Part shown: positions 1-9,170 of the stretch, piece by piece
Layout: each line of letters begins with the position of its first letter
Numbering within the stretch: the first letter of the stretch is position 1
Source of the DNA: a virus
Taxonomy: Duplodnaviria; Heunggongvirae; Uroviricota; Caudoviricetes
Reading direction: 5' to 3' (one strand)
Length of the DNA stretch: 9,170 nt
Virus record (IMG/VR): IMGVR_UViG_2554235184_000006
Program-made: the position numbers and the translations under genes
The notes under the pieces: model-generated
Databases searched by the model: none
What the model saw: the letters and a program-made list of their open reading frames with translations, nothing else
Told to the model about the DNA's origin: nothing

Positions 1-21
1 CCGTGCCACCGGAGAAAACCG

Positions 22-300
22 ATGGCACGCAACGCAAAATATTACAATCATGATAATTCGACCGTTCTTGCCCACACGCACGAGCGGTATTCTCATGCAT
101 TTAAGTCAGACTGGTACCAGCATCCCCCATGCACTGAAGAACAGGCCGAGTGGCTAATTCAGTGCTACCGCAGACACGGATACGAGATTAAGAAAGCCCT
201 CAGCCTCGATTATCGTCACTGGATAATCTCCGTCAGGCTCCCTTACTCCGAACGGCCACCGCGTCCGTCCCGCACATTCCAGCAACGCATCTGGAGGTAA
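22..300 (+). CDS. Hypothetical nin-region protein, 92 aa
   Basis: ATG at 22 preceded by GGAGA (9-13); stop TAA 298-300 sits 1 nt before the next gene start. Lies upstream of the DUF968/rusA/Q cluster, as nin-region genes do. No family recognised from the translation. Confidence 0.5.
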   Translation: MARNAKYYNHDNSTVLAHTHERYSHAFKSDWYQHPPCTEEQAEWLIQCYRRHGYEIKKALSLDYRHWIISVRLPYSERPPRPSRTFQQRIWR

Positions 301-301
301 C

Positions 302-1360
302 GTGCGGGTATTACTTCGACCTGTTCTGGTACCGGAACTTGGGCTGGTGGTGCTAAAACCGGGCCGTGAATCCATGCCGGTATTCCACAATACCCGGGTA
401 CTGGTGGAGCCGGAACCGAAAAGCATGCGTAATCTGTCGTCCGGGGTCGTTCCTGCCGTTCGCCAGCCGCTGGCGGAGGATAAATCATTACTGCCATTTT
501 TCAGCGACGAACGAGTGATTCGTGCTGCTGGTGGCGCTGGCGCATTGTCTGACTGGTTACTGCGCCATGTTAAATCCTGCCAGTGGCCACACGGCGATTA
601 TCACCACAGTGAAACCGTCATTCACCGTTATGGTACCGGCGCAATGGTGTTGTGCTGGCACTGCGACAACCAGCTGCGCGACCAGACCTCCGAATCACTC
701 GGGCAACTTGCTCACCAAAACCTGTCTGCATGGATGATTGACGTCATACGCCATGCAATGAATGGCTCGCAGGAACGGGAATTATCGCTGGCTGAATTAT
801 CCTGGTGGGCGGTCCGCAATCAGGTGGCGGACGCGCTACCGGAAGCGGTATTACGTCGTTCGCTGGGGTTGCGTGCGGAAAAAATCCGCTCAATGTACCG
901 TGAAAGCGACATCGTACCGGGAGAGCAGACCGCCACCAGCATACTGAAACAGCGCACAAAAAATCTTGCGCCGCTGCCTCACGCCCACCAGCAACAGAAC
1001 CCACCACAGGAAAAGACGGTGGTCAGCATTGCCGTTGATCCGGAATCTCCGGCTCAGTATCTCCAGCGCCAGAAACCACAACGGGAAGAGATGCCTGTAT
1101 ACACGCGCTGGGTAAAAACGCAGAAATGCATGACGTGTGGCAATCAGGCAGATGATCCGCATCACATCATTGGTCATGGACTGGGAGGGATGGGAACAAA
1201 GGCTGACGATTTGTTTGTTATTCCGCTGTGTCGTAAATGCCATAACGAACTACACGCCGGGGTAAAAGATTTTGAAGAAAAACACGGTAGTCAGTTGTTG
1301 TTGCTGATTCGTTTTTTAATGCACGCGAGAAATTCGGGTGTTCTGAAGTGGAAAGCATAA
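302..1360 (+). CDS. DUF968 (YdfU-like) prophage protein with C-terminal HNH-like Cys/His motif, 352 aa
   Basis: GTG start at 302 with GGAGG at 293-297; stop TAA 1358-1360 abuts the rusA ATG at 1361. C-terminal motif CMTCGNQADDPHHIIGHG...LCRKCHNELH looks like an HNH/zinc-finger nuclease fold. From memory this resembles YdfU-type proteins found next to Q genes in E. coli prophages. Start codon is uncertain (alternative ATG at 374). Confidence 0.65.
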   Translation: MRVLLRPVLVPELGLVVLKPGRESMPVFHNTRVLVEPEPKSMRNLSSGVVPAVRQPLAEDKSLLPFFSDERVIRAAGGAGALSDWLLRHVKSCQWPHGDYHHSETVIHRYGTGAMVLCWHCDNQLRDQTSESLGQLAHQNLSAWMIDVIRHAMNGSQERELSLAELSWWAVRNQVADALPEAVLRRSLGLRAEKIRSMYRESDIVPGEQTATSILKQRTKNLAPLPHAHQQQNPPQEKTVVSIAVDPESPAQYLQRQKPQREEMPVYTRWVKTQKCMTCGNQADDPHHIIGHGLGGMGTKADDLFVIPLCRKCHNELHAGVKDFEEKHGSQLLLLIRFLMHARNSGVLKWKA

Positions 1361-1729
1361 ATGACCGAACGCATAGAATTTGTTTTGCCTTACTCGCCGA
1401 CGGTGAACACTTACTGGCGACGCCGTGGCAGCACATATTTTGTATCAAAAGCCGGGGAGCGTTATCGCCGGGCAGTGGCGCTTATTGTTCGCCAGCAGCG
1501 ACTGAAATTAAGCCTGTCCGGACGGCTGGCAATAAAAATTATTGCAGAGCCACCGGATAAGCGTCGTCGTGACCTGGACAATATTCTGAAAGCACCACTG
1601 GATGCGCTGACGCACGCGGGGTTGTTAATGGACGATGAGCAGTTTGATGAAATCAATATTGTACGTGGCCAGCCAGTATCTGGTGGACGGCTGGAGATAA
1701 GAATTACAGAGGTGGGTGTGCATGAATAA
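1361..1729 (+). CDS. rusA: RusA-family Holliday junction resolvase, 122 aa
   Basis: Translation contains the conserved RusA acidic motif PDKRRRDLDN and ends GGRLEIRITE, closely matching E. coli RusA as I remember it (PDRRRRDLDN...GGRLELTITE). Size and position just upstream of Q are typical. Confidence 0.9.
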   Translation: MTERIEFVLPYSPTVNTYWRRRGSTYFVSKAGERYRRAVALIVRQQRLKLSLSGRLAIKIIAEPPDKRRRDLDNILKAPLDALTHAGLLMDDEQFDEINIVRGQPVSGGRLEIRITEVGVHE

Positions 1730-2411
1730 CCAGTATTTACAGTTTGTTCGTGAGCAACTCATGATTGCCACTGCAGATCTCAGTGGGTCGACAAAATGCC
1801 AGCTGGAAGCCTGGCAGGAAAATGCCCTGTTCGATACAGGGCGTTACAGACGCAAAAAAATTCGTTACCGCGATGAGGTAACCGGAAAAATGATCACGCG
1901 GGATAATCCCCCGATCCAGGGTAAACAATCACTGGCGAAAGGCTCATCAATTGCGCTGGTCAGTCCTGTTGAGTTTGCAACATCATCGTGGCGGCGTGCT
2001 GTTCTGGAACTGGAAGAACATCAGAAGGCGTGGTTGTTGTGGTGTTATGGCGGAAACATTTGCTGGGAGCATCAGATCGCGATAACGCAGTGGGGGTGGA
2101 GTGAATTTAAAACTCAGTCCGGCTCCAGAAAAATTGCAGTGAAAACGCTGGAGCGTGTGAAGAAGTTGATCTGGCTGGCGGCACAGGATGTCAGAGGATG
2201 GGTTACCGGGTGTGAGGTCTACCAGAGACAGGAGCTTGCCAGACTGTGTGGAGTTAAGCCTGATAACTGGAGCCATAATTATGCGAACTACTGGCGTGAG
2301 ATGTGCGATATTTTTAAGCGCCTCGATAGAGAATCCTTGATTTGCTCCGTGAAAATAAGAGCGCAACAAAAAGCGACCTTTTCACGACGAGATATTGCAA
2401 AAGTCAATTAA
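1722..2411 (+). CDS. Q: Late-gene antitermination protein Q (phage 21/82-type), about 229 aa
   Basis: ATG at 1722 overlaps the rusA stop (TAA 1727-1729), indicating translational coupling; the ORF track's GTG at 1716 is a less likely start. Sits directly upstream of a promoter-like region, intrinsic terminators and the lysis cassette. N-terminus MNNQYLQFVREQL matches my recollection of QuuQ-type Q proteins. Family assignment not verified. Confidence 0.7.
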   Translation: MNNQYLQFVREQLMIATADLSGSTKCQLEAWQENALFDTGRYRRKKIRYRDEVTGKMITRDNPPIQGKQSLAKGSSIALVSPVEFATSSWRRAVLELEEHQKAWLLWCYGGNICWEHQIAITQWGWSEFKTQSGSRKIAVKTLERVKKLIWLAAQDVRGWVTGCEVYQRQELARLCGVKPDNWSHNYANYWREMCDIFKRLDRESLICSVKIRAQQKATFSRRDIAKVN

Positions 2412-2435
2412 ATCGCGTATGTTTCGTATAAATCT
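2395..2435 (+). promoter_or_regulatory. Candidate late promoter (PR'-like) with possible Q-utilisation region
   Basis: TTGCAA (2395-2400), 17-bp spacer, TATGTT (2418-2423); a second -10-like TATAAAT at 2427-2433 could act as a sigma70 pause element as in lambda PR'. Sequence-only prediction. Confidence 0.25.
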
Positions 2436-2472
2436 GATATTTTGCCGATTTTGTACGTGATGGCAAAGTAAG

Positions 2473-2500
2473 AAAAAACCACCGCCAGGTGGTTTTTTTT
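2473..2500 (+). terminator. Rho-independent terminator (candidate tR')
   Basis: AAAAAACCACC (2473-2483), loop GCCA, GGTGGTTTTTT then 8 T in total (2493-2500). A-tract/T-tract symmetry suggests it could work in both directions. About 62 nt after the Q stop. Confidence 0.6.
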
Positions 2501-2623
2501 ATGTCCGAAAATCGCGTCAGTACAGTAAACGCGCTGGTGGTTGCGAATACGGGTCTTTCAGCTTGCCGGCTTTTTCGACAAGAGTTATTGGTATGTCACG
2601 TTAACCGGAAAAGGGAAAAAGAC

Positions 2624-2821
2624 ATGCTAAAACAGCAGGATATGACAGAAGCCGCCAGAGTGGTGTTTAATGAATTAAGCGTTACCGACCCGGCGACAGT
2701 CAGGGAGATTGCACAGAATACTTACCTTTCACGCGAACGCTGCCAGTTAATACTGACCCAGCTTGTTATGGCGGGTCTGGCAGACTATCAGTTTGGTTGT
2801 TACAGACACCTTCAGTCCTGA
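2624..2821 (+). CDS. Small winged-helix protein (PapI/FaeA-like), 65 aa
   Basis: ATG 2624 with AAGGGA RBS (2611-2616). Segment TVREIAQNTYLSRERCQLILTQLVMAGLA resembles the recognition-helix region of PapI/FaeA-type regulators. The track ORF 2489..2821 starts with GTG inside the terminator T-tract and has no RBS, so the shorter form is preferred. Confidence 0.45.
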   Translation: MLKQQDMTEAARVVFNELSVTDPATVREIAQNTYLSRERCQLILTQLVMAGLADYQFGCYRHLQS

Positions 2822-2835
2822 AGGCTTTTTTATTT
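2809..2835 (+). terminator. Rho-independent terminator overlapping the stop codon of the small wHTH gene
   Basis: CCTTC (2809-2813) pairs with GAAGG (2820-2824), followed by TTTTTTATTT (2826-2835). Short stem, so moderate confidence. Confidence 0.45.
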
Positions 2836-3134
2836 GTGGTAAATGGGCGGCTGGTGGGTGTGGTGGTTGTTGCTTTCCCGTTGCTGAAAAAGAAAACGCC
2901 AGACTGTTAGCCGGGTATCAGTTAGCGGGAGAAATTTTTAAATACTTCACAATTCAGGCGGTTGACTGTTGTCTGGTTTGCGGGGAGTTTGTTAAAAGAA
3001 ACTGGCATGGTGAATCCCCCTGTGCGGAGGGGCAATCAGCGAGTAGGTATATGGGATAATCGCGGATTCAGGTGCTGGTACTGAATTCACCGGGAGGCAC
3101 CCGGCACCATGCAATGGCACATAGCGCCACTCTC

Positions 3135-3170
3135 CAGCCCCTCTCCGGAGGGGCTGTTTATATTGATTTT
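3135..3170 (+). terminator. Rho-independent terminator at the edge of the AT-rich island
   Basis: Perfect 9-bp stem CAGCCCCTC (3135-3143), loop TCCG, GAGGGGCTG (3148-3156), followed by TTTATATTGATTTT. Sits between upstream + strand transcription and the 3' end of the minus-strand gene 3191..3526. Confidence 0.6.
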
Positions 3171-3190
3171 GTCAGATGTGAGTAAACTCC

Positions 3191-3526
3191 TTATGGACTT
3201 TGTTGTTTTAGCCCATAAGGACATATTTGCAGAGTGCAACGGTTATTAAAGCATTCATTCAATACGTTATCTGTATTTGTAGGGCATTCCTGGCTGTTTT
3301 TGATTAAATTCCAGAATGTTTTATTGAATGGTACTACGTTGTAAATGGTTACAGGTAGCACTTTGTTATTGAGCATGATACCTGTGTGAGTCAGTGTAAA
3401 TATACTTTCAGGAGGTAAGAAAGCATCCGATTGATACCAGATTATTAATTTTATTTTACTCCATATGACTGAAAAAGATATTCCGCATGATGGCTGGATA
3501 ACTGTATCAATCACAATCCACTTCAT
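3191..3526 (-). CDS. Hypothetical Cys-containing protein in an AT-rich island, 111 aa
   Basis: Minus-strand ATG (3524-3526) with AAGGAA RBS 5-6 nt upstream. Composition is strongly AT-rich compared with flanking phage genes. Opposite orientation to the late operon. Six Cys, four of them in the C-terminal [26 protein letters not shown]. No family recognised. Confidence 0.55.
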
Positions 3527-3786
3527 TTAGTTTCCTTGTTTATGCCTTGCTGGTGATGTTCTGAAAAGTATAAATGATATTTTTGATTGTAAACCATAGA
3601 GCAGAATTATTTTTCTGATGTTGTTTATTGTTTATTTAAATGCAGGGTGGTTTATATCTCGTCTTGTAGTTTATCCATGCATATCTGCTTGATGATGAGG
3701 TTTTTATTTAAGGTATGGTTTTGTGTTTTTTCTGTATTACATGTCAGGTATTTTAAAGAATCATTTTTCAGATGGTGGAAAGAACC

Positions 3787-3975
3787 ATGGCATTTAAACA
3801 CTATGATGTTGTCAGGGCGGCGTCGCCGTCAGATCTTGCGGAAAAGCTGACACATAAACTGAAAGAGGGCTGGCAGCCGTTTGGTAGTCCGGTGGCCATA
3901 ACCCCTTATACCCTGATGCAGGCGATTGCAGCAGAAGGTGATGTGGTGGTCAGTGGTGCAACTGAGCCGGAGTGA
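3787..3975 (+). CDS. Small conserved phage protein (possibly the DUF1737-type protein found upstream of holins), 62 aa
   Basis: ATG 3787 with GGTGGAAAG upstream; the in-frame ATG at 3772 has no RBS. Translation MAFKHYDVVRAASPSDLAEKLTHKLKEGWQPFGSPVAITPYTLMQAIAAEGDVV looks, from memory, like the small protein commonly annotated just upstream of S in Stx-type lambdoid prophages. The family name is unverified. Confidence 0.55.
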   Translation: MAFKHYDVVRAASPSDLAEKLTHKLKEGWQPFGSPVAITPYTLMQAIAAEGDVVVSGATEPE

Positions 3976-4217
3976 TACTACGTCATCGTACTGGCCCGGC
4001 ATTCCAGGCCATAAAAGACGGTCTGGCAGTGGGACTAAATGCACTGACGCTGACGGATATTACCAAAAATGCAACGTATGGCGTTGAGATAGAAAGTCTG
4101 GTGCTGGAGATAAATGCACCGGCATCATCATAAAAAGTGAGCCAGTCAAATGGAAGGTATCGTTAAACTCACCGGTAGTGTCAGTGGGTCGTCTGAGACG
4201 CCTGCATGAGTTATCAG

Positions 4218-4250
4218 AGCCATCAGTACTTAACTGGTGGCTTTTTTATT
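4218..4250 (+). terminator. Rho-independent terminator immediately upstream of the holin gene
   Basis: AGCCATCAG (4218-4226), loop TACTTAA, CTGGTGGCT (4234-4242; 9 bp with one G-U pair), then TTTTTTATTGTTG (4243 onward). Confidence 0.65.
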
Positions 4251-4282
4251 GTTGTCAGCTTCCGGATAACGGGAGACGGGGT

Positions 4283-4498
4283 ATGTACCAGATGGAAAAA
4301 ATCACAACAGGTGTGTCATACACCACGTCAGCGGTGGGAACGGGCTACTGGTTCCTGCAGTTGCTGGACAGGGTTTCCCCGTCTCAGTGGGCGGCAATAG
4401 GCGTGCTGGGGAGTCTGCTGTTTGGGCTGCTGACATATCTGACTAACCTGTATTTCAAAATCAAAGAGGACCGGCGTAAGGCGGCGCGGGGAGAGTAA
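4283..4498 (+). CDS. S: Class II pinholin (phage 21 S21-like) with dual-start motif, 71 aa
   Basis: ATG 4283 and ATG 4292 (M-Y-Q-M) with GGGAGA RBS (4271-4276). Translation ...[66 protein letters not shown] closely matches the S21 pinholin as I remember it, with two TMDs and a charged C-terminus. The track ORF 4178..4498 is an upstream in-frame extension that spans the terminator. Confidence 0.85.
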
Positions 4499-4502
4499 AG
4501 TG

Positions 4503-5393
4503 ATGAATAAAAAATATGAACTGGTTGTTAAGGGGATAAATAATTACGGGGATAAGGTTACTGTTACTGTGAAGTCGGAAGGTGACGGGCAAGCGTCGCT
4601 GTTGTTGCCAGATGTGGCGATTAGTCTTGACCGTACTGAAGGTGCCACGCTGGAGTTTTACGAAGCTGAGGCGAAAAAGCAGGCGAAGCAGTTTTTCATG
4701 GATGTTGCTGCCGGGTTATGTGAATGGAACGAACCGTTGCCGGAAAAGCGCCCCGTAATTTTAGAGGCGCAGGATGTGTTGATAACCTACAAAGGAAAGC
4801 TACCGGGAAGAATTACTTGTTCTCTGAAGATGCCGCCGTCAACACTGCGGTCAGAAAAAGATGATGTTGAATCACGTATTGAAAAACTGGAGAGCTACGT
4901 CGTTGAGCTGAATAAGAAATGGTCGATATTGGTGCCTTCTGGCGATGAAAAGCAGTTTGCTGCGTTTGACGATTATTGTCGGAAAGTGATGAGCAGAAAT
5001 CTCGCAGAGTGTTTCAGTATTCATAATGATAATTTCAGTGACCCGGAATGGGAGTGTAACCGGCCATCCTTTGTTGTATCCGGTGATGCTGGGAAAATAA
5101 CCATCTCAGAAAATGGGAAAGTAACACCTCCATCGCACCAGCACAGTGAGGAGCTCATTGAATTTGCCATTGATTACCTGAAGAACAATAAAAAGCAGGG
5201 GCTGATGAAGCGCGTTGGCCGTTGCATGGGATATCTTCAGGTAGCCGCTGAGATTGAAGCGCTGGCCAGTGGTGCTGATAAGGATGCAATTGTGCGGGAG
5301 GCTCTTCTTCGTGATTTTAATACTCCACCCTTTAAAAAAGTGCCGGCTTACTGGCTTCATCCGGGGCTGACTTATCTTAAAGTGCGTATTTAG
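4503..5393 (+). CDS. Hypothetical hydrophilic protein inserted between holin and endolysin, 296 aa
   Basis: ATG 4503, 5 nt after the holin stop (TAA 4496-4498), with GGGGAGAG RBS (4487-4494); stop TAG 5391-5393. Long uninterrupted ORF with no TM segment or signal peptide and a K/E-rich composition. No family recognised. Confidence 0.7.
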   Translation: MNKKYELVVKGINNYGDKVTVTVKSEGDGQASLLLPDVAISLDRTEGATLEFYEAEAKKQAKQFFMDVAAGLCEWNEPLPEKRPVILEAQDVLITYKGKLPGRITCSLKMPPSTLRSEKDDVESRIEKLESYVVELNKKWSILVPSGDEKQFAAFDDYCRKVMSRNLAECFSIHNDNFSDPEWECNRPSFVVSGDAGKITISENGKVTPPSHQHSEELIEFAIDYLKNNKKQGLMKRVGRCMGYLQVAAEIEALASGADKDAIVREALLRDFNTPPFKKVPAYWLHPGLTYLKVRI

Positions 5394-5429
5394 TGGGCCA
5401 GGGACAGCGGCTGAATATTTAATATATCC

Positions 5430-5963
5430 ATGAACACCAAAATCAAATACGGCCTGTCGGCTGCCGTTCTGGCGCTGATTGCCGCTGGTGCGCCTGCGCC
5501 TGACATTCTCGACCAGTTTCTGGATGAAAAGGAAGGCAACCACACCACGGCATACCGTGATGGTGCAGGTATCTGGACCATCTGCCGTGGTGCCATCATG
5601 GTGGATGGCAAACCTGTCGTTCCGGGCATGAAGTTGTCGAAGGAAAAATGCGACCAGGTTAACGCCATTGAGCGTGATAAAGCGCTGGCGTGGGTGGAGA
5701 AAAACATCAGAGTGCCGCTGACCGAACCCCAGAAAGCGGGGATCGCGTCATTCTGTCCGTACAACATTGGTCCCGGTAAGTGTTTCCCGTCGACGTTTTA
5801 CAGACGAATTAATGCTGGTGATCGAAAAGGTGCCTGCGAAGCGATTCGCTGGTGGATTAAGGACGGTGGCAGAGACTGCCGTATTCGTTCAAACAACTGT
5901 TACGGTCAGGTATCCCGTCGTGACCAGGAGAGCGCGCTGGCGTGCTGGGGTATCGACAGATAA
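5430..5963 (+). CDS. R: SAR endolysin (phage 21 R-type true lysozyme, GH24), 177 aa
   Basis: N-terminal Gly/Ala-rich weakly hydrophobic segment GLSAAVLALIAAGAPAP typical of a signal-arrest-release domain. Catalytic E-8aa-D-5aa-T spacing is present in EGNHTTAYRDGAGIWT. Overall similarity to P21 R and DLP12 RrrD-type lysozymes, from memory. Confidence 0.9.
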   Translation: MNTKIKYGLSAAVLALIAAGAPAPDILDQFLDEKEGNHTTAYRDGAGIWTICRGAIMVDGKPVVPGMKLSKEKCDQVNAIERDKALAWVEKNIRVPLTEPQKAGIASFCPYNIGPGKCFPSTFYRRINAGDRKGACEAIRWWIKDGGRDCRIRSNNCYGQVSRRDQESALACWGIDR

Positions 5964-6119
5964 GCAGAATATTTTGCTGAAAAATGAGGAATGGCCACGC
6001 GGGCGGATAACACGAAATCCTGCGAACTGGCGAAACGTAAGTGAATAAAAGTAAAAACCCCGTTTGTTGGCACCAAGCGAGGTTTTGTGTTTCTGACCTT
6101 GAGTAAGGCAAGGGAGAAC

Positions 6120-6302
6120 ATGGCGAAGTGTAAACGAATTCTGTTGAGGTTGACTATGAAAAATGGCCTTGAACTGAAAGCGCCTGTAACTGATGACATC
6201 AGCAGAGCACTGGCTTTTGCCATTAAGTGGGTGGCGGTCGGTGTTGCTGTGTCCCCGATGCTGTATGGGCTGGCAAAACTGGTCATTGCGTTGAAATCGT
6301 GA
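6120..6302 (+). CDS. Small protein with C-terminal hydrophobic segment, 60 aa (alternative start 6156)
   Basis: ATG 6120 with AGGGAGA 2-3 nt upstream (short spacing); an alternative ATG at 6156 has GAGG at 6146-6149. C-terminal [27 protein letters not shown] is TM-like. Stop TGA 6300-6302 overlaps the strong RBS of the next ORF. Family unknown. Confidence 0.4.
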
Positions 6303-6316
6303 AGGGAGGATTAAGC

Positions 6317-6448
6317 ATGTCAGACAAACTCATAACGCTGGCGAAGATCCTCTGTGTAATTGTCGGCATTTCATTTTCACTAATGCTGGTTGCTCTTTTT
6401 CTTTCCATGGCCTGGATGATGTTGTCTTCGTCGGGGTTGCTGGGGTGA
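6317..6448 (+). CDS. Small hydrophobic membrane peptide, 43 aa
   Basis: ATG 6317 with strong RBS GGGAGGA (6304-6310). Translation [43 protein letters not shown] is almost entirely one long hydrophobic stretch. Stop TGA 6446-6448 overlaps the alternative Rz GTG start. Confidence 0.5.
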
Positions 6449-6456
6449 ACATAAAC

Positions 6457-6918
6457 CGAATGCTTTCCGCGTTTATCGTTATTCTGCTGGTGGCCTGTGG
6501 TGCGCTGTGGATGGCAACAGACCATTACCGTGATAACGCGATTACCTACAAAGCGCAGCGCGATAACAAAGCCAGTGAACTGAAGCTGGCGAACGCAACC
6601 ATTACTGATATGCAGGTGCGCCAGCGCGATGTTGCTGCGCTCGATGCAAAATACTCGAGGGAATTAGCCGATGCGAGAGCTGAAAATGAAACTCTTCGCG
6701 CTGACGTTGCCGCTGGTCGTAAGCGCCTGCGGATCAACGCCACCTGTCCAGGCTCCGTGCGTGAAGCCCCCACCACCTCCGGCGTGGATAATGCAACCGG
6801 CCCCCAACTGGCAGACACCGTTACACGGGATTATTTCACCCTCAGAGAGCGGCTGATGACGATGCACAAGCAACTGGAAGGGGCACAGGACTATATCCGC
6901 ACTCAGTGCCTGAAATAA
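6457..6918 (+). CDS. Rz: Rz i-spanin (inner-membrane spanin subunit), 153 aa
   Basis: Translation ...[71 protein letters not shown]...[19 protein letters not shown] is nearly collinear with lambda Rz as I remember it. N-terminal TMD present. Start is ATG 6457 or in-frame GTG 6445. Confidence 0.85.
6671..6856 (+). CDS. Rz1: Rz1 o-spanin (outer-membrane lipoprotein), embedded in Rz in the +1 frame, 61 aa
   Basis: ATG 6671 with GAGGGA RBS (6657-6662). Lipobox-like VVSAC followed by the proline-rich [14 protein letters not shown], matching lambda Rz1. Fully nested inside Rz, the classic spanin arrangement. Confidence 0.85.
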
Positions 6919-7228
6919 GTTTTGTTGATGCGCCGTATCGTCGCTATATTCCCTCATTAACAGAGACCGCAGCCCGACAGGGAGACTCCTCTGCGCGAGT
7001 GTGCGGGGATAATTAAAAACGATGCACACCGGGTTTTTACCGCGTTAATGATTCGCGGGTTTATCCCGGTGCGATGGTGGAAGAAACAGGAAGCTGTATT
7101 ACAGAAAGTGCTACTACTGTATCCCGATGCGATGTATGTAATGTGAGTCAGATAATGGCACAGGATGTGGTGATGTGGCAGTCTGGAACACAGGATATAT
7201 TGTCAGAATAAGACCCGTAGGAATAAAA

Positions 7229-7555
7229 ATGAAAAGACGCCTTTTACTACTTTTTCTGTTATCTGTCCTGGCAGTGGGATGCTCGCAGCAAAAAGCTGAT
7301 GAGCCCCGGCAATTAGTGACGGTGTATCCACGATATCCGGAATATGCTGCAGCAAATTATATCAAGGGGCTGGTTGAGGTTAAGTTCGATATTGGTGCTG
7401 ATGGGACTGTGACACGGATCGTTTTTCTCCGCTCAGAGCCTCATAATTTGTTTCGTGATGAAGTGGTGAAGGCCATGGCGAAATGGCGATTTGAAAAGAA
7501 TCGCCCCTGTCAGGGAGTGAAGAGACAATTTATCTTTACGCCGTCACGTCCTTGA
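7229..7555 (+). CDS. Lipoprotein with TonB C-terminal-like domain, 108 aa
   Basis: ATG 7229 with AGGAA RBS (7219-7223). Signal peptide MKRRLLLLFLLSVLAVGC with a relaxed lipobox. The mature part YPRYPEYAAANYIKGLVEVKFDIGADGTVTRIVFLRSEPHNLFRDEVVKAMAKWRFEK fits the TonB_C pattern (compare E. coli TonB GQVKVKFDVTPDGRV...FEREVKNAMRRWRYEP). The track ORF 7175..7555 is an N-terminal extension without RBS. Confidence 0.7.
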   Translation: MKRRLLLLFLLSVLAVGCSQQKADEPRQLVTVYPRYPEYAAANYIKGLVEVKFDIGADGTVTRIVFLRSEPHNLFRDEVVKAMAKWRFEKNRPCQGVKRQFIFTPSRP

Positions 7556-7647
7556 TGCTTCCAGGTAGAGAGGGGCTGGACGCAGGAGAAAAATGAAAGA
7601 GCCAGCGGTTATATTTTTGTCATGGCTGACGAGGAATGATGGAAGAA

Positions 7648-7670
7648 GGCGTTGTATGCCACACAACGCC
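7648..7670. terminator. Hairpin between convergent genes (candidate bidirectional terminator)
   Basis: GGCGTTGT (7648-7655), loop ATGCCAC, ACAACGCC (7663-7670), followed on the + strand by a T-rich run. Lies between the 3' ends of the + lipoprotein gene and the - ORF. Confidence 0.4.
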
Positions 7671-7677
7671 TCACTGT

Positions 7678-7857
7678 TCATTTCTTCTTTTTCTCTGGTG
7701 GAACCCGATGAATAAGAGTTGCACTGGTTTCCGATGAGATGGCGATATACTCGGGCAAAGTATGCTGGCAGTTTTCCAACTGGTCAAAAATACCTGCTCT
7801 CGTCTGTTGCAATGCCTGCAGCATGCGGCGGCAATGCGCCTTGCTTTTACTAACCAT
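7678..7857 (-). CDS. Small hypothetical protein, 59 aa
   Basis: Minus-strand ATG (7855-7857) with strong RBS GAGGAAGGAAAG immediately upstream. The longer track ORF 7678..8031 has no RBS at its start and overlaps the upstream gene. C-terminal KKKK tail. Family unknown. Confidence 0.4.
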   Translation of the reverse strand: MVSKSKAHCRRMLQALQQTRAGIFDQLENCQHTLPEYIAISSETSATLIHRVPPEKKKK

Positions 7858-7918
7858 CTTTCCTTCCTCTATCAGTCGCTGCGTGAACTCATCATGTAAT
7901 ACCAGGTAAATGCGGATG

Positions 7919-8170
7919 TTATCGGTTTTGGCTACGCAGCATAGTACAAAACGGACAGGTGCATCCCGGGACGGGGGAGGCGTCACATGTCCCTGTGATG
8001 GTTGTTCCGGGTAATGCACTGTGTGGGGCATAAAAATGTCCGATAATTTTACTTTCTACCGCAGTTAGTTGATTCGTTGGTCCTGGTAGCACATTGGGCG
8101 AGGATTTAAATGCCAGGCAACTGAAGGATGATGTTGCAAGGGAGATAGCGAGAATATTTCTGATTTTCAT
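7919..8170 (-). CDS. Small secreted Cys-rich protein, 83 aa precursor
   Basis: Minus-strand ATG (8168-8170) with AGAGG about 9 nt upstream. N-terminus MKIRNILAISLATSSFSCLA looks like a Sec signal peptide. Mature region has a Cys cluster TGTCDASPVPGCTCPFC. The track ORF 7919..8239 extends 23 codons further upstream without RBS. Confidence 0.5.
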   Translation of the reverse strand: MKIRNILAISLATSSFSCLAFKSSPNVLPGPTNQLTAVESKIIGHFYAPHSALPGTTITGTCDASPVPGCTCPFCTMLRSQNR

Positions 8171-8289
8171 TTGATGATGCCTCTGTGTGAAATGACGGTA
8201 AACGACGCACTTGTGCCGGCACATAATAGCAAGCACCATAATAGATCAGATTCGATTCTTGCTGTAAGTGATAATTATTCTCGTTTTCG

Positions 8290-8480
8290 GGTCCTTTCCG
8301 TCGATCCAACAGGTTACGGGGCGGCGACCTCGCGGGTTTTCGCTATTTATGAAAATTTTCCGGGGAAAATCATGTCGGTACTTCTCGAACATAACTATTT
8401 GTTTTTTCTAATATCGAATCCGTAAAAGGTCCGACATGAAAACGCCTAAAAAAGTCATTTTCGGGCACTTTCATGTCGGC
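8290..8480. other. cos site: cosQ-like segment, cosN with 12-nt cohesive end GGGCGGCGACCT at 8319-8330, and cosB-like region
   Basis: 8291-8365 matches the lambda genome junction as I remember it (...CAGGTTACG / GGGCGGCGACCTCGCGGGTTTTCGCTATTTATGAAAATTTTCCGG). Downstream the sequence diverges from lambda cosB and instead carries a TCATGTCGG repeat. Located immediately upstream of Nu1. Confidence 0.85.
8370..8479. repeat. Three copies of TCATGTCGG (direct, inverted, direct): candidate terminase small-subunit R sites of cosB
   Basis: TCATGTCGG at 8370-8378, its reverse complement CCGACATGA at 8431-8439, and TCATGTCGG again at 8471-8479, with an AT-rich possible IHF-bending region between the first two. 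This mirrors the lambda R3 / R2 (inverted) / R1 layout. Confidence 0.5.
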
Positions 8481-8506
8481 CCCTGTATTTATTGTGAGAC
8501 TGTTTC

Positions 8507-9052
8507 ATGAAGGTTAATAAAAAGAAACTTGCCGAAATTTTCAACGTGGATCCGCGAACGATTGAACGCTGGCAGTCTCAGGGACTCCCTTGCGTCTCCG
8601 GAGGTGGTAAGGGCGTTGAATCTGTATTTGATACCGCCATGGCAATTCAGTGGTATGCGCAGAGGGAAGCTGATATCGAAAATGAAAAACTCCGTAAAGA
8701 GGTTGAGGATTACAGGGCTGCCAGTGAGGCAGATCTCCAGCCTGGGACTATTGAGTACGAACGCCATCGACTTACGCGTGCGCAGGCCGACGCACAGGAG
8801 CTGAAAAATGCCAGAGACTCCGCTGAAGTGGTGGAAACCGCATTCTGTACTTTCGTGTTGTCACGGATCGCAGGTGAAATTGCCAGTATTCTTGACGGGA
8901 TCCCTCTCTCGGTACAGCGGCGTTTTCCGGAACTGGAAAACCGACATGTTGATTTCCTGAAACGGGATATCATCAAAGCCATGAACAAAGCAGCCGCGCT
9001 GGATGAACTGATACCGGGGTTGCTGAGTGAATATATCGAACAGTCAGATTGA
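8507..9052 (+). CDS. nu1: Terminase small subunit (Nu1-like), 181 aa
   Basis: C-terminal two-thirds ([74 protein letters not shown]...[43 protein letters not shown]) is nearly identical to lambda Nu1 as I remember it. The N-terminal wHTH domain is recognisably related but divergent. Confidence 0.9.
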
Positions 9053-9170
9053 TATTCTGCGGCGTGATGTACGCGCCGGGCTGCGAGCCCTGTTCAGGCC
9101 GGAGCCACAGACTGCCGTTGAATGGGCGGATGCCAGTTACTATCTCCCGAAAGAATCCGCATACCAGGAA
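9037..9170 (+). CDS. A: Terminase large subunit (gpA-like), N-terminal fragment truncated by the window end
   Basis: GTG at 9037 overlaps the 3' end of nu1, as in lambda where A overlaps Nu1. Translation [48 protein letters not shown] matches the lambda gpA N-terminus (...[32 protein letters not shown]). No stop codon in the window. Confidence 0.8.

Follow-up and report, generated by a model that had tools for sequence, protein, structure and literature searches.

Terminators and cargo between the Q82-family antiterminator gene and the holin gene of an Escherichia coli lambdoid prophage

The window (the whole stretch of DNA that was analysed, 9,170 nt) is 100% identical in sequence to a prophage in 132 RefSeq E. 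coli genomes. The late antiterminator gene Q is located at 1722–2411 on the + strand (start taken from RefSeq). Its product matches PF06323 with 276 bits (cut-off 25) and covers 217 of the 220 profile positions. PF06323 is the Q82 family; lambda Q belongs to another family, PF03589, which shows no sequence relationship to it (PMC9388147). Q of phage 434 is 63% identical and is labelled 'Q82-like' by the curators; a PDB sequence search with the window's Q found no solved relative. The putative late promoter pR' (2395–2423, + strand) consists of a −35 element, TTGCAA (2395–2400), a 17-nt spacer and a −10 element, TATGTT (2418–2423). It matches the consensus at only 8 of 12 positions and for this reason is absent from a simple promoter scan; TTGCAAAA and TA..TT are kept in nine distinct Q82-type contexts, with varying flanks. 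Transcription would be predicted to start near A2430. The initially transcribed region contains a −10-like element, TGATATTTTG (2435–2444, + strand), whose pattern TG.TAT.T.G is invariant across the nine contexts. This is a candidate sigma-dependent pause element, and according to the Q-loading model (PMC9388147) it would be the site where Q loads. The assignment of a start site, a pause and a Q-binding element (QBE) to the window is made by analogy; a literature search with strings from the window did not find the pR' sequence of phage 82.

Downstream of Q, an earlier note on this DNA had described four hairpins with T tracts in series on the + strand, between the candidate late promoter and the holin gene S. 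All four are present (T1, 2473–2500; T2, 2809–2835; T3, 3135–3171; T4, 4216–4250) and their positions agree with this placement. Terminators were scored with a d'Aubenton-Carafa-type discriminant (d) along all 9.2 kb and on either strand, with 40 dinucleotide shuffles as background. T1, T3 and T4 are the only + strand sites in the window with d > 0. At d > 20 there are three sites, compared with a shuffle mean of 0.025. A second scan restricted to 2380–4290 gave 7 sites resembling terminators, where 2.2 ± 1.5 would be expected. As a check on the scoring, exactly the three curated + strand terminators between Q and S of phage 434 were recovered. The first scan, with a maximum hairpin of 46 nt, missed the long tR' hairpin of lambda, and the terminator counts are therefore conservative. 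Scoring thus places T1, T3 and T4 far above chance as predicted terminators (d 30–35) and leaves T2 marginal. Nor are the four sites equivalent members of a series, since T3 ends an sRNA gene, T2 is weak and T4 is conserved upstream of S.

T1 forms a stem at 2473–2498, or a core at 2479–2492 (CCACC/GGTGG), followed by T8, with a folding energy of −16.7 kcal/mol (z = −5.3). The discriminant is 35 on the + strand and 20 on the − strand, so that T1 scores as a terminator in both directions. In nine Q82-type contexts it lies 84–86 nt past the Q stop codon, and across Q82-type loci the stem shows compensatory changes (CCACC/GGTGG, CCGCC/GGCGG, CCCGC/GCGGG). The curated record of phage 434 annotates a 'terminator' at the equivalent site. 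Which terminator is the functional tR' had been left open in the earlier note; from its position and its conservation together with the Q82-type promoter, T1 can be inferred to be tR', the terminator of a predicted leader RNA of about 70 nt. T1 could accordingly be labelled tR' in the annotation of Q82-type prophages. The leader from pR' to T1 has an sRNA-like layout (hairpin, A-rich linker and U8-tailed terminator) and no Rfam match. Three Rfam hits below their gathering scores, STnc370 over T1 on the − strand (35.9 bits), Phe_leader over T1 (28.3 bits) and MIR8001 near cos, were taken as generic hairpin matches.

The first cargo gene is an ORF of 65 aa (2624–2821, + strand), weakly winged-helix-like, which matches phrog_331 (E = 5e-36) and gives a TrmB match below the Pfam cut-off. 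T2 overlaps its stop codon and consists of a 6-bp stem (2809–2824) including 3 GC pairs, followed by C T6 A T3. In the window T2 is within chance (d from −27 to +13 according to the stem limits; z = −0.5). Relatives have G in place of A at window position 2808, which gives a 7-bp stem with d = 26 at the same place. We therefore regard T2, which is found about 420–430 nt after Q in 15 loci, as a real element that is weakened in the window. The 65-aa ORF, T1 and T2 move as one block (window 2475–2861) behind three different Q types.

The next unit is the sRNA gene STnc100 (Rfam RF02076; 2976–3165, + strand), which scores 132.4 bits (gathering score 47); the covariance-model match is full length (model positions 1–206 of 206, E = 1e-29). 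STnc100 is on the late strand of the Q–S interval in 11 of 12 related loci. In Stx2 phages it is located 75 nt downstream of stx2B, and it was detected by qPCR in STEC vesicles (PMC12370729), the sole literature we found on its expression. T3 is the 3' terminator hairpin of STnc100 (model positions 177–206). Its stem (3135–3156) has 9 bp, of which 7 are GC (dG −20.8, z = −4.1, d = 31), followed by a weak tail (TTTATATTGATTTTG) with a short U tract (TTTATATTG). A second U run lies 10 nt past the stem, and a 'Q-dependent terminator' has been speculated on (PMC9388147); we rejected this reading of T3 because the lysis genes come after it and T3 is nothing more than the 3' terminus of STnc100. The RefSeq annotation is without STnc100 and its terminator and has a spurious pseudogene overlaid there.

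An iraM-like anti-adapter gene (3191–3526) is located on the − strand, opposing the late operon. It matches NF007393 (162 bits, cut-off 121) in NCBIfam and no Pfam family, and RefSeq names the product 'anti-adapter protein IraM'. The GC content of this block is 31–36%, compared with about 48–50% around it; the other cargo blocks are not distinct. Promoter-like sites were found on the − strand only. One of them, TAAACA-17-AATAAT (3606–3634), is located 80 nt upstream of iraM and is putative, being a consensus match of 9/12. No terminator could be recognised for the iraM-like gene itself, and visual inspection of its upstream region showed no convincing PhoP box. On the + strand no consensus promoter was found for the 65-aa ORF, STnc100 or the last cargo unit, with none reaching 9/12. 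This last unit is the remnant of a nanS-p-like esterase gene (3787–4133, + strand), comprising an N-terminal DUF1737 piece (3787–3975) and a C-terminal piece (3972–4133), with the deletion junction at 3991–4006. The two ORFs correspond to positions 1–58 and 582–632 of the 634-residue phrog_143, and blastn against full-length loci indicates that about 1.49 kb is missing, with a 16-bp overlap. The annotated DUF1737 gene and a 'hypothetical protein' can thus be re-annotated as the two ends of one deleted nanS-p gene. RefSeq flags the DUF1737 gene and a YdfR-family gene as incomplete.

T4 precedes the holin gene by about 40 nt, a distance that is kept upstream of S21-type holin genes. The stem spans 4216–4244, or 4219–4241 as a core, followed by T6ATTGTTG (dG −17, z = −3.8, d = 30). 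Across 20 variants of the sequence, pairing holds in 95.5% of cells, and 5 of the 11 pairs show changes on both sides; none of 500 shuffles reached this covariation score. The curators of phage 434 annotate a 'terminator' at the equivalent site. The holin itself (4283–4498, + strand) is of the S21-type class II and is the first gene of the lysis cassette (PF04971, 112.8 bits), with dual starts at Met1 and Met4 (MYQMEKIT).

In 39 related Q-to-S intervals we predict between 2 and 7 + strand terminators, with a median of 4; three are annotated in the phage 434 record, and H-19B has three. Four in series is therefore typical of a 'moron insertion site' and not unusual, contrary to what the earlier note implied. 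Its contrast with the single tR' of lambda was also overstated, as lambda is almost without cargo there (Q–S distance about 680 nt) and our scan of lambda found a second strong hairpin plus T4 at 45030–45065. Luk and Szybalski reportedly described tandem terminators in the late operon of lambda in 1983. Among relatives the interval can be as short as 799 nt or as long as 6.2 kb, and its blocks recombine independently. The shortest, with tRNA genes, belongs to a locus (L007) with the same Q type as the window, so the cargo is dispensable. Mosaic breakpoints are located at 2475–2486 (T1), 2861 (just past T2), 2935/2947 (before STnc100) and 3155–3158 (T3). Three traits of morons are found here. 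T2, T3 and T4 end blocks and the breakpoints adjoin them; the genes of the Q–S interval come and go between neighbours that lie side by side in related phages; and the iraM block stands out in its base composition. The suggestion that the terminators partition the cargo into insulated units holds insofar as they bracket units. The cargo does not all run in one direction, with iraM on the − strand, and the last 'unit' is the nanS-p deletion remnant.

The arrangement at the start of the interval resembles the Q-dependent late cassette of lambdoid phages with a Q82-family Q (phages 82 and 434). In the window, a putative promoter, a candidate −10-like pause element and an intrinsic terminator all lie within about 90 nt of Q, a short constitutive leader RNA is predicted from them, and Q matches PF06323. 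The window differs in its Q allele, only 63% identical to that of phage 434, and in an extra 5' hairpin of the leader (2438–2470) that is absent in 434 and in one further locus (L077). PR' is constitutive and is terminated at tR' to give a short RNA, which phage 82 also makes (PMC7547250). The StxS RNA (Sy et al. 2020, PMC7547250) is similarly a short RNA from a constitutive late promoter ended by tR', as predicted for the window, although the two are unlike in leader sequence and in Q family. Lambda, with tR' and 6S RNA, shares the single switch terminator downstream of pR' that is overcome by Q, whereas the window has 1.9 kb of cargo with three more terminators. The region 3' of PR' is a known moron insertion site, and the morons there bring sRNA genes as well as promoters and terminators of their own (PMC4104026, PMC8065619). 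Compared with the corresponding site of Stx and related phages (Juhala/Hendrix; Tree et al. 2014, PMC4104026), the window has the same variable cargo between tR' and S, organised in blocks with their own terminators and sRNA genes, differing in base composition and shuffled among Q types. Its STnc100, iraM and nanS-p blocks are those situated downstream of stx2B in Stx2 phages. The window lacks stx and the tRNA genes, its nanS-p is internally deleted, and an Rfam search detected no anti-sRNA of the AgvB or AsxR type in it.

The hairpins could in principle be functionless chance structures beside T-rich runs. T2 alone, with the values given above, falls within the shuffled range, and the surrounding iraM block is AT-rich. 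Three sites with d > 20 are far more than the shuffles yield, however, the pairing of T1 and T4 is maintained by compensatory changes and T3 is inside a 132-bit Rfam match; for these three, chance is already refuted. Even T2 turns up again in the 15 related loci, in the same position and with a better stem, and overall we consider chance very improbable. A more serious possibility, which we still regard as unlikely, is that some of the hairpins (chiefly T4, perhaps also T2) serve mainly in RNA stability, processing or translation control and not as terminators, for example by protecting the upstream cargo mRNA at its 3' end or by shaping the 5' region of the holin message. The covarying hairpin of T4 would fit such a role, as would a second conserved hairpin about 15 nt downstream of T4 that covers the S ribosome-binding site. 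In about 9 of 33 T4 variants in relatives the hairpin is kept with a poor T tract (e.g., CCCCTCTTGTTGTTG), and those loci are without a scored terminator near S; the hairpin may thus be selected for something besides termination. On the other hand, T5–T7 directly follows the hairpin in the window and in most variants (d = 30–45), the phage 434 curators call the equivalent site a terminator, and one element can be both a 3' stabilising hairpin and a terminator.

A further alternative is that the prophage is a decaying cryptic element, in which the terminators are relics and Q-dependent read-through no longer occurs. The internal deletion in nanS-p, the two genes flagged as incomplete and the point change that weakens T2 are what decay would produce. 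These lesions are confined to dispensable cargo, however, while Q, the promoter and pause element, T1, S, the SAR lysozyme, Rz/Rz1, cos and Nu1 look intact, and the same block is unchanged in the 132 genomes. We consider this alternative improbable as well.

We favour the reading, with a probability of roughly 0.85, that this late-control and cargo region is of the standard kind for an E. coli lambdoid prophage whose antiterminator belongs to the Q82 family, and that its terminators are read through with Q. In the lysogen, pR' would fire, the polymerase would pause at the −10-like element and, when Q is absent, transcription would terminate at T1 to give the leader RNA. Downstream would be a 'moron insertion site' of separately acquired units, each with its own terminator: the 65-aa ORF with T2, STnc100 with T3, the minus-strand iraM-like gene, and the deleted nanS-p with T4. 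Upon induction, Q would load onto the polymerase paused at pR', and the Q-loaded complex would ignore T1 to T4 and produce a single late transcript spanning the cargo, lysis and packaging genes. A Q-loaded polymerase ignores terminators over thousands of base pairs (PMC9388147), and read-through of T1–T4 would be expected from this established processive mechanism. The proposal of the earlier note that Q-modified polymerase must pass all four sites to reach the lysis genes is supported. T4 most likely stops transcription initiated in the cargo before it reaches the lysis genes.

Two further roles are put forward tentatively, as rather unlikely readings: T4 may be a selected 'lysis-cassette insulator', and the leader from pR' to T1 may be a trans-acting Hfq-binding sRNA like StxS. 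If T4 is an insulator, it would be kept since cargo promoters active in the lysogen would otherwise drive lethal holin expression. As far as we searched, neither role has been described for this type of prophage.

The layout is already known for E. coli lambda-like prophages, and the locus is in itself of minor importance. What it confirms is that a widespread E. coli prophage follows the known pattern of Q-controlled late transcription through cargo, the same Q-controlled logic that ties Shiga toxin expression to prophage induction.

The 9.2-kb window corresponds to the late region of a lambdoid prophage of E. coli. On the + strand, DUF968/ydfU (302-1360), rusA (1361-1729) and Q (1722-2411) are followed by a 65-aa ORF (2624-2821), the STnc100 sRNA (2976-3165), a DUF1737 ORF (3787-3975), a 53-aa ORF (3972-4133), the S21-type holin gene S (4283-4498), a DUF1327 ORF (4500-5393), the SAR lysozyme gene (5430-5963), Rz (6445-6918), Rz1 (6671-6856) and Nu1 (8507-9052); an iraM-like gene (3526-3191) lies on the - strand. 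The sequence from 1700 to 4520 is 100% identical to prophage in 132 complete RefSeq E. coli genomes. Everything in the Q-S region belongs to kinds already known, and its exact sequence is widespread among public genomes. The ORF at 4500-5393, between S and R, encodes 297 residues, with the DUF1327 match confined to the first 100; it may be a fusion or rearranged gene, since RefSeq labels it an incomplete YdfR-family gene. A lambda-type cos site (8319-8330) with the cohesive-end sequence GGGCGGCGACCT, then a cosB-like region, is located upstream of Nu1, so the late transcript would cross cos in the prophage.

The earlier note had placed four intrinsic terminators in series between Q and S, and hairpins with T tracts are present on the + strand at all four positions: T1 (2473-2500), T2 (2809-2835), T3 (3135-3171) and T4 (4216-4250). 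Every position on both strands was scored with a d'Aubenton-Carafa-type discriminant (d) built from the per-nucleotide hairpin energy and a weighted measure of the T tail. Scoring bears out T1, T3 and T4 (d = 35, 31 and 30; fold energies -16.7, -20.8 and -17.0 kcal/mol; z -5.3, -4.1 and -3.8 versus shuffles) but not T2; nowhere else in the window does a + strand site exceed d = 0. Three sites exceed d = 20, where 40 dinucleotide shuffles average 0.025. The 6-bp stem of T2 (-7.3 kcal/mol, z -0.5) is indistinguishable from shuffles, and treating the A2808/C2825 mismatch as a dangling end, or not, moves its d between -27 and +13. With G at 2808, as in relatives, the stem at this place lengthens to 7 bp and d rises to 26. 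As an independent check on the discriminant, the same scoring of the curated phage 434 record picks out the three annotated + strand Q-S terminators and no others. Hairpins with adjoining T runs are also seen at 6058-6082, between the lysozyme gene and small ORFs (sub-threshold; d = -18 on +, -6 on -), and at 7642-7687, after a TonB-like lipoprotein gene (d = -9).

Four terminators in series are not unusual. Among 80 viral contigs encoding the same holin, 39 loci were found to have an upstream Q gene (four types), and + strand sites with d > 0 were counted between Q and S. The number per interval ranges from 2 to 7 with a median of 4 (4.5 once collapsed to 30 distinct architectures), so the oddity implied relative to the single tR' of lambda is not real. 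These counts are conservative, because long branched hairpins such as lambda tR' are missed by the discriminant unless its length limit is raised. H-19B and phage 434 have three each. The layout recurs, with one terminator 66-102 nt past Q, often one near 420-430 nt, at least one mid-interval (in many cases the 3' end of STnc100) and a last one ~40 nt ahead of S. Lambda has about 680 nt between Q and S, and the same scan finds a second strong hairpin there, followed by four Ts, at 45030-45065. Luk and Szybalski reportedly described tandem terminators in the lambda late operon in 1983. Terminator density is 1.6 per kb in the window versus a median of 0.9 per kb, only because the cargo is short, a deletion in nanS-p having taken out 1.5 kb of coding sequence that carries no terminators. 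Mosaic breakpoints relative to relatives (2475-2486, 2861, 2935/2947 and 3155-3158) adjoin terminators, and one relative with the same Q type (L007) has a Q-S interval of 799 nt holding only tRNA genes. The cargo layout matches published descriptions, in which the region 3' of PR' is a moron insertion site with CDSs and sRNA genes (PMC4104026) and morons are units that carry promoters and terminators of their own and deviate in base composition (PMC8065619).

The earlier note left open which terminator is the functional tR'; comparison of Q82-type contexts answers this with T1. The Q protein matches PF06323 (276 bits), the Q82 family (PMC9388147). The named protein closest to it is phage 434 Q (63% identity), labelled 'Q82-like' by curators. 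When the region around the Q stop is aligned across nine distinct Q82-type contexts, a putative -35 element (TTGCAAAA, 2395-2402), a putative -10 element (TA..TT, 2418-2423; 17-nt spacer) and a -10-like TG.TAT.T.G in the initially transcribed region (2435-2444) are conserved amid varying flanks. A hairpin with a T run is kept 84-86 nt past the Q stop; its stems vary yet always pair (CCACC/GGTGG, CCGCC/GGCGG, CUGCC/GGCGG, CCCGC/GCGGG), and the phage 434 equivalent is annotated as a terminator. Position after Q, the conserved blocks, the always-paired stem and this annotation together argue that T1 is tR'. T1, whose A6-stem-T8 layout is almost symmetrical, qualifies as a terminator in either direction (d = 35 on +, 20 on -), and it might also halt antisense transcription heading towards Q.

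On the Q-loading model, which supplies the start site and pause, the predicted leader RNA would run from ~2430 to ~2500 (~70 nt). Short tR'-terminated late-promoter RNAs are documented in lambda, 21, phi80, 82 and P22, and that of Stx phages is the sRNA StxS (PMC7547250). The predicted leader has an sRNA-like layout, with a 5' hairpin (2438-2470; UAUUUUGCC...GGCAAAGUA), an A-rich linker and a U8 terminator; the 5' hairpin is present in the window, whereas phage 434 and the related locus L077 lack it.

The 65-aa ORF (phrog_331, function unknown) has its stop codon within T2. The T1-ORF-T2 block (2475-2861) is found behind three different Q types, one being the 127-aa Q of Stx2a phages and PhiR5_1. 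T3 corresponds to model positions 177-206 of Rfam STnc100, which matches 2976-3165 with 132.4 bits (gathering score 47). Of 12 related loci, 11 carry STnc100 in the Q-S interval, on the strand of the late transcript and sometimes in two copies. It has been described as prophage-associated (bioRxiv 10.64898/2026.05.13.724894) and located 75 nt downstream of stx2B (PMC12370729). In H-19B (L005), STnc100 (4585-4797) begins about 80 nt past stxB, and its terminator is therefore the first downstream of the toxin operon. Several related phages carry two diverged tandem copies (~70% identity), at 3124-3317 and 3593-3781 in L001, 3445-3635 and 3913-4122 in L053, and 4098-4288 and 4566-4775 in L062; all 15 copies seen are on the late-transcript strand. 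RefSeq (L002) leaves STnc100 unannotated, overlays it with a minus-strand 'hypothetical protein' pseudogene (window ~2995-3120) and calls a 15-aa ORF at 2863-2910; both calls are probably spurious.

The iraM-like gene (NF007393, 162 bits) follows STnc100 on the opposite strand, counter to the direction of the late operon; the block it occupies (3191-3800) has 31-36% GC and a promoter-like site at 3634-3606. The gene has no recognisable terminator of its own, and its transcript would meet the STnc100 hairpin in the wrong orientation. The DUF1737 ORF and the 53-aa 'hypothetical protein' match the N-terminal (1-58) and C-terminal (582-632) parts of the 634-residue phrog_143; by blastn against full-length loci they represent the two termini of a nanS-p-like sialate O-acetylesterase gene from which ~1.49 kb has been deleted internally (junction 3991-4006, 16-bp overlap). 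The identical deletion occurs in L001 and L077.

T4 is placed after this remnant. A hairpin lies at the same distance, ~40 nt upstream of S, in at least 30 sequence variants. Across 20 aligned variants, 95.5% of cells pair (23-69% in slid controls), 5 of 11 pairs are changed on both sides, and the covariation score was reached by none of 500 shuffles; the site is annotated as a terminator in phage 434. In about 9 of 33 variants the stem is retained but the T tract is poor, which leaves room for an extra role of the hairpin. That T4 is a selected insulator of the lysis cassette and that the pR'-T1 leader is an StxS-like sRNA of Q82-type prophages are somewhat new readings, which we regard jointly as rather unlikely. 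A second small hairpin (4259-4275; CTTCCG/CGGGAG, loop GATAA) covers the S Shine-Dalgarno region, just ahead of the two start codons, Met1 (4283) and Met4 (4292). More than 30 variants retain it, with loops that differ, and it resembles the sdi structure setting the holin/antiholin ratio in lambda S.

Q read-through past insulated cargo units is a reasonable functional reading, which joins the observed sequence features, family assignments and conservation to predicted termination efficiencies, promoters and Q read-through. In the lysogen, pR' transcripts would most likely end at T1, and the cargo units would be expressed from their own putative promoters, ending at T2, T3 and T4; a consensus scan found no such promoter for the cargo units on the + strand. 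T4 would keep cargo-initiated transcription out of the lysis cassette. On induction, Q would engage the paused polymerase at pR'. Since a polymerase complex carrying Q disregards pauses and terminators for thousands of base pairs (PMC9388147), it would pass T1-T4 and ~1.8 kb of cargo, antisense through iraM, and go on into S, R and Rz, across cos, to the packaging genes.

Follow-up and report, generated by a model that had tools for sequence, protein, structure and literature searches.

In all likelihood a lambdoid prophage of Escherichia coli, of the phage 82 type, has its late promoter pR' and its Q-utilisation site in the interval from position 2395 to 2435, on the + strand of the window (the whole stretch of 9,170 nucleotides that was analysed). 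Homology alone is the ground for assigning to it a start site, a pause, the binding of Q and antitermination. Read from its sequence, the cassette is a phage 82-type pR'/qut/tR' of a well-known kind and an ordinary system, which leaves the knowledge of Q antitermination unchanged. Its value is one of annotation, as annotations of prophages hardly ever include late promoters, pause elements or tR' terminators.

Late Region and Q Gene

The window covers that region of an E. coli lambdoid prophage in which late regulation and lysis are encoded. Over positions 1-8364 it agrees with the chromosome of E. coli strain 7/2 at 100% identity, and the identity stops at 8364. Genes on the + strand for a DUF968/HNH protein (302-1360) and RusA (1361-1729) are followed by the gene of the Q antiterminator (1722-2411). 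Beyond Q come a 65-aa ORF (2624-2821, +, from the RefSeq annotation of strain 7/2), a homologue of the STnc100 sRNA (2976-3165, +, Rfam) and, on the minus strand, iraM (3191-3526). The late lysis genes then occupy 4283-6918 of the + strand and encode a holin, a DUF1327 protein, a lysozyme and Rz (PF04971, PF07041, PF00959 and PF03245, respectively, and RefSeq); the holin is of P21 type (4283-4498, Pfam PF04971) and the lysozyme gene lies at 5430-5963 (Pfam PF00959). The gene of a TonB-C protein follows Rz on the same strand. A further + strand ORF (8507-9052) lies beyond the identical part, and the small terminase subunit of strain 7/2 is annotated at the corresponding place. Lysis and morphogenesis genes are thus found downstream of the promoter and on its strand, with holin, lysozyme and Rz recognized by Pfam. 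No tRNA genes were found in the window; PPompW relatives have three tRNAs after tR'.

Among complete E. coli records, 131 match the segment 2300-2600, which holds the cassette, at 99% identity or better; of 5426 complete genomes of E. coli, 2036 have a match at some level.

The open frame of Q begins with a GTG at 1716; counted from the ATG at 1722 the protein has 229 aa, and the gene ends with the TAA stop codon at 2409-2411. In the Pfam search the protein matched PF06323 (276.4 bits, E = 2e-82, cut-off 25) as its sole family, and the lambda-type Q family (PF03589) was not matched. PF06323 is the Q82 family, which stands apart from the families of lambda (PF03589) and phage 21 (PF06530) (PMC9388147). 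The identity with phage 82 Q is 66% over 229/229 residues without a gap, and in the identical chromosome RefSeq names the gene product 'bacteriophage antitermination protein Q'. On account of the PF06323 match and the 66% identity with 82 Q, phage 82 pR' rather than lambda PR' was taken as the comparator, and the pause geometry is therefore expected to be that at +25/+26 and not that at +16/+17. The Qin prophage gene ydfT, the Q of K-12, was considered as a source of experimental start-site data and rejected, as it is unrelated to the Q of the window.

Promoter Hexamers and Spacer

The initial annotation placed a late promoter across the end of Q, with a TTGCAA (2395-2400), a spacing of 17 bp, a TATGTT (2418-2423) and, starting 4 nt on, a TATAAAT (2427-2433). 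Direct reading finds every one of these motifs in its place, and TCG (2424-2426) separates the last two. The promoter itself stands as well, since the chosen -35 and -10 hexamers align with those of phage 82 pR' and their key bases are conserved in relatives. The -35 hexamer TTGCAA is embedded in the last codons of Q (ATT GCA AAA) and aligns with the TTGCAA of both the phage 82 record and the phage PhiR47_2; the -10 hexamer TATGTT aligns with the TATATT of the latter. The 17-bp spacer (2401-2417) contains the Q stop codon and is the candidate region for the Q-binding element (QBE). In Q-dependent promoters the QBE lies between -35 and -10, and that of phage 82 is contained in a fragment spanning -31 to +30 (PMC4914094). 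By direct reading of both sequences the spacer matches that of PhiR47_2, the proxy for phage 82, at about 10 of 17 positions; as Q too is only 66% identical, the specificity for the Q site may differ from that of phage 82.

Taken by itself, the motif is no evidence of a promoter. The hexamer pair scores 8/12 against consensus, and a generic promoter scan of the window did not list the site because this score is under the threshold of 9. Neither are sites of this score enriched, as the window holds 41 of them against 39.1 ± 6.4 in dinucleotide shuffles. The promoter is judged real because of its position, its homology and its conservation, not because of the bare motif.

Alignment with Phage 82 pR' and the Probable Pause Element

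The phage 82 record X92588 ends at the stop codon of Q, up to which it shows the same ATATTGCAAAACTGGATTAA. As this record stops there and no other phage 82 record matched, PhiR47_2, with 97% identity to phage 82 in Q, was used as a proxy for phage 82 downstream of the stop codon and was cross-checked against the positions given in PMC5001585. The PhiR47_2 sequence reads TTGCAA-AACTGGATTAAAAATCA-TATATT-TTATGT-AAATCTGATATTTTGCCAATGTTGTACG. From -35 to +17 the window is colinear with it and free of indels, and the alignment with the 3' end of X92588 is gapless as well. Positions +1 to +17 (AAATCTGATATTTTGCC) are identical in the window and the proxy, which also have G24, T25 and A26 in common.

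Experimental work on phage 82 pR' supplies the landmarks for reading this alignment (PMC5001585). [quoted passage not shown] The polymerase pauses at +25/+26, where U is the base at +25; insertion of one base at +18 moves G to the pause site. The end of the paused RNA is characterized by a G 11 nt upstream, a non-G 10 nt upstream and the lack of a G after the end. All of these landmarks fit a single register of the proxy, in which +1 is the first A of AAATCTG, and the window has the same base as the proxy at each of them. On this homology transcription would start at 2430 on the + strand, at the first A of AAA, in the only register that combines an AAA start with GCC at +15 to +17.

From this start site the other elements can be located by homology with phage 82. 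A sigma70-dependent pause element, which the initial annotation had anticipated at this promoter, is very likely present. The part that did not stand is its identification with TATAAAT, as the element of 82 type is the extended -10-like TGaTATTTT (2435-2443, +6 to +14), composed of the TG at 2435-2436 and the hexamer TATTTT at 2438-2443 (+9 to +14). It starts at the last base of the interval first proposed and runs past it. The discriminator-like GCC, which sets the strength and position of the pause in phage 82 (PMC5001585), follows at 2444-2446 (+15 to +17), and the predicted pause positions +25/+26 correspond to T and A at 2454/2455, preceded by the G at +24; all these elements are on the + strand. 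The architecture had been likened to that of lambda as well as 82 PR'. The likeness to 82 is borne out by the colinear alignment and the PF06323 Q, and the likeness to lambda is not, as PF03589 is absent and the geometry is different.

Predicted Leader RNA and Terminators

A scan located an intrinsic terminator, tR', at 2473-2500 (+), with hits on both strands; it consists of A6, the hairpin CCACC-GCCA-GGTGG (2479-2492) and T8. As the structure is symmetric, tR' may act on both strands. The first terminator had been proposed to lie about 50-70 nt downstream; in agreement with this, the G+C hairpin and the T8 that ends at 2500 lie 44-71 nt past the inferred start (+44 to +71). A short terminated late leader RNA, as was also proposed, is expected here on the strength of the terminator scan and the fold, with a length of about 71 nt. 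For the leader 2430-2500 a fold of -26.3 kcal/mol is computed (z = -5.06 relative to shuffles), with two hairpins and a U-tract at the end. From PR' promoters, that of phage 82 included, short terminated RNAs are made constitutively, and such leaders can become Hfq-binding sRNAs, for example StxS of Shiga-toxin phages (PMC7547250).

Between tR' and the holin gene the same scan gave three more terminator-like hairpins on the + strand: one after the 65-aa ORF (2809-2834), one at the end of the STnc100 homologue (3135-3166) and one just upstream of the holin gene (4216-4254). Their presence fits a need for processive antitermination. Relatives carry other terminator hairpins at a similar distance from the start, and in two sequence types the terminator comes almost directly after +26.

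Upstream of the terminator, the minimum free energy fold of 2430-2500 predicts a leader hairpin formed by UAUUUUGCC...GGCAAAGUA (2438-2470, +9 to +41, + strand). In this predicted structure the RNA copy of the pause element pairs with GGCAAAGUA. Two Rfam matches over the leader were rejected as sub-threshold and due to chance or driven by the terminator, namely Phe_leader (28 bits, E = 0.2) and, on the minus strand, STnc370 (36 bits, E = 0.044).

Conservation across Relatives

Related loci were drawn from two sets, one of viral contigs (80 loci, Q 66-100% identical) and one of species-representative genomes (34 loci, Q 52-71% identical). The latter belong to Citrobacter, Enterobacter, Kluyvera, Atlantibacter, Franconibacter, Phytobacter, Raoultella, Klebsiella, Buttiauxella, Leclercia, Lelliottia, Scandinavium, Siccibacter and Pseudocitrobacter. 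The arrangement TTGCAN, 17 bp, NAnnnT, 11 bp, NGATA(T/C) fits 112 of 118 loci. Counts across genera are based on 55 distinct sequences from at least 13 enterobacterial genera, and the footprint on a gapless alignment of 42 distinct E. coli-type sequences.

Conservation of the -35 hexamer, of TA..TT in the -10 hexamer and of the pause element extends over the 55 distinct relatives. TTGCAA is present in 50 of these and TTGCAN in the others, TTGCA being imposed by the search pattern. In the 42 E. coli-type sequences all six columns of TTGCAA are invariant, among them two synonymous third-codon positions; as these never vary, constraint beyond coding is indicated. Positions 1, 2, 5 and 6 of the -10 hexamer are likewise invariant in this alignment and positions 3-4 vary, and 8 of the 17 spacer columns (2401-2417) are invariant. 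The mean entropy reaches its regional minimum, 0.099, in the pause element TGnTATTTT, compared with 0.619 at -6 to -1 and 0.754 at the third codon positions of Q, where only 14% of the positions are invariant. Positions +18 to +40 are conserved no better than synonymous sites. Two features of the pause element that the search pattern did not impose are T6 of its hexamer, found in 55/55 distinct sequences, and the TG at +6/+7, found in 52/55. The hexamer varies at positions 4-5 only, in the forms TATTTT, TATCGT, TATTGT and TATGCT, and these natural variants offer material for studies of sigma70-dependent pausing.

The layout conserved in at least 13 enterobacterial genera can be written as TTGCAN, 17 bp, TAnnTT, 6 bp, +1, TGnTATnnT at +6 to +14 and then GCC or CGC. 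It could be used to mark the start of late transcription beside any PF06323 Q gene.

Alternative Explanations

The initial annotation read TATAAAT (2427-2433) as a pause-inducing -10 repeat, in the manner of AACGAT at +1 to +6 of lambda PR'. The heptamer is present and lies near the place that the lambda pause element takes relative to the -10, and a sigma pause element so near the start is physically possible, as the lambda pause is at +16/+17 (PMC5001585). The reading is very improbable all the same. Q is of the 82 family and not of the lambda family, and the heptamer straddles the start inferred from phage 82 (-3 to +4). Its TATAAA register is without T6 and its ATAAAT register without A2, so A2 and T6 never occur together and a conserved -10-like hexamer with both at about +1 to +6, as in lambda, is absent; a pause signal is unlikely because both bases are invariant in the real -10 and pause hexamers of the family. 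TATAAAT was found in 35/112 loci, all of its own lineage (Q at least 90% identical), which amount to 3/55 distinct sequences. The common form is TGTAAAT (33/55 distinct sequences); the proxy for phage 82 likewise has TGTAAAT, PPompW has TGCAAAT, and TATAAAT is absent from every other genus. Moreover, pausing is already explained by the conserved TGaTATTTT, characterized in phage 82, 2 nt downstream of the heptamer. The assignment borrowed the lambda geometry, which is not valid here, and TATAAAT is a lineage-specific G-to-A change at -2 that resembles a -10 box and is probably not a pause signal. It could in principle shift the choice of start site or add a weak extra sigma contact. One could also suppose that TATAAA(T) is the working -10 in the lineage of the window, with a start at about 2439-2441, so that TGaTATTTT would sit at the start site and would not be a pause element. 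TATAAA does match TATAAT at 5/6 positions, and TATGTT matches TATAAT at only 4/6, but none of the hexamers 16-18 bp upstream could serve as a -35 (TCAATT, CAATTA and AATTAA agree with TTGACA at no more than 2/6 positions), the TG extension is missing, position 6 is A and not T, and the sequence is unconserved. A pause geometry of 82 type, otherwise kept base for base, would moreover be broken, and we give this proposal scarcely any credence.

Two further proposals concern the RNA and the state of the prophage. The leader of about 71 nt, or its hairpin at +9 to +41, might have a function of its own, for example as a trans-acting sRNA like StxS, in addition to the main explanation. That PR' leaders can be Hfq-binding sRNAs and that phage 82 makes a short late RNA (PMC7547250) speak for it, as do the two hairpins with their U-tract and low z score, and a hairpin at about +13 to +37 is predicted in most relatives in spite of four different stem sequences. 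Against it, RNAalifold found no consensus structure in the leaders of relatives, where the register of the stem shifts between sequence types, two types (L048 and L090) are without the hairpin, and the conservation of +18 to +40 does not exceed the synonymous level; such a function is unlikely. A little less likely still is a wider proposal, in which the leader hairpin, by sequestering the RNA copy of the pause element, or the whole RNA serves as a regulatory sRNA in lysogens or as an aid to Q82 and NusA, or in which TATAAAT tunes start choice or early sigma retention. Lastly, the elements might be relics of a defective prophage in which the cassette of promoter, pause and terminator is inactive. 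On the identical chromosome, some adjoining genes of the late region are listed by RefSeq as partial pseudogenes, and two related loci, on Shigella flexneri and E. coli ECMA0423 chromosomes, carry damage in the -10 (TATATC) and in the pause hexamer (TACTTT). In the window, however, A2 and T6 of both hexamers, the TG, the GCC and the U at +25 are all intact, the ORFs for Q, holin, lysozyme, Rz and terminase are open, and the segment recurs at 99% identity or more in the 131 E. coli records. We regard a relic as improbable.

Proposed Mechanism

The steps from initiation to Q loading are taken from published work (PMC5001585, PMC4914094 and PMC9388147), and the read-through step from the terminator predictions made here. 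The sigma70 holoenzyme would initiate constitutively at 2430 from TTGCAA/17 bp/TATGTT. After promoter escape, region 2 of the retained sigma70 would rebind the non-template strand at TGaTATTTT, backed by the GCC. The anchored enzyme would scrunch DNA and pause at +25/+26 (2454/2455), with the U at +25 and the GCC setting the position. The Q82-family protein, whose gene lies immediately upstream, would bind a DNA site of its own within the promoter region and, with NusA, load onto the paused complex, which would become resistant to terminators. In the case of no Q, transcription would end at tR' (2473-2500) and yield the leader of about 71 nt. With Q, tR' and at least three terminator-like hairpins would be read through, and transcription would reach the genes for holin, endolysin, Rz and packaging.

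Comparison with Known Systems

The lambda PR'/qut/6S RNA system resembles the cassette in its constitutive sigma70 promoter, which lies at the end of Q, and in its -10-like pause element, which lies within the initial transcribed region, and also in the loading of Q with NusA and the short terminated leader. It differs in its unrelated Q family (PF03589), in the place of the pause element (about +1 to +6) and in the pause at +16/+17. The leader of lambda PR' is 194 nt long.

StxS is likewise a short constitutive RNA made between PR' and tR' in the lysogen. The leader of the Stx phage differs in its length of 258 nt, which RNase E reduces to 74 nt by processing (PMC7547250). The likeness to the leader of the window is one of layout, and an sRNA role in the window is hypothetical.

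The closest likeness is to phage 82 pR'. The two share a Q of PF06323, TTGCAA, the 17-bp spacing, the place of the Q stop codon in the spacer, the stretch from +1 to +17 with the extended -10-like element and GCC, G24/U25/A26 and a terminator soon after. They differ in the -10 hexamer, which is TATGTT in the window and TATATT in phage 82, in the A for G at -2 that creates TATAAAT in the window, and at +18 and +21. The terminator of the 82 proxy is a different hairpin and lies farther away, giving by direct reading a leader of about 85-90 nt as against about 71 nt in the window. The window, unlike phage 82, also carries about 1.8 kb of morons, namely the small ORF, the STnc100 homologue and iraM, between tR' and the holin gene.

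Exchange of the terminator among related loci

Comparison of the related Q82-type loci revealed that the terminator located 3′ of the conserved promoter-pause block is swapped in the manner of a cassette, with at least five unrelated hairpins occupying this position. The exchanged terminators were found in L002, L003, L034, L048, L062 and L090, from about +40 onward relative to the late start, which is equivalent to 2470-2500 in the window. In two sequence types the terminator directly follows about +26, leaving a leader of only ~50 nt.

The leader itself is predicted to fold into a hairpin (2438-2470, plus strand), in which the transcribed pause element, together with GCC, pairs with GGCAAAGUA. 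Hairpins recur at the equivalent place in the relatives with differing stems (TTGCC/GGCAA, TGCCA/TGGCA, GTCG/CGAC, GCTGCC/GGCGGC) and in a varying register, and RNAalifold on the relatives' leader found no consensus structure. A promoter scan also returned a minus-strand site resembling a promoter at 2466-2439 (TTGCCA, 16 bp, CAAAAT; 9/12), directed back into Q. This site corresponds to the conserved leader segment in reverse complement and is probably a by-product of the leader inverted repeat; an antisense promoter is conceivable as the less likely reading.

In two chromosomal related cassettes, L091 (E. coli ECMA0423) and L118 (Shigella flexneri SFBU1023), the −10 element is TATATC, having lost the T at position 6, and the pause hexamer is TACTTT. 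These cassettes may be prophage switches in decay.

Genes between the terminator and the holin gene

Downstream of tR′, the first ORF is one of 65 aa (2624-2821, plus strand); the longer ORF enclosing it returned no family in the Pfam search, and the terminator scan placed a terminator-like hairpin of its own at its end, at about 2809-2824. The stretch 2475-2895, which includes this ORF, has matches of 89-93% identity in many Stx2-converting phages, and the Q genes of these phages gave no match to the window Q. Further downstream, a full-length STnc100 homologue (Rfam RF02076; 132 bits, gathering score 47) was identified at 2976-3165 on the plus strand, between tR′ and the holin gene and within the late transcription unit, with a terminator-like hairpin at about 3135-3156 closing its 3′ end. 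STnc100 is a known sRNA associated with prophages, and a recent study has linked it to the PasD sRNAs (bioRxiv 10.64898/2026.05.13.724894).

An ORF of 111 aa at 3191-3526, annotated by RefSeq in the identical chromosome as the anti-adaptor protein IraM, sits within the late operon on the minus strand, opposite to the late genes. The Pfam search of the window gave no match for it. This ORF resembles a moron that has been inserted between the Q gene and the lysis genes.

Comparison with the Qin prophage of K-12

The hokD-rem-ydfU order upstream of Q in E. coli strain 7/2 (L004), whose ydfU corresponds to 302-1360 of the window, resembles the gene context in the Qin prophage of K-12 (L085), whereas the Q of Qin (ydfT) showed no similarity to the window Q. 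Qin and strain 7/2 carry different antiterminator modules in the same neighbourhood.

Follow-up and report, generated by a model that had tools for sequence, protein, structure and literature searches.

A predicted minimal winged-helix gene, orphaned by a deletion from an M.EcoGI/GII-type methyltransferase cassette in an E. coli lambdoid prophage

In phage Mu, translation of the toxic DNA-modification gene mom is unlocked by Com, a 62-aa zinc-finger RNA-binding protein whose gene overlaps mom with no terminator between the two. The controller (C) proteins of restriction-modification systems are Xre-type helix-turn-helix (HTH) dimers, which bind C-boxes and control the endonuclease. The closest described enzymes to those discussed here are M.EcoGI and M.EcoGII, 349-aa methyltransferases that methylate adenine in any sequence context, in DNA and also in RNA, according to their description (Murray et al. 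2018, PMC5778455). That paper also states that constitutive M.EcoGI or M.EcoGII is deleterious and leaves cells sick, that the enzymes are silent in lysogens, and that phage 1720a-02 carries a very similar enzyme. A methyltransferase that is toxic and yet silent in lysogens calls for tight control, and the available text of this original description notes the non-expression in lysogens and leaves the silencing unexplained. It describes neither a gene upstream of the enzymes nor a leader, and the word 'upstream' does not occur in that text (PMC5778455). Here we describe a small gene that in most relatives lies directly upstream of such an enzyme. We found no paper or experiment on this open reading frame (ORF) in the literature, and its association with an M.EcoGI/GII-type methyltransferase and a structured leader is previously unreported.

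The window, by which we mean the whole 9,170-nt stretch analysed (IMG/VR record IMGVR_UViG_2554235184_000006), is the late-regulatory and lysis region of an E. coli lambdoid prophage, and 489 nt of it are 100% identical to many complete E. coli genomes. Genes for a DUF968 protein (302-1360) and RusA (1361-1729) are followed by the gene of a 231-aa late antiterminator Q (1716-2411, + strand; Pfam Phage_antiter_Q PF06323, E = 2.2e-82), which the identical E. coli locus L001 annotates as 'antitermination protein Q'. In the lambdoid layout, pR' lies immediately after Q and its transcript is terminated at tR' (PMC7547250). By this architecture, positions 2412-2472 (+ strand) would be a Q-specific spacer holding pR' and the Q-utilisation site; the promoter scan called no + strand promoter there, and homology with phages carrying other Q types begins only at 2475. 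Terminator 1 (2473-2500, both strands), a hairpin followed by T8 with a folding energy of -16.7 kcal/mol (core hairpin 2481-2493, extended stem 2473-2498), is the likely tR' and 5' boundary of the cassette described below. In an alignment of 19 loci that span several genera (alignment A5), most have a hairpin with a T-run at this position, with a different stem sequence. If StxS is a guide, the short transcript running from pR' to tR' could be a small RNA. Upstream of the 65-codon ORF, Rfam gave sub-threshold matches only; those over terminator 1, at 2467-2542 (- strand) and 2418-2502 (+ strand), were to STnc370 (36 bits), the Phe leader (28) and isrK (19), and they seem to be driven by the hairpin. 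Terminator 2 (2809-2830, + strand) is a CCTTCA/TGAAGG hairpin (2809-2824, -6.8 kcal/mol) over the stop codon of the ORF, followed by CTTTTTT; its stem shows compensatory changes in Enterobacteriaceae-type loci and it is absent from four Proteus/Providencia loci (alignment A3). Between 2200 and 3800 there are five terminator-like sites, compared with 1.5 ± 1.2 in shuffled sequences. A sequence-only reading of this DNA had placed a 65-aa ORF between two terminators just after Q, and this arrangement was confirmed.

Downstream, outside the cassette, the neighbouring gene is that of the small RNA STnc100 (2976-3165, + strand; Rfam RF02076, 132 bits against a gathering score of 47), which ends at a strong hairpin at 3135-3156; a 2026 preprint relates STnc100 to the prophage PasD small RNAs. 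An intact iraM gene (3191-3526, - strand) is carried as cargo between Q and the lysis genes, and iraM is also seen after a methylase-tRNA block in O104:H4 and E. albertii. IraM is an anti-adapter that protects RpoS from RssB. After iraM come genes for DUF1737, a holin, DUF1327, a lysozyme and Rz/Rz1, then the small terminase subunit; the window contains no tRNA genes. The RefSeq annotation of the identical locus L001 lists the late genes at 3772-3975 and 4500-5393 (DUF1737, YdfR/DUF1327) as truncated, and since several late genes are so annotated, the prophage may be defective.

The ORF itself (2624-2821, + strand; RefSeq WP_001309418.1) runs for 65 codons from an ATG at 2624 to a TGA at 2819-2821. 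A Shine-Dalgarno (SD)-like AAGGGA (2611-2616, + strand), read directly from the sequence, lies 7 nt before the ATG, and a purine-rich AAGG/AGGG is kept at this position in most aligned loci. Some gene callers use a 110-aa reading with a GTG start at 2489, whose upstream stretch is conserved as DNA only; we prefer the 65-aa reading because the MLKQQDMT N-terminus and the CATG start are conserved and the upstream stretch has non-triplet indels. The protein matches the profile of PHROG 331 (phrog_331), an uncharacterised phage protein family, over residues 1-64 (E = 5.2e-36). Full-length family members have 63-69 residues and share, down to 32-40% identity, an MLKQxDMT N-terminus and an almost invariant CQLILTQL helix, and the helix-3 residues C40, Q41, T45 and Q46 are invariant in the family. 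E. coli-type alleles with their usual neighbour gave a dN/dS of 0.10 and orphan copies of these alleles 0.18; the highest value, 0.22, was that of the window's allele against all others. This allele differs from the family consensus by three changes, T10A, G27R and R62H, and residue 27 is variable in distant members. A search of 5.8 billion proteins yielded 274 clusters, all from Enterobacterales prophage contexts. Because an exhaustive profile search of 1.84 billion representatives gave just 85 members, of which many are frameshifted fragments, we regard the family as small and narrow; it spans Escherichia to Proteus and Plesiomonas. At locus L288, a 75-aa ORF (1479-1706) upstream of a 60%-identical methylase is a very distant relative of the protein (HMM E = 0.003) in which the CQLILTQL motif is absent, which suggests that the family is wider than sequence searches show. 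The ORF predicted from the sequence is thus a real gene, conserved and under selection (dN/dS 0.10-0.22) in lambdoid prophages of Enterobacterales.

To describe the fold, we used an AlphaFold2 model built with 32 diverse homologues (pLDDT 91.6, pTM 0.78), which replaced a poor earlier model from a shallow alignment (pLDDT 66.7). The model is a canonical winged helix, with a three-helix bundle containing the HTH (helices at residues 9-16, 26-33 and 37-49, with a beta bridge at residue 24) and then a beta-hairpin wing (strands 53-56 and 59-62), as in the winged-helix superfamily. As modelled, the protein is a minimal (63-67 aa) winged helix. Pfam returned only sub-threshold winged-HTH matches, the best of them to TrmB (PF01978; 19.4 bits, E = 9.4e-4, gathering threshold 25.6 bits), and several other winged-HTH families scored close to it. 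As no Pfam family reaches its gathering threshold with this protein, 'TrmB family transcriptional regulator', the name that RefSeq uses for relatives, denotes similarity and not membership. NCBIfam gave nothing meaningful for the 65-aa protein, and the defence-system models had no meaningful match to it. Compared with the winged-HTH domains of the MarR, ArsR, BlaI-MecI, IclR and TrmB types, it is a bare domain, without a dimerisation or ligand-binding extension, and unlike generic DNA-binding domains of these types it is acidic (pI 5.6, net charge -1.4), a property seldom seen in proteins that bind DNA on their own.

The sequence-only reading had seen in this protein a PapI/FaeA-like small winged helix, that is, a co-regulator that would act with Lrp at pairs of Dam-methylated GATC sites to switch fimbrial operons, and had proposed that it could rewire host fimbrial or adhesin expression in lysogens. 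The small winged-helix fold stands, and the protein shares with PapI/FaeA its size (about 65-77 aa), its stand-alone form and an HTH core in register; the supposed PapI/FaeA-like recognition helix is a generic pattern. The 65-aa protein had no match to Pfam FaeA (PF04703; gathering score 20.7 bits) at E ≤ 1, whereas PapI itself, taken as a positive control with a sequence identical to PDB 2HTJ over residues 5-77, scored 110.1 bits (E = 6.5e-32). The family profile did not retrieve 2HTJ from PDB sequences at E ≤ 10, and 2HTJ was absent among the matches listed by either structure search. An hhalign comparison of the family with PapI did align the HTH cores with 63% probability, but in a generic HTH register with 18% identity over 44 columns. 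The genomic setting differs as well: the gene lies in a prophage late region with no fimbrial operon adjoining it, and its relatives have a DNA methyltransferase as partner. No GATC occurs between 2168 and 3832, leaving about 450 nt clear upstream of the gene and 1 kb downstream. In the window as a whole GATC is under-represented, with 19 sites against about 35 expected from base composition. Nothing we found supports the rewiring of host fimbriae, and we consider the PapI/FaeA identity, which is now highly improbable, to be largely refuted. The ORF should not be annotated as PapI/FaeA, nor confidently as TrmB.

What lies next to the gene in its relatives was more informative. When loci were seeded with the methylase, the winged-helix gene was present upstream in 137 of 149, at a spacing of 75-190 nt (about 150 in the E. 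coli type), and about 80-95% of the loci seeded with the winged-helix gene have the methylase downstream. In phiP27, Stx2a phages and Klebsiella and Salmonella prophages alike, the small ORF is followed after about 150 nt by a PF01555 methyltransferase of about 350 aa. In a species-representative set of 36 loci (Escherichia, Kluyvera, Citrobacter, Klebsiella, Buttiauxella, Mixta, Erwinia, Proteus, Providencia and Plesiomonas), 33 of the 35 with room for it carry the methylase 75-190 nt downstream (137-154 nt in most), and the linkage holds where the winged-helix protein is only 40-63% identical. Within IMG/VR, the small gene accompanies the E. coli-type methylase in 76 of 76 loci (73 of 73 by a stricter count) and the Proteus-type methylase in 64 of 76, and starting from the small gene the methylase is found in 63 of 77 loci and missing from 14. 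The pair is present in at least 1911 of 5426 complete E. coli genomes. In O104:H4 (locus L208) the gene that comes immediately after the winged-helix gene codes for a beta-class methylase of 349 aa, and phage 1720a-02 likewise carries its M.EcoGI/GII-type enzyme straight behind the small gene, so that both of these known loci resemble the window in the small gene and differ from it in still holding the methyltransferase. M.EcoGIX was ruled out as the partner; it is plasmid-borne, and the partner is of the M.EcoGI/GII type. In the defence-system search, the cassette methylase matches generic type II methyltransferase models. The further suggestion of the sequence-only reading, that the protein regulates the adjacent cargo, therefore comes closer, with the qualification that this cargo is a methyltransferase in the relatives and is missing from the window.

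The flanks of the pair vary. Upstream, at least four antiterminator types occur, namely Q of the 231-aa, 127-aa and 192-aa types and, in O104:H4, a different 273-aa antitermination protein; downstream, the cargo may be tRNA-stx, hicAB or different holins. Because both sides vary, the winged-helix gene and the methylase travel as a unit, and together with their surroundings they form a mobile late-region cassette consisting of a terminator, a promoter-like block, the winged-helix gene, usually a second terminator, usually a leader of about 130 nt, and the methyltransferase. An antidote-like asymmetry, with the methylase never occurring without the small gene, was considered from the 76 of 76 E. 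coli-type loci and rejected, as in 12 of the 76 Proteus-type loci with the methylase no winged-helix gene could be detected (the leader is kept in 10 of these 12). These 12 methylase-only loci weaken an antidote-like dependence, and together with the 14 of 77 loci lacking the methylase and with the window itself they show that the coupling is not obligate either way. Adjacency alone could explain the co-inheritance of the two genes.

The stretch of about 130-150 nt between terminator 2 and the methylase is a leader with a conserved, covarying structure in most cassette loci. In alignment A4 (L002 4310-4448, L208 about 3219-3348 and 14 other loci), it has 32 base pairs, with 95.8% of cells paired and compensatory changes at nine pairs; none of 500 shuffles reached these statistics, and slid controls were 25-47% paired. 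The bases immediately before the methylase ATG, where no SD is evident, are paired in the third helix. Rfam had no match in the leader interval at E ≤ 5, and the leader may be an undescribed cis-regulatory element. On some Morganellaceae-type phage contigs (L265 at about 1880-2000; L263, L274, L278 and L286 at about 1830-2000), the methylase and leader occur with no winged-helix gene, and in L265 a CTTGCCG...AGAGTTACATGTGT block is fused directly to the leader's 3' end, which is how a deletion of the small gene and of most of the leader would look.

Such a leader invites comparison with Com and mom. In both cases a small gene lies upstream of a toxic DNA-modification gene whose start is sequestered in RNA structure and which is expressed late, and the winged-helix protein might likewise bind the leader RNA, or the methyltransferase itself, and so switch, limit or target the enzyme after induction. 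The covarying leader, with its third helix over the bases preceding an ATG that has no evident SD, is in line with this, as is the presence of the RNA-binding winged helices SelB and Z-alpha among the close structural matches of the 65-aa model, and the acidic charge would suit a protein partner. The differences are that Com is a zinc finger and the present protein a winged helix, that a terminator intervenes here, and that the elements occur separately: 42 Proteus-type loci have the winged-helix gene and the methylase without the leader, 10 loci have the leader and the methylase but lack the winged-helix gene, and neither target is present beside the orphan copy in the window. Because the leader and the small gene occur apart in these 42 and 10 loci, an RNA-binding role of the Com kind is weakened, and we hold this explanation, in either its RNA-binding or its protein-partner form, to be quite unlikely.

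The absence of the methylase from the window can be traced to a deletion. Homology of the window to sequenced phages covers exactly 2475-2861, whichever Q lies upstream, comprising terminator 1, the ORF, terminator 2 and about 40 nt more, and it is at 2852-2861 that BLAST alignments with E. coli genomes and phages break. Window positions 2479-2861 align with L208 2858-3238 at 93%, and 2844-4006 with L208 5262-6424 at 99%. The 18-nt sequence TGGGCGGCTGGTGGGTGT is common to the two aligned segments, being found at 2844-2861 in the window, at 3221-3238 in L208 (leader start) and again at 5262-5279 in L208 (inside the DUF3927 gene), so about 2.0 kb of an L208-like stretch is missing. The junction (2843-2861, + strand) thus consists of the first 19 nt of the leader, of which 18 nt (2844-2861) are microhomologous to the interior of the DUF3927 gene. 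Lost are the leader, the 349-aa methyltransferase, three tRNA genes and the 5' part of DUF3927, of which 15 codons remain (annotated at 2863-2910 in the identical genome). A tblastn search found no methylase in the window, and with no methyltransferase within about 75-190 nt of the small gene, the cassette here is a truncated one. A deletion of about 2 kb between 18-nt repeats therefore orphaned the winged-helix gene between its two terminators. Of 5426 complete E. coli genomes, 201 show the junction-spanning arrangement, as does one phage isolate, PhiR5_1.

With its partner deleted, the gene in this window might be a functionless leftover of a decayed cassette in a degrading prophage. The annotated truncation of its neighbours in the identical locus (DUF1737, YdfR, DUF3927), its three departures from the consensus and its dN/dS, the highest of those calculated, fit such decay. 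On the other hand, the ORF is intact and its dN/dS is well below 1, one of the three changes falls at position 27, which varies in distant members anyway, and the same deleted arrangement recurs in PhiR5_1 and the 201 genomes. We therefore regard a functionless relic as unlikely. That orphan copies keep a dN/dS of 0.18 suggests a role for which no methylase in cis is required.

How the gene may be transcribed bears on what that role could be. A promoter- or operator-like block (2562-2597, + strand) consists of CTTGCCG (2562-2568), 12 nt, AGAGTTAT (2581-2588) and then GGTATGTCAC. Together with terminator 1 (2473-2500), the part at 2562-2588 (CTTGCYG-N12-AGAGTTAY) aligns with counterparts in 18 other loci; in these 19 loci, whose proteins are as little as 40% identical, AGAGTTA never varies and CTTG hardly does (alignment A5). 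The geometry is promoter-like, with a -35 element, a 17-nt spacer, a -10 element (TATTGG; TAYNTG), about 7 nt to the start, a 26-nt leader and the SD, and the promoter scan did not call the block because the T that ends a consensus -10 is missing. For the 5' leader of the gene no conserved RNA structure was predicted, and the 19-locus alignment has no conserved palindromic box upstream of the gene. Q-modified polymerase ignores terminators. A conserved, covarying terminator 2 would therefore be useful mainly against Q-independent transcription, which argues that the small gene has a promoter of its own.

We propose, with a probability of roughly 0.45, that the winged-helix protein is a nucleic-acid-binding autoregulator or controller of the methylase cassette, orphaned in this window by the deletion. 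The gene would be driven independently of Q by its own weak promoter at about 2563-2591, and this transcript would be stopped at terminator 2, which would insulate the methylase; the gene would also be carried on the Q-antiterminated late transcript. The protein would bind nucleic acid and either help to hold the promiscuous, toxic methyltransferase off in lysogens or set when it is expressed once the prophage is induced. Judging from sequence conservation, helix-3 residues C40, Q41, T45 and Q46 and the AGAGTTA block are the most plausible candidate protein-target pair for autoregulation. As with C proteins, a small regulator gene comes directly before a gene whose product modifies or cleaves DNA and may be toxic; the differences are that the protein is a winged helix rather than Xre-type, that an endonuclease is absent, and that no palindromic box turned up. 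Several features weaken the controller reading: the promoter-like block has no consensus -10 and was not called by the scan, the protein is acidic, the coupling to the methylase is not obligate, and orphan copies stay under purifying selection.

The same layout could belong to an independent moron, that is, a small transcription factor expressed in the lysogen and acting on host or other phage genes, with the methylase nearby only through a shared cargo slot. Flanking terminators of its own and a promoter-like block are the classic moron layout; the terminator is present and conserved, and the block is conserved but non-canonical, and no canonical promoter was called. The gene persists intact where the methylase is missing (dN/dS 0.18, purifying selection; 201 E. 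coli genomes and PhiR5_1), and methylase-only loci exist; both would also be expected of a moron. However, the pair is kept across divergent hosts and flanks (137 of 149 loci), which is above the expectation for unrelated neighbours in mosaic lambdoid genomes. We consider an independent moron doubtful, though a serious candidate: the acidic charge and the retention of orphans leave room for a methylase-independent role, be it as a moron or through action in trans on incoming phages.

The last of these possibilities is a variant of the proposed controller, in which the protein is a dedicated methylase controller, made in lysogens from the gene's own promoter and keeping the toxic enzyme off jointly with the terminator and the structured leader, and orphan copies such as that of the window are retained because they also act in trans on the cassette of an incoming related phage and so block its anti-restriction methylation. 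We rate this variant as very unlikely; if true, the orphan winged-helix gene would be a prophage 'anti-anti-restriction' immunity function. The window itself holds only the orphaned half of the cassette. M.EcoGII is a widely used reagent for chromatin and protein-DNA mapping (MadID, BIND&MODIFY), and the winged-helix gene, its terminators and the covarying leader provide a concrete, testable regulatory module for enzymes of the M.EcoGI/GII type.

Follow-up and report, generated by a model that had tools for sequence, protein, structure and literature searches.

The AT-rich island in the Q–S interval of a lambdoid Escherichia coli prophage very probably represents the iraL anti-adaptor cassette, next to the terminator of the STnc100 small RNA

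Which product is encoded by a sharply AT-rich segment in the late region of a lambdoid prophage, and would the lysogen express it? The segment lies in a window of 9,170 nucleotides (the whole stretch of DNA that was analyzed). The original prediction described it as a horizontally acquired island with a minus-strand gene for a cysteine-rich protein, transcribed from its own promoter, shielded by a plus-strand terminator, and serving as a lysogenic-conversion, exclusion or defense factor. We consider it very probable that a lambdoid E. coli prophage here carries the iraL cassette, encoding an anti-adaptor that stabilizes RpoS, and that the hairpin at the edge of the island is the terminator of the small RNA STnc100. 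The finding is real but already known, iraL being a characterized prophage gene.

Composition, boundaries and gene content of the island

By direct computation, the GC content of positions 3135–3790 is 0.341 (0.345 for the iraL open reading frame and 0.304 for the 260 bp of intergenic DNA at 3527–3786), against 0.507 in the left flank (1–3134) and 0.493 in the right flank (3791–9170). A windowed calculation agrees, with a trough of 0.30–0.36 between approximately 3200 and 3800 and values of 0.45–0.56 on either side, and the sharp AT-richness is thereby borne out. The same holds for the placement between Q and S, as the island is flanked by a Q gene and a class II holin gene (Table 1), the latter followed by lysozyme, Rz and Nu1 genes. 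In related phages, the interval is occupied by stx1 or stx2c. A tRNA search of the whole window found none.

Comparison with related phages defines the boundaries more closely. Homology to the backbones of PPyecE_EH1910, JLK-2012 and YYZ-2008 ends at approximately 3121–3163 and restarts at approximately 3780–3794. In PPyecE_EH1910, which lacks iraL, the match spans the STnc100 terminator to approximately 3163 and restarts at the ribosome-binding site and ATG of nanS-p (approximately 3780–3787). Based on this alignment, the iraL cassette stands in place of an unrelated spacer of approximately 213 bp that otherwise separates the STnc100 terminator from the start codon of nanS-p. Since the backbone homology runs through the terminator in a phage without iraL, the terminator belongs to the backbone and is older than the cassette. 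The predicted extent of 3135–3790 is therefore kept for approximately 3166–3783, whereas the terminator falls outside the acquired part. The interpretation as horizontally acquired cargo in the Q–S interval is supported. A left edge at 3121, taken from the comparison with JLK-2012, was rejected: the 3′ end of STnc100 is merely divergent in that phage, and both PPyecE_EH1910 and phage 1717 have the terminator itself.

Table 1. Positions of the features discussed in the text, in window coordinates.
Feature	Position	Strand	Basis or remark
Q (PF06323)	1716–2411		Lambdoid late region
Terminator-like hairpins between Q and STnc100	2473–2498, 2809–2824	+	Terminator scan
STnc100-family sRNA gene	2976–3165	+	Rfam RF02076; phage backbone, outside the cassette
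STnc100 intrinsic terminator	3135–3165	+	Stem CAGCCCCTC/GAGGGGCTG, loop TCCG, T-rich tail
Acquired AT-rich iraL cassette	3166–3783		About 620 bp, GC about 0.33; phage comparison and composition
iraL CDS	3191–3526	minus	111 aa, ATG start; ORF list and 100% aa identity to CFT073 IraL
iraL promoter fragment (−100 to +33)	3527–3659	minus	Equivalent of the published sufficient fragment
Shine-Dalgarno sequence AAGGA	3533–3537	minus	6 nt before the iraL ATG; read from the sequence
iraL +1	3559	minus	Published 5′-RACE sequence ACATCACCAGCAAGGCATAAACAAGGAAAC begins there
−10 hexamer TATACT	3567–3572	minus	Assigned in this analysis
−35 hexamer TTTACA	3588–3593	minus	Assigned in this analysis; 15-nt spacer
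PhoP-box-like direct repeat TGTTTA-N5-TATTTA	3622–3638	+	−63 to −79 from the iraL start; weak lead
nanS-p (yjhS) sialate O-acetylesterase deletion remnant	3787–4133	+	DUF1737 ORF and C-terminal fragment
DUF1737 N-terminal ORF	3787–3975	+	Pfam DUF1737, E = 4e-17
nanS-p C-terminal fragment ORF, 53 aa	3972–4133	+	Matches 582–632 of the 634-position phrog_143
Class II holin	4283–4498		Lambdoid late region

The minus-strand gene of 111 codons was found as predicted, with a good ribosome-binding site. Its product is identical over 111 of 111 residues to WP_000871291.1 (c1429) of CFT073, and the coding sequences agree at 334 of 336 nucleotides, the two differences being synonymous. This is also the protein accession in the genome that is 100% identical to the window, and c1429 was named iraL in a later study of CFT073 (PMC12890032). 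The protein matches the NCBIfam model for IraM (NF007393) with 162 bits against a cutoff of 121 (residues 1–110, model positions 1–113 of 114) and chain A of PDB entry 8TWD, which is IraM, with E = 9e-32 over residues 1–78. These matches, with the identity to the CFT073 protein, do away with the statement that it belongs to no recognized family. The IraL subtype is defined by at least 95% identity to CFT073 iraL across the entire coding sequence (PMC4045071), and the window gene lies well within this range; judged by sequence, it is IraL, a member of the published IraM/IraL/RssC family of anti-adaptors.

In CFT073, the identical protein (Hryckowian et al. 2014, mBio, PMC4045071) has the same neighbors, namely STnc100 and, on the opposite side, the DUF1737 remnant and holin. 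DNA identity over 2850–4300 is 98.6%, and 10 of 621 cassette positions differ. The prophages are otherwise mosaic: that of the window has a different Q (PF06323 type), different lysis and terminase segments and, unlike CFT073, neither IS200 nor tRNA genes in the stretch from Q to STnc100. The CFT073 locus has been termed the ‘potB genomic island’ in a paper that does not mention STnc100 (PMC4045071).

PGAP names the product ‘anti-adapter protein IraM’. Membership of the same protein family would also suit a gene behaving strictly as iraM, that is, normally silent, induced through PhoP/PhoQ upon Mg2+ starvation, and encoding a protein that clamps both domains of RssB. The closest comparison is K-12 IraM (YcgW/b1160; structure 8TWD with RssB), which shares the family and the fold, has five cysteines at the same positions, and is likewise AT-rich cargo of a prophage remnant. 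It differs in its length (107 aa, against 111 for IraL), in an unrelated promoter region and in the lack of an adjoining STnc100. Identity to K-12 IraM is 59.5% in amino acids and 71% in nucleotides (58.9% was reported between IraL and IraM; PMC4045071), far below the at least 95% required of a K-12 iraM orthologue, and no DNA homology between iraL and K-12 iraM was found outside the coding sequence. Because identity and promoter homology both fall short, we do not regard the gene, on its sequence, as IraM sensu stricto.

Fold, RssB contacts and cysteines of the protein

An AF2 model built with 13 family members predicts a β-barrel and a helix in residues 1–76 (strands within 2–66, helix at 69–76), with pLDDT values of 64–81 over residues 1–78 (moderate confidence) and below 50 over residues 79–111. 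Foldseek placed 8twd_A first (E = 2.6e-7, TM 0.68), followed by the PmrD structures 4HN7 and 2JSO. Residues 1–78 thus probably form an IraM/PmrD-like β-barrel, which would be the part touching RssB.

The second and third structural matches could also point to a connector of the PmrD kind whose main target is another response regulator, such as PmrA, the more so as PmrD is the only PDB fold that IraM resembles (PMC10844676) and homologues bear precomputed Pfam tags for PF11183. The tags are at odds with our hmmscan, in which neither IraL nor K-12 IraM matched any Pfam family at E ≤ 10, PF11183 (PmrD) included. When the family alignment was used as a profile against PDB sequences, it matched IraM alone and no PmrD. 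Given an identity to PmrD of 15%, and with RssB binding and effects on sigma-S already published (PMC4045071), a main role on another regulator is highly improbable.

The residues that would contact RssB are partly conserved. Three contact clusters are listed for IraM in the IraM–RssB structure paper (PMC10844676), and 10 of their 14 residues are identical in IraL. All five residues of cluster I, which contacts the RssB N-terminal domain (NTD; I4, I6, W22, K26, and I42), are shared by K-12 IraM and IraL. The divergence falls in clusters II (3/5 identical) and III (2/4), which contact the C-terminal domain (CTD) and linker of RssB; here five of nine residues are the same and the changes are T13S, L75I, H63N, and I64V. 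This pattern appears to fit the published binding of IraL to the RssB NTD only (PMC4045071), and stands against a strict IraM clamping both domains.

The protein contains five cysteines (residues 14, 81, 92, 97, and 102) and not six as originally counted; that four of them are C-terminal was correct. Across 14 family members (54–98% identity to IraL), C81, P82, C92, C97, I101, C102, P103, and G105 are invariant, while C14 is replaced by serine in several. The tail of IraL thereby follows the motif C-P-x9-10-C-x4-C-x3-I-C-P-x-G, which is invariant and under purifying selection; dN/dS against paralogues is 0.12–0.19, tail included. AF2 modeled residues 79–111 without confidence, and so gave neither support for nor evidence against the geometry of a zinc knuckle. 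In IraM, residues 79–107 were removed for crystallography due to proteolysis, and the tail was termed less conserved and flexible (PMC10844676). It has been handled as dispensable, although its four cysteines never vary in the family.

Promoter, terminator and neighboring genes

The iraL start was mapped by 5′ RACE on unstressed log-phase CFT073 (PMC4045071). Over its first 29 nt, the RACE sequence is identical to the window from position 3559 on, so that the start lies at the equivalent base, and the promoter fragment differs from that of CFT073 by three SNPs (−28, −1, and +31). The claim that the gene has its own promoter, active in the lysogen, is supported by this near-identity and by the log-phase RACE result. 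The spacer between the hexamers that we assigned is 15 nt, which is short for sigma-70, and a sigma-70 consensus scan missed the experimentally mapped promoter. Two minus-strand sites that the scan did report (3634–3606, and 3475–3448 within the CDS) were given no weight.

Several observations concern regulation. In JJ1886, the second copy, iraL2, has a point mutation in the promoter (PMC4045071), and iraL mRNA is more abundant at 37°C than at 23°C, by 1.6 log2 (PMC12890032). The level of IraL is higher in a fur mutant. A direct Fur site was unsupported in a scan of the promoter region, the best match having eight mismatches and 478 of 500 shuffles being as good.

The upstream sequence is where a strict IraM behavior finds some further backing. 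The PhoP-box-like repeat has a single mismatch to KGTTTA-N5-KGTTTA, and an AT-rich upstream region is typical of inducible genes silenced by H-NS. Battesti and colleagues are said to have linked H-NS to iraM in 2012. When the 260-bp region was shuffled 500 times, 27 of the shuffles equaled or bettered the repeat. In published work, IraM is induced by Mg2+ starvation and touches both RssB domains, in contrast to IraL, whose expression and effect were seen in unstressed log phase and whose binding is confined to the NTD (PMC4045071, PMC10844676). A strict IraM is an unlikely description of this gene, and we retain IraL.

The 260-bp region had also been proposed to hold a divergent promoter shared with a small plus-strand gene at 3787. 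That gene is present on the plus strand, but it is the 5′ remnant of the late-operon gene nanS-p, and the consensus scan found no plus-strand promoter-like site in 3527–3786; the sharing of a promoter is therefore abandoned. Comparison with related loci shows that 3787–4006 corresponds to the first 220 nt of nanS-p and that 3991–4300 matches its 3′ end and downstream sequence, with approximately the last 150 nt of the gene kept. The deletion junction falls within 3991–4006, and PGAP flags the remnant as a pseudogene.

On the other side of iraL, the STnc100 gene scores 132.4 bits with RF02076, for which the gathering score is 47 (model positions 1–206 of 206, E = 1e-29). The match to the STnc100/PasD family covers the full length, terminator included. 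The terminator hairpin (3135–3156 in the terminator scan) has a 9-bp stem with seven GC pairs, followed by TTTATATTGATTTT, and aligns to the terminal hairpin of the RF02076 consensus; folding the RNA of 3120–3180 gave a minimum free energy of −21.6 kcal/mol (z = −2.75). A strong plus-strand terminator at the 3′ side of the gene was thus correctly predicted, but not its role as a shield from late transcription, as it is the 3′ end of STnc100 and part of the backbone, and is subject to read-through under Q. RNA polymerase modified by a lambdoid Q protein passes intrinsic terminators. The hairpin would therefore stop only transcription that is not antiterminated, in the lysogen, and not late transcription.

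STnc100 and its relative PasD are prophage sRNAs; in phages of the Stx type, they are encoded upstream of a gene for a sialate esterase (Zhu, Shabalina & Storz 2026 preprint). In Stx2 phages, stx2 is followed by STnc100 after 75 nt, and homologues were seen by RT-qPCR in STEC vesicles (PMC12370729). Unlike at the usual STnc100 loci, where the sRNA lies upstream of the esterase gene, the two are here parted by the iraL cassette, and the esterase itself is deleted. The iraL and STnc100 genes converge, with 25 nt between the sRNA 3′ end and the iraL stop codon. All iraL-type loci compared (those of CFT073, phages 1717 and 640R1, E. albertii, and a second E. coli) likewise have a convergent STnc100, at 10–25 nt. 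STnc100 occurs without iraL in phage JLK-2012, and is absent at K-12-type iraM loci and at the Citrobacter homologue.

The terminator scan found no canonical intrinsic terminator for iraL itself. As its stop codon lies 10–25 nt from the 3′ end of STnc100, the iraL transcript may enter the sRNA gene, either ending in STnc100 or running antisense through it, which may couple the levels of both RNAs. Likewise, the invariant cysteine tail could sense a metal or the redox state and thereby control the stability or activity of the anti-adaptor. The idea of iraL and STnc100 as a convergent module inherited together, with an anti-adaptor that is itself gated by a signal, is speculative, and we give it a small chance.

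Role in the lysogen and occurrence in other genomes

[quoted passage not shown] With a role in stabilizing sigma-S published for the identical protein, the suggested function in lysogenic conversion is supported.

The alternative function put forward, phage exclusion or anti-phage defense by the lysogen, did not hold up. The moron slot, the separate promoter and the AT-rich composition would suit such a factor, PHROGs assigns the family no function, and a higher level of sigma-S could, speculatively, change phage susceptibility in an indirect manner. A search of PADLOC-DB 2.0 gave no family at E ≤ 1, the gene product is a single small protein without an enzymatic or sensor domain, and for the identical protein the RssB target and the sigma-S stability phenotype have already been demonstrated (PMC4045071). 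A dedicated defense role is accordingly very hard to credit.

The iraL cassette would then act as follows. In the repressed prophage, iraL would be transcribed leftward from its own sigma-70 promoter, as is known for the identical protein elsewhere. IraL would bind the N-terminal receiver domain of RssB, the ClpXP adaptor, and RssB would hand less sigma-S (RpoS) to ClpXP, raising the half-life and level of sigma-S during exponential growth. A lysogen pre-armed for stress in this way would represent a case of lysogenic conversion. The STnc100 terminator and the two hairpins between Q and STnc100 (Table 1) could keep rightward transcription that is not antiterminated off iraL in the lysogen. After induction, Q-modified polymerase would be expected to pass all three and run antisense over iraL.

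In Stx2c and Stx2a phages (1717 gp43, 2851), the same slot is taken by an IraM-family gene that has the orientation of iraL and is flanked by stx2B/STnc100 and nanS-p. The slot is therefore a recurrent home for the family. The gene of the 1717 type is convergent on the STnc100 terminator and has conserved C-terminal cysteines, and its promoter-proximal part (approximately 114 nt) is homologous to that of iraL at 74.6%. Its protein of 107 aa shows 72% identity to IraL and 65% to IraM and is therefore a third subtype. The phages that carry it are intact, with toxin genes and a nanS-p of full length, and no experimental work on this subtype was found in the literature.

Among 5426 complete E. coli genomes, megablast with positions 3000–4000 detected the segment in 2803, with at least 80% of it in 1379. 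The cassette alone was found in 1446 of the 5426, with a coverage of at least 80% in 1428 and below 80% in 18; identity was at least 99% in 936 genomes, 95–99% in 483, and 90–95% in 27. With the cassette in approximately a quarter of complete E. coli genomes, it would be a common prophage route to rewire the general stress response of the host. A scan of species representatives with only two peptide patterns gave six loci, in Escherichia, Shigella, and a single Citrobacter; Salmonella RssC was not among them.

The rewiring of the stress response by prophages through the iraL cassette has already been published. Our check adds the fixed slot of iraL between STnc100 and nanS-p, in an interval that also holds Shiga toxin genes, the unstudied subtype beside stx2c, the invariant set of four C-terminal cysteines and the inconsistent annotation of the gene. 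In a 30-row spread sample of the cassette matches, all were annotated as an intact IraM CDS. Many phage records leave this gene unannotated.

Annotation and distribution of the IraM/IraL family

Databases are at odds over the protein encoded by iraL, the gene for an RssB anti-adaptor. PGAP names it IraM, although its subtype is IraL, and the PHROGs entry for the family (phrog_4407) is of unknown function. Precomputed tags place the family in PF11183; contrary to these tags, hmmscan against current Pfam gave no match for either IraL or its K-12 paralogue IraM. A third IraM-family subtype, of 107 aa, is encoded directly downstream of stx2cB/STnc100 in the Stx2-converting phage 1717 (positions 4501–4824 of the locus compared). 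Phage 2851 has it too, as do numerous records of Stx2c/Stx2a phages. Most phage records leave this subtype unannotated, and an experimental study of it was not found in the literature.

The IraL protein of E. albertii NBRC 107761 is 100% identical to that of the window, which implies a recent, phage-borne transfer between species. Downstream of iraL, this E. albertii locus and phage vB_EcoS-640R1 carry two tandem copies of the prophage sRNA gene STnc100, whereas the window has one.

Hairpins and gene remnants around Q and the lysis genes

Approximately 60–85 nt past the stop codon of Q lies a perfect hairpin flanked by A/T runs, which is probably the tR' terminator of a short pR' transcript. 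The segment containing it resembles two Rfam families, isrK and STnc370, at scores below threshold. A second hairpin, with a 12-bp stem and a T-run, is situated just 5' of the holin gene (start at 4283), in the same position as the prophage sRNAs PasA and PasC, reported between esterase and holin; an Rfam search with a cutoff as loose as E ≤ 1 did not match it to any family.

The sialate esterase gene nanS-p (yjhS) is present as a remnant with an internal deletion, that joins the first 220 nt to the last ~150 nt through a 16-bp overlap (3991–4006); two ORFs remain, one for DUF1737 and one for 53 aa of the C-terminal end. In the 297-aa ORF beyond the holin gene, the first ~100 residues correspond to DUF1327/YdfR and the other ~195 residues are without a Pfam match. 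In strain 7/2, which is nearly identical, PGAP annotates the YdfR part as a truncated pseudogene. No homology to uropathogenic E. coli CFT073 was found across 4838–5424.

Coordinates of features in the window
Feature	Position	Strand	Remark
Hairpin past Q	2473–2498	bidirectional	
isrK/STnc370 resemblance	2412–2502		
iraL	3191–3526	−	
nanS-p remnant	3787–4133		
Hairpin before holin	4216–4244	+	
297-aa ORF	4500–5393		
Second cargo region	7175–8239		between Rz and Nu1
TonB_C-domain ORF	7175/7229–7555	+	second cargo region
Two overlapping ORFs	7678–8031 and 7919–8239	−	second cargo region; no Pfam family
Mosaic breakpoint	8401/8402		upstream of Nu1 gene

Second cargo region and mosaic breakpoint

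Besides the iraL cassette, the window contains a second cargo region. Further downstream, the homology of strain 7/2 and CFT073 to the window ends at a mosaic breakpoint. This junction is natural: NZ_CP169035.1 (one example) has both the iraL cassette and the same terminase segment, at an identical spacing of 5084 bp.

Follow-up and report, generated by a model that had tools for sequence, protein, structure and literature searches.

A long-form YdfR-family gene between the holin and endolysin genes in the late region of an Escherichia coli lambdoid prophage

The best-described relative of the gene considered here is ydfR (b1555, P76160) of the Qin prophage of Escherichia coli K-12, which starts 4 nt past an S21-type holin gene and is followed by a lysozyme gene in the arrangement essQ-ydfR-rrrQ. 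In a 2026 study, residues 1-72 of YdfR were recovered three times in a two-hybrid screen and shown to bind the catalytic N-terminal half of RNase E, as well as RNase G (PMC13232886). Full-length YdfR interacted with Rne 1-597, and Rne 1-598 co-eluted with Strep-YdfR together with DNase-resistant nucleic acid, although the authors left standing the possibility that a contaminating protein retained the RNA (PMC13232886). The same study reported that ydfR is essentially unexpressed in K-12 in standard growth, and that its overexpression changes few transcripts and leaves growth unaffected (PMC13232886). In one further screen, overexpression of ydfR raised the streptomycin MIC threefold (PMC12924614).

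Modulation of RNase E by phage proteins has precedents in T7 gp0.7, T4 Srd and phiKZ Dip (PMC4980113). Among these, Srd binds the catalytic N-terminal half of the enzyme (PMC4980113), as reported for YdfR. For all three, effects on RNA decay have been demonstrated, whereas overexpression of YdfR had little effect (PMC13232886). They also differ from the protein studied here in that we could not find any homology between them, and its PHROG matches all lack an assigned function. A precedent of another kind is LydB of phage P1, a soluble antiholin with no transmembrane segment that is encoded directly after its holin, in a late operon with a SAR endolysin (PMC9025707). LydB resembles our protein in all these respects, but unlike any member of the YdfR family it has a demonstrated lysis-delay phenotype. 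We considered homology to LydB and rejected it (HHalign probability 0.1%, BLASTP E 2.9).

Closer in sequence are two proteins of Shiga toxin phages, gp05 of the Stx2-converting phage 86 (YP_794052, 268 aa, annotated as ‘YdfR family protein’) and BCI50300 of Stx2_95 (329 aa). Both show the same succession of N-terminal, middle and C-terminal modules and the same position between holin and endolysin, with 70-78% overall identity to our protein, and they differ from it in the middle module, which is replaced in gp05 and carries a 33-aa insertion in BCI50300. Finally, a set of ‘hypothetical proteins’ of Salmonella enterica (e.g. P0248, P0268 and P0241) have the same three parts and lie beside the lysis genes in the same late operon, but have only about 28-44% identity, give no Pfam DUF1327 match, are encoded 5' of the holin and in some cases contain a CxxxCxxC insert. 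Two comparative papers on Stx phages make no mention of the gene.

The stretch of DNA analysed here (the window, 9,170 nt) comes from an E. coli lambdoid prophage, of which it forms the late region. Its genes include one for a DUF968/HNH protein (302-1360), a putative RusA ORF (1361-1729), so called from its position and our reading, and the Q antiterminator gene (1716-2411, plus strand; Pfam Phage_antiter_Q, E 2e-82), whose product we presume, from lambdoid biology, to activate the late transcript carrying the lysis region. A consensus scan places a terminator-like hairpin just 3' of Q (2473-2498, matching on both strands), which is a candidate tR'. A second terminator-like hairpin, with a 12-bp stem and a T-run (4216-4244, plus strand), lies about 40 nt 5' of the holin start and would be read through under Q antitermination.

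The stretch between Q and the holin is variable. At 2976-3165 (plus strand) it contains a strong match to the sRNA family STnc100 (Rfam RF02076; 132 bits against a gathering score of 47), which ends in a GC-rich hairpin at 3135-3156. A minus-strand ORF of 111 aa (3191-3526) lies in an island of low GC (0.31-0.35, compared with about 0.5 in its surroundings), matches phrog_4407, a family with no assigned function, and has promoter-like sites on its own strand at 3634-3606 and 3475-3448. No Pfam or PADLOC match was obtained for this ORF, which looks like a classical moron.

The lysis region proper begins with an S21-type class II holin, or pinholin (Phage_holin_2_1 / P21 holin S, 71 aa; 4283-4498, plus strand; Pfam PF04971, E 7e-33), which is 80% identical to K-12 EssQ. 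It is followed by the gene under study (4503-5393, plus strand), and by a Phage_lysozyme endolysin of 177 aa (5430-5963, plus strand; Pfam PF00959, E 2e-24) with its own leader ATATATCCATG and a Gly/Ala-rich, hydrophobic N-terminus that, read from the sequence, is typical of SAR endolysins. The i-spanin gene Rz (6445-6918, plus strand; Pfam Phage_lysis, E 2e-47) contains an embedded Rz1-like ORF (6671-6856, from the ORF list). The 480-nt gap between endolysin and Rz harbours two small hydrophobic ORFs on the plus strand (6087-6302 and 6317-6448), which match phrog_1115 and phrog_4906, respectively, neither with an assigned function. They have no Pfam match, and could be extra membrane-active lysis accessories or morons. 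Further on lie a lipoprotein-like ORF with a TonB_C domain (7229-7555, plus strand; beginning MKRRLLLLFLLSVLAVGC, Pfam E 7e-13) and Nu1 (8507-9052). PHROGs names the former a ‘Rz-like spanin’ (phrog_1267), a label that looks misleading because the true Rz and its embedded Rz1-like ORF are found at the positions given above.

The gene of interest extends from an ATG at 4503 to a TAG at 5391-5393, for a product of 296 aa. Starting at the in-frame GTG at 4500 would make it 297 aa long, but the length recorded in RefSeq for the identical gene (891 nt) fits the ATG. The holin stop codon TAA (4496-4498) is separated from this ATG by the spacer AGTG (4499-4502), the ATG beginning at the fifth base past the stop. 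A Shine-Dalgarno-like sequence, GGGGAGAG (4488-4495, plus strand), whose GGAG core is 9 nt from the ATG, lies within the 3' end of the holin gene and serves as the ribosome-binding site for translation of the protein. By consensus scan, we could find neither a plus-strand promoter-like site nor a convincing terminator in the stretch from S through this gene to R, nor any plus-strand promoter-like site between Q and R, and the natural reading is therefore that the gene would be co-transcribed with the lysis genes from the Q-dependent late promoter. The encoded protein is soluble in character (GRAVY -0.41, pI 5.95), and its Kyte-Doolittle hydropathy, taken over 19 residues, peaks at 0.75, well under the requirement for a transmembrane segment. 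A preliminary description of this DNA, made from the sequence alone, had reported a hydrophilic 296-aa ORF devoid of transmembrane segments between a pinholin and a SAR endolysin, starting 5 nt after the holin stop on its own ribosome-binding site and set up for co-expression with the lysis genes, and all of these points are borne out. Membership of a membrane antiholin or holin class is rejected on the basis of this hydropathy and of an AF2 model made of soluble alpha/beta modules.

The same description had left the protein unassigned, unable to place it in any family by eye. We found instead that its residues 1-100 score 137.9 bits with Pfam DUF1327 (PF07041), where the cutoff is 25 (E 1.3e-40, over positions 1-88 of the 93 in the profile), and that residues 1-296 match the phrog_1085 profile end to end (positions 1-296, E 3.1e-190). 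RefSeq annotates identical DNA as ‘class II holin family protein | YdfR family protein | lysozyme’ and uses the name ‘YdfR family protein’ for the gene in hundreds of genomes, and the gene is thus already catalogued. The homologous N domain is 47% identical to that of K-12 YdfR over residues 1-74 (BLASTP E 6e-21). Whereas K-12 YdfR has 103 aa and the N module only, with a stop codon overlapping rrrQ, the window gene encodes 296 aa and is followed by a 36-nt spacer. We are almost certain that it encodes a full-length member of the YdfR/DUF1327 family, which comprises soluble accessory proteins of lambdoid prophages in Escherichia, Shigella and Salmonella. Searches of NCBIfam and of PADLOC, which covers defence systems and not anti-defence, gave no match. 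None of the nine PHROGs matched by the protein has an assigned function or belongs to the ‘lysis’ category, and the same applies to the Salmonella relatives.

The family is common in E. coli and very restricted outside it. Among 5,426 complete E. coli genomes, megablast matches some part of the gene in 2,703 and at least 80% of it in 496. Phage records with a protein-level match to the family number 106, against 434 records with this type of holin, and include many Stx1a, Stx2c and Stx2a phages, YYZ-2008, mEp460 and PhiR5_1; the long form is rarer, occurring in three phage records. In an exhaustive profile search of 1.84 billion representatives we obtained only 111 clusters, and a scan of one genome per species yielded three loci, in Escherichia and Shigella only. 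The position of the gene had been viewed in the preliminary description as an unusual insertion into the canonical S-R pair. This view does not hold, as the same slot is filled in K-12 Qin, Stx phages and mEp460, and the survey of S21-type cassettes reveals a widespread and annotated family.

The junctions in related loci are informative on how the gene is wired into the cassette. The order holin-X-R is found in 86 of 100 related loci, and the junction made of a stop codon plus 4 nt in 76 of the 89 loci where a holin precedes the gene. The phage Stx2a_F723 has an identical holin and no YdfR gene, and its R starts 4 nt past the S stop on the same GGAGAG. As this ‘empty’ cassette uses for R the very GGAGAG and 4-nt spacer that also precede ydfR in K-12 and mEp460, the YdfR gene occupies the start site that is coupled to S. 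The R genes located 3' of a YdfR gene have their own conserved leader, the one given above for the window, which is kept in K-12 rrrQ and in YYZ-2008.

These two endolysin start contexts (window 5394-5432; L106 1717-1723; also L102 and L003) are accompanied by different N-termini: an R coupled directly to S begins MSRKFRYG, and an R that follows a YdfR-family gene begins MNTKI(K/R)YG. The window holin begins MYQM (4283-4294) and does not have the Lys of the MKSM start of K-12 EssQ. In phage 21, this Lys is the source of the additional positive charge on the longer form, the antiholin. Some cassettes with the MYQM allele have a YdfR gene downstream and others have none. In relatives, the space between the YdfR-family gene and the next lysis gene often contains an ORF of 86-105 aa on the minus strand (3902-4189 in L004-L007; 4881-5141 in L011-L013; 4832-5149 in L017; 3084-3344 in L103); the L004 copy matches phrog_10490, with no assigned function, and in one record the ORF is annotated ‘DUF1823’. 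No such ORF exists at this place in the window. The gap between endolysin and Rz in related prophages holds ant or an N6/N4 DNA methylase gene (L002 6060-6629; L005 5342-6277; L014 5501-6445). Such lysis cassettes are general landing sites for accessory genes.

Alignments and pairwise mapping divide the long form into three modules. The N module corresponds to DUF1327 (residues 1-100, 4503-4802, plus strand; to residue 112 by alignment), with a core at about residues 1-75. It occurs in two deeply divergent allele classes and has a hypervariable loop at residues 24-38. The middle module (residues 120-176, 4860-5030, plus strand) is predicted to be a helical hairpin or coiled coil; other alleles have lost it, have a different segment in its place or carry it with 33 additional aa. 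The C module (residues 177-296, 5031-5390, plus strand) is the most conserved part, with the motif GRCMGYLQVAAEIEA...DFNTPPFKKVP..W..PG..YLK.RI, and gives no Pfam match of substance even at E<=10. All the invariant residues of a 62-sequence alignment fall in this module (H214, L226, G239, G243, L245, Q246, A249, I251, P276, K278, W284, P287, Y291 and R295), while R240 and A248, invariant in an 18-sequence alignment, are more than 90% conserved in the larger one.

The modules are combined in several ways. Across 107 sequences (106 fetched loci plus the window), N and C are fused in 89, N stands alone in seven, C stands alone in five, and the two are split in five. Many of these loci had been collected with C-module patterns, so that long forms are over-represented in the set. 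Split forms consist of two genes on the same strand, in the order C then N in four of the five cases. Three E. coli proteins (P0047, P0054 and P0063) contain two tandem DUF1327 domains each.

A first AF2 model, built from 38 sequences, was too weak to use (pLDDT 49.6). The second, from 62 sequences including those of Salmonella, averaged a pLDDT of 62.6 and gave N and C modules good enough to use. It predicts three beta strands and a long helix for the N core (residues 5-73, pLDDT 66-87), disorder at residues 72-120, two helices in the middle (112-146 and 149-170, pLDDT 54-60), and three strands plus helices in the C module (pLDDT 71-91 for residues 185-270). The Foldseek comparison proposed in the preliminary description could be run on this model, but it yielded no characterised relative, the best match being at E 0.6 in the PDB, and at E 0.01, to an uncharacterised protein, in BFVD. 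A search of the PDB with the single protein sequence returned only LSm3 at E>1, and profiles of the separate domains returned nothing below E 0.03. The full-length profile did match a ParM fusion (E 1.6e-5), which we judged compositional because single-copy ParM chains do no better than E 0.03 and because the aligned part is the charged, helical middle. We also rejected an internal repeat of N and C, both of which are beta-beta-beta-alpha, as HHalign gives it a probability of 0.1-0.2%.

The unannotated Salmonella enterica proteins came from a word-indexed search and form a divergent branch with the same N-middle-C architecture as the E. coli long form. HHalign relates the N domains of the two branches with a probability of 91.5% (E 8.5e-7) and the C modules with 99.95%. 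Because the architecture is shared and the two terminal parts are homologous, the long form is ancestral. In Salmonella and in one further lineage the gene lies 5' of the holin, with S overlapping R, and at one Salmonella locus a holin of a different family stands beside it. Some of the Salmonella C modules contain a Cys-rich insert, CESECERC (residues ~258-266 of P0150), that is absent from E. coli alleles and may be a metal site specific to this branch.

Pairwise comparison of 37 distinct alleles gives a dN/dS of 0.31 for the N core and 0.39 for the C module. In the same loci the holin has 0.09 and the lysozyme 0.08, so that the constraint is three to four times weaker than that on the two lysis genes. 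A value of about 1 obtained for the middle module was discarded as meaningless, since the alleles carry non-homologous replacements there. Purifying selection on both the N and C parts, along with homologues at about 30% identity in Salmonella, argues that the gene is more than a chance ORF, while the contrast with the lysis genes indicates an accessory gene and not a core component of lysis. A core role in lysis is also opposed by the absence of the gene from about three quarters of the phage records with this type of holin, among them one whose holin is identical, by its varying position relative to the holin, and by the co-residence of ant and methylase genes in these cassettes.

These observations against a core lysis role lead us to favour a host-factor binder, and the binding of the catalytic half of RNase E by K-12 YdfR residues 1-72 suggests which factor this might be. 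We tentatively propose a late-expressed modulator of RNase E or of host RNA, as a possibility that we would not yet call likely. Late in infection, the protein would act in the cytoplasm, outside the lysis machinery; the DUF1327 domain would serve as a targeting module for RNase E or RNA, joined through the variable helical linker to the C module, which would be an effector or a second binding surface. The outcome would be an altered RNase E-dependent RNA decay during expression of the long late transcript. We infer by analogy with YdfR that the window allele may bind RNase E, with a consequence in phage growth.

Several points speak against RNase E as the target. The interaction data come from one screen and concern a homologue that is just 47% identical in the relevant domain, and the co-purification of YdfR with RNase E may be RNA-bridged. 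With a pI of 4.8, the N core of the window allele is acidic, an unusual property in a protein that binds RNA, and sequence, profile and Foldseek searches of PDB and BFVD revealed no similarity to characterised proteins. To our knowledge, the phage modulators of RNase E are early or persistent proteins and not genes of lysis cassettes. Modulation of RNase E also leaves the long form unexplained, since the C module is the best conserved part, yet is missing from most phage copies.

The main rival is a cytoplasmic regulator of lysis timing, i.e. a soluble antiholin-like factor or one that restrains the SAR endolysin, like P1 LydB or T4 RIII. Its synthesis would keep pace with that of the pinholin, and it would make triggering later or sharper. 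The gene keeps its place beside the lysis cassette in E. coli, Shigella, Salmonella and one further lineage across sequences that are about 30% identical, and in E. coli it holds the S-coupled start site; LydB offers a precedent for an antiholin without transmembrane segment encoded immediately after its holin (PMC9025707). Moreover, a CPRG screen for envelope leakiness lists the Keio mutant of ydfR (PMC3879167 supplement), although this phenotype could be polar, with the resistance cassette driving the downstream rrrQ. However, neither the position of the gene relative to the holin nor, at one Salmonella locus, the family of that holin is conserved, an identical holin allele functions in cassettes devoid of the gene, and constraint is relaxed in comparison with holin and lysozyme. 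The failure to relate the protein to LydB or to any ‘lysis’ PHROG, and the presence of ant and N6/N4 methylase genes inside these same cassettes, which shows that they also house non-lysis genes, further lead us to consider a timing role unlikely.

A late counter-defence or arms-race factor directed against a host- or prophage-encoded system, with module shuffling as a sign of diversifying pressure, is in our view distinctly improbable. Such a role would fit the strong mosaicism of the family, whose modules are fused, split, permuted, duplicated or alone, its two N-domain allele classes and hypervariable loop, its dN/dS raised relative to neighbouring genes, its very narrow taxonomic range, and the antirepressor, methylase and HicAB genes found in neighbouring slots. 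However, dN/dS is well below 1 in both conserved modules, and no PADLOC family was matched, in a library of defence and not anti-defence systems. Lambdoid late regions are mosaic in general, and counter-defence genes are usually expressed early.

We give equally little credence to evolutionary filler, a recombination-prone hitch-hiker in a late-operon hot spot, or to a moron benefiting the lysogen: truncated, split and fragmentary copies are many, most S21-type cassettes do without the gene, and K-12 ydfR is essentially silent in standard growth and nearly so in its effects when overexpressed (PMC13232886), but both conserved modules are under purifying selection, invariant residues are kept between E. 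coli and Salmonella, intact copies reside in plaque-forming phages, and no plus-strand promoter was found from which a lysogen could express a moron.

As a finding in this window the gene is ordinary, since an identical one is already catalogued. What we add is modest: the three-module architecture, a conserved C-terminal domain common to unannotated Salmonella proteins, the occurrence of split and permuted forms, the observation that the gene has taken over the S-coupled start site, and the contrast in selection with the lysis genes. The value of the observation lies in pointing to a neglected and experimentally tractable family with an undescribed C-terminal domain. Few gene sets in virology are understood as well as the holin-endolysin-spanin cassettes of lambdoid phages, and a YdfR-family gene is wired into the cassette in about half of complete E. 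coli genomes, including K-12, and in many Shiga-toxin phages. If the family modulates RNase E, it would represent a temperate lambdoid example of the takeover of RNA decay, a strategy of which T7, T4 and phiKZ have been the sole examples to date (PMC4980113). Should it act on the timing of the pinholin, burst size would be altered and so, in Stx phages, would the release of toxin.

Follow-up and report, generated by a model that had tools for sequence, protein, structure and literature searches.

The lambdoid lysis cassette ranks among the best-understood genetic programmes in biology, yet it carries uncharacterised genes, and relatives of Shiga-toxin phages carry such genes too. One instance lies in the 9,170-nucleotide stretch of tailed-phage DNA, from an E. 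coli prophage, analysed here (the window), in which two short open reading frames, ORF1 and ORF2, sit on the same strand between the endolysin gene R and the spanin genes Rz/Rz1. The question raised by the locus is what two small, apparently membrane-directed peptides do in that position, for which a preliminary description had offered three candidates: an antiholin or lysis-inhibition factor, a releasin-type partner for the endolysin, and a type-I-toxin-like peptide.

The cassette reads on the plus strand and includes an S21-type class II (pin)holin gene, S, with a dual start (MYQMEK) at 4283 to 4498 (Pfam Phage_holin_2_1, 2e-32; RefSeq) and R at 5430 to 5963 (Pfam Phage_lysozyme, 2.4e-24; RefSeq product "lysozyme"), which encodes a 177-aa endolysin of the 933W type with a SAR-like, weakly hydrophobic N terminus (Kyte-Doolittle [KD], 1.74). 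R is followed by a conserved noncoding flank (the linker, 5964 to 6046, recognised by sequence identity to other phages). Next come ORF1 (60 aa, 6120 to 6302) and ORF2 (43 aa, 6317 to 6448), in the frames and at the coordinates originally given for them, and then Rz, the i-spanin gene (6445 to 6918; Pfam Phage_lysis, 2e-47), in which the gene for the o-spanin lipoprotein Rz1 is embedded (6671 to 6856; Pfam Rz1, 4.4e-20). ORF1 starts at ATG 6120, only 3 nt beyond a Shine-Dalgarno (SD) sequence (AGGGAG, 6111 to 6116), and stops at TGA 6300 to 6302, which the SD sequence of ORF2 (GGGAGGA, 6304 to 6310) abuts; ORF2 runs from ATG 6317 to TGA 6446 to 6448. Junction analysis points to GTG 6445, which shares bases with the ORF2 stop (GTGA), as the probable start of Rz in the window allele, where the Rz ATG of relatives (ATGAACCGT) reads ATA. 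RefSeq places the Rz start at ATG 6460, and in other alleles the ORF2 stop falls 9 nt ahead of an SD-ATG pair. The good ribosome binding sites described previously, and the stops that meet the next binding site or start, were both borne out, and no plus-strand sigma-70 promoter was found within 5300 to 7300. We conclude that ORF1, ORF2, and Rz are chained start to stop.

Reading frames the size of ORF1 and ORF2 are common by chance, with 108 ORFs of 30 aa or more in the 9.2-kb window, yet both proved to be genuine coding genes. The pN/pS ratio was 0.20 in the ORF1 core and 0.33 in ORF2, versus 0.5 to 12 in the other plus-strand frames, and variable sites in the ORF1 core were distributed 15/3/30 over the three codon positions (p = 1e-5); codons 1 to 12 of ORF1 gave 0.92. 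Every one of 33 ORF1 alleles and 23 ORF2 alleles was intact. Conservation of the frames across relatives, which mattered to the preliminary description, was found for both, with purifying selection and in two unrelated genomic contexts. Antisense protein genes were considered in the minus-strand ORFs at 5906 to 6286 and 6283 to 6525 and rejected. One minus frame over ORF2 is open (pN/pS, 0.37) and has neither an SD sequence nor start support; it is an expected echo of ORF2, with which its third codon positions coincide, and the lack of TTA, CTA, and TCA codons contributes as well. We conclude that ORF1 and ORF2 each encode a peptide under selection.

Both peptides are called by RefSeq (ORF1, WP_001446668.1; ORF2, WP_001280932.1) and belong to PHROG families that carry no functional annotation (phrog_1115/4493/3246 and phrog_4906, respectively). 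Searches of Pfam, NCBIfam, and PDB sequences gave no assignment for either; ORF1 matched no Pfam family, and ORF2 reached DUF3930 only below threshold (13 bits against a cutoff of 25). A literature search by accession, lysis cassette, and small protein found no description of either peptide, and neither was among the entries in the supplements of an EHEC Sakai Ribo-seq paper. Consistent with these results, the earlier statement that no function is established held. Of 5426 complete E. coli genomes, 1041 (~19%) nonetheless carried ORF1 and 1499 (~28%) carried ORF2, and the ORF1 family reaches Yersinia and Klebsiella, where the amino acid motif is kept and the DNA has diverged. Moreover, the ORF1-ORF2 module occurs in PhiR5_2 and PhiR12_x, which form plaques and grow on K-12, and because the array is short, modular, and carried by such phages, its function is directly testable.

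The preliminary description took R followed directly by Rz as the normal order, which is true of lambda and Qin but not of the 933W-type group, in which the junction is a variable and often filled slot of 0, ~300, ~500, ~650, or >1000 nt. The slot is empty in Qin, mEp460, and PhiR49_2, and because phages with an empty slot exist, the peptides are dispensable for lysis. Qin of K-12 has the same S-YdfR-R-Rz cassette, and since its slot is empty, K-12 ribosome-profiling data are uninformative for ORF1 and ORF2. Where the slot is filled, gene orders vary (ORF1>ORF2; L134a>ORF1>L134c>L134d; ORF1>ORF2>ORF1') and module borders fall at 6047/6054, 6302, and ~6415 to 6448. The linker after R is common to Stx phages regardless of what comes next. 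Positions 5964 to 6118 are ~86% identical to H-19B and Stx2 phages, and the linker is ~79% identical to L087 4046 to 4106, where it follows the lipoprotein gene of GH108 cassettes.

Within a sample of two or three cassette types, biased by the use of ORF1 as the query, the unit with these borders was found in R/Rz, GH108/lipoprotein, and lambda-R-type contexts. Three unrelated enzymes are encoded upstream of it: the T4-lysozyme-like R of the window, a GH108/PG_binding_3 endolysin, and a PG_binding_1 protein. The GH108 context is an unrelated cassette that combines Holin_8, a 3TM holin, and a soluble endolysin without an N-terminal membrane segment. Almost always, the array lies directly 5' of, and is chained to, either Rz/Rz1 or a small lipoprotein gene, and its neighbours include small outer-membrane lipoprotein genes in the late accessory region of bor-type genes. 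Distant ORF1 relatives lie in modules for tail fibres and baseplates, away from any lysis gene, and a decayed Yersinia enterocolitica prophage has kept a short ORF1-like gene and Rz species-wide while losing holin and endolysin; because of these relatives, the function of the family may not be tied to lysis. An obligate pairing of ORF1 with ORF2, as toxin and partner, was rejected, as each occurs without the other. We conclude that ORF1 and ORF2 are separately mobile modules of a combinatorial array of single-pass membrane-peptide genes, a point missed in the preliminary description.

The explanation we favour, held here at somewhat short of an even chance, is that ORF1 and ORF2 encode late-expressed accessory inner-membrane peptides that are translationally chained to Rz and modulate membrane events at lysis. 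The Q-antiterminated late transcript that carries S, R, and Rz/Rz1 would also yield ORF1 and ORF2, translation would pass from ORF1 through ORF2 to Rz, and the peptides would build up in the inner membrane alongside the lysis proteins. There they would act as dispensable modulators of permeabilisation or of lysis timing, on a target that is generic or on the host side rather than one particular holin or endolysin. The slot directly after the endolysin houses the array in lambdoid and related enterobacterial prophages.

One alternative, which we consider unlikely but serious, is that the peptides are moron-type cargo for the lysogen, made by the prophage in small amounts for superinfection exclusion in the manner of HK97 gp15 or for modulation of host membrane proteins, and that their position in a lysis cassette is incidental. 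Mosaic arrays of varying copy number are typical of arms-race cargo, and the same unit was found inserted between different neighbours in different phages, with sharp borders and shared linker DNA. The relatives in tail modules, the species-wide retention of a short ORF1-like gene with Rz in the decayed Yersinia prophage, and the lipoprotein-gene neighbours from the region of bor-type genes are likewise consistent with cargo. With no predicted promoter and a terminator immediately upstream, however, expression in the lysogen is not expected. Moreover, the tight chaining to Rz or a lipoprotein gene is more in keeping with membership of an operon than with an autonomous moron, and neither peptide, nor any of four others from the array or its neighbourhood, matched a PADLOC defence model at E <= 1.

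The terminator in question is a bidirectional intrinsic-terminator hairpin at 6054 to 6086 (AAAACC-C-CGTTTG, loop, CAAGCG-A-GGTTTT), with an A-tract preceding it and a T-tract following it. In each of 21 variants (21/21), the 8 nt that follow the stem include 5 to 7 U residues (mean, 6) on either strand, and covariation was seen within the inner stem. The hairpin travels with ORF1 in all contexts, marks the 5' edge of the mobile ORF1 module, and ends ~30 nt from the ORF1 SD sequence. No plus-strand promoter was found between hairpin and ORF1 in the window, L087, L193, L194, or L195. A conserved TATAAA in the E. coli alleles was considered as a plus-strand −10 element and rejected on manual reading for want of a usable −35 element or TG extension; TGnTATAAA is present in the Yersinia remnant only.

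On the minus strand, a putative antisense sigma-70 promoter was recognised at 6127 to 6156, with a −35 element TAGTCA (6156 to 6151), an 18-nt spacer, and a −10 element TACACT (6132 to 6127). The site scores 8 of 12 in the window allele, whose −10 element is weakened, and 9 to 10 of 12 in relatives; shuffled sequence gives promoter-like matches equally often. The scanner found the site independently in L087, L193, and L195, and it is conserved in 47 alleles with the spacer fixed. It lies in a 40-nt block (6127 to 6166) that is the most conserved DNA of the family, 85 to 92% identical where the remainder does not align, and that also contains an internal ORF1 start codon, Met13. The block is partly kept in Yersinia, where a stop closes the upstream frame. 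As the hairpin lies ~65 to 75 nt downstream on the minus strand, the layout is predicted to give a cis-antisense RNA of ~75 nt (6045 to 6120) complementary to the ORF1 start and SD sequence, which would fold into a 5' stem-loop bearing an anti-SD sequence and then the terminator hairpin. When all of the window was scanned against Rfam by E value, nothing was returned in 5964 to 6460.

These features bear on a type I toxin-antitoxin-like module, in which ORF1 would be a small membrane toxin whose ribosome site is covered by the ~75-nt antisense RNA, transcribed from a promoter inside codons 3 to 13 and ended at the bidirectional terminator. Such a module would be an addiction, abortive-infection, or fail-safe element hopping between prophages, with ORF2 as an unrelated neighbour. 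The promoter-like site recurs in three diverged loci, scores 9 to 10 of 12 with a fixed spacer in nearly all alleles, and occupies a conserved block retained in part by Yersinia. The hairpin is a good terminator on both strands and accompanies ORF1 everywhere; ORF1 codons 1 to 12 have a pN/pS of ~0.9; and the module has proved mobile, with lysis cassettes, tail modules, and remnants among its sites. In their late regions, moreover, EHEC prophages are known to encode short antisense sRNAs with terminators in common. Weighing against the module are the missing toxin promoter between hairpin and ORF1, the weakened −10 element of the window allele, the lack of an Rfam match, the background of matches in shuffled sequence, and an ORF1 helix that is just marginally hydrophobic. 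In addition, the hexamers fall on conserved codons (K-Y-K and L-T-M) and changes between them are mostly synonymous (at Ile and at the first Leu codon; distant members show one change of Leu to Met), such that protein-level selection alone could explain the conservation. The type-I-toxin-like proposal gained some unexpected support, for ORF1 only, from a conserved minus-strand promoter-like site with a terminator at the right distance, but no toxin promoter was found. We regard such a module as a minority possibility. In the accessory-peptide explanation, ORF1 may be further silenced outside lytic growth by the same upstream terminator and antisense RNA.

The two peptides differ in predicted character. 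In agreement with its description as essentially one long hydrophobic helix, ORF2 is strongly hydrophobic at residues 11 to 29 (KD mean, 2.89; summed Hessa insertion scale, −3.8) and was modelled by AlphaFold2 as a single helix from residue 2 to 38 (pLDDT, 88.5). Residues G17, S19, F20, and S21 are conserved, an uncharged 12-aa tail extends past the helix, and the likely orientation of the transmembrane helix is N-in. ORF1 carries a net charge of +7 and a conserved MKNGLE-DAP motif and was modelled as a basic N-terminal helix (residues 2 to 15) and a long C-terminal helix (residues 22 to 59; pLDDT, 75.5), the latter with G41xxxS45 and YG motifs and with the end, ...ALKS, reaching 2 to 3 residues past it. 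The transmembrane-like C-terminal segment previously ascribed to the 60-aa protein was supported as a long helix, but its hydrophobicity is only marginal (KD, 1.88; Hessa, +4.0), about equal to that of the SAR segment of R (KD, 1.74). Both peptides would thus be placed in the membrane by prediction, and neither has a periplasmic domain or a lipobox. ORF1 may also be made in a short form of 48 aa (6156 to 6302) from Met13 (ATG 6156), which has GAGG (6146 to 6149) at the ideal 6-nt spacing; this start and its SD sequence are invariant in all alleles, many database entries begin there, and the short form is the only open one in Yersinia. Met1 and Met13 are therefore both in-frame start codons of ORF1, conserved and preceded by an SD sequence, and the preliminary description had missed the second; ORF2 has a single start.

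Neither ORF1 nor ORF2 matched a Pfam, NCBIfam, or annotated PHROG holin, and each has one transmembrane domain (TMD) without the charged C-terminal domain typical of holins. An antiholin specific to the holin of the cassette, one of the roles first suggested, is disfavoured because the module accompanies two holin systems that are unrelated to each other, the S21 class II holin in one case and Holin_8 with the 3TM holin in the other; S also has its own dual-start antiholin (MYQMEK). The argument does not extend to a generic effect on the membrane at lysis. The weakly hydrophobic, Gly/Ser-zipper helix of ORF1 may resemble TMD2 of the pinholin in its own cassette. The Smith-Waterman score of 40 between them was reached by 3 of 5000 composition-preserving shuffles, versus p = 0.4 to 0.9 for the other array peptides; hhalign gave P = 0.029 and a probability under 2%, and distant members of the family have not conserved the pattern. 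The likeness is short and was noticed post hoc, and we treat it as a lead only.

If the lead were followed to its end, the hairpin and ORF1 would together form a new kind of regulated lysis-clock element, with ORF1 as a TMD2 mimic in two forms, silenced outside lytic growth by the bidirectional terminator and the cis-antisense RNA and, once made late, co-assembling with holins or depolarising the membrane so as to reset lysis timing. The array would then be a hypervariable, swappable toolkit from which prophages exchange ORF2, L134a/c/d, and phrog_6632 types for host-specific tuning of lysis or resistance to interference. We consider this elaboration rather doubtful.

Doubtful to a further degree is a role in the last step of lysis, in which the peptides would assist or regulate the spanin or the outer-membrane lipoprotein encoded downstream, or the cationic ORF1 would act like a disruptin where Rz/Rz1 is absent. 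The near-constant placement 5' of, and chained to, Rz/Rz1 or a lipoprotein gene is consistent with such a role, as is the ORF1 charge of +7. Moreover, no recognisable Rz/Rz1 was found in the GH108 cassettes or in the whole phiP27 genome, and spanin-less phages are an open problem in the literature. The module occurs both with and without Rz, however, and phiP27 has neither ORF1 nor ORF2. Neither peptide offers a periplasmic domain or lipobox, some relatives sit in tail modules without a lipoprotein gene, and in the empty slot Rz is still chained to its upstream gene (rrrQ/rzpQ overlap). We therefore think a spanin-related role improbable.

Two readings fare worst. That the frames are nonfunctional, conserved as young DNA or as spacer or ribosome-coupling sequence for Rz, is very improbable: divergence is modest (mostly above 80% identity) and databases hold frameshifted and fused variants, but pN/pS is well below 1 in the annotated frames only, the ORF1 core shows a strong codon-position pattern, and the family in Yersinia and Klebsiella keeps its amino acid motif despite diverged DNA. 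A releasin role had been suggested as well; that one peptide frees the SAR endolysin from the membrane in the way of Mu gp25 is hardly credible, for its sole support is the position downstream of a SAR-type endolysin, whereas a Pfam scan found no DUF2730 match, the topology, charge, and overall architecture are opposite to those of gp25, the cassette already has a pinholin, and the same ORF1-ORF2 module behind a soluble GH108 endolysin argues against a SAR-specific releasin.

Any change that the peptides made to lysis timing or to the integrity of the membrane would carry over to burst size and, in Stx phages, to toxin release. Should an antisense RNA prove to guard ORF1, the gene would represent a new toxin-like family within a phage late operon.

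Several known systems share features with the array. Mu gp25, found in Mu-like phages only, is a 99-aa protein whose TMD is N-terminal (N-out, C-in) and whose cytoplasmic domain, of 73 aa, is anionic; like the peptides here, it is small, membrane anchored, and encoded near a SAR endolysin, but ORF1 has a basic N terminus and a C-terminal helix and ORF2 has no soluble domain. Type I toxin-antitoxin systems include hok/sok, symE/symR, tisB/istR, and ibs/sib. They resemble ORF1 (60 or 48 aa) and ORF2 (43 aa) in encoding small hydrophobic single-helix peptides, and ORF1 in mobility, frequency in prophages, and, by prediction, a short cis-antisense RNA with its own terminator over the ribosome site; they differ in that ORF1 has no toxin promoter or long structured leader and lies within a phage late operon. 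AsxR and AgvB, convergent anti-sRNAs of EHEC prophages, are 51 to 60 nt long and are encoded at insertion sites in lambdoid late regions, with conserved 3' terminator parts. The candidate antisense RNA of ORF1 would likewise be a short antisense RNA of a lambdoid late region, but AsxR and AgvB lie downstream of pR'/stx and differ in sequence, whereas the candidate lies between R and Rz; svsR and the Pas sRNAs are located elsewhere in the prophage.

Lambdoid morons and exclusion proteins such as bor, lom, cor, and HK97 gp15 are, like ORF1 and ORF2, small mobile accessory genes of the late region with sharp borders and membrane-located products, but morons have their own promoter and a downstream terminator, whereas for ORF1 and ORF2 no promoter was seen and the terminator is upstream. 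The S21 pinholin (PF04971) shares the cassette with ORF1 and, in TMD2, the pattern W-x-A-x-G-V...S...(Y/F)-G-L; ORF1 differs in having one helix, no charged C-terminal domain, and an association with unrelated holins as well. Dual-start holins also have two conserved in-frame starts, which in ORF1 are 12 codons apart rather than 2 to 3. Finally, phage P1 offers a precedent for the favoured explanation in lydD and lydE, small membrane genes directly after the SAR endolysin gene lyz that tune lysis in a host-dependent manner; LydD has two TMDs and a basic C terminus and is a proven pinholin, and lydE is a small ORF for which no phenotype has yet been seen. ORF1 and ORF2 differ from them in having one helix each, no charged tail, no sequence relationship, and a cassette already provided with an S21-type pinholin, but the arrangement is alike: small membrane genes right after the endolysin gene, with overlapping or chained starts, and dispensable.

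The window comes from a lambdoid prophage of E. coli and represents its late region, in which a DUF968 gene, RusA, and Q are followed by an STnc100-type RNA, an oppositely oriented IraM-like gene, a DUF1737 gene, a dual-start class II holin of the S21 type (S), a 297-amino-acid (aa) ORF of the DUF1327/YdfR family, the 933W-type endolysin R (177 aa; 5430-5963), ORF1 and ORF2, Rz (within which Rz1 is embedded), a TonB_C lipoprotein, and the small subunit of the terminase. ORF1 (6120-6302; 60 aa; WP_001446668.1) and ORF2 (6317-6448; 43 aa; WP_001280932.1), each a "hypothetical protein" in RefSeq, lie exactly where the preliminary description had placed them. Elsewhere in the region, the STnc100 sRNA (RF02076; 2976-3165, plus strand) gives a strong Rfam match (132 bits; gathering score, 47) and lies ~565 nt downstream of Q, a position that fits the short late-leader (pR'-tR') RNA known from lambdoid phages. 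The IraM-like anti-adapter gene, so named by RefSeq (3191-3526, minus strand), lies inside the late-operon leader. The DUF1327/YdfR-family ORF (4500-5393, plus strand), between the holin and R, ranges from ~104 to 297 aa across relatives and is a pseudogene according to RefSeq; the equivalent position in K-12 Qin is occupied by the 103-aa YdfR.

ORFs this short readily arise by chance (the window holds 108 of ≥30 aa), and the case for real genes therefore rests on comparison, for which ~180 related loci (numbered with L) from IMG/VR and from GenBank phages and genomes were used. Conservation of the reading frames, one of the points on which the preliminary description had staked its proposal, was borne out, as the frame was open in 33/33 ORF1 and 23/23 ORF2 alleles. 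For the ORF1 core (aa 13-60), pN/pS pooled over unique alleles was 0.20, as against 0.54 and 12.5 in the remaining plus-strand frames; ORF2 had 0.33 (median, 0.22; other frames, 0.87 and 1.76), with R at 0.10 and Rz at 0.40 for reference. Variable sites at codon positions 1/2/3 numbered 15/3/30 in the ORF1 core (p = 1e-5) and 21/12/26 in ORF2 (p = 0.08). That the two are nonfunctional ORFs is very improbable. ORF1 matched phrog_1115/4493/3246 and ORF2 matched phrog_4906, families without an assigned function, and neither had a match in Pfam, NCBIfam, PADLOC, or PDB. Of 5426 complete E. coli genomes searched at megablast sensitivity, 1041 had ORF1 and 1499 had ORF2, and a single genome could hold as many as 7 copies. 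A profile search with ORF1 against 1.84 billion representative proteins returned only 20 clusters, all Enterobacterales (those named being Escherichia, Salmonella, Yersinia, and Klebsiella) or unnamed metagenomic, except one record labelled Achromobacter.

ORF2 is a single, strongly hydrophobic helix, as the preliminary description had supposed: residues 11 to 29 have a Kyte-Doolittle (KD) mean of 2.89 and a summed Hessa score of -3.8, and AlphaFold2 predicts a helix at 2-38 (pLDDT 88.5). The peptide has a short head (10 residues) and an uncharged 12-residue tail, and G17, S19, F20, and S21 are conserved. ORF1 has a net charge of +7; its N-terminal helix (2-15) is basic, its C-terminal helix (22-59) is long, and it carries a conserved motif, MKNGLE-DAP-VT-EIS. 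Its membrane stretch is only marginally hydrophobic (KD 1.88, Hessa +4.0), comparable to the SAR segment of R, and contains G41xxxS45 and an invariant Y49-G50. Sixteen residues of the ORF1 helix align with 15 residues of TMD2 of the cassette's own pinholin, with a Smith-Waterman score of 40 that was reached by 3/5000 composition-preserving shuffles; the other array peptides gave p = 0.4-0.9. An hhalign comparison of ORF1 with the pinholin gave P = 0.029 but a probability of <2%; scores were worse for the other membrane proteins that were tested. The pattern is not retained in distant ORF1 family members. We treat the likeness as a lead, which could be mimicry, convergence, or chance. ORF1 also has two conserved in-frame starts, Met1 (AGGGAG, 3-nt spacing) and Met13 (GAGG, 6-nt spacing). 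Distant members retain the extension x-x-Y-K-R-I-L-(L/M)-R-(L/F)-T-M with mostly synonymous codon changes (Ile ATT/ATC/ATA; first Leu CTG/CTC/TTG) and one conservative Leu-to-Met change (TTG to ATG), which suggests that the long form is probably translated too.

The R-Rz junction is a variable slot among related phages. The slot is empty in Qin, mEp460, and PhiR49_2 and measures ~300 nt, with one phrog_6632-type peptide gene, in many Stx phages. Window-type loci have ~500 nt, L186-type loci ~650 nt, and 933W-like phages >1 kb. Its occupants, up to four small genes that each encode a single helix, come in differing combinations: ORF1>ORF2, L134a>ORF1-like>L134c>L134d (where L134d is an ORF1 paralogue), phrog_6632-like gene>ORF2>ORF1 remnant, and ORF1>ORF2>ORF1' (a partial ORF1 copy)>L134d. 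In L134 (3270-3300), the first array gene is immediately preceded by perfect TTGACA and TATAAT hexamers, albeit with a 13-nt spacer. The ORF1-ORF2 unit also occurs in an unrelated cassette, found in ~40/134 unique loci, with Phage_holin_8, a 3TM holin, a GH108/PG_binding_3 endolysin without an N-terminal membrane segment, and a 65-aa lipoprotein instead of Rz after the unit. DNA homology between the R/Rz and GH108 contexts extends from 6047 to ~6415, and that between the window and L084 runs from 6054 to exactly 6302, the ORF1 stop. It follows that ORF1 with its upstream hairpin and ORF2 are separate modules, not a pair. L051 and L058 (about 2430-2550) carry a tandem partial duplication, ORF1-ORF2-ORF1', and frameshifted ORF2::ORF1 fusion proteins are present in databases (P0091, P0094, and P0097); both point to ongoing recombination within the array. 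The 65-aa outer-membrane-type lipoprotein (phrog_7528; L087 3852-4034 and phiP27, L188 3452-3689) follows ORF2 in GH108 cassettes and Rz in L070. The noncoding DNA right after R (5963-6046), conserved among Stx phages regardless of downstream content, recurs with ~79% identity right after that lipoprotein gene (L087 4046-4106) and could be a common module-border linker or, with the hairpin as its end, a 3'-UTR element.

The hairpin (6054-6086), which has an A-tract on one side and a T-tract on the other, accompanies every ORF1 family member except the Yersinia remnant, whichever gene is upstream. Its inner stem covaries across at least 5 sequence types, and in 21/21 variants U occupies 5 to 7 (mean, 6) of the 8 nt past the stem on both strands. 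We conclude from these features that the hairpin is a bidirectional intrinsic terminator belonging to the ORF1 module. The L134 variant has lost the plus-strand T-tract. Across the whole ORF1 family, no DNA is better conserved than a block of 40 nt (6127-6166); in L193 and L195, in which no other part aligns, this block keeps 85-92% identity. A scanner independently reported a minus-strand promoter-like site within the block in L087, L193, and L195 (TAGTCA or TGGTCA, 18 nt, TATACT or TATAAT); by our own scoring the site has the same register in 47/47 alleles at 9-10 of 12, and the window allele (minority Cys4) has 8 of 12, with TACACT. Transcription from the site would begin at ~6120, cross the ORF1 start and Shine-Dalgarno (SD) sequence, and end at the hairpin, yielding an antisense RNA of ~75 nt in the layout of a type I antitoxin. 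We treat this RNA, possible if somewhat doubtful, as a lead and not a finding because promoter-like hits are not commoner than in shuffled sequence, the hexamers fall on the conserved ORF1 codons K-Y-K and L-T-M, the block includes the Met13 ribosome site, no toxin promoter was found for ORF1, and the predicted RNA has no Rfam match. A type-I-toxin-like ORF1 unit, one of the earlier suggestions, seems rather unlikely.

No plus-strand sigma-70 promoter was predicted between R and Rz. The stops were said to meet the signals of the next gene, and they do: the ORF2 SD site directly abuts the ORF1 stop, and GTG 6445 overlaps the ORF2 stop. The Rz start ATG of relatives (ATGAACCGT, MNR...) is ATA in the window (6445-6462), and therefore Rz starts at GTG 6445 or, as in RefSeq, at ATG 6460. 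The overlapping GTG is the probable start in this allele; it retains the conserved Arg preceding the Rz membrane helix. Other alleles have an SD-ATG 9 nt past the ORF2 stop. The simplest reading would be cotranscription on the Q-antiterminated late transcript with chained translation.

We favor, with a little less than even confidence, late-expressed, dispensable inner-membrane peptides, chained translationally to Rz, that would influence membrane events during lysis by way of a target that is generic or belongs to the host. Counted against a lysis modulator are the empty slots in some phages, the relatives in tail modules, and the loss of holin and endolysin from the Yersinia remnant. Some distant ORF1 relatives lie inside tail-fibre and baseplate modules, and one follows a PG_binding_1 endolysin-like gene and precedes two lipoprotein genes. 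This is the arrangement in a myovirus or tailocin-like tail cluster (L195 4150-4565), where the lipoprotein genes (68 and 70 aa) are small, overlap, and lie just before the sheath gene. A species-wide Yersinia enterocolitica prophage remnant adjoining tmcA (L189-L192 4001-4601, chromosomes) is reduced to a 49-aa short ORF1-like gene and, 1 nt away, Rz (PF03245). Holin and endolysin are both missing, and the plus strand bears an upstream motif, TGnTATAAA, that resembles an extended -10. Morons that benefit the lysogen or exclude other phages are an alternative that we likewise consider rather unlikely. ORF1 and ORF2 cannot be spanins because they have neither a periplasmic domain nor a lipobox. 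A spanin-linked or disruptin-like role is improbable. It is suggested by their constant position, with Rz or a lipoprotein gene next in line, and by GH108 cassettes and phiP27 apparently lacking Rz: no Rz/Rz1 was recognizable in the cassettes or the whole annotated genome. Of the antiholin role proposed earlier, a holin-specific form is unlikely, as the module serves two unrelated holin systems and S encodes its own antiholin form.

ORF1 and ORF2 were already called and clustered in databases without a name, and no description of them was found in the searchable literature. What appears new is the whole view of independent modules in a hypervariable small-peptide array of the lysis cassette, together with the ORF1-linked bidirectional terminator and conserved promoter-like block. 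The genes belong to a known kind, small membrane genes that phages carry as accessories in their late and lysis regions. The releasin-type partner of the SAR endolysin suggested earlier is almost certainly wrong, as the peptides show none of the testable features of the Mu gp25 family and the soluble GH108 context contradicts it. Phage P1 offers the closest precedent: in its lyz-lydD-lydE operon, small membrane genes placed after a SAR endolysin adjust lysis in a way that depends on the host.

Follow-up and report, generated by a model that had tools for sequence, protein, structure and literature searches.

A predicted lambdoid phage lipoprotein consisting of a bare TonB C-terminal domain, a candidate decoy for TonB-dependent import

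[quoted passage not shown] The question is raised by a 108 aa ORF in a 9170 nt stretch of phage DNA, the whole of which we refer to as the window. The gene product is 100 % identical to gp73 of phage 21 and to RefSeq entry WP_000830178.1, and the gene is already annotated publicly, with phage 21 gp73 recorded as a ‘TonB C-terminal domain protein’. Gp73 is not discussed in the announcement of the phage 21 genome, and we found no functional study of such a TonB-C-only gene in the literature. The gene is made up of the following features.

7229..7555, + strand: coding sequence of the TonB-C-only lipoprotein precursor (ORF list; ATG start, TGA stop included, 108 aa)
7219..7222, + strand: ribosome-binding site AGGA, 6 nt before the ATG (read from the sequence)
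7229..7279, + strand: signal peptide MKRRLLLLFLLSVLAVG, residues 1–17 (read from the sequence)
7268..7282, + strand: lipobox L-A-V-G-C, with Cys18 at 7280–7282 and Ser at +2
7283..7303, + strand: linker SQQKADE, residues 19–25, from lipid anchor to domain (family comparison)
7304..7540, + strand: TonB C-terminal domain, residues 26–104 (Pfam/TIGRFAM, gapless PDB-chain alignment, AlphaFold2/Foldseek)

The AGGA is the site annotated as the ribosome-binding site of CPT_21_73 in phage 21. The encoded N-terminus, MKRRLLLLFLLSVLAVGC, has three basic residues and a 12-residue hydrophobic core, followed by the lipobox, and this basic and hydrophobic segment is kept in all relatives in our alignments. 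The lipobox, which we take to match PROSITE pattern PS00013, is also preserved: Gly17-Cys18 is invariant among 13 relatives, down to 37 % identity (alignment A1), and the lipobox Cys is found in 12 of the 13 sequences of alignment A3. Cys18 is predicted to be lipidated as the first residue of the mature protein, and sorting to the outer membrane would be expected because the residue that follows it is Ser, not Asp. The linker is not conserved in the family, and the block of residues 21–30 has a mean AlphaFold2 pLDDT of 80, compared with at least 94 in the later blocks, across residues 31–100.

These seven residues are all that separate Cys18 from the domain, and a proline-rich, periplasm-spanning spacer is absent. 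A TonB-type anchor with its conserved His20 motif is likewise missing, the N-terminus reading as a cleavable lipoprotein signal peptide without His. The full-length TonB equivalog model NF008084 gave 69 bits against a cut-off of 315, its match limited to model positions 156–240. An earlier sequence-only reading of this DNA had proposed a lipoprotein with neither proline-rich spacer nor energy-transducing anchor, and had assigned its mature part to the TonB C-terminal pattern; both proposals are upheld, the lipidation as a prediction from sequence.

The evidence for the domain assignment is consistent between profile, pairwise and structural comparisons. The mature part matched Pfam TonB_C (PF03544) with 49.2 bits (cut-off 24.6, E=7.3e-13) and TIGR01352 with 47.4 bits (cut-off 27.1, E=1.8e-12), and aligned without gaps to residues 150–230 of Escherichia coli TonB (41 % identity over 81 residues). 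Residues 26–104 are the equivalent of TonB 153–231. The core in common with TonB comprises P153, P161, Y163, P164, G174, G186, P198, F202, W213, R214, E216, P220 and F230, and so includes the YP motif, glycines and aromatic residues. AlphaFold2 predicted the TonB_C fold, in a model approximately 1 Å from the solved C-terminal domains of E. coli TonB (~150–239; 1U07, 1XX3, 2GSK, 2GRX). The best Foldseek matches were all TonB C-terminal domains (1u07, 2gsk_B and 2grx_C; rmsd 0.8–1.2 Å, target TM-score 0.88–0.92), and the top 11 PDB matches were C-terminal domains of TonB or FusB, mostly at rmsd 0.8–1.6 Å. A structural search of BFVD returned no match at E <=0.001.

The lipoprotein differs from E. 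coli TonB in being predicted to be tethered to the outer rather than the inner membrane, with no coupling to ExbB/ExbD. It ends near TonB residue 235, so that the last four TonB residues are missing. It also departs from TonB at R158, Q160 and R166, residues that we take to be implicated in receptor contacts: R166 is replaced by Tyr, as in 95 % of the TonB-C-only family, and R158 and Q160, which vary in the family, are not kept.

The gene is widespread, being present in 1617 of 5426 complete E. coli genomes (~30 %), with UTI89, ATCC 25922 and O157:H7 strains among the carriers, and matches to it were found in 51 003 index blocks. Exported TonB-C-only proteins form a distinct Enterobacterales clade, apart from enterobacterial TonB and with conserved residues of its own, and their genes occur on plasmids and chromosomes as well as behind the lysis cassettes of prophages. 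The placement behind the lysis cassette is repeated in phages of E. coli, Klebsiella, Salmonella and Serratia that are unrelated to one another (37–47 % identity).

We propose, tentatively and at a little short of an even chance, that the 108 aa protein, tethered to the outer membrane, serves as a TonB decoy and blocks import that depends on TonB. The 7-residue tether would keep a full TonB C-terminal domain close against that membrane on its periplasmic side. Lacking both transmembrane anchor and proline-rich rod, the lipoprotein would neither couple to ExbB/ExbD nor pull. The free edge of β-strand 3 would capture the TonB boxes exposed by TonB-dependent receptors, and likewise those of group B colicins threading through receptors, and genuine TonB would be kept off the captured boxes. 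A carrier cell would resist phages and colicins that depend on TonB, and would take up siderophores and B12 somewhat less well. What we infer in this scheme is the lipidation of the protein and its placing in the outer membrane, its binding to TonB boxes, the exclusion it would cause and the time at which the gene is expressed.

Several published observations bear on such a mechanism. According to PMC9841981, which cites Howard 2001, overexpression of the periplasmic TonB domain inhibits TonB-dependent iron import, and TonB is scarce relative to its receptors. Recognition of the TonB box takes place by β-strand addition with little side-chain dependence (PMC11658791). The artificial periplasmic TonB fragments of Howard, Herrmann, Stratilo and Braun (2001, J Bacteriol 183:5885) are likewise an anchorless TonB periplasmic domain, reported to inhibit iron import, and provide the functional model for the decoy idea. 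They are soluble, overexpressed laboratory constructs, whereas the window gene is natural and its product is diverged and predicted to be lipid-anchored. Some of the inhibitory fragments are reportedly longer than the bare domain.

Outer-membrane lipoproteins of phages provide a second parallel. Llp of T5 and Cor of phi80, HK022, N15 and mEp167 are small superinfection-exclusion lipoproteins, encoded by phages, that reside in the outer membrane at its inner leaflet and from the periplasmic side block FhuA, a TonB-dependent receptor (bioRxiv 10.64898/2026.03.26.714494). Llp and Cor are FhuA-specific and allosteric. A decoy made of the TonB domain, by contrast, would recognise TonB boxes generically. 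No relationship to Llp or Cor emerged from the Pfam, PDB and BFVD searches, the only Pfam match being TonB_C, the PDB matches being TonB or TolA domains and BFVD giving no significant match.

A matching design, applied to the second import hub, is found in exported proteins of the TolA C-terminal domain (annotated ‘TolA’), which also consist of a signal peptide, a lipobox and a bare domain but carry the TolA domain PF06519, not TonB_C. Examples are encoded by plasmid p44-3 (123 aa), by the lambdoid phage mEp460 (142 aa) and by a Klebsiella IncF/IncR plasmid (171 aa as annotated, with the lipobox after an internal Met), and similar genes are present in 748 plasmid records. The specialised TonB paralogues HasB, FusB and Vibrio TonB2, found among the PDB matches (2m2k, 7zc8, 9hi3, 2k9k), also have TonB C-terminal domains that have diverged and changed in partner specificity. 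Unlike the TonB-C-only lipoprotein, they are full-length, inner-membrane-anchored and energy-coupled proteins.

The neighbourhoods of relatives on plasmids and in bacteriocin loci are also relevant to the decoy proposal. On Klebsiella IncF plasmids, a gene for a 111 aa TonB-C lipoprotein adjoins genes for an Exc2 lipoprotein and cloacin immunity. What appeared to be a second Klebsiella plasmid arrangement (L128) was discarded, as the locus is 99.7 % identical to L109 and differs in its gene calls alone. In Serratia, 67 nt separate a TonB-C-only gene from the colicin immunity gene downstream of it; together with the colicin gene, the two make up a 2.6 kb module common to a plasmid and to chromosomes. 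The Serratia colicin carries a ColA_N segment, which we take to be of Tol type, and the association therefore does not point cleanly to TonB. A TonB-box-like DSMTV occurs at residues 18–22 of this colicin, an uncertain assignment in a protein that also has the ColA_N segment. Some Serratia genomes have a SIR2 gene in the colicin's place and retain the TonB-C gene. On p44-3, a 10 kb bacteriocin plasmid, the gene for the TolA-C-terminal-domain lipoprotein overlaps a periplasmic TonB-C-only gene by 4 nt, in an apparent operon; the DNA preceding the pair yielded neither a Fur nor a LexA box, and the plasmid's sole LexA box belongs to the bacteriocin operon. The trait that the TolA and TonB C-terminal domains have in common would be that both belong to import hubs hijacked by colicins and phages. 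The sequence-only reading had suggested that such a module could bind TonB boxes and so interfere with T1, phi80 and TonB-dependent colicins. Indirect support for that idea, and for the decoy reading, comes from the inhibition by the periplasmic TonB domain, from the precedent of Llp and Cor, from the bacteriocin immunity and exclusion genes and the TolA-domain lipoprotein gene beside relatives, and from the Fur boxes of relatives described below. Purifying selection on the gene, its abundance in E. coli and its repeated placement after lysis cassettes also speak for the decoy.

A broader proposal, which we consider possible but doubtful, is that prophages, plasmids and bacteriocin islands of the Enterobacterales share a defence that mimics the import machinery by means of exported, bare TonB or TolA C-terminal domains. 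Such domains would usually be lipid-anchored to the outer membrane and often iron-regulated, and would intercept the TonB boxes and Tol-binding segments of colicins and phages before these reach genuine TonB or TolA. Entry would be stopped at the outer membrane, independently of the receptor and on top of the classical immunity proteins, and the window gene would be the representative of this defence in lambdoid phages of E. coli.

Several considerations weigh against the decoy. The putative receptor-contact residues of TonB named above are not retained; a general block of TonB should cost the cell iron and B12 uptake; and Fur-boxed chromosomal relatives beside core genes (dsbB, in Serratia) suggest a physiological rather than an anti-phage role. 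PADLOC returned no match for the 108 aa protein. The native receptor of phage 21 is LamB, and a role in self-exclusion therefore does not apply in that phage.

The regulatory DNA of the relatives bears on the decoy and also on an alternative in which the protein modulates iron physiology and is not a defence. Relatives in Salmonella, Serratia, Raoultella, Klebsiella and Erwinia have upstream Fur boxes that match at 14–17 of 19 positions, some with a perfect 15/15 core. Perfect TGATAATnATTATCA Fur-box cores lie directly upstream of relatives in Salmonella prophages, and chromosomal relatives in Raoultella and Klebsiella sp., likewise flanked by housekeeping genes, have boxes of 15–16/19. A box of 17/19 precedes the chromosomal relative of Serratia grimesii, which sits among housekeeping genes, between a CxxCxxCC-domain gene (probable ycgN) and dsbB. 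These boxes would tie the TonB-C-only family to the iron and receptor regulon, and predict co-expression with the receptors.

Under such a scheme, Fur control would tune TonB-dependent transport when receptors are derepressed, and prophages would carry the gene for the fitness of the lysogen. The protein might hold the TonB boxes of idle receptors, scarce TonB then being spent on loaded ones, or it might bind another periplasmic partner, as FusB binds ferredoxin. The separation of the clade from true TonB, with its own conserved residues, suggests a settled function, and the TonB-like C-terminal domain of FusB has been solved bound to a substrate protein (9hi3). We nevertheless regard an iron modulator as unlikely. 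We know of no mechanism by which an unpowered TonB domain would speed up transport, and such a modulator would not readily explain why relatives occur on plasmids and in bacteriocin loci or are paired with a TolA domain. The Fur box of the window copy has been lost, a 13 nt deletion having taken half of a palindrome that is still present in allele B; the best remaining match in the window copy is 11/19, 166 nt upstream, and that of allele B is 13/19. The sole experimental precedent, as given in PMC9841981, is inhibition.

For the window copy, no sigma-70-like promoter better than 8/12 was found on the + strand, and no convincing LexA box. With no recognisable promoter or Fur box, any expression of this copy in lysogens would therefore be conjectural, and production may be confined to the late stage of lytic growth, which also counts against the decoy.

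It has also to be considered whether the lipoprotein targets TonB itself, or the cell wall, instead of TonB boxes. In favour, isolated C-terminal fragments of TonB crystallize as dimers (1u07, 1ihr). The title of PMC3005593 reports that the crystal dimers do not exist in vivo, and the outcome would be the same as in the decoy model, namely loss of TonB function. We judge this target improbable.

The position of the gene within the phage raises the further question of whether it is a lysis gene. The features around it are as follows.

6460..6918, + strand: Rz i-spanin, with the Rz1 o-spanin embedded at 6686–6856 (Pfam Phage_lysis E=2e-47, Rz1 E=3e-20)
6945..7110, strand not assigned: non-coding block upstream of the TonB-C gene (allele A/B alignments)
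7013..7072, − strand: long terminator-like hairpin with a U-run, inside the conserved block (folding z-score)
7648..7670, strand not assigned: GC-rich hairpin between the TonB-C gene and a convergent minus-strand ORF (fold z-scores −2.4 and −2.6)
8319..8330, + strand: lambda-type cohesive-end site GGGCGGCGACCT (single exact match in the window)

The linear genome of phage 21 terminates exactly at this cohesive-end site, which places the TonB-C gene within the final 1.1 kb of the phage right end, on the strand of the late operon. The sequence-only reading had put the gene directly after Rz/Rz1, in the place of lambda bor, and here it needs correction. The gene begins 310 nt beyond Rz (6919–7228), and in phage 21 and many relatives that gap is occupied by bor, next to the TonB-C gene. 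The lambda Bor/Iss moron is likewise a small lipoprotein gene between Rz and cos in lambdoid phages; it has no sequence relationship to the TonB-C gene, bor is on the opposite strand, and phage 21 and many prophages carry both. As expected of a moron, the adjoining modules vary (bor present or absent, lysis genes of different types), and the composition of the TonB-C gene is atypical, with a GC content of 45–47 %, where Rz has 54–58 % and the small terminase gene (Nu1 type) 53 %.

Part of the flanking DNA is unusually well conserved. The block at 6945–7110 is >90 % conserved between alleles A and B, as judged by eye, compared with ~73 % in coding sequences, and may be regulatory. For the hairpin within it, the minus strand gave a folding z-score of −4.2 and the plus strand one of −2.1, and no Rfam match was found in the non-coding DNA flanking the TonB-C gene. 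The ORF at 7074–7211 (phage 21 gp72) was rejected as a conserved gene, owing to frame-breaking indels between alleles A and B. The hairpin at 7648–7670, missed by a simple terminator scan, could be a weak terminator acting in both directions.

A late gene with a part in disrupting the outer membrane, or in timing that disruption, would fit this setting, since the gene always closely follows those for holin, endolysin and spanins, on the strand of the late operon, and since PHROG 1267, which bears the label ‘Rz-like spanin’, matches the protein over its full length (E=5e-43). We consider a lysis accessory very unlikely all the same. True o-spanins are short and proline-rich. What the gene encodes is instead a folded domain of TonB type, without a match to Pfam Rz1, and the o-spanin label was rejected: the true Rz1 lies inside Rz, and these two already form a complete spanin pair. 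Relatives are found on plasmids and chromosomes away from any lysis genes, and the Fur boxes of relatives argue for expression outside the lytic cycle.

That the gene is a functionless remnant of a captured tonB, as names such as ‘TonB fragment’ or ‘partial tonB-like’ in older records and the existence of truncated and frameshifted copies (P0002, P0003, P0032, P0035) might imply, is scarcely credible given a dN/dS of 0.12 against the 72 %-identical allele B over saturated synonymous divergence (dS ~1.5), seven nucleotide variants of allele A that are all synonymous, a purpose-built signal peptide and lipobox in place of the TonB N-terminus conserved down to 37 % identity, and a clade of its own away from enterobacterial TonB. 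The gene is under strong purifying selection and is not decaying.

If the decoy reading is wrong, a very common and strongly conserved gene with predicted Fur-regulated relatives awaits a function. The presence of the gene in the classical phage 21 makes the genetics easy and the decoy proposal directly testable. Should the proposal be correct, approximately 30 % of complete E. coli genomes would carry a prophage gene that alters sensitivity to TonB-dependent phages, colicins and microcins; iron and B12 uptake could shift and, by extension, siderophore-conjugated antibiotics could be affected. The finding would then bear on host range in phage therapy, on bacteriocin ecology and on Trojan-horse drugs, and would add a receptor-independent class, with a parallel TolA version, to the exclusion systems of phages and plasmids.

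The TonB-C lipoprotein gene (7229-7555, plus strand) is an ORF of 108 codons with an ATG start, and AGGA can be read in the sequence six bases upstream. The N-terminus of its product, MKRRLLLLFLLSVLAVGC followed by SQQ, carries three basic residues and a hydrophobic core of 12 residues, then a lipobox leading to Cys18, as expected of the 108 aa lipoprotein proposed in the sequence-only reading. The residue at +2 is Ser, which by the +2 sorting rule directs lipoproteins to the outer membrane, and this predicts an outer-membrane location. The mature part had been described as matching the TonB C-terminal domain pattern, and database models agree: Pfam TonB_C matched residues 33-99 (49.2 bits against a cut-off of 24.6, E=7e-13), TIGR01352 spanned residues 34-104, and residues 150-230 of Escherichia coli TonB aligned without gaps to residues 23-103 at 41% identity. 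An AlphaFold2 model built on an alignment of 13 relatives reached a pLDDT of at least 94 over residues 31-100. Its closest solved structures were all TonB C-terminal domains, including 2gsk_B of the BtuB:TonB complex (rmsd 1.0 Å, target TM-score 0.92). No TonB-like membrane anchor or proline-rich rod was seen anywhere in the protein, and full-length TonB models gave it 69 bits where 315 are needed.

Because the domain, fold and lipobox fit, and the anchor and rod are missing, the first description was correct with one adjustment. The gene had been placed directly after Rz/Rz1, where lambda has bor; it does lie downstream of Rz, but starts 310 nt past it. Phage 21 and many prophages carry bor in the gap between Rz and the TonB-C gene, so the latter sits beside bor and does not replace it.

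The domain assignment was already public, since the identical (100%) phage 21 protein gp73 was named 'TonB C-terminal domain protein' by its depositors and the RefSeq entry for the window protein, WP_000830178.1, reads 'TonB family protein'. The function of gp73 is not discussed in its genome announcement or in the literature searched. Of 5426 complete E. coli genomes, 1617 have the gene, UTI89, ATCC 25922 and O157:H7 strains among them, and in the indexed assembly collection 51,003 blocks contain the exact protein. The gene comes in two principal alleles, A in this window and B in Stx1a phages and JLK-2012, which are 72% identical (dN=0.18, dS=1.46, dN/dS 0.12; 0.11 for the TonB domain alone). 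Seven nucleotide variants within allele A show synonymous differences only, and signal peptide, lipobox Gly-Cys and domain are all retained in a Klebsiella phage version that is 41% identical. By these comparisons the gene is maintained and is no 'TonB fragment'. PHROG 1267, labelled 'Rz-like spanin' in the lysis category, corresponds over its full length to this lipoprotein family; its name is probably a misannotation, one that is spreading into phage genome annotations.

The sequence of the window comes from the late-gene end of a lambdoid prophage; features around the TonB-C gene are as follows.

In window: DUF968-domain, RusA and Q antiterminator genes (from the annotation of a 99.9%-identical E. 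coli chromosome)
In window: S21-type pinholin
4500-5393, plus: DUF1327 (YdfR-family) ORF, 297 aa, between pinholin and lysozyme
In window: phage lysozyme, N-terminus SAR (signal-arrest-release) endolysin-like
6087-6302 and 6227-6448, plus: two small ORFs between lysozyme and Rz (PHROG 1115 and PHROG 4906, function unknown)
In window, 5' of the TonB-C gene: Rz with Rz1 embedded
6945-7110: non-coding block of 165 nt upstream of the TonB-C gene
7013-7072, minus: terminator-like hairpin within that block
Between the TonB-C gene and cos, minus: ORFs convergent with the TonB-C gene
7678-8031, especially 7678-7857, minus: convergent ORF, last 59 residues matching PHROG 4843 (E=3e-46)
7919-8170, minus: uncalled 83 aa candidate ORF, N-terminus a plausible signal peptide (MKIRNILAISLATSSFSCLA), four-Cys cluster at the C-terminus (CDASPVPGCTCPFC)
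8264-8288 (also 8150-8168): Fur-box-like palindrome near cosN, 15/19 and 14/19, overlapping, ~30-55 nt left of cosN
8319-8330: cos, GGGCGGCGACCT
In window, after cos: Nu1-type small terminase gene

Between ~6935 and cos, the window hardly differs from the right end of phage 21. The DUF1327 ORF, a full-length match to PHROG 1085 (function unknown) and a truncated pseudogene in the annotation of the 99.9%-identical chromosome, separates pinholin and lysozyme, which adjoin each other in phage 21. That phage has nothing where the window carries the two small ORFs, of which the second looks membrane-embedded. PHROG 4843 is of unknown function, and RefSeq calls a 59 aa version; allele-B phages have a YlcI/YnfO-family gene in place of the 7678-8031 ORF. 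The 83 aa candidate, with no match in Pfam or PHROG, was found only in seven allele-A phage records, at ~99% identity.

An exhaustive profile search returned 2795 proteins at E ≤0.001. The closest matches include many proteins of 100-135 aa in which a signal peptide, in most cases with a lipobox, precedes the TonB domain and nothing else is present (TonB-C-only). In a neighbour-joining tree, Enterobacterales members formed a clade separate from genuine enterobacterial TonB C-terminal domains. In TonB numbering, the family shares with TonB a structural core of P153, P161, Y163, P164, G174, G186, P198, F202, W213, R214, E216, P220 and F230, and has its own signature (R166 to Tyr, L170 to Asn, A196 to Ser, and a SEPxHLFD motif). 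Members lie directly past the lysis cassette in unrelated E. coli, Klebsiella, Salmonella and Serratia prophages, on plasmids (94 records), and on chromosomes between ordinary genes, as in Serratia grimesii, between a CxxCxxCC-domain gene (probable ycgN) and dsbB.

Strong Fur-box-like palindromes stand immediately 5' of the start codon in relatives, scoring 17/19 on the S. grimesii chromosome, 16/19 in a Serratia prophage and Erwinia typographi, 15-16/19 in Klebsiella sp. and Raoultella, 15-16/19 in Salmonella prophages, including a perfect 15/15 TGATAAT[T/C]ATTATCA core, and 12-14/19 in Klebsiella phages and plasmids. Such scores are reached by ~1 in 10,000 19-mers in the compared loci. Perfect cores numbered 27 in the 1.73 Mb examined, against 0.006 expected, and 12 of the 27 sit just upstream of a TonB-C-only gene. 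Given these palindromes, we predict that the family is iron-repressed, like tonB and the receptors. The E. coli copies depart from this pattern: at the homologous position allele B retains a degenerate palindrome (13/19), and a 13 nt deletion in allele A took half of it, leaving a best score of 11/19. No convincing sigma-70 promoter for the window gene was found on the plus strand, which it shares with the Q-dependent late operon. For these reasons, late lytic expression would be the default expectation for this copy.

The upstream block is >90% identical by eye between alleles, against ~73% for the coding sequences, and has no Rfam match. An antisense promoter-like site, TTAACC-16-TATAAT with TG (TTCACA-16-TATAAT in allele B), lies inside the coding sequence at 7356-7383 on the minus strand. 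Together with the hairpin it could yield a ~330 nt antisense RNA across the 5' end of the gene, or the TATAAT may merely follow from AAT-TAT-AT codons (Asn-Tyr-Ile). The palindrome near cosN, being upstream of the minus-strand ORFs, could act as a leftward promoter under iron control, or have a part in packaging. Allele-B prophages with a lambda-type cos have a perfect TGATAATCATTATCA core at the same position (5815-5829 in L078, a compared locus).

Several relatives neighbour bacteriocin or exclusion genes. On Klebsiella IncF plasmids, an 'Exc2 family lipoprotein' gene comes after the gene for a 111 aa TonB-C lipoprotein, which is convergent with an orphan gene for cloacin immunity and a remnant of an rRNase toxin gene. 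In Serratia, the gene for a periplasmic member of 119 aa lies 67 nt 5' of an immunity gene of colicin E1 type on the same strand, and a pore-forming colicin gene converges on the two. A conjugative plasmid and chromosomes whose flanks otherwise differ have just this trio in common (2.6 kb, 85% identity). In other Serratia genomes the TonB-C gene stays and a SIR2 gene replaces the colicin pair. Since its contents in Serratia chromosomes alternate between colicin plus immunity and a 786 aa SIR2_2 protein, the slot (2940-5300, minus, in locus L116, against 5428-7510 in locus L118) behaves like a small variable competition/defence islet.

TolA has counterparts. The 10,060 bp ColRNAI bacteriocin plasmid p44-3 of Klebsiella pneumoniae encodes a TolA C-terminal-domain lipoprotein (123 aa, lipobox LLTAC, PF06519 E=2e-24) and a periplasmic TonB-C-only protein (121 aa, PF03544 E=9e-11). 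Their genes overlap by 4 nt in an apparent operon, divergent from a cloacin/E3-type bacteriocin, immunity and lysis operon. TolA-C-only genes are carried by 748 plasmid records, and lambdoid phage mEp460 has one, for a lipoprotein, between Q and the lysis genes. Bare TolA C-terminal-domain lipoproteins on Klebsiella bacteriocin and IncF plasmids and mEp460 (L207, NZ_CP025464.1, 2115-2848, minus; L112, 1529-2044; L208, 3989-4417) are annotated merely 'TolA'. Beyond a related fold, the obvious thing that the two domains share is that colicins and phages need to engage them for entry. That both occur as exported proteins without energy-coupling parts, on bacteriocin plasmids and on prophages, argues for blocking of import more strongly than any other indirect evidence.

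Tentatively, we read the lipoprotein as a putative outer-membrane-tethered, unpowered decoy competing with real TonB, the reading with most support. TonB boxes are recognised by beta-strand addition to beta-3, in which secondary structure matters more than side chains (PMC11658791). A 7-residue tether would put the domain at the site where TonB boxes emerge, as do the N-termini of group B colicins on their way in. Because the native receptor of phage 21 is LamB, any exclusion would be aimed at other phages and colicins, not at phage 21. Counting against such a decoy, R158, Q160 and R166, TonB residues implicated in receptor contact, are not retained in family alignments, R158 and Q160 being unconserved; a general TonB block should also reduce iron and B12 uptake, and the Serratia colicin looks partly Tol-type. 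Chromosomal Fur-boxed relatives may instead have a physiological role; modulation of iron physiology is the less likely, though foremost, rival. Binding of TonB or of the cell wall seems doubtful, and an accessory part in lysis improbable. A dead remnant is hardly credible for a maintained gene.

The bare observation is known, as the TonB domain call stands in public annotation. TonB-C-only exported proteins as a distinct, selected class, their predicted Fur control, their linkage to bacteriocin and exclusion genes, and the parallel TolA-C-only lipoproteins appear undescribed within the literature searched. The small outer-membrane lipoproteins Llp and Cor, used by phages, disable FhuA from the periplasmic side (bioRxiv 10.64898/2026.03.26.714494). 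The putative TonB-C decoy would likewise exclude as an outer-membrane lipoprotein, but with a domain copied from the host transducer in place of an Llp/Cor fold. As phage 21 carries the gene, the decoy model is directly testable there.

Follow-up and report, generated by a model that had tools for sequence, protein, structure and literature searches.

A conserved small gene next to cos in phage-21-like prophages encodes a predicted exported, cysteine-rich protein of a putative Zur-linked family

Introduction

Which genes, if any, lie on the minus strand between the lysis genes and cos of a phage-21-like prophage, and what would they do for the lysogen? The question is raised by two short open reading frames, here called ORF A and ORF B, in a stretch of 9,170 nucleotides that was analysed as a whole and is referred to as the window. 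An earlier note on this DNA had read them as a pair of real genes, one coding for a secreted cysteine-rich protein and the other for a 59-aa protein, that could form a module expressed by lysogens. The answer favoured here, to which we give a probability of about 0.65, is that ORF A is a real exported-protein gene belonging to a Zur-linked family and that ORF B is not its partner.

Organisation of the locus

Both ORFs lie between Rz/Rz1 and a TonB_C lipoprotein gene on one side and cos on the other, and they are antiparallel to the late genes. According to the ORF listing and the sequence, ORF A (7919..8170, minus strand, stop codon included) would code for an 83-aa precursor, and ORF B (7678..7857, minus strand) is listed as a frame of 59 aa on the same strand, separated from ORF A by 61 nt. 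At higher coordinates are cosQ (GGGTCCT; 8289-8295), the cohesive end (8320-8331) and Nu1 (8507-9052). An SD-like AGAGG (8180..8184, minus strand) is found in the sequence 9 nt 5′ of the ORF A ATG, and an RBS-like GGAAGGA (7861-7867, minus strand) 3 nt 5′ of that of ORF B. An inverted repeat with 12-nt arms that are 92% complementary (7647-7671) starts 7 nt beyond the ORF B stop codon. The two frames, their RBS-like sites, the hairpin and the position between the lysis cassette and cos, against late transcription, were all present as the earlier note had described them.

The hairpin has a folding energy of -18.8 kcal/mol on the minus strand (z = -2.6) and of -16.8 kcal/mol on the plus strand; it lacks a U-tract on the minus strand, as the T-rich run is located on the plus-strand side only. 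It is likely the 3′ end of leftward transcripts and possibly also a barrier to rightward ones. Between ORF A and ORF B, no strong hairpin was observed (z = -0.58).

Regarding the start of ORF A, the sequence ATCATCA(A/G)ATG is kept in phage, plasmid and Salmonella copies when their upstream regions are aligned. A longer, 106-aa version beginning at an ATG at 8239 was discarded, as it has no RBS and the homologues begin with MK(I/V). By eye, TGcTATTAT at 8224..8232 (minus strand) can be read as a candidate extended -10 element from which ORF A would be transcribed leftward; it is only weakly conserved in other prophage and plasmid copies, and a consensus promoter scan did not report it and returned nothing suitably placed for ORF A. 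A degraded 7-1-7 palindrome of the Fur-box type (8270..8284) adjoins cosQ. The Fur-box reading was considered for the regulation of the phage copy, given a 15/19 match, and was rejected: the palindrome is part of the cos flank and less degraded where ORF A is absent. The segment from ~8259-8263 to 8363 is common to other lambdoid phages (Lambdavirus, Stx1a-converting), and comparison of these sequences indicates that the palindrome is a cos-flank feature shared with lambdoid phages without ORF A and not an ORF A-specific operator. An Rfam search over 7500-8500 gave nothing except a chance-level miRNA match at cos.

ORF A is a conserved gene

The wider family was collected with a degenerate DNA pattern for the cysteine motif described below. 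Chance matches of this pattern, such as Pseudomonas REP-like ‘GCSCAFCAPLR’ frames and assorted MAGs, were discarded, and so were long eukaryote-like proteins with repeated PGCNCPKCT (P0046, P0048), which were taken as matches of the motif and not as family members. The initial 22 homologues share 55-99% identity with ORF A and are all about 83 aa long. An HMM search found 31 representatives, solely proteins of ~80-85 aa with the same architecture, and the family comprises ~57 full-length species-level members from Enterobacterales genomes. Many genera of this order have it, as do more than 1200 complete E. coli genomes, and intact ORF A alleles are found on more than 2000 contigs.

The frame is intact at 25-72% identity across many genera, with no in-frame stops and dN/dS values of 0.10-0.39. 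By contrast, the DNA of the homologues holds 13-37 stops in the four other frames that were scored (of five), and 13-25 in the opposite-strand frames over ORF A (two of three scored). Although polymorphism inside E. coli is too sparse to show constraint by itself, these comparisons clearly point to purifying selection on ORF A, above chance. Consequently, of the two genes proposed in the earlier note, the one represented by ORF A stands, supported by its conserved homologues, its purifying selection and the abundance of stops in other frames, while the one represented by ORF B lacks such support.

Some alleles of ORF A are altered at a C5 tract (7973..7977, minus strand), where a -1 frameshift fuses residues 1-66 to an overlapping 117-aa frame that ends in ORF B, with a 163-aa product. 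Such fusions are represented by P0122, P0123 and P0125, and homopolymer sequencing errors are a possible source of them.

The earlier note had recognised neither protein. For ORF A, we did not find any match in Pfam (E <= 0.1), PHROG, NCBIfam or PADLOC, and the family profile has no relative among PDB sequences at E <= 10; ORF B matched phrog_4843. The Pfam models of heat-stable enterotoxins and of HMA (MerP-like) domains were also negative for ORF A (E <= 0.1), and the anti-phage defence models of PADLOC matched neither ORF A nor ORF B nor the TonB_C protein. Literature searches with C-terminal peptide strings and on small proteins of the Zur regulon returned nothing on the family, and the paper on the phage 21 genome is silent on ORF A.

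Signal peptide and cysteine motif

Sec export with cleavage by signal peptidase I was evaluated heuristically, that is, by a positive n-region, an h-region ~10-15 residues long and the AxA rule (small amino acids at -3 and -1), and ORF A has all of these sequence characteristics. Residues 1-20 (MKIRNILAISLATSSFSCLA; 8111..8170, minus strand) form the predicted signal peptide, with K2 and R4, the core ILAISLATSSFSCLA and a predicted cut between A20 and F21 (C18-L19-A20|F21). At the aligned site, alanine occupies position -3 in 49/57 members and -1 in 50/57, and F is found at +1 in 57/57. The charge of the n-region is +1 or +2 in 55/57, and the hydrophobic core has a mean KD of 2.8. Reading ‘SFSC’ as a lipoprotein signal was rejected, as S-F-S-C18 misses the lipobox [LVI][ASTVI][GAS]C and C18 is replaced by alanine in most of the family.

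The mature chain would have ~63 aa. Its residues 22-38 (numbered in the precursor) are a poorly conserved spacer, situated between the signal peptide and a cysteine-rich C-terminal part, C-x7-C-x-C-x2-C-x2-LR. In the window copy, this motif is C62-x7-C70-x-C72-x2-C75 (CDASPVPGCTCPFC; residues 62-75; 7946..7987, minus strand), ahead of the conserved L78-R79 and a short tail. C62, C70 and C72 are invariant in the family alignment, and C75 is at least 90% conserved. All 57 members keep four cysteines in the mature chain; a script counted four in 51 of them and five in the other six, whose signal peptides had been split five residues early. The claim of a secreted cysteine-rich protein, made in the earlier note, has therefore gained from the family alignment, with its conserved (heuristically assigned) AxA|F site and four mature cysteines throughout, and the ORF A precursor is supported as a Sec-type exported, cysteine-rich small protein.

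AlphaFold2 models of ORF A reached a pLDDT of 50 with 16 sequences and of 56 with 53 sequences, values that are too low and that give no structural support. For four cysteines in the oxidising periplasm, two disulfides are commoner than a metal site.

ORF B is doubtful as a functional gene

Searches with ORF B gave a very different picture. There was no match in Pfam (E <= 0.1) or NCBIfam, and phrog_4843, of unknown function, was its only match in PHROGs. The protein database yielded four matches, all of them E. coli variants, and tblastn in a phage collection yielded identical (100%) matches in seven E. coli phage records; no homologue outside E. coli phage-21-type DNA was found in the database searches. 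At least 1000 contigs carry an intact ORF B, and a common allele, on more than 600 contigs, has a +1 nt frameshift at codon 6 while ORF A is intact there. Its variants (four at codon positions 1-2 vs one at position 3) show no signal of constraint. Thus, of the two frames expected to be intact in related elements, ORF A is kept and ORF B is broken in this allele.

A second type of prophage has a DUF3950 gene where ORF B would be. ORF B could be suspected to be a diverged DUF3950 (PF13132), but it has no Pfam match to this family and no BLASTP alignment to the DUF3950 protein of that prophage. Every ORF A context examined outside phage-21-type elements lacks ORF B, and the co-occurrence that the earlier note had suggested looking for, with the two ORFs travelling jointly, did not extend beyond such elements. 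We consider ORF B doubtful as a functional gene; its sequence may belong to the 3′ UTR of the ORF A mRNA.

Distribution on prophages, plasmids and chromosomes

Phage-21-type and TA464-type prophages carry ORF A; the 2H10 and Stx1 phages, whose homology to the window begins at ~8259-8263, lack it. In the TA464-type prophages, which are the second type mentioned above, a homologue with 72% identity has an equal position and orientation and precedes the DUF3950 gene. In addition, the family gene is carried by at least 64 Klebsiella plasmids, most of them predicted to be conjugative, and a cos remnant is still found upstream of the Klebsiella plasmid copy. On chromosomes, homologues stand alone or, in Salmonella, behind pliG, in the neighbourhood of bor-like and omptin genes, a SPATE autotransporter and an NEL effector; another Salmonella clade has the family gene beside traT. 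No immunity or export genes were adjacent in any of the contexts examined.

With its position between the lysis genes and cos, its minus-strand orientation and its patchy presence among related phages, ORF A has the characteristics of a moron. Judging from these comparisons, the right end of a phage-21-like prophage harbours in ORF A a genuine gene of the moron type, and the phage copy looks like a captured moron.

Zur boxes and zinc-related neighbours

A link to zinc emerges from the relatives of ORF A. Zur boxes were scored with the gamma-proteobacterial consensus, GAAATGTTATAnTATAACATTTC, with the core TGTTATAWTATAACA (PMC4219657). A box with at least 12/15 core matches is found upstream of 46/57 relatives (vs 1.1% of shuffles) and one with at least 13/15 upstream of 27/57 (vs 0.14% of shuffles). 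The latter boxes span 13 genera and are mostly located 35-49 nt 5′ of the ATG. Over 456 kb of genomic context, 58 strong boxes were counted, 36 of them at most 320 nt upstream of a family gene; the others, where checked on gene maps, lie at the start of aztD, cobW or ABC operons. On this sequence evidence, chromosomal members of the family are mostly Zur-boxed at their own promoter.

The neighbours of the family gene include, according to Pfam, ZnuA family, ABC-3, CobW, FecCD and PBP2 proteins. AztD, identified via PDB 6cmk (E = 3e-26), is encoded beside the family gene at 8 loci. An AztD, ZnuA-type, ABC-3 or CobW gene is found within 4 kb at 13/57 loci, and the clustering with zinc-type neighbours is confined to 13-18 of the 57. 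At the Salmonella locus, a Zur box (14/15) is followed by pliG (PDB 4dy3, E = 2e-57) and then, 96 nt downstream, by the family gene.

The window copy does not have a Zur box (best core score, 10/15), and no Zur site of at least 12/15 was found anywhere in the 6.9-kb prophage segment around it; the phage copies, together with those of Klebsiella plasmids and of E. coli, make up a mobile sub-clade from which the box is missing. Consequently, the zinc link of the window copy is inherited from its relatives and is not visible at the phage locus. Moreover, as PliG is Zur-regulated and yet a lysozyme inhibitor, membership in the regulon leaves the function unfixed.

Proposed function and alternative readings

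Considering its sequence relatives and their promoters, the ORF A protein is most likely a periplasmic zinc-starvation protein, a function that we infer; an inhibitor of host defences is the main competing reading. The precursor would be exported and then cut after A20, and the mature protein would work in the periplasm within the zinc-starvation response. The mechanism that we tentatively prefer, without giving it even odds, is that the protein binds or passes on Zn(II) via its Cys4 cluster, plus His50. Transcription of the phage copy would start at a promoter of its own near 8224-8232 and run leftward, across ORF B, as far as the hairpin at 7647-7671. The protein would in this way escape Zur control and provide lysogens with a fitness trait.

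Other functions have to be weighed against this proposal. The ORF A protein could be a periplasmic inhibitor or shield against a factor of the host or of competitors, such as a lysozyme, a protease or an antimicrobial protein. It would then be stapled by disulfides and PliG-like, zinc starvation would be a proxy for the in-host state, and the phage copy would be a bor-like virulence or fitness moron. Its four invariant cysteines are compatible with two disulfides, pliG sets a precedent, as its place in the Zur regulon is proven and its function does not involve metal (PMC4219657), and the surroundings of the family gene, i.e., right behind pliG and near virulence-type genes in Salmonella, beside traT in the other clade and in the bor/moron region of the phage, agree with such a role. 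By contrast, searches of Pfam, NCBIfam and the PDB revealed no similarity to known inhibitor families, no target can be named, and the clustering with aztD, znuA-type and cobW genes at 13/57 loci reads more easily as a metal role, so that we regard an inhibitor as unlikely, if well worth bearing in mind. A pre-pro secreted toxin or signalling peptide, STa/STb-like or a Sec-dependent bacteriocin with an active cysteine-rich C-terminus, would also explain the succession of signal peptide, variable spacer (residues 22-38) and conserved C-terminal part, as well as the carriage on prophages, virulence-type islands and mostly conjugative (as predicted) Klebsiella plasmids. However, neither an enterotoxin or bacteriocin family match nor adjacent immunity or export genes were found in the contexts examined, and single-copy, Zur-boxed chromosomal genes in plant-associated and environmental genera better fit housekeeping stress physiology; we hold this reading to be very improbable.

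The nature of the pair itself is also open to other interpretations. ORF A and ORF B were proposed to be a co-expressed and co-functioning two-gene module for lysogenic conversion, and they do share a strand, a 61-nt gap with no strong hairpin and a common downstream hairpin, both with RBS-like sites. ORF B is, in addition, intact on at least 1000 contigs, and a small gene (DUF3950) also follows the ORF A homologue in the other type of prophage. Against this, ORF B is dissimilar to the DUF3950 protein and is missing from all other ORF A contexts, its homologues being E. coli variants only; an allele with an intact ORF A, found on more than 600 contigs, has the codon-6 frameshift in ORF B, and 4/5 of the ORF B substitutions fall at codon positions 1-2. 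The module was consequently abandoned as the reading of this locus, and we see little chance that it is correct. It could even be argued that neither minus-strand ORF is real and that the region is non-coding or coding on the plus strand, as annotated in the phage 21 reference (CPT_21_74 and CPT_21_75), from which ORF A is missing, and in some PGAP records, with a plus-strand ORF called in strain 98206 and ORF A left out in a 100%-identical genome. The indel that breaks ORF B, however, also disrupts the plus-strand ORF 7739-7909, the scored opposite-strand frames over ORF A are full of stops in the homologues (13-25), and the ORF A frame is intact at 25-72% identity over many genera, all of which makes the absence of a gene hardly credible.

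Comparison with known systems

PliG (YcgK), a periplasmic g-type lysozyme inhibitor, belongs to the Zur regulon of E. coli and has a Zur box near its start (PMC4219657). Like PliG, which in Salmonella is encoded directly upstream of its homologue, the ORF A protein is small, Zur-linked and (by prediction) Sec-exported, but the two do not share sequence similarity, and PliG, with 111 aa, is a beta-sandwich of the PPC family and lacks the Cys4 motif.

The family resembles AztD and ZinT, which bind or chaperone zinc in the periplasm and belong to Zur regulons, in its predicted periplasmic location and its Zur-box association. AztD is a beta-propeller of ~400 aa and ZinT a lipocalin-like protein of ~200 aa, both with His or Asp ligands, whereas the mature ORF A chain has 63 aa and cysteines as candidate ligands. 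MerP, a small periplasmic CxxC metal binder with a Sec signal of ~19-20 aa and a mature chain of ~70 aa, is comparable in signal and mature lengths, and a low-confidence model places the CxxC of ORF A at the start of a putative helix (73-81). ORF A differs from it in lacking an HMA-domain match, in having four cysteines with another spacing and in a Zur-linked context instead of a mer operon.

Lambda bor and other lambdoid morons occupy the same genome region, against late transcription, and are also patchy among related phages. Bor, however, is a lipoprotein (PF06291), while the consensus of the ORF A family has no lipobox and no similarity to Bor. For ORF B, a parallel is YlcI/DUF3950 (DLP12, 2H10 and others), with 63-64 vs 59 aa and the same strand and position relative to cos and Nu1, although, as noted above, neither Pfam nor BLASTP connects them. 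Finally, the STa/STb precursors share with ORF A a Sec signal followed by a cysteine-rich C-terminal part and the carriage on mobile elements, but there is no family match, the cysteine pattern is another one and the chromosomal members of the ORF A family are Zur-boxed in non-pathogens.

Significance

Phage 21 is a classical model phage, and a conserved gene on the cos side of its genome was missed while unsupported ORFs were annotated instead. ORF A defines a protein family without an entry in Pfam, NCBIfam, PHROGs or the PDB, and, even if the zinc link fails, it would still code for a widespread moron protein, predicted to be exported, that deserves annotation. The strong association with Zur boxes makes the family a candidate new player in the zinc-starvation response. 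A bolder and rather doubtful extension is that it represents an unrecognised component of enterobacterial zinc acquisition, i.e., a periplasmic Cys4 zinc binder or chaperone of ~60 aa feeding importers of the ZnuA/AztD type, of which a Zur-independent copy was captured by lambdoid phages and Klebsiella plasmids. If this were true, the captured copy would let hosts compete for zinc, for instance against calprotectin. In more general terms, the capture of the gene by prophages and plasmids without its Zur box suggests that mobile elements may trade in metal-stress or host-adaptation functions.

Genomic setting

The window represents the right arm of a lambdoid prophage of the phage 21 type. Downstream of the Q-region genes, it carries genes for an S21-type holin (4178-4498), a DUF1327 protein, a lysozyme (5430-5963), Rz/Rz1 (6445-6918) and a TonB_C protein (7175-7555, plus strand), followed, on the other side of cos, by Nu1 (8507-9052). 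The stretch 7560-8318 shares 99.5% identity with the right end of Escherichia phage 21 (OL657228), whose annotated cosQ corresponds to 8289-8295, and at least 80% of the segment 7560-8506 is present in 1220 of 5426 complete E. coli genomes.

Several other elements of this arm deserve mention. The sRNA family STnc100 (RF02076) is strongly matched downstream of the Q region (2976-3165, plus strand; 132 bits, E = 1e-29). In phage 21, bor lies between Rz and the TonB_C gene (2896-3189 of that locus), and it is absent from the corresponding interval of the window prophage (6918-7175); thus, the moron content of the arm differs among otherwise near-identical elements. The 126-aa TonB_C ORF matches the TonB C-terminal domain (PF03544, E = 1e-12) and has an internal start (MKRRLLLLFLLSVLAVGC) with an N-terminus that, read by eye, resembles a lipoprotein signal, and the label "Rz-like spanin" of the matching phrog_1267 seems to be wrong. 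In the envelope, such a free TonB C-domain might disturb TonB-dependent receptors, for example so as to exclude phages or colicins.

ORF A is a member of a conserved family

An earlier note had proposed a minus-strand pair of genes between the lysis genes and cos, and both ORFs are indeed present: ORF A (7919-8170, 83 aa), with an RBS-like AGAGG 9 nt ahead of its start, and ORF B (7678-7857, 59 aa), with GGAAGGA 3 nt ahead. The annotation of this stretch differs between records, as the curated phage 21 record has two plus-strand ORFs, PGAP called only ORF B in a 100%-identical genome and a plus-strand ORF in another strain, and a 2025 phage record has the 117-aa frame that contains ORF B and a 67-aa ORF spanning cosQ. 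ORF A is missing from all four, and has a "hypothetical protein" entry in many GenBank records.

A word-indexed search recovered 22 relatives of ORF A with 55-99% identity, nearly all of 82-84 aa, in E. coli, Salmonella, Klebsiella and Citrobacter. The family profile obtained 31 matches in an exhaustive search of 1.84 billion representatives, about two-thirds of them proteins of ~79-85 aa with the same layout. When one genome per GTDB species was scanned with a degenerate DNA pattern of the Cys motif, 81 stretches were found, ~57 of which are true members; they span, among other genera, Serratia, Pectobacterium, Dickeya, Brenneria, Erwinia, Pantoea, Rahnella, Salmonella, Citrobacter, Klebsiella, Raoultella, Kosakonia, Phytobacter and Buttiauxella. 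An intact frame in relatives, which the earlier note had made a test of its proposal, was found for ORF A, with no in-frame stop in six sequences (13-37 stops in other frames; four of the five scored), and in the database variants P0003 and P0006 the frame is left and then regained ahead of the PGCTCPFC segment. dN/dS was 0.10-0.39 where dS was computable (the window against a Klebsiella plasmid, three Salmonella subspecies and a second type of E. coli prophage). By these comparisons, ORF A is a conserved gene, under purifying selection, for a small protein in which a Sec-type signal is combined with four invariant Cys; the signal peptide and Cys cluster noticed earlier in the window protein are conserved in the family.

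When the C5 tract at 7973-7977 (minus strand) is one C short, residues 1-66 of ORF A are joined to the overlapping 117-aa frame. Alleles of this kind, with 163-aa products, occur in ~300 contigs, with more than a single allelic background among them, and intact ORF A alleles in more than 2000; the shifted alleles reflect either recurrent slippage and true variants or homopolymer sequencing error.

In the family alignment, an MK-x-x start and a hydrophobic core lead to an A-x-A|F-(Q/K) junction, followed by a variable spacer, a helix with E39, F46-Y47 and usually H50, and the invariant G-x-C62-x7-C70-x-C72-x2-C75-x2-L-R, with the end 2-5 residues further. The n-region charge is +1 or +2 in 55 of the 57 members, the best 8-residue hydropathy averages 2.8, and, at the junction, Ala occupies position -3 in 49 members and -1 in 50, and Phe position +1 in all 57. 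A scripted split counted four mature Cys in 51 members and five in the other six, where the regular expression cut 5 residues early (the SFSCLAFK sub-group) and included a Cys of the signal peptide. Homology places the probable cut of the window protein at C18-L19-A20|F21; a lipoprotein reading was ruled out, as C18 is Ala in most members. AlphaFold2 models, of low confidence (pLDDT 50 and 56), have helices at 34-46 and 73-81.

The ORF A protein has no match in Pfam, PHROG, NCBIfam, PADLOC or PDB sequences, and its relatives are all named "hypothetical", "uncharacterised" or "secreted protein" at source. The short motif at the C-terminus of the family also recurs, as 4-5 repeats of P-(I/L)-PGCNCPKCT-x-LRN, in two long, Asn-rich, eukaryote-like proteins with similar N-terminal regions (P0046 and P0048), and might represent a small structural or metal-binding unit in its own right.

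Zur boxes and zinc genes accompany the family

Clustering of the neighbouring ORFs across 57 family loci revealed recurrent ZnuA-family binding proteins, ABC-3 permeases, ABC ATPases, CobW/COG0523 GTPases and FecCD/PBP2 transporters (Pfam), together with a periplasmic protein of 420-460 aa, a match to AztD (PDB 6cmk, E = 3e-26). AztD, ZnuA, ABC-3 or CobW lie within 4 kb in 13 of the 57 loci, or 18 when the ATPase, FecCD and PBP2 clusters are included.

Upstream regions were compared with the consensus of the box bound by the zinc-starvation regulator Zur, GAAATGTTATA-N-TATAACATTTC, as checked in Gilston et al. 2014 (PMC4219657). The 15-nt core is matched at 12 or more positions in 46 of 57 regions, versus 1.1% of composition-matched first-order Markov randomisations, and at 13 or more in 27, versus 0.14%. 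The sites mostly lie 35-49 nt ahead of the ATG, and those with at least 13/15 come from 13 genera. All 456 kb of context, scanned as a real-DNA control, contain 58 sites of at least 13/15, of which 36, in 29 loci, fall within 320 nt upstream of a family gene; of the others, those that were compared with the gene maps mark the starts of adjoining aztD, cobW or ABC operons (for example, Pectobacterium, +1672; Pluralibacter, +1486).

The family gene of the Salmonella subspecies salamae, arizonae and diarizonae lacks a Zur box of its own and lies 96 nt downstream of pliG (PDB 4dy3, E = 2e-57), which has a 14/15 box 36 nt ahead of its start. The pair (4454-5252 in locus L006; also L016 and L092) may therefore be a Zur-controlled operon. 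In E. coli, pliG is an experimentally established Zur target (PMC4219657). These comparisons show a family-wide association with Zur boxes and zinc-uptake loci.

Phage and plasmid copies

The window copy belongs to a mobile sub-clade (SFSCLAFK). The second prophage type has a homologue of ORF A at the same place and strand beside cos (72% protein identity), and at least 64 Klebsiella plasmids, most predicted to be conjugative, carry a copy that is mostly unannotated there. In one of them (CP024459.1, ~4800-5252 of the locus), a degenerate cos site, cosN- and cosQ-like, is still found upstream, and the gene adjoins a ZigA-like COG0523 GTPase and a Fur-family regulator. A Salmonella copy of the sub-clade lies among bor-like, omptin, SPATE and NEL-effector genes, and a more distant Salmonella enterica clade adjoins traT. 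No Zur box of at least 12/15 was found in the window, second-prophage and plasmid loci (L002, L101 and L003; best 8-11/15). The gene appears, from these comparisons, to have been captured repeatedly by prophages and plasmids without its Zur box.

A single promoter candidate can be named for ORF A, an extended -10 (TGcTATTAT, 8224-8232) that was read by eye and is absent from the output of a consensus promoter scan. A palindrome at 8270-8284 that matches the Fur consensus at 15 of 19 positions was rejected as its regulatory site, as it lies in a segment common to other lambdoid phages (Lambdavirus, Stx1a-converting). It is better kept in phage 2H10, an Stx1 phage and the second, TA464-type prophage (perfect repeat TGATAATnATTATCA), two of which lack ORF A, and was therefore treated as a feature of the cos flank.

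This 7-1-7 Fur-box-type palindrome recurs in several lambdoid phages, some of them without ORF A, at 5-6 bp to the left of cosQ (~5866-5880 in the TA464-type locus, where it is perfect; ~700-716 in L106; also L107), and is degraded in the window. It may serve as an accessory site for cos, or as a leftward promoter under iron control for the cos-proximal ylcI/DUF3950 gene. Between that gene and the ORF A homologue, the TA464-type locus also has an ORF of 44 aa that contains a lipobox-like LLSAC (MKYFALISALLLSACAGPAG...; 6345-6479, plus strand).

ORF B is not a conserved partner

The idea of a two-gene module did not hold. ORF B matches phrog_4843 alone (59/59 positions, function unknown), and protein and tblastn searches found it only in E. 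coli copies of the phage 21 type. In a common allele (P0024, P0179; at least 600 contigs), an extra A six codons in leaves a 48-aa internal remnant alone, and ORF A is intact in the same loci. Apart from this indel, eight aligned E. coli variants of ORF B differ by five substitutions, four of them at codon positions 1-2 and the fifth at position 3. The indel also breaks a plus-strand ORF (7739-7909). The second prophage type has a DUF3950 (YlcI-like) gene after its ORF A homologue, and in 2H10, which lacks ORF A, a DUF3950 gene is the cos-proximal leftward one; ORF B has no similarity to the DUF3950 protein of the second prophage type and was rejected as a relative. ORF B is not a conserved partner of ORF A; it might be a gene that is young or in decay, or else belong to the 3′ untranslated region of the ORF A transcript.

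The hairpin at which the two ORFs had been said to end was confirmed as an inverted repeat at 7647-7671, with 12-nt arms that are 92% complementary. Its minus-strand fold has -18.8 kcal/mol (z = -2.6), and the T-rich run needed for a canonical terminator is on the plus-strand side only. No similar hairpin was found between ORF A and ORF B (z = -0.58).

Proposed role

Secreted-protein morons between the lysis genes and cos are of an already known kind; as far as the searched protein libraries and literature show, this protein family and its link to Zur have not been described. ORF A would be transcribed leftward from its own promoter to the hairpin at 7647-7671, and its precursor would be exported and cut at A20|F21. 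The protein would act in the zinc-starvation response. The main rival to a role in zinc handling is a periplasmic inhibitor in the style of PliG, or a defence protein: the mobile copies keep company with pliG, bor, traT and omptin, and four Cys in the periplasm are expected to form disulfides. We consider this reading somewhat less probable than the mechanism that follows. The single most likely mechanism, to which we assign a probability of roughly one in three (0.35), is the binding or transfer of zinc in the periplasm through the cluster of four Cys, with His50.

Follow-up and report, generated by a model that had tools for sequence, protein, structure and literature searches.

A phage 21-type cos site and a phage 21/lambda chimeric small terminase subunit gene in a lambda-like E. 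coli prophage, with predicted phage 21 packaging specificity

RESULTS

With a probability of approximately 90%, the right end of the 9,170-nucleotide stretch of viral DNA analyzed here (the window) is the part of a lambda-like E. coli prophage in which its cos site and terminase genes lie, and this module is a natural phage 21/lambda recombinant with the packaging specificity of phage 21. Relative to phage 21, the sequence has two discontinuities, one at cosN and one in codons 64 to 72 of nu1, the gene for the small terminase subunit (TerS). The initial annotation of this DNA had described a mosaic in which packaging specificity was swapped. The alignments agree with that description insofar as a different cosB and a different TerS head appear to be combined with a lambda-type nicking site and a lambda-type interface to the large terminase subunit (TerL), while the junction had been placed at the wrong position. 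Segment identities were obtained from a three-way alignment of the window, lambda (NC_001416), and phage 21, through which the cos sites were also placed using the curated phage 21 annotation (OL657228 and M81255).

The packaging-termination subsite cosQ (GGGTCCT; 8289 to 8295, plus strand) is 100% identical in lambda and phage 21 and lies ~30 bp upstream of cosN, an offset that it shares with the annotated cosQ of OL657228 (42902 to 42908). The 12-nt cohesive end of cosN (GGGCGGCGACCT; 8319 to 8330, plus strand) matches bases 1 to 12 of both lambda and phage 21 at 12 of 12 positions (100% each); position 8319 corresponds to base 1 of the mature left end, and the nicking subsite is annotated in OL657228. 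It has been reported that cosQ and cosN are identical in lambda and phage 21 (PMC4669245). The window had been proposed to have lambda-identical cosQ and cosN. This is correct for cosQ and the cohesive end; in the spacer between them (8296 to 8318), however, 3 of 23 bases differ from lambda, and all three are the bases of phage 21 (identity to phage 21, 100%; to lambda, 87%). To the right of the cohesive end (8331 to 8363), the window is 88% identical to phage 21 and 100% identical to lambda. From 8364 (cos position 46), similarity to lambda drops to 48%, and it resumes at ~8715 to remain at 94 to 100% through the end of the window.

When 8364 to 8720 was used as the query in a sensitive search, the matches were to phage 21 (OL657228, M81255, and X02501), with 86.8% identity over 97% of the query. 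The cosB segment itself (8364 to 8506) is 80% identical to phage 21 and 48% identical to lambda, and the differences from phage 21 are mostly in the spacers. The initial annotation had noted three repeats in the order direct, inverted, and direct, and we found exactly three copies of TCATGTCGG in the window, at 8370 to 8378 (plus strand), 8431 to 8439 (minus strand), and 8471 to 8479 (plus strand). This number is not random, as 0.07 copies were expected from shuffled sequences and none of 200 shuffles reached three; by comparison, the count with one mismatch allowed (4 observed versus 2.09 expected) is uninformative. The repeats coincide with the annotated R boxes of phage 21. The R3 box (AATCATGTCGGTACTT; 8368 to 8383, plus strand), a putative TerS site, is identical to the annotated phage 21 R3 (positions 50 to 65) at 15 of 16 positions; the inverted R2 box (TTTCATGTCGGACCTT; 8426 to 8441, minus strand) is identical to phage 21 R2 at 16 of 16 positions; and the R1 box (TTTCATGTCGGCCCCTG; 8469 to 8485, plus strand) is identical to phage 21 R1 (positions 150 to 166) at 15 of 17 positions. 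Between R3 and R2, at the position of the annotated phage 21 I1, a predicted I1-like IHF site is present on the minus strand (AAACAAATAGTTA; 8392 to 8404, cos positions 74 to 86), which has one mismatch to WATCAANNNNTTR.

The order, orientation, and spacing of R3, I1, R2, and R1 as well as the CATGTCGG cores are common to the window and phage 21. The overall architecture of cosQ, cosN, and cosB and the positions of the R boxes are also shared with lambda (NC_001416; terminase structures, PDB 1j9i and 6hn7); however, the lambda R core is CGTTTCC rather than CATGTCGG, and neither CGTTTCC nor GGAAACG was present when we read the sequence from 8364 to 8506. Counted from base 1 of the cohesive end, the R cores are at cos positions 53 (plus), 113 (minus), and 154 (plus) in the window, compared with 53, 112, and 153 in phage 21 and 53, 114, and 155 in lambda. 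Because this spacing is close to those of phage 21 and lambda, the critical distance from cosN to R3 and the R3-I1-R2 geometry are preserved. At R3, bp 56 and bp 59 are both G, which are the phage 21 states. At bp 54 (8372), the window has A while phage 21 has G; consequently, all three boxes of the window share the perfect TCATGTCGG core, whereas R3 of phage 21 reads TCGTGTCGG. The suggestion that a non-lambda cosB replaces the lambda R sites is supported by the 48% identity to lambda, but this cosB was not previously unknown: its repeats correspond to R3, R2, and R1 and, judged by its sequence, it is the known cosB of phage 21. A further cosB variant is found in phage PhiR5_1 (353 to 550 of that genome), in which R3 is GCATGTCAGTTCTT, R2 is CGACATC on the top strand, and R1 is TTTCATGTCGTAAC. 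This variant is 72.6% identical to the window over cosB and the 5' part of nu1 and may be an intermediate form, or one with a specificity of its own, within the lambda-like phages.

The nu1 gene (8507 to 9052, plus strand) is intact, has 181 codons, and encodes a full-length protein of the Nu1 family, as evidenced by a match to Pfam PF07471 (Phage_Nu1; E = 6.9e-91, 302.6 bits, profile positions 1 to 164 of 164) and to PHROG 57, terminase small subunit. Codons 1 to 68 (8507 to 8710, plus strand), which encode the predicted winged helix-turn-helix DNA-binding domain, are 91% identical to phage 21 and 62% identical to lambda at the DNA level, and residues 1 to 68 are 88% identical to phage 21 gp1 versus 60% to lambda Nu1. 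For codons 69 to 181 (8711 to 9052), DNA identity is 58% to phage 21 and 94% to lambda. Codons 73 to 181 with the stop codon (8723 to 9052, plus strand) cover the oligomerization core and the putative TerL-binding C-terminus and are of the lambda type: from codon ~72 on, i.e., over residues 72 to 181, the protein is 98% identical to lambda Nu1 versus 50% to gp1, and over residues 141 to 181, it is identical to lambda at 40 of 41 positions (98%) versus 29% for phage 21. The initial annotation of a lambda-like C-terminal region and a divergent N-terminal region is borne out by these values. In the comparison with lambda and phage 21 that it had recommended, cosB and the N-terminus of TerS turned out to be of the phage 21 type, and neither was of the lambda type.

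Within the DNA-binding domain, the recognition helix (residues 17 to 26) is identical to that of phage 21 gp1 at 10 of 10 positions, including E20 and S24, for which lambda has Q20 and E24. The solved structure that best matches TerS is 7lwr, the sequence of which is that of phage 21 gp1 residues 1 to 54. Over these 54 residues, five positions of TerS depart from the phage 21 sequence (K7, V30, G32, G34, and V37), and four of the five are within the loop formed by residues 30 to 37. We take this loop to be the wing of the Nu1 fold. Encoded by 8594 to 8617, it reads VSGGGKGV and is closer to LRGGGKGN of lambda and VSGGGKGN of PDB 7lxs than to ASKGSKGI of phage 21 (SGGGKG in the window versus SKGSKG in phage 21), while the remainder of the domain is of the phage 21 type. 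Given these substitutions, the affinity or specificity of TerS may be shifted.

The A gene for TerL (9027 to 9170, plus strand) starts with GTG as in lambda, overlaps the end of nu1, and runs off the window. Its frame is open for the 48 codons in the window, and the encoded residues are identical to those of TerL in a near-identical prophage of E. coli S1-ZIM-01-A, which is 99.6% identical to the window from 2844 to 9170. Over 641 amino acids, TerL of that prophage is 98.4% identical to lambda gpA and 64.5% identical to phage 21 gp2; within the N-terminal 40 residues, which are the same in the window, the values are about 82% and 30%, respectively. TerL is gpA-like and not gp2-like. In the S1-ZIM-01-A prophage, TerL is followed by lambda-type W, B, C, D, E, and FI homologues and a full set of lambda-type head and tail genes. 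With both the TerS C-terminus (40 or so residues) and the TerL N-terminus (48 or so residues) of the lambda type, the TerS-TerL interface is predicted to be lambda type as well. A patch of TerL just past the nu1 stop codon (residues 8 to 14, A codons 8 to 14; 9048 to 9070) reads IDILRRD compared with VNRLRHF in lambda gpA, and so differs amid an otherwise near-identical lambda-type protein. These residues belong to the N-terminal part of TerL, to which TerS binding has been mapped by lambda genetics.

Upstream of the cohesive end, the window is closely related to phage 21. The right-arm end of the prophage (7020 to 8335, plus strand) is about 99.7% identical to the right end of phage 21, with four mismatches to OL657228 over about 1.3 kb by sliding identity, and its last elements are cosQ and the left half of cosN. 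Identity to phage 21 then changes at 8336, which is five bases beyond the cohesive end, to 80 to 93% until ~8700 and ~60% beyond that point, where the sequence turns lambda-like. The boundary at cosN separates a very recent from a much older relationship to phage 21 (99.7% versus 80 to 93%), and this step would be compatible with recombination either inside the conserved cos core or at the cut cos site or in its vicinity. The switch from phage 21 to lambda falls in nu1 codons 64 to 72 (8697 to 8722, plus strand), where informative sites change type in the three-way alignment; this is also where the DNA-binding domain, 68 residues long in the solved structure 1j9i, ends.

The initial annotation had instead placed the recombination junction ~35 bp after cosN. 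The alignment does depart from lambda close to this point, at 8364 and 33 bp past the cohesive end. However, lambda and phage 21 themselves are 88 to 100% identical from cosQ to cos position 45 and 52% identical thereafter. Because the resemblance between the two phages ends at cos position 45, with unrelated sequences beyond it, the loss of similarity at 8364 is no evidence of a crossover there. We, therefore, consider it very unlikely that the module is a lambda backbone, with the cosQ and cosN of lambda, into which a crossover ~35 bp rightward of cosN introduced a foreign cosB. Such a history would account for the identity of 8309 to 8363 to lambda (100% to positions 48493 to 48502 joined to 1 to 45 of NC_001416 by global alignment) and for the bases at 8336, 8342, 8360, and 8362, which match lambda and not phage 21. 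It does not account for the segment upstream of cosQ (8200 to 8288; 100% identical to phage 21 and 46% to lambda), for the phage 21 bases at all three variable positions between cosQ and cosN, or for the phage 21 identity of the right-arm end, and the break at 8364 needs no crossover to explain it. Moreover, three of the four lambda-like bases are also present in PhiR5_1, which lacks a lambda cosB. A lambda-derived patch at these four positions is unnecessary, since PhiR5_1 shares three of them next to a different cosB; rather, they look like a shared polymorphism in which phage 21 is the odd one out.

Even less probable, in our assessment, is that a diverged cosB together with an altered TerS wing confers a third packaging specificity, akin to that of phage 21 but not the same. 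The 80% identity of cosB to phage 21 and the five substitutions in residues 1 to 54, of which four change the loop to SGGGKG, point in this direction, and PhiR5_1 and other related phages bear still other R-core variants. By contrast, R2 is fully identical to that of phage 21, all three 9-bp cores conform to the phage 21 consensus, the recognition helix is unchanged, and phage 21 is also matched at bp 56 and 59 and at residues 20 and 24, the genetically defined specificity positions (PMC4669245). A decayed prophage remnant, in which cos and terminase are non-functional and the arrangement has no present role, is also unlikely. Many lambdoid prophages of E. coli are defective, and some genes neighboring the module in the S1-ZIM-01-A prophage are annotated as partial pseudogenes. 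Nevertheless, nu1 is intact, the A frame is open as far as the window extends, all cos subsites are intact and correctly spaced, the S1-ZIM-01-A prophage has its full lambda-type head and tail gene set downstream, and the deposited phage genome IdasGreatGrand has the same module with an identical TerS. The evidence as a whole favors a phage 21/lambda recombinant with phage 21 specificity.

The chimera is common in nature. Among 5426 complete E. coli genomes, 540 (about a tenth), O157:H7 strains included, carry the window-type chimera, 634 a phage 21-type left end, and 3910 a lambda-type left end. Chimeras were counted as matches covering at least 80% of the query; because each pure type covers only ~55% of the query, this threshold admits only the chimera. 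In a spread sample of the full-length E. coli matches, all were 97.8 to 99.6% identical to the window over 8364 to 9052, and independent breakpoints were not seen in that sample. The sampled chimeras would fit a single lineage with a single junction. In a set of 50,697 phage records, IdasGreatGrand is the sole carrier of the whole chimera (98.9% identical; TerS, 100%). The match begins only at 8288 (cosQ) and extends rightward, and the right arm of IdasGreatGrand is a different one; here too, the cos core is a mosaic boundary. The IdasGreatGrand record annotates a 47-codon "hypothetical protein" (3780 to 3923) between TerS and TerL, with the start of TerL placed at 3920. Since TerL of lambda-type genomes begins within the end of nu1, this annotation probably reflects a miscalled start or a frameshift in the record.

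A gene for a small TonB_C-domain protein (7175 to 7555, plus strand; Pfam TonB_C, E = 1e-12) is located in the late region of the right arm, just before cos. Phage 21 likewise has a TonB_C gene before cos (CPT_21_73), and the gene looks like a moron or cargo-type gene. An 83-codon open reading frame on the minus strand (7919 to 8170), about 120 bp upstream of cosQ, has a good Shine-Dalgarno sequence, AGAGG, and its product has a signal peptide-like N-terminus (MKIRNILAISLATSSFSCLA) and a cysteine-rich C-terminus; no match to it was found in Pfam or PHROG. This region is 98 to 100% identical to phage 21, in the record of which nothing is annotated there. Farther to the left, identity between the window and the S1-ZIM-01-A prophage is only 88% over 5 to 1707 compared with 99.6% from 2844 on, indicating a further mosaic boundary between 1707 and 2844. 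The S1-ZIM-01-A prophage also contains three tRNA genes downstream of Q that have no counterpart in the window, and a tRNA scan of the whole window found none.

DISCUSSION

The module described here has a close laboratory precedent. The hybrid lambda-21 hy51 combines cosB-21 with a TerS gene made of the 5' portion of gene 1 and the 3' portion of Nu1, is viable with phage 21 packaging specificity, and served for mapping the domains of TerS (PMC4669245 and PMC9026076). As in hy51, the 5' part of TerS in the window is 21 derived and includes the helix-turn-helix, while the 3' part is Nu1 derived and suited to a lambda TerL. The two differ in that hy51 was constructed (Feiss laboratory), whereas the window is natural, with a 21-like part derived from a 21-type lineage that has diverged; moreover, hy51 is described as roughly half and half, whereas the crossover in the window is at codons 64 to 72. 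The feature is, thus, real and already explained, and mechanistically nothing is new. Our full-text literature searches of the searchable library found no published description of a natural lambda/21 chimeric TerS.

With the observed identities, site positions, and breakpoints as the starting point, published genetics and structures of lambda and phage 21 lead us to infer how binding, bending, nicking, and specificity would come about. The two winged helix-turn-helix motifs of a TerS dimer would dock into the R3 and R2 boxes, which would be brought together by an IHF-induced bend at I1, with R1 as an accessory site. The lambda-type C-terminus of TerS would hold the lambda-type TerL on cosN, where TerL would introduce staggered nicks, 47 bp or so from R3, to generate the 12-nt cohesive ends. 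TerL would then translocate the DNA, with packaging proceeding rightward into lambda-type proheads, and cosQ would be used for the terminal cut. Historically, the module would have arisen when a crossover, located where the DNA-binding domain of TerS meets its helical core, linked a 21-type left end consisting of cosB and TerS codons 1 to ~68 to lambda-type sequence for the rest. TerS residues 20 and 24 and R3 bp 56 and 59 are the genetic determinants of lambda/21 discrimination (PMC4669245; Feiss and colleagues). Because all four are in the phage 21 state, the packaging specificity of the module is expected to be that of phage 21. Lambda terminase, in turn, is expected to reject the cos of the window, because Glu24 clashes with the G:C pair at bp 56 (PMC4669245). 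All downstream protein-protein interfaces should be those of lambda, and the specificity that of phage 21.

We suggest, at roughly even odds, that lambdoid phages repeatedly exchange a specificity cassette comprising cosB and TerS codons 1 to ~70, with cos as a recombination hinge. This scenario is supported by three observations: the chimera (540 genomes) is approximately as common in E. coli as the pure phage 21 type (634 genomes), the step in identity to phage 21, from 99.7% to about 87%, is located exactly at cosN, and IdasGreatGrand shares the module only from cosQ. The edges of such a compact cassette may be the universally conserved cosQ-cosN core on one side and, on the other, the transition in TerS from DNA-binding domain to helical core, and the hinge is perhaps promoted by terminase cutting. 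The frequency of the chimera and the cos-hinge pattern may be worth a mention in a comparative study.

The recombinant, in which only the 68-residue DNA-binding domain of TerS is of the phage 21 type, provides a natural confirmation of the TerS domain map established with laboratory lambda-21 hybrids. For the annotation of prophages with this module, it argues for the label of phage 21 packaging specificity with a lambda-type terminase body. Such a label predicts which helper phages and phage-inducible islands would be able to co-package with the prophage and which would not.
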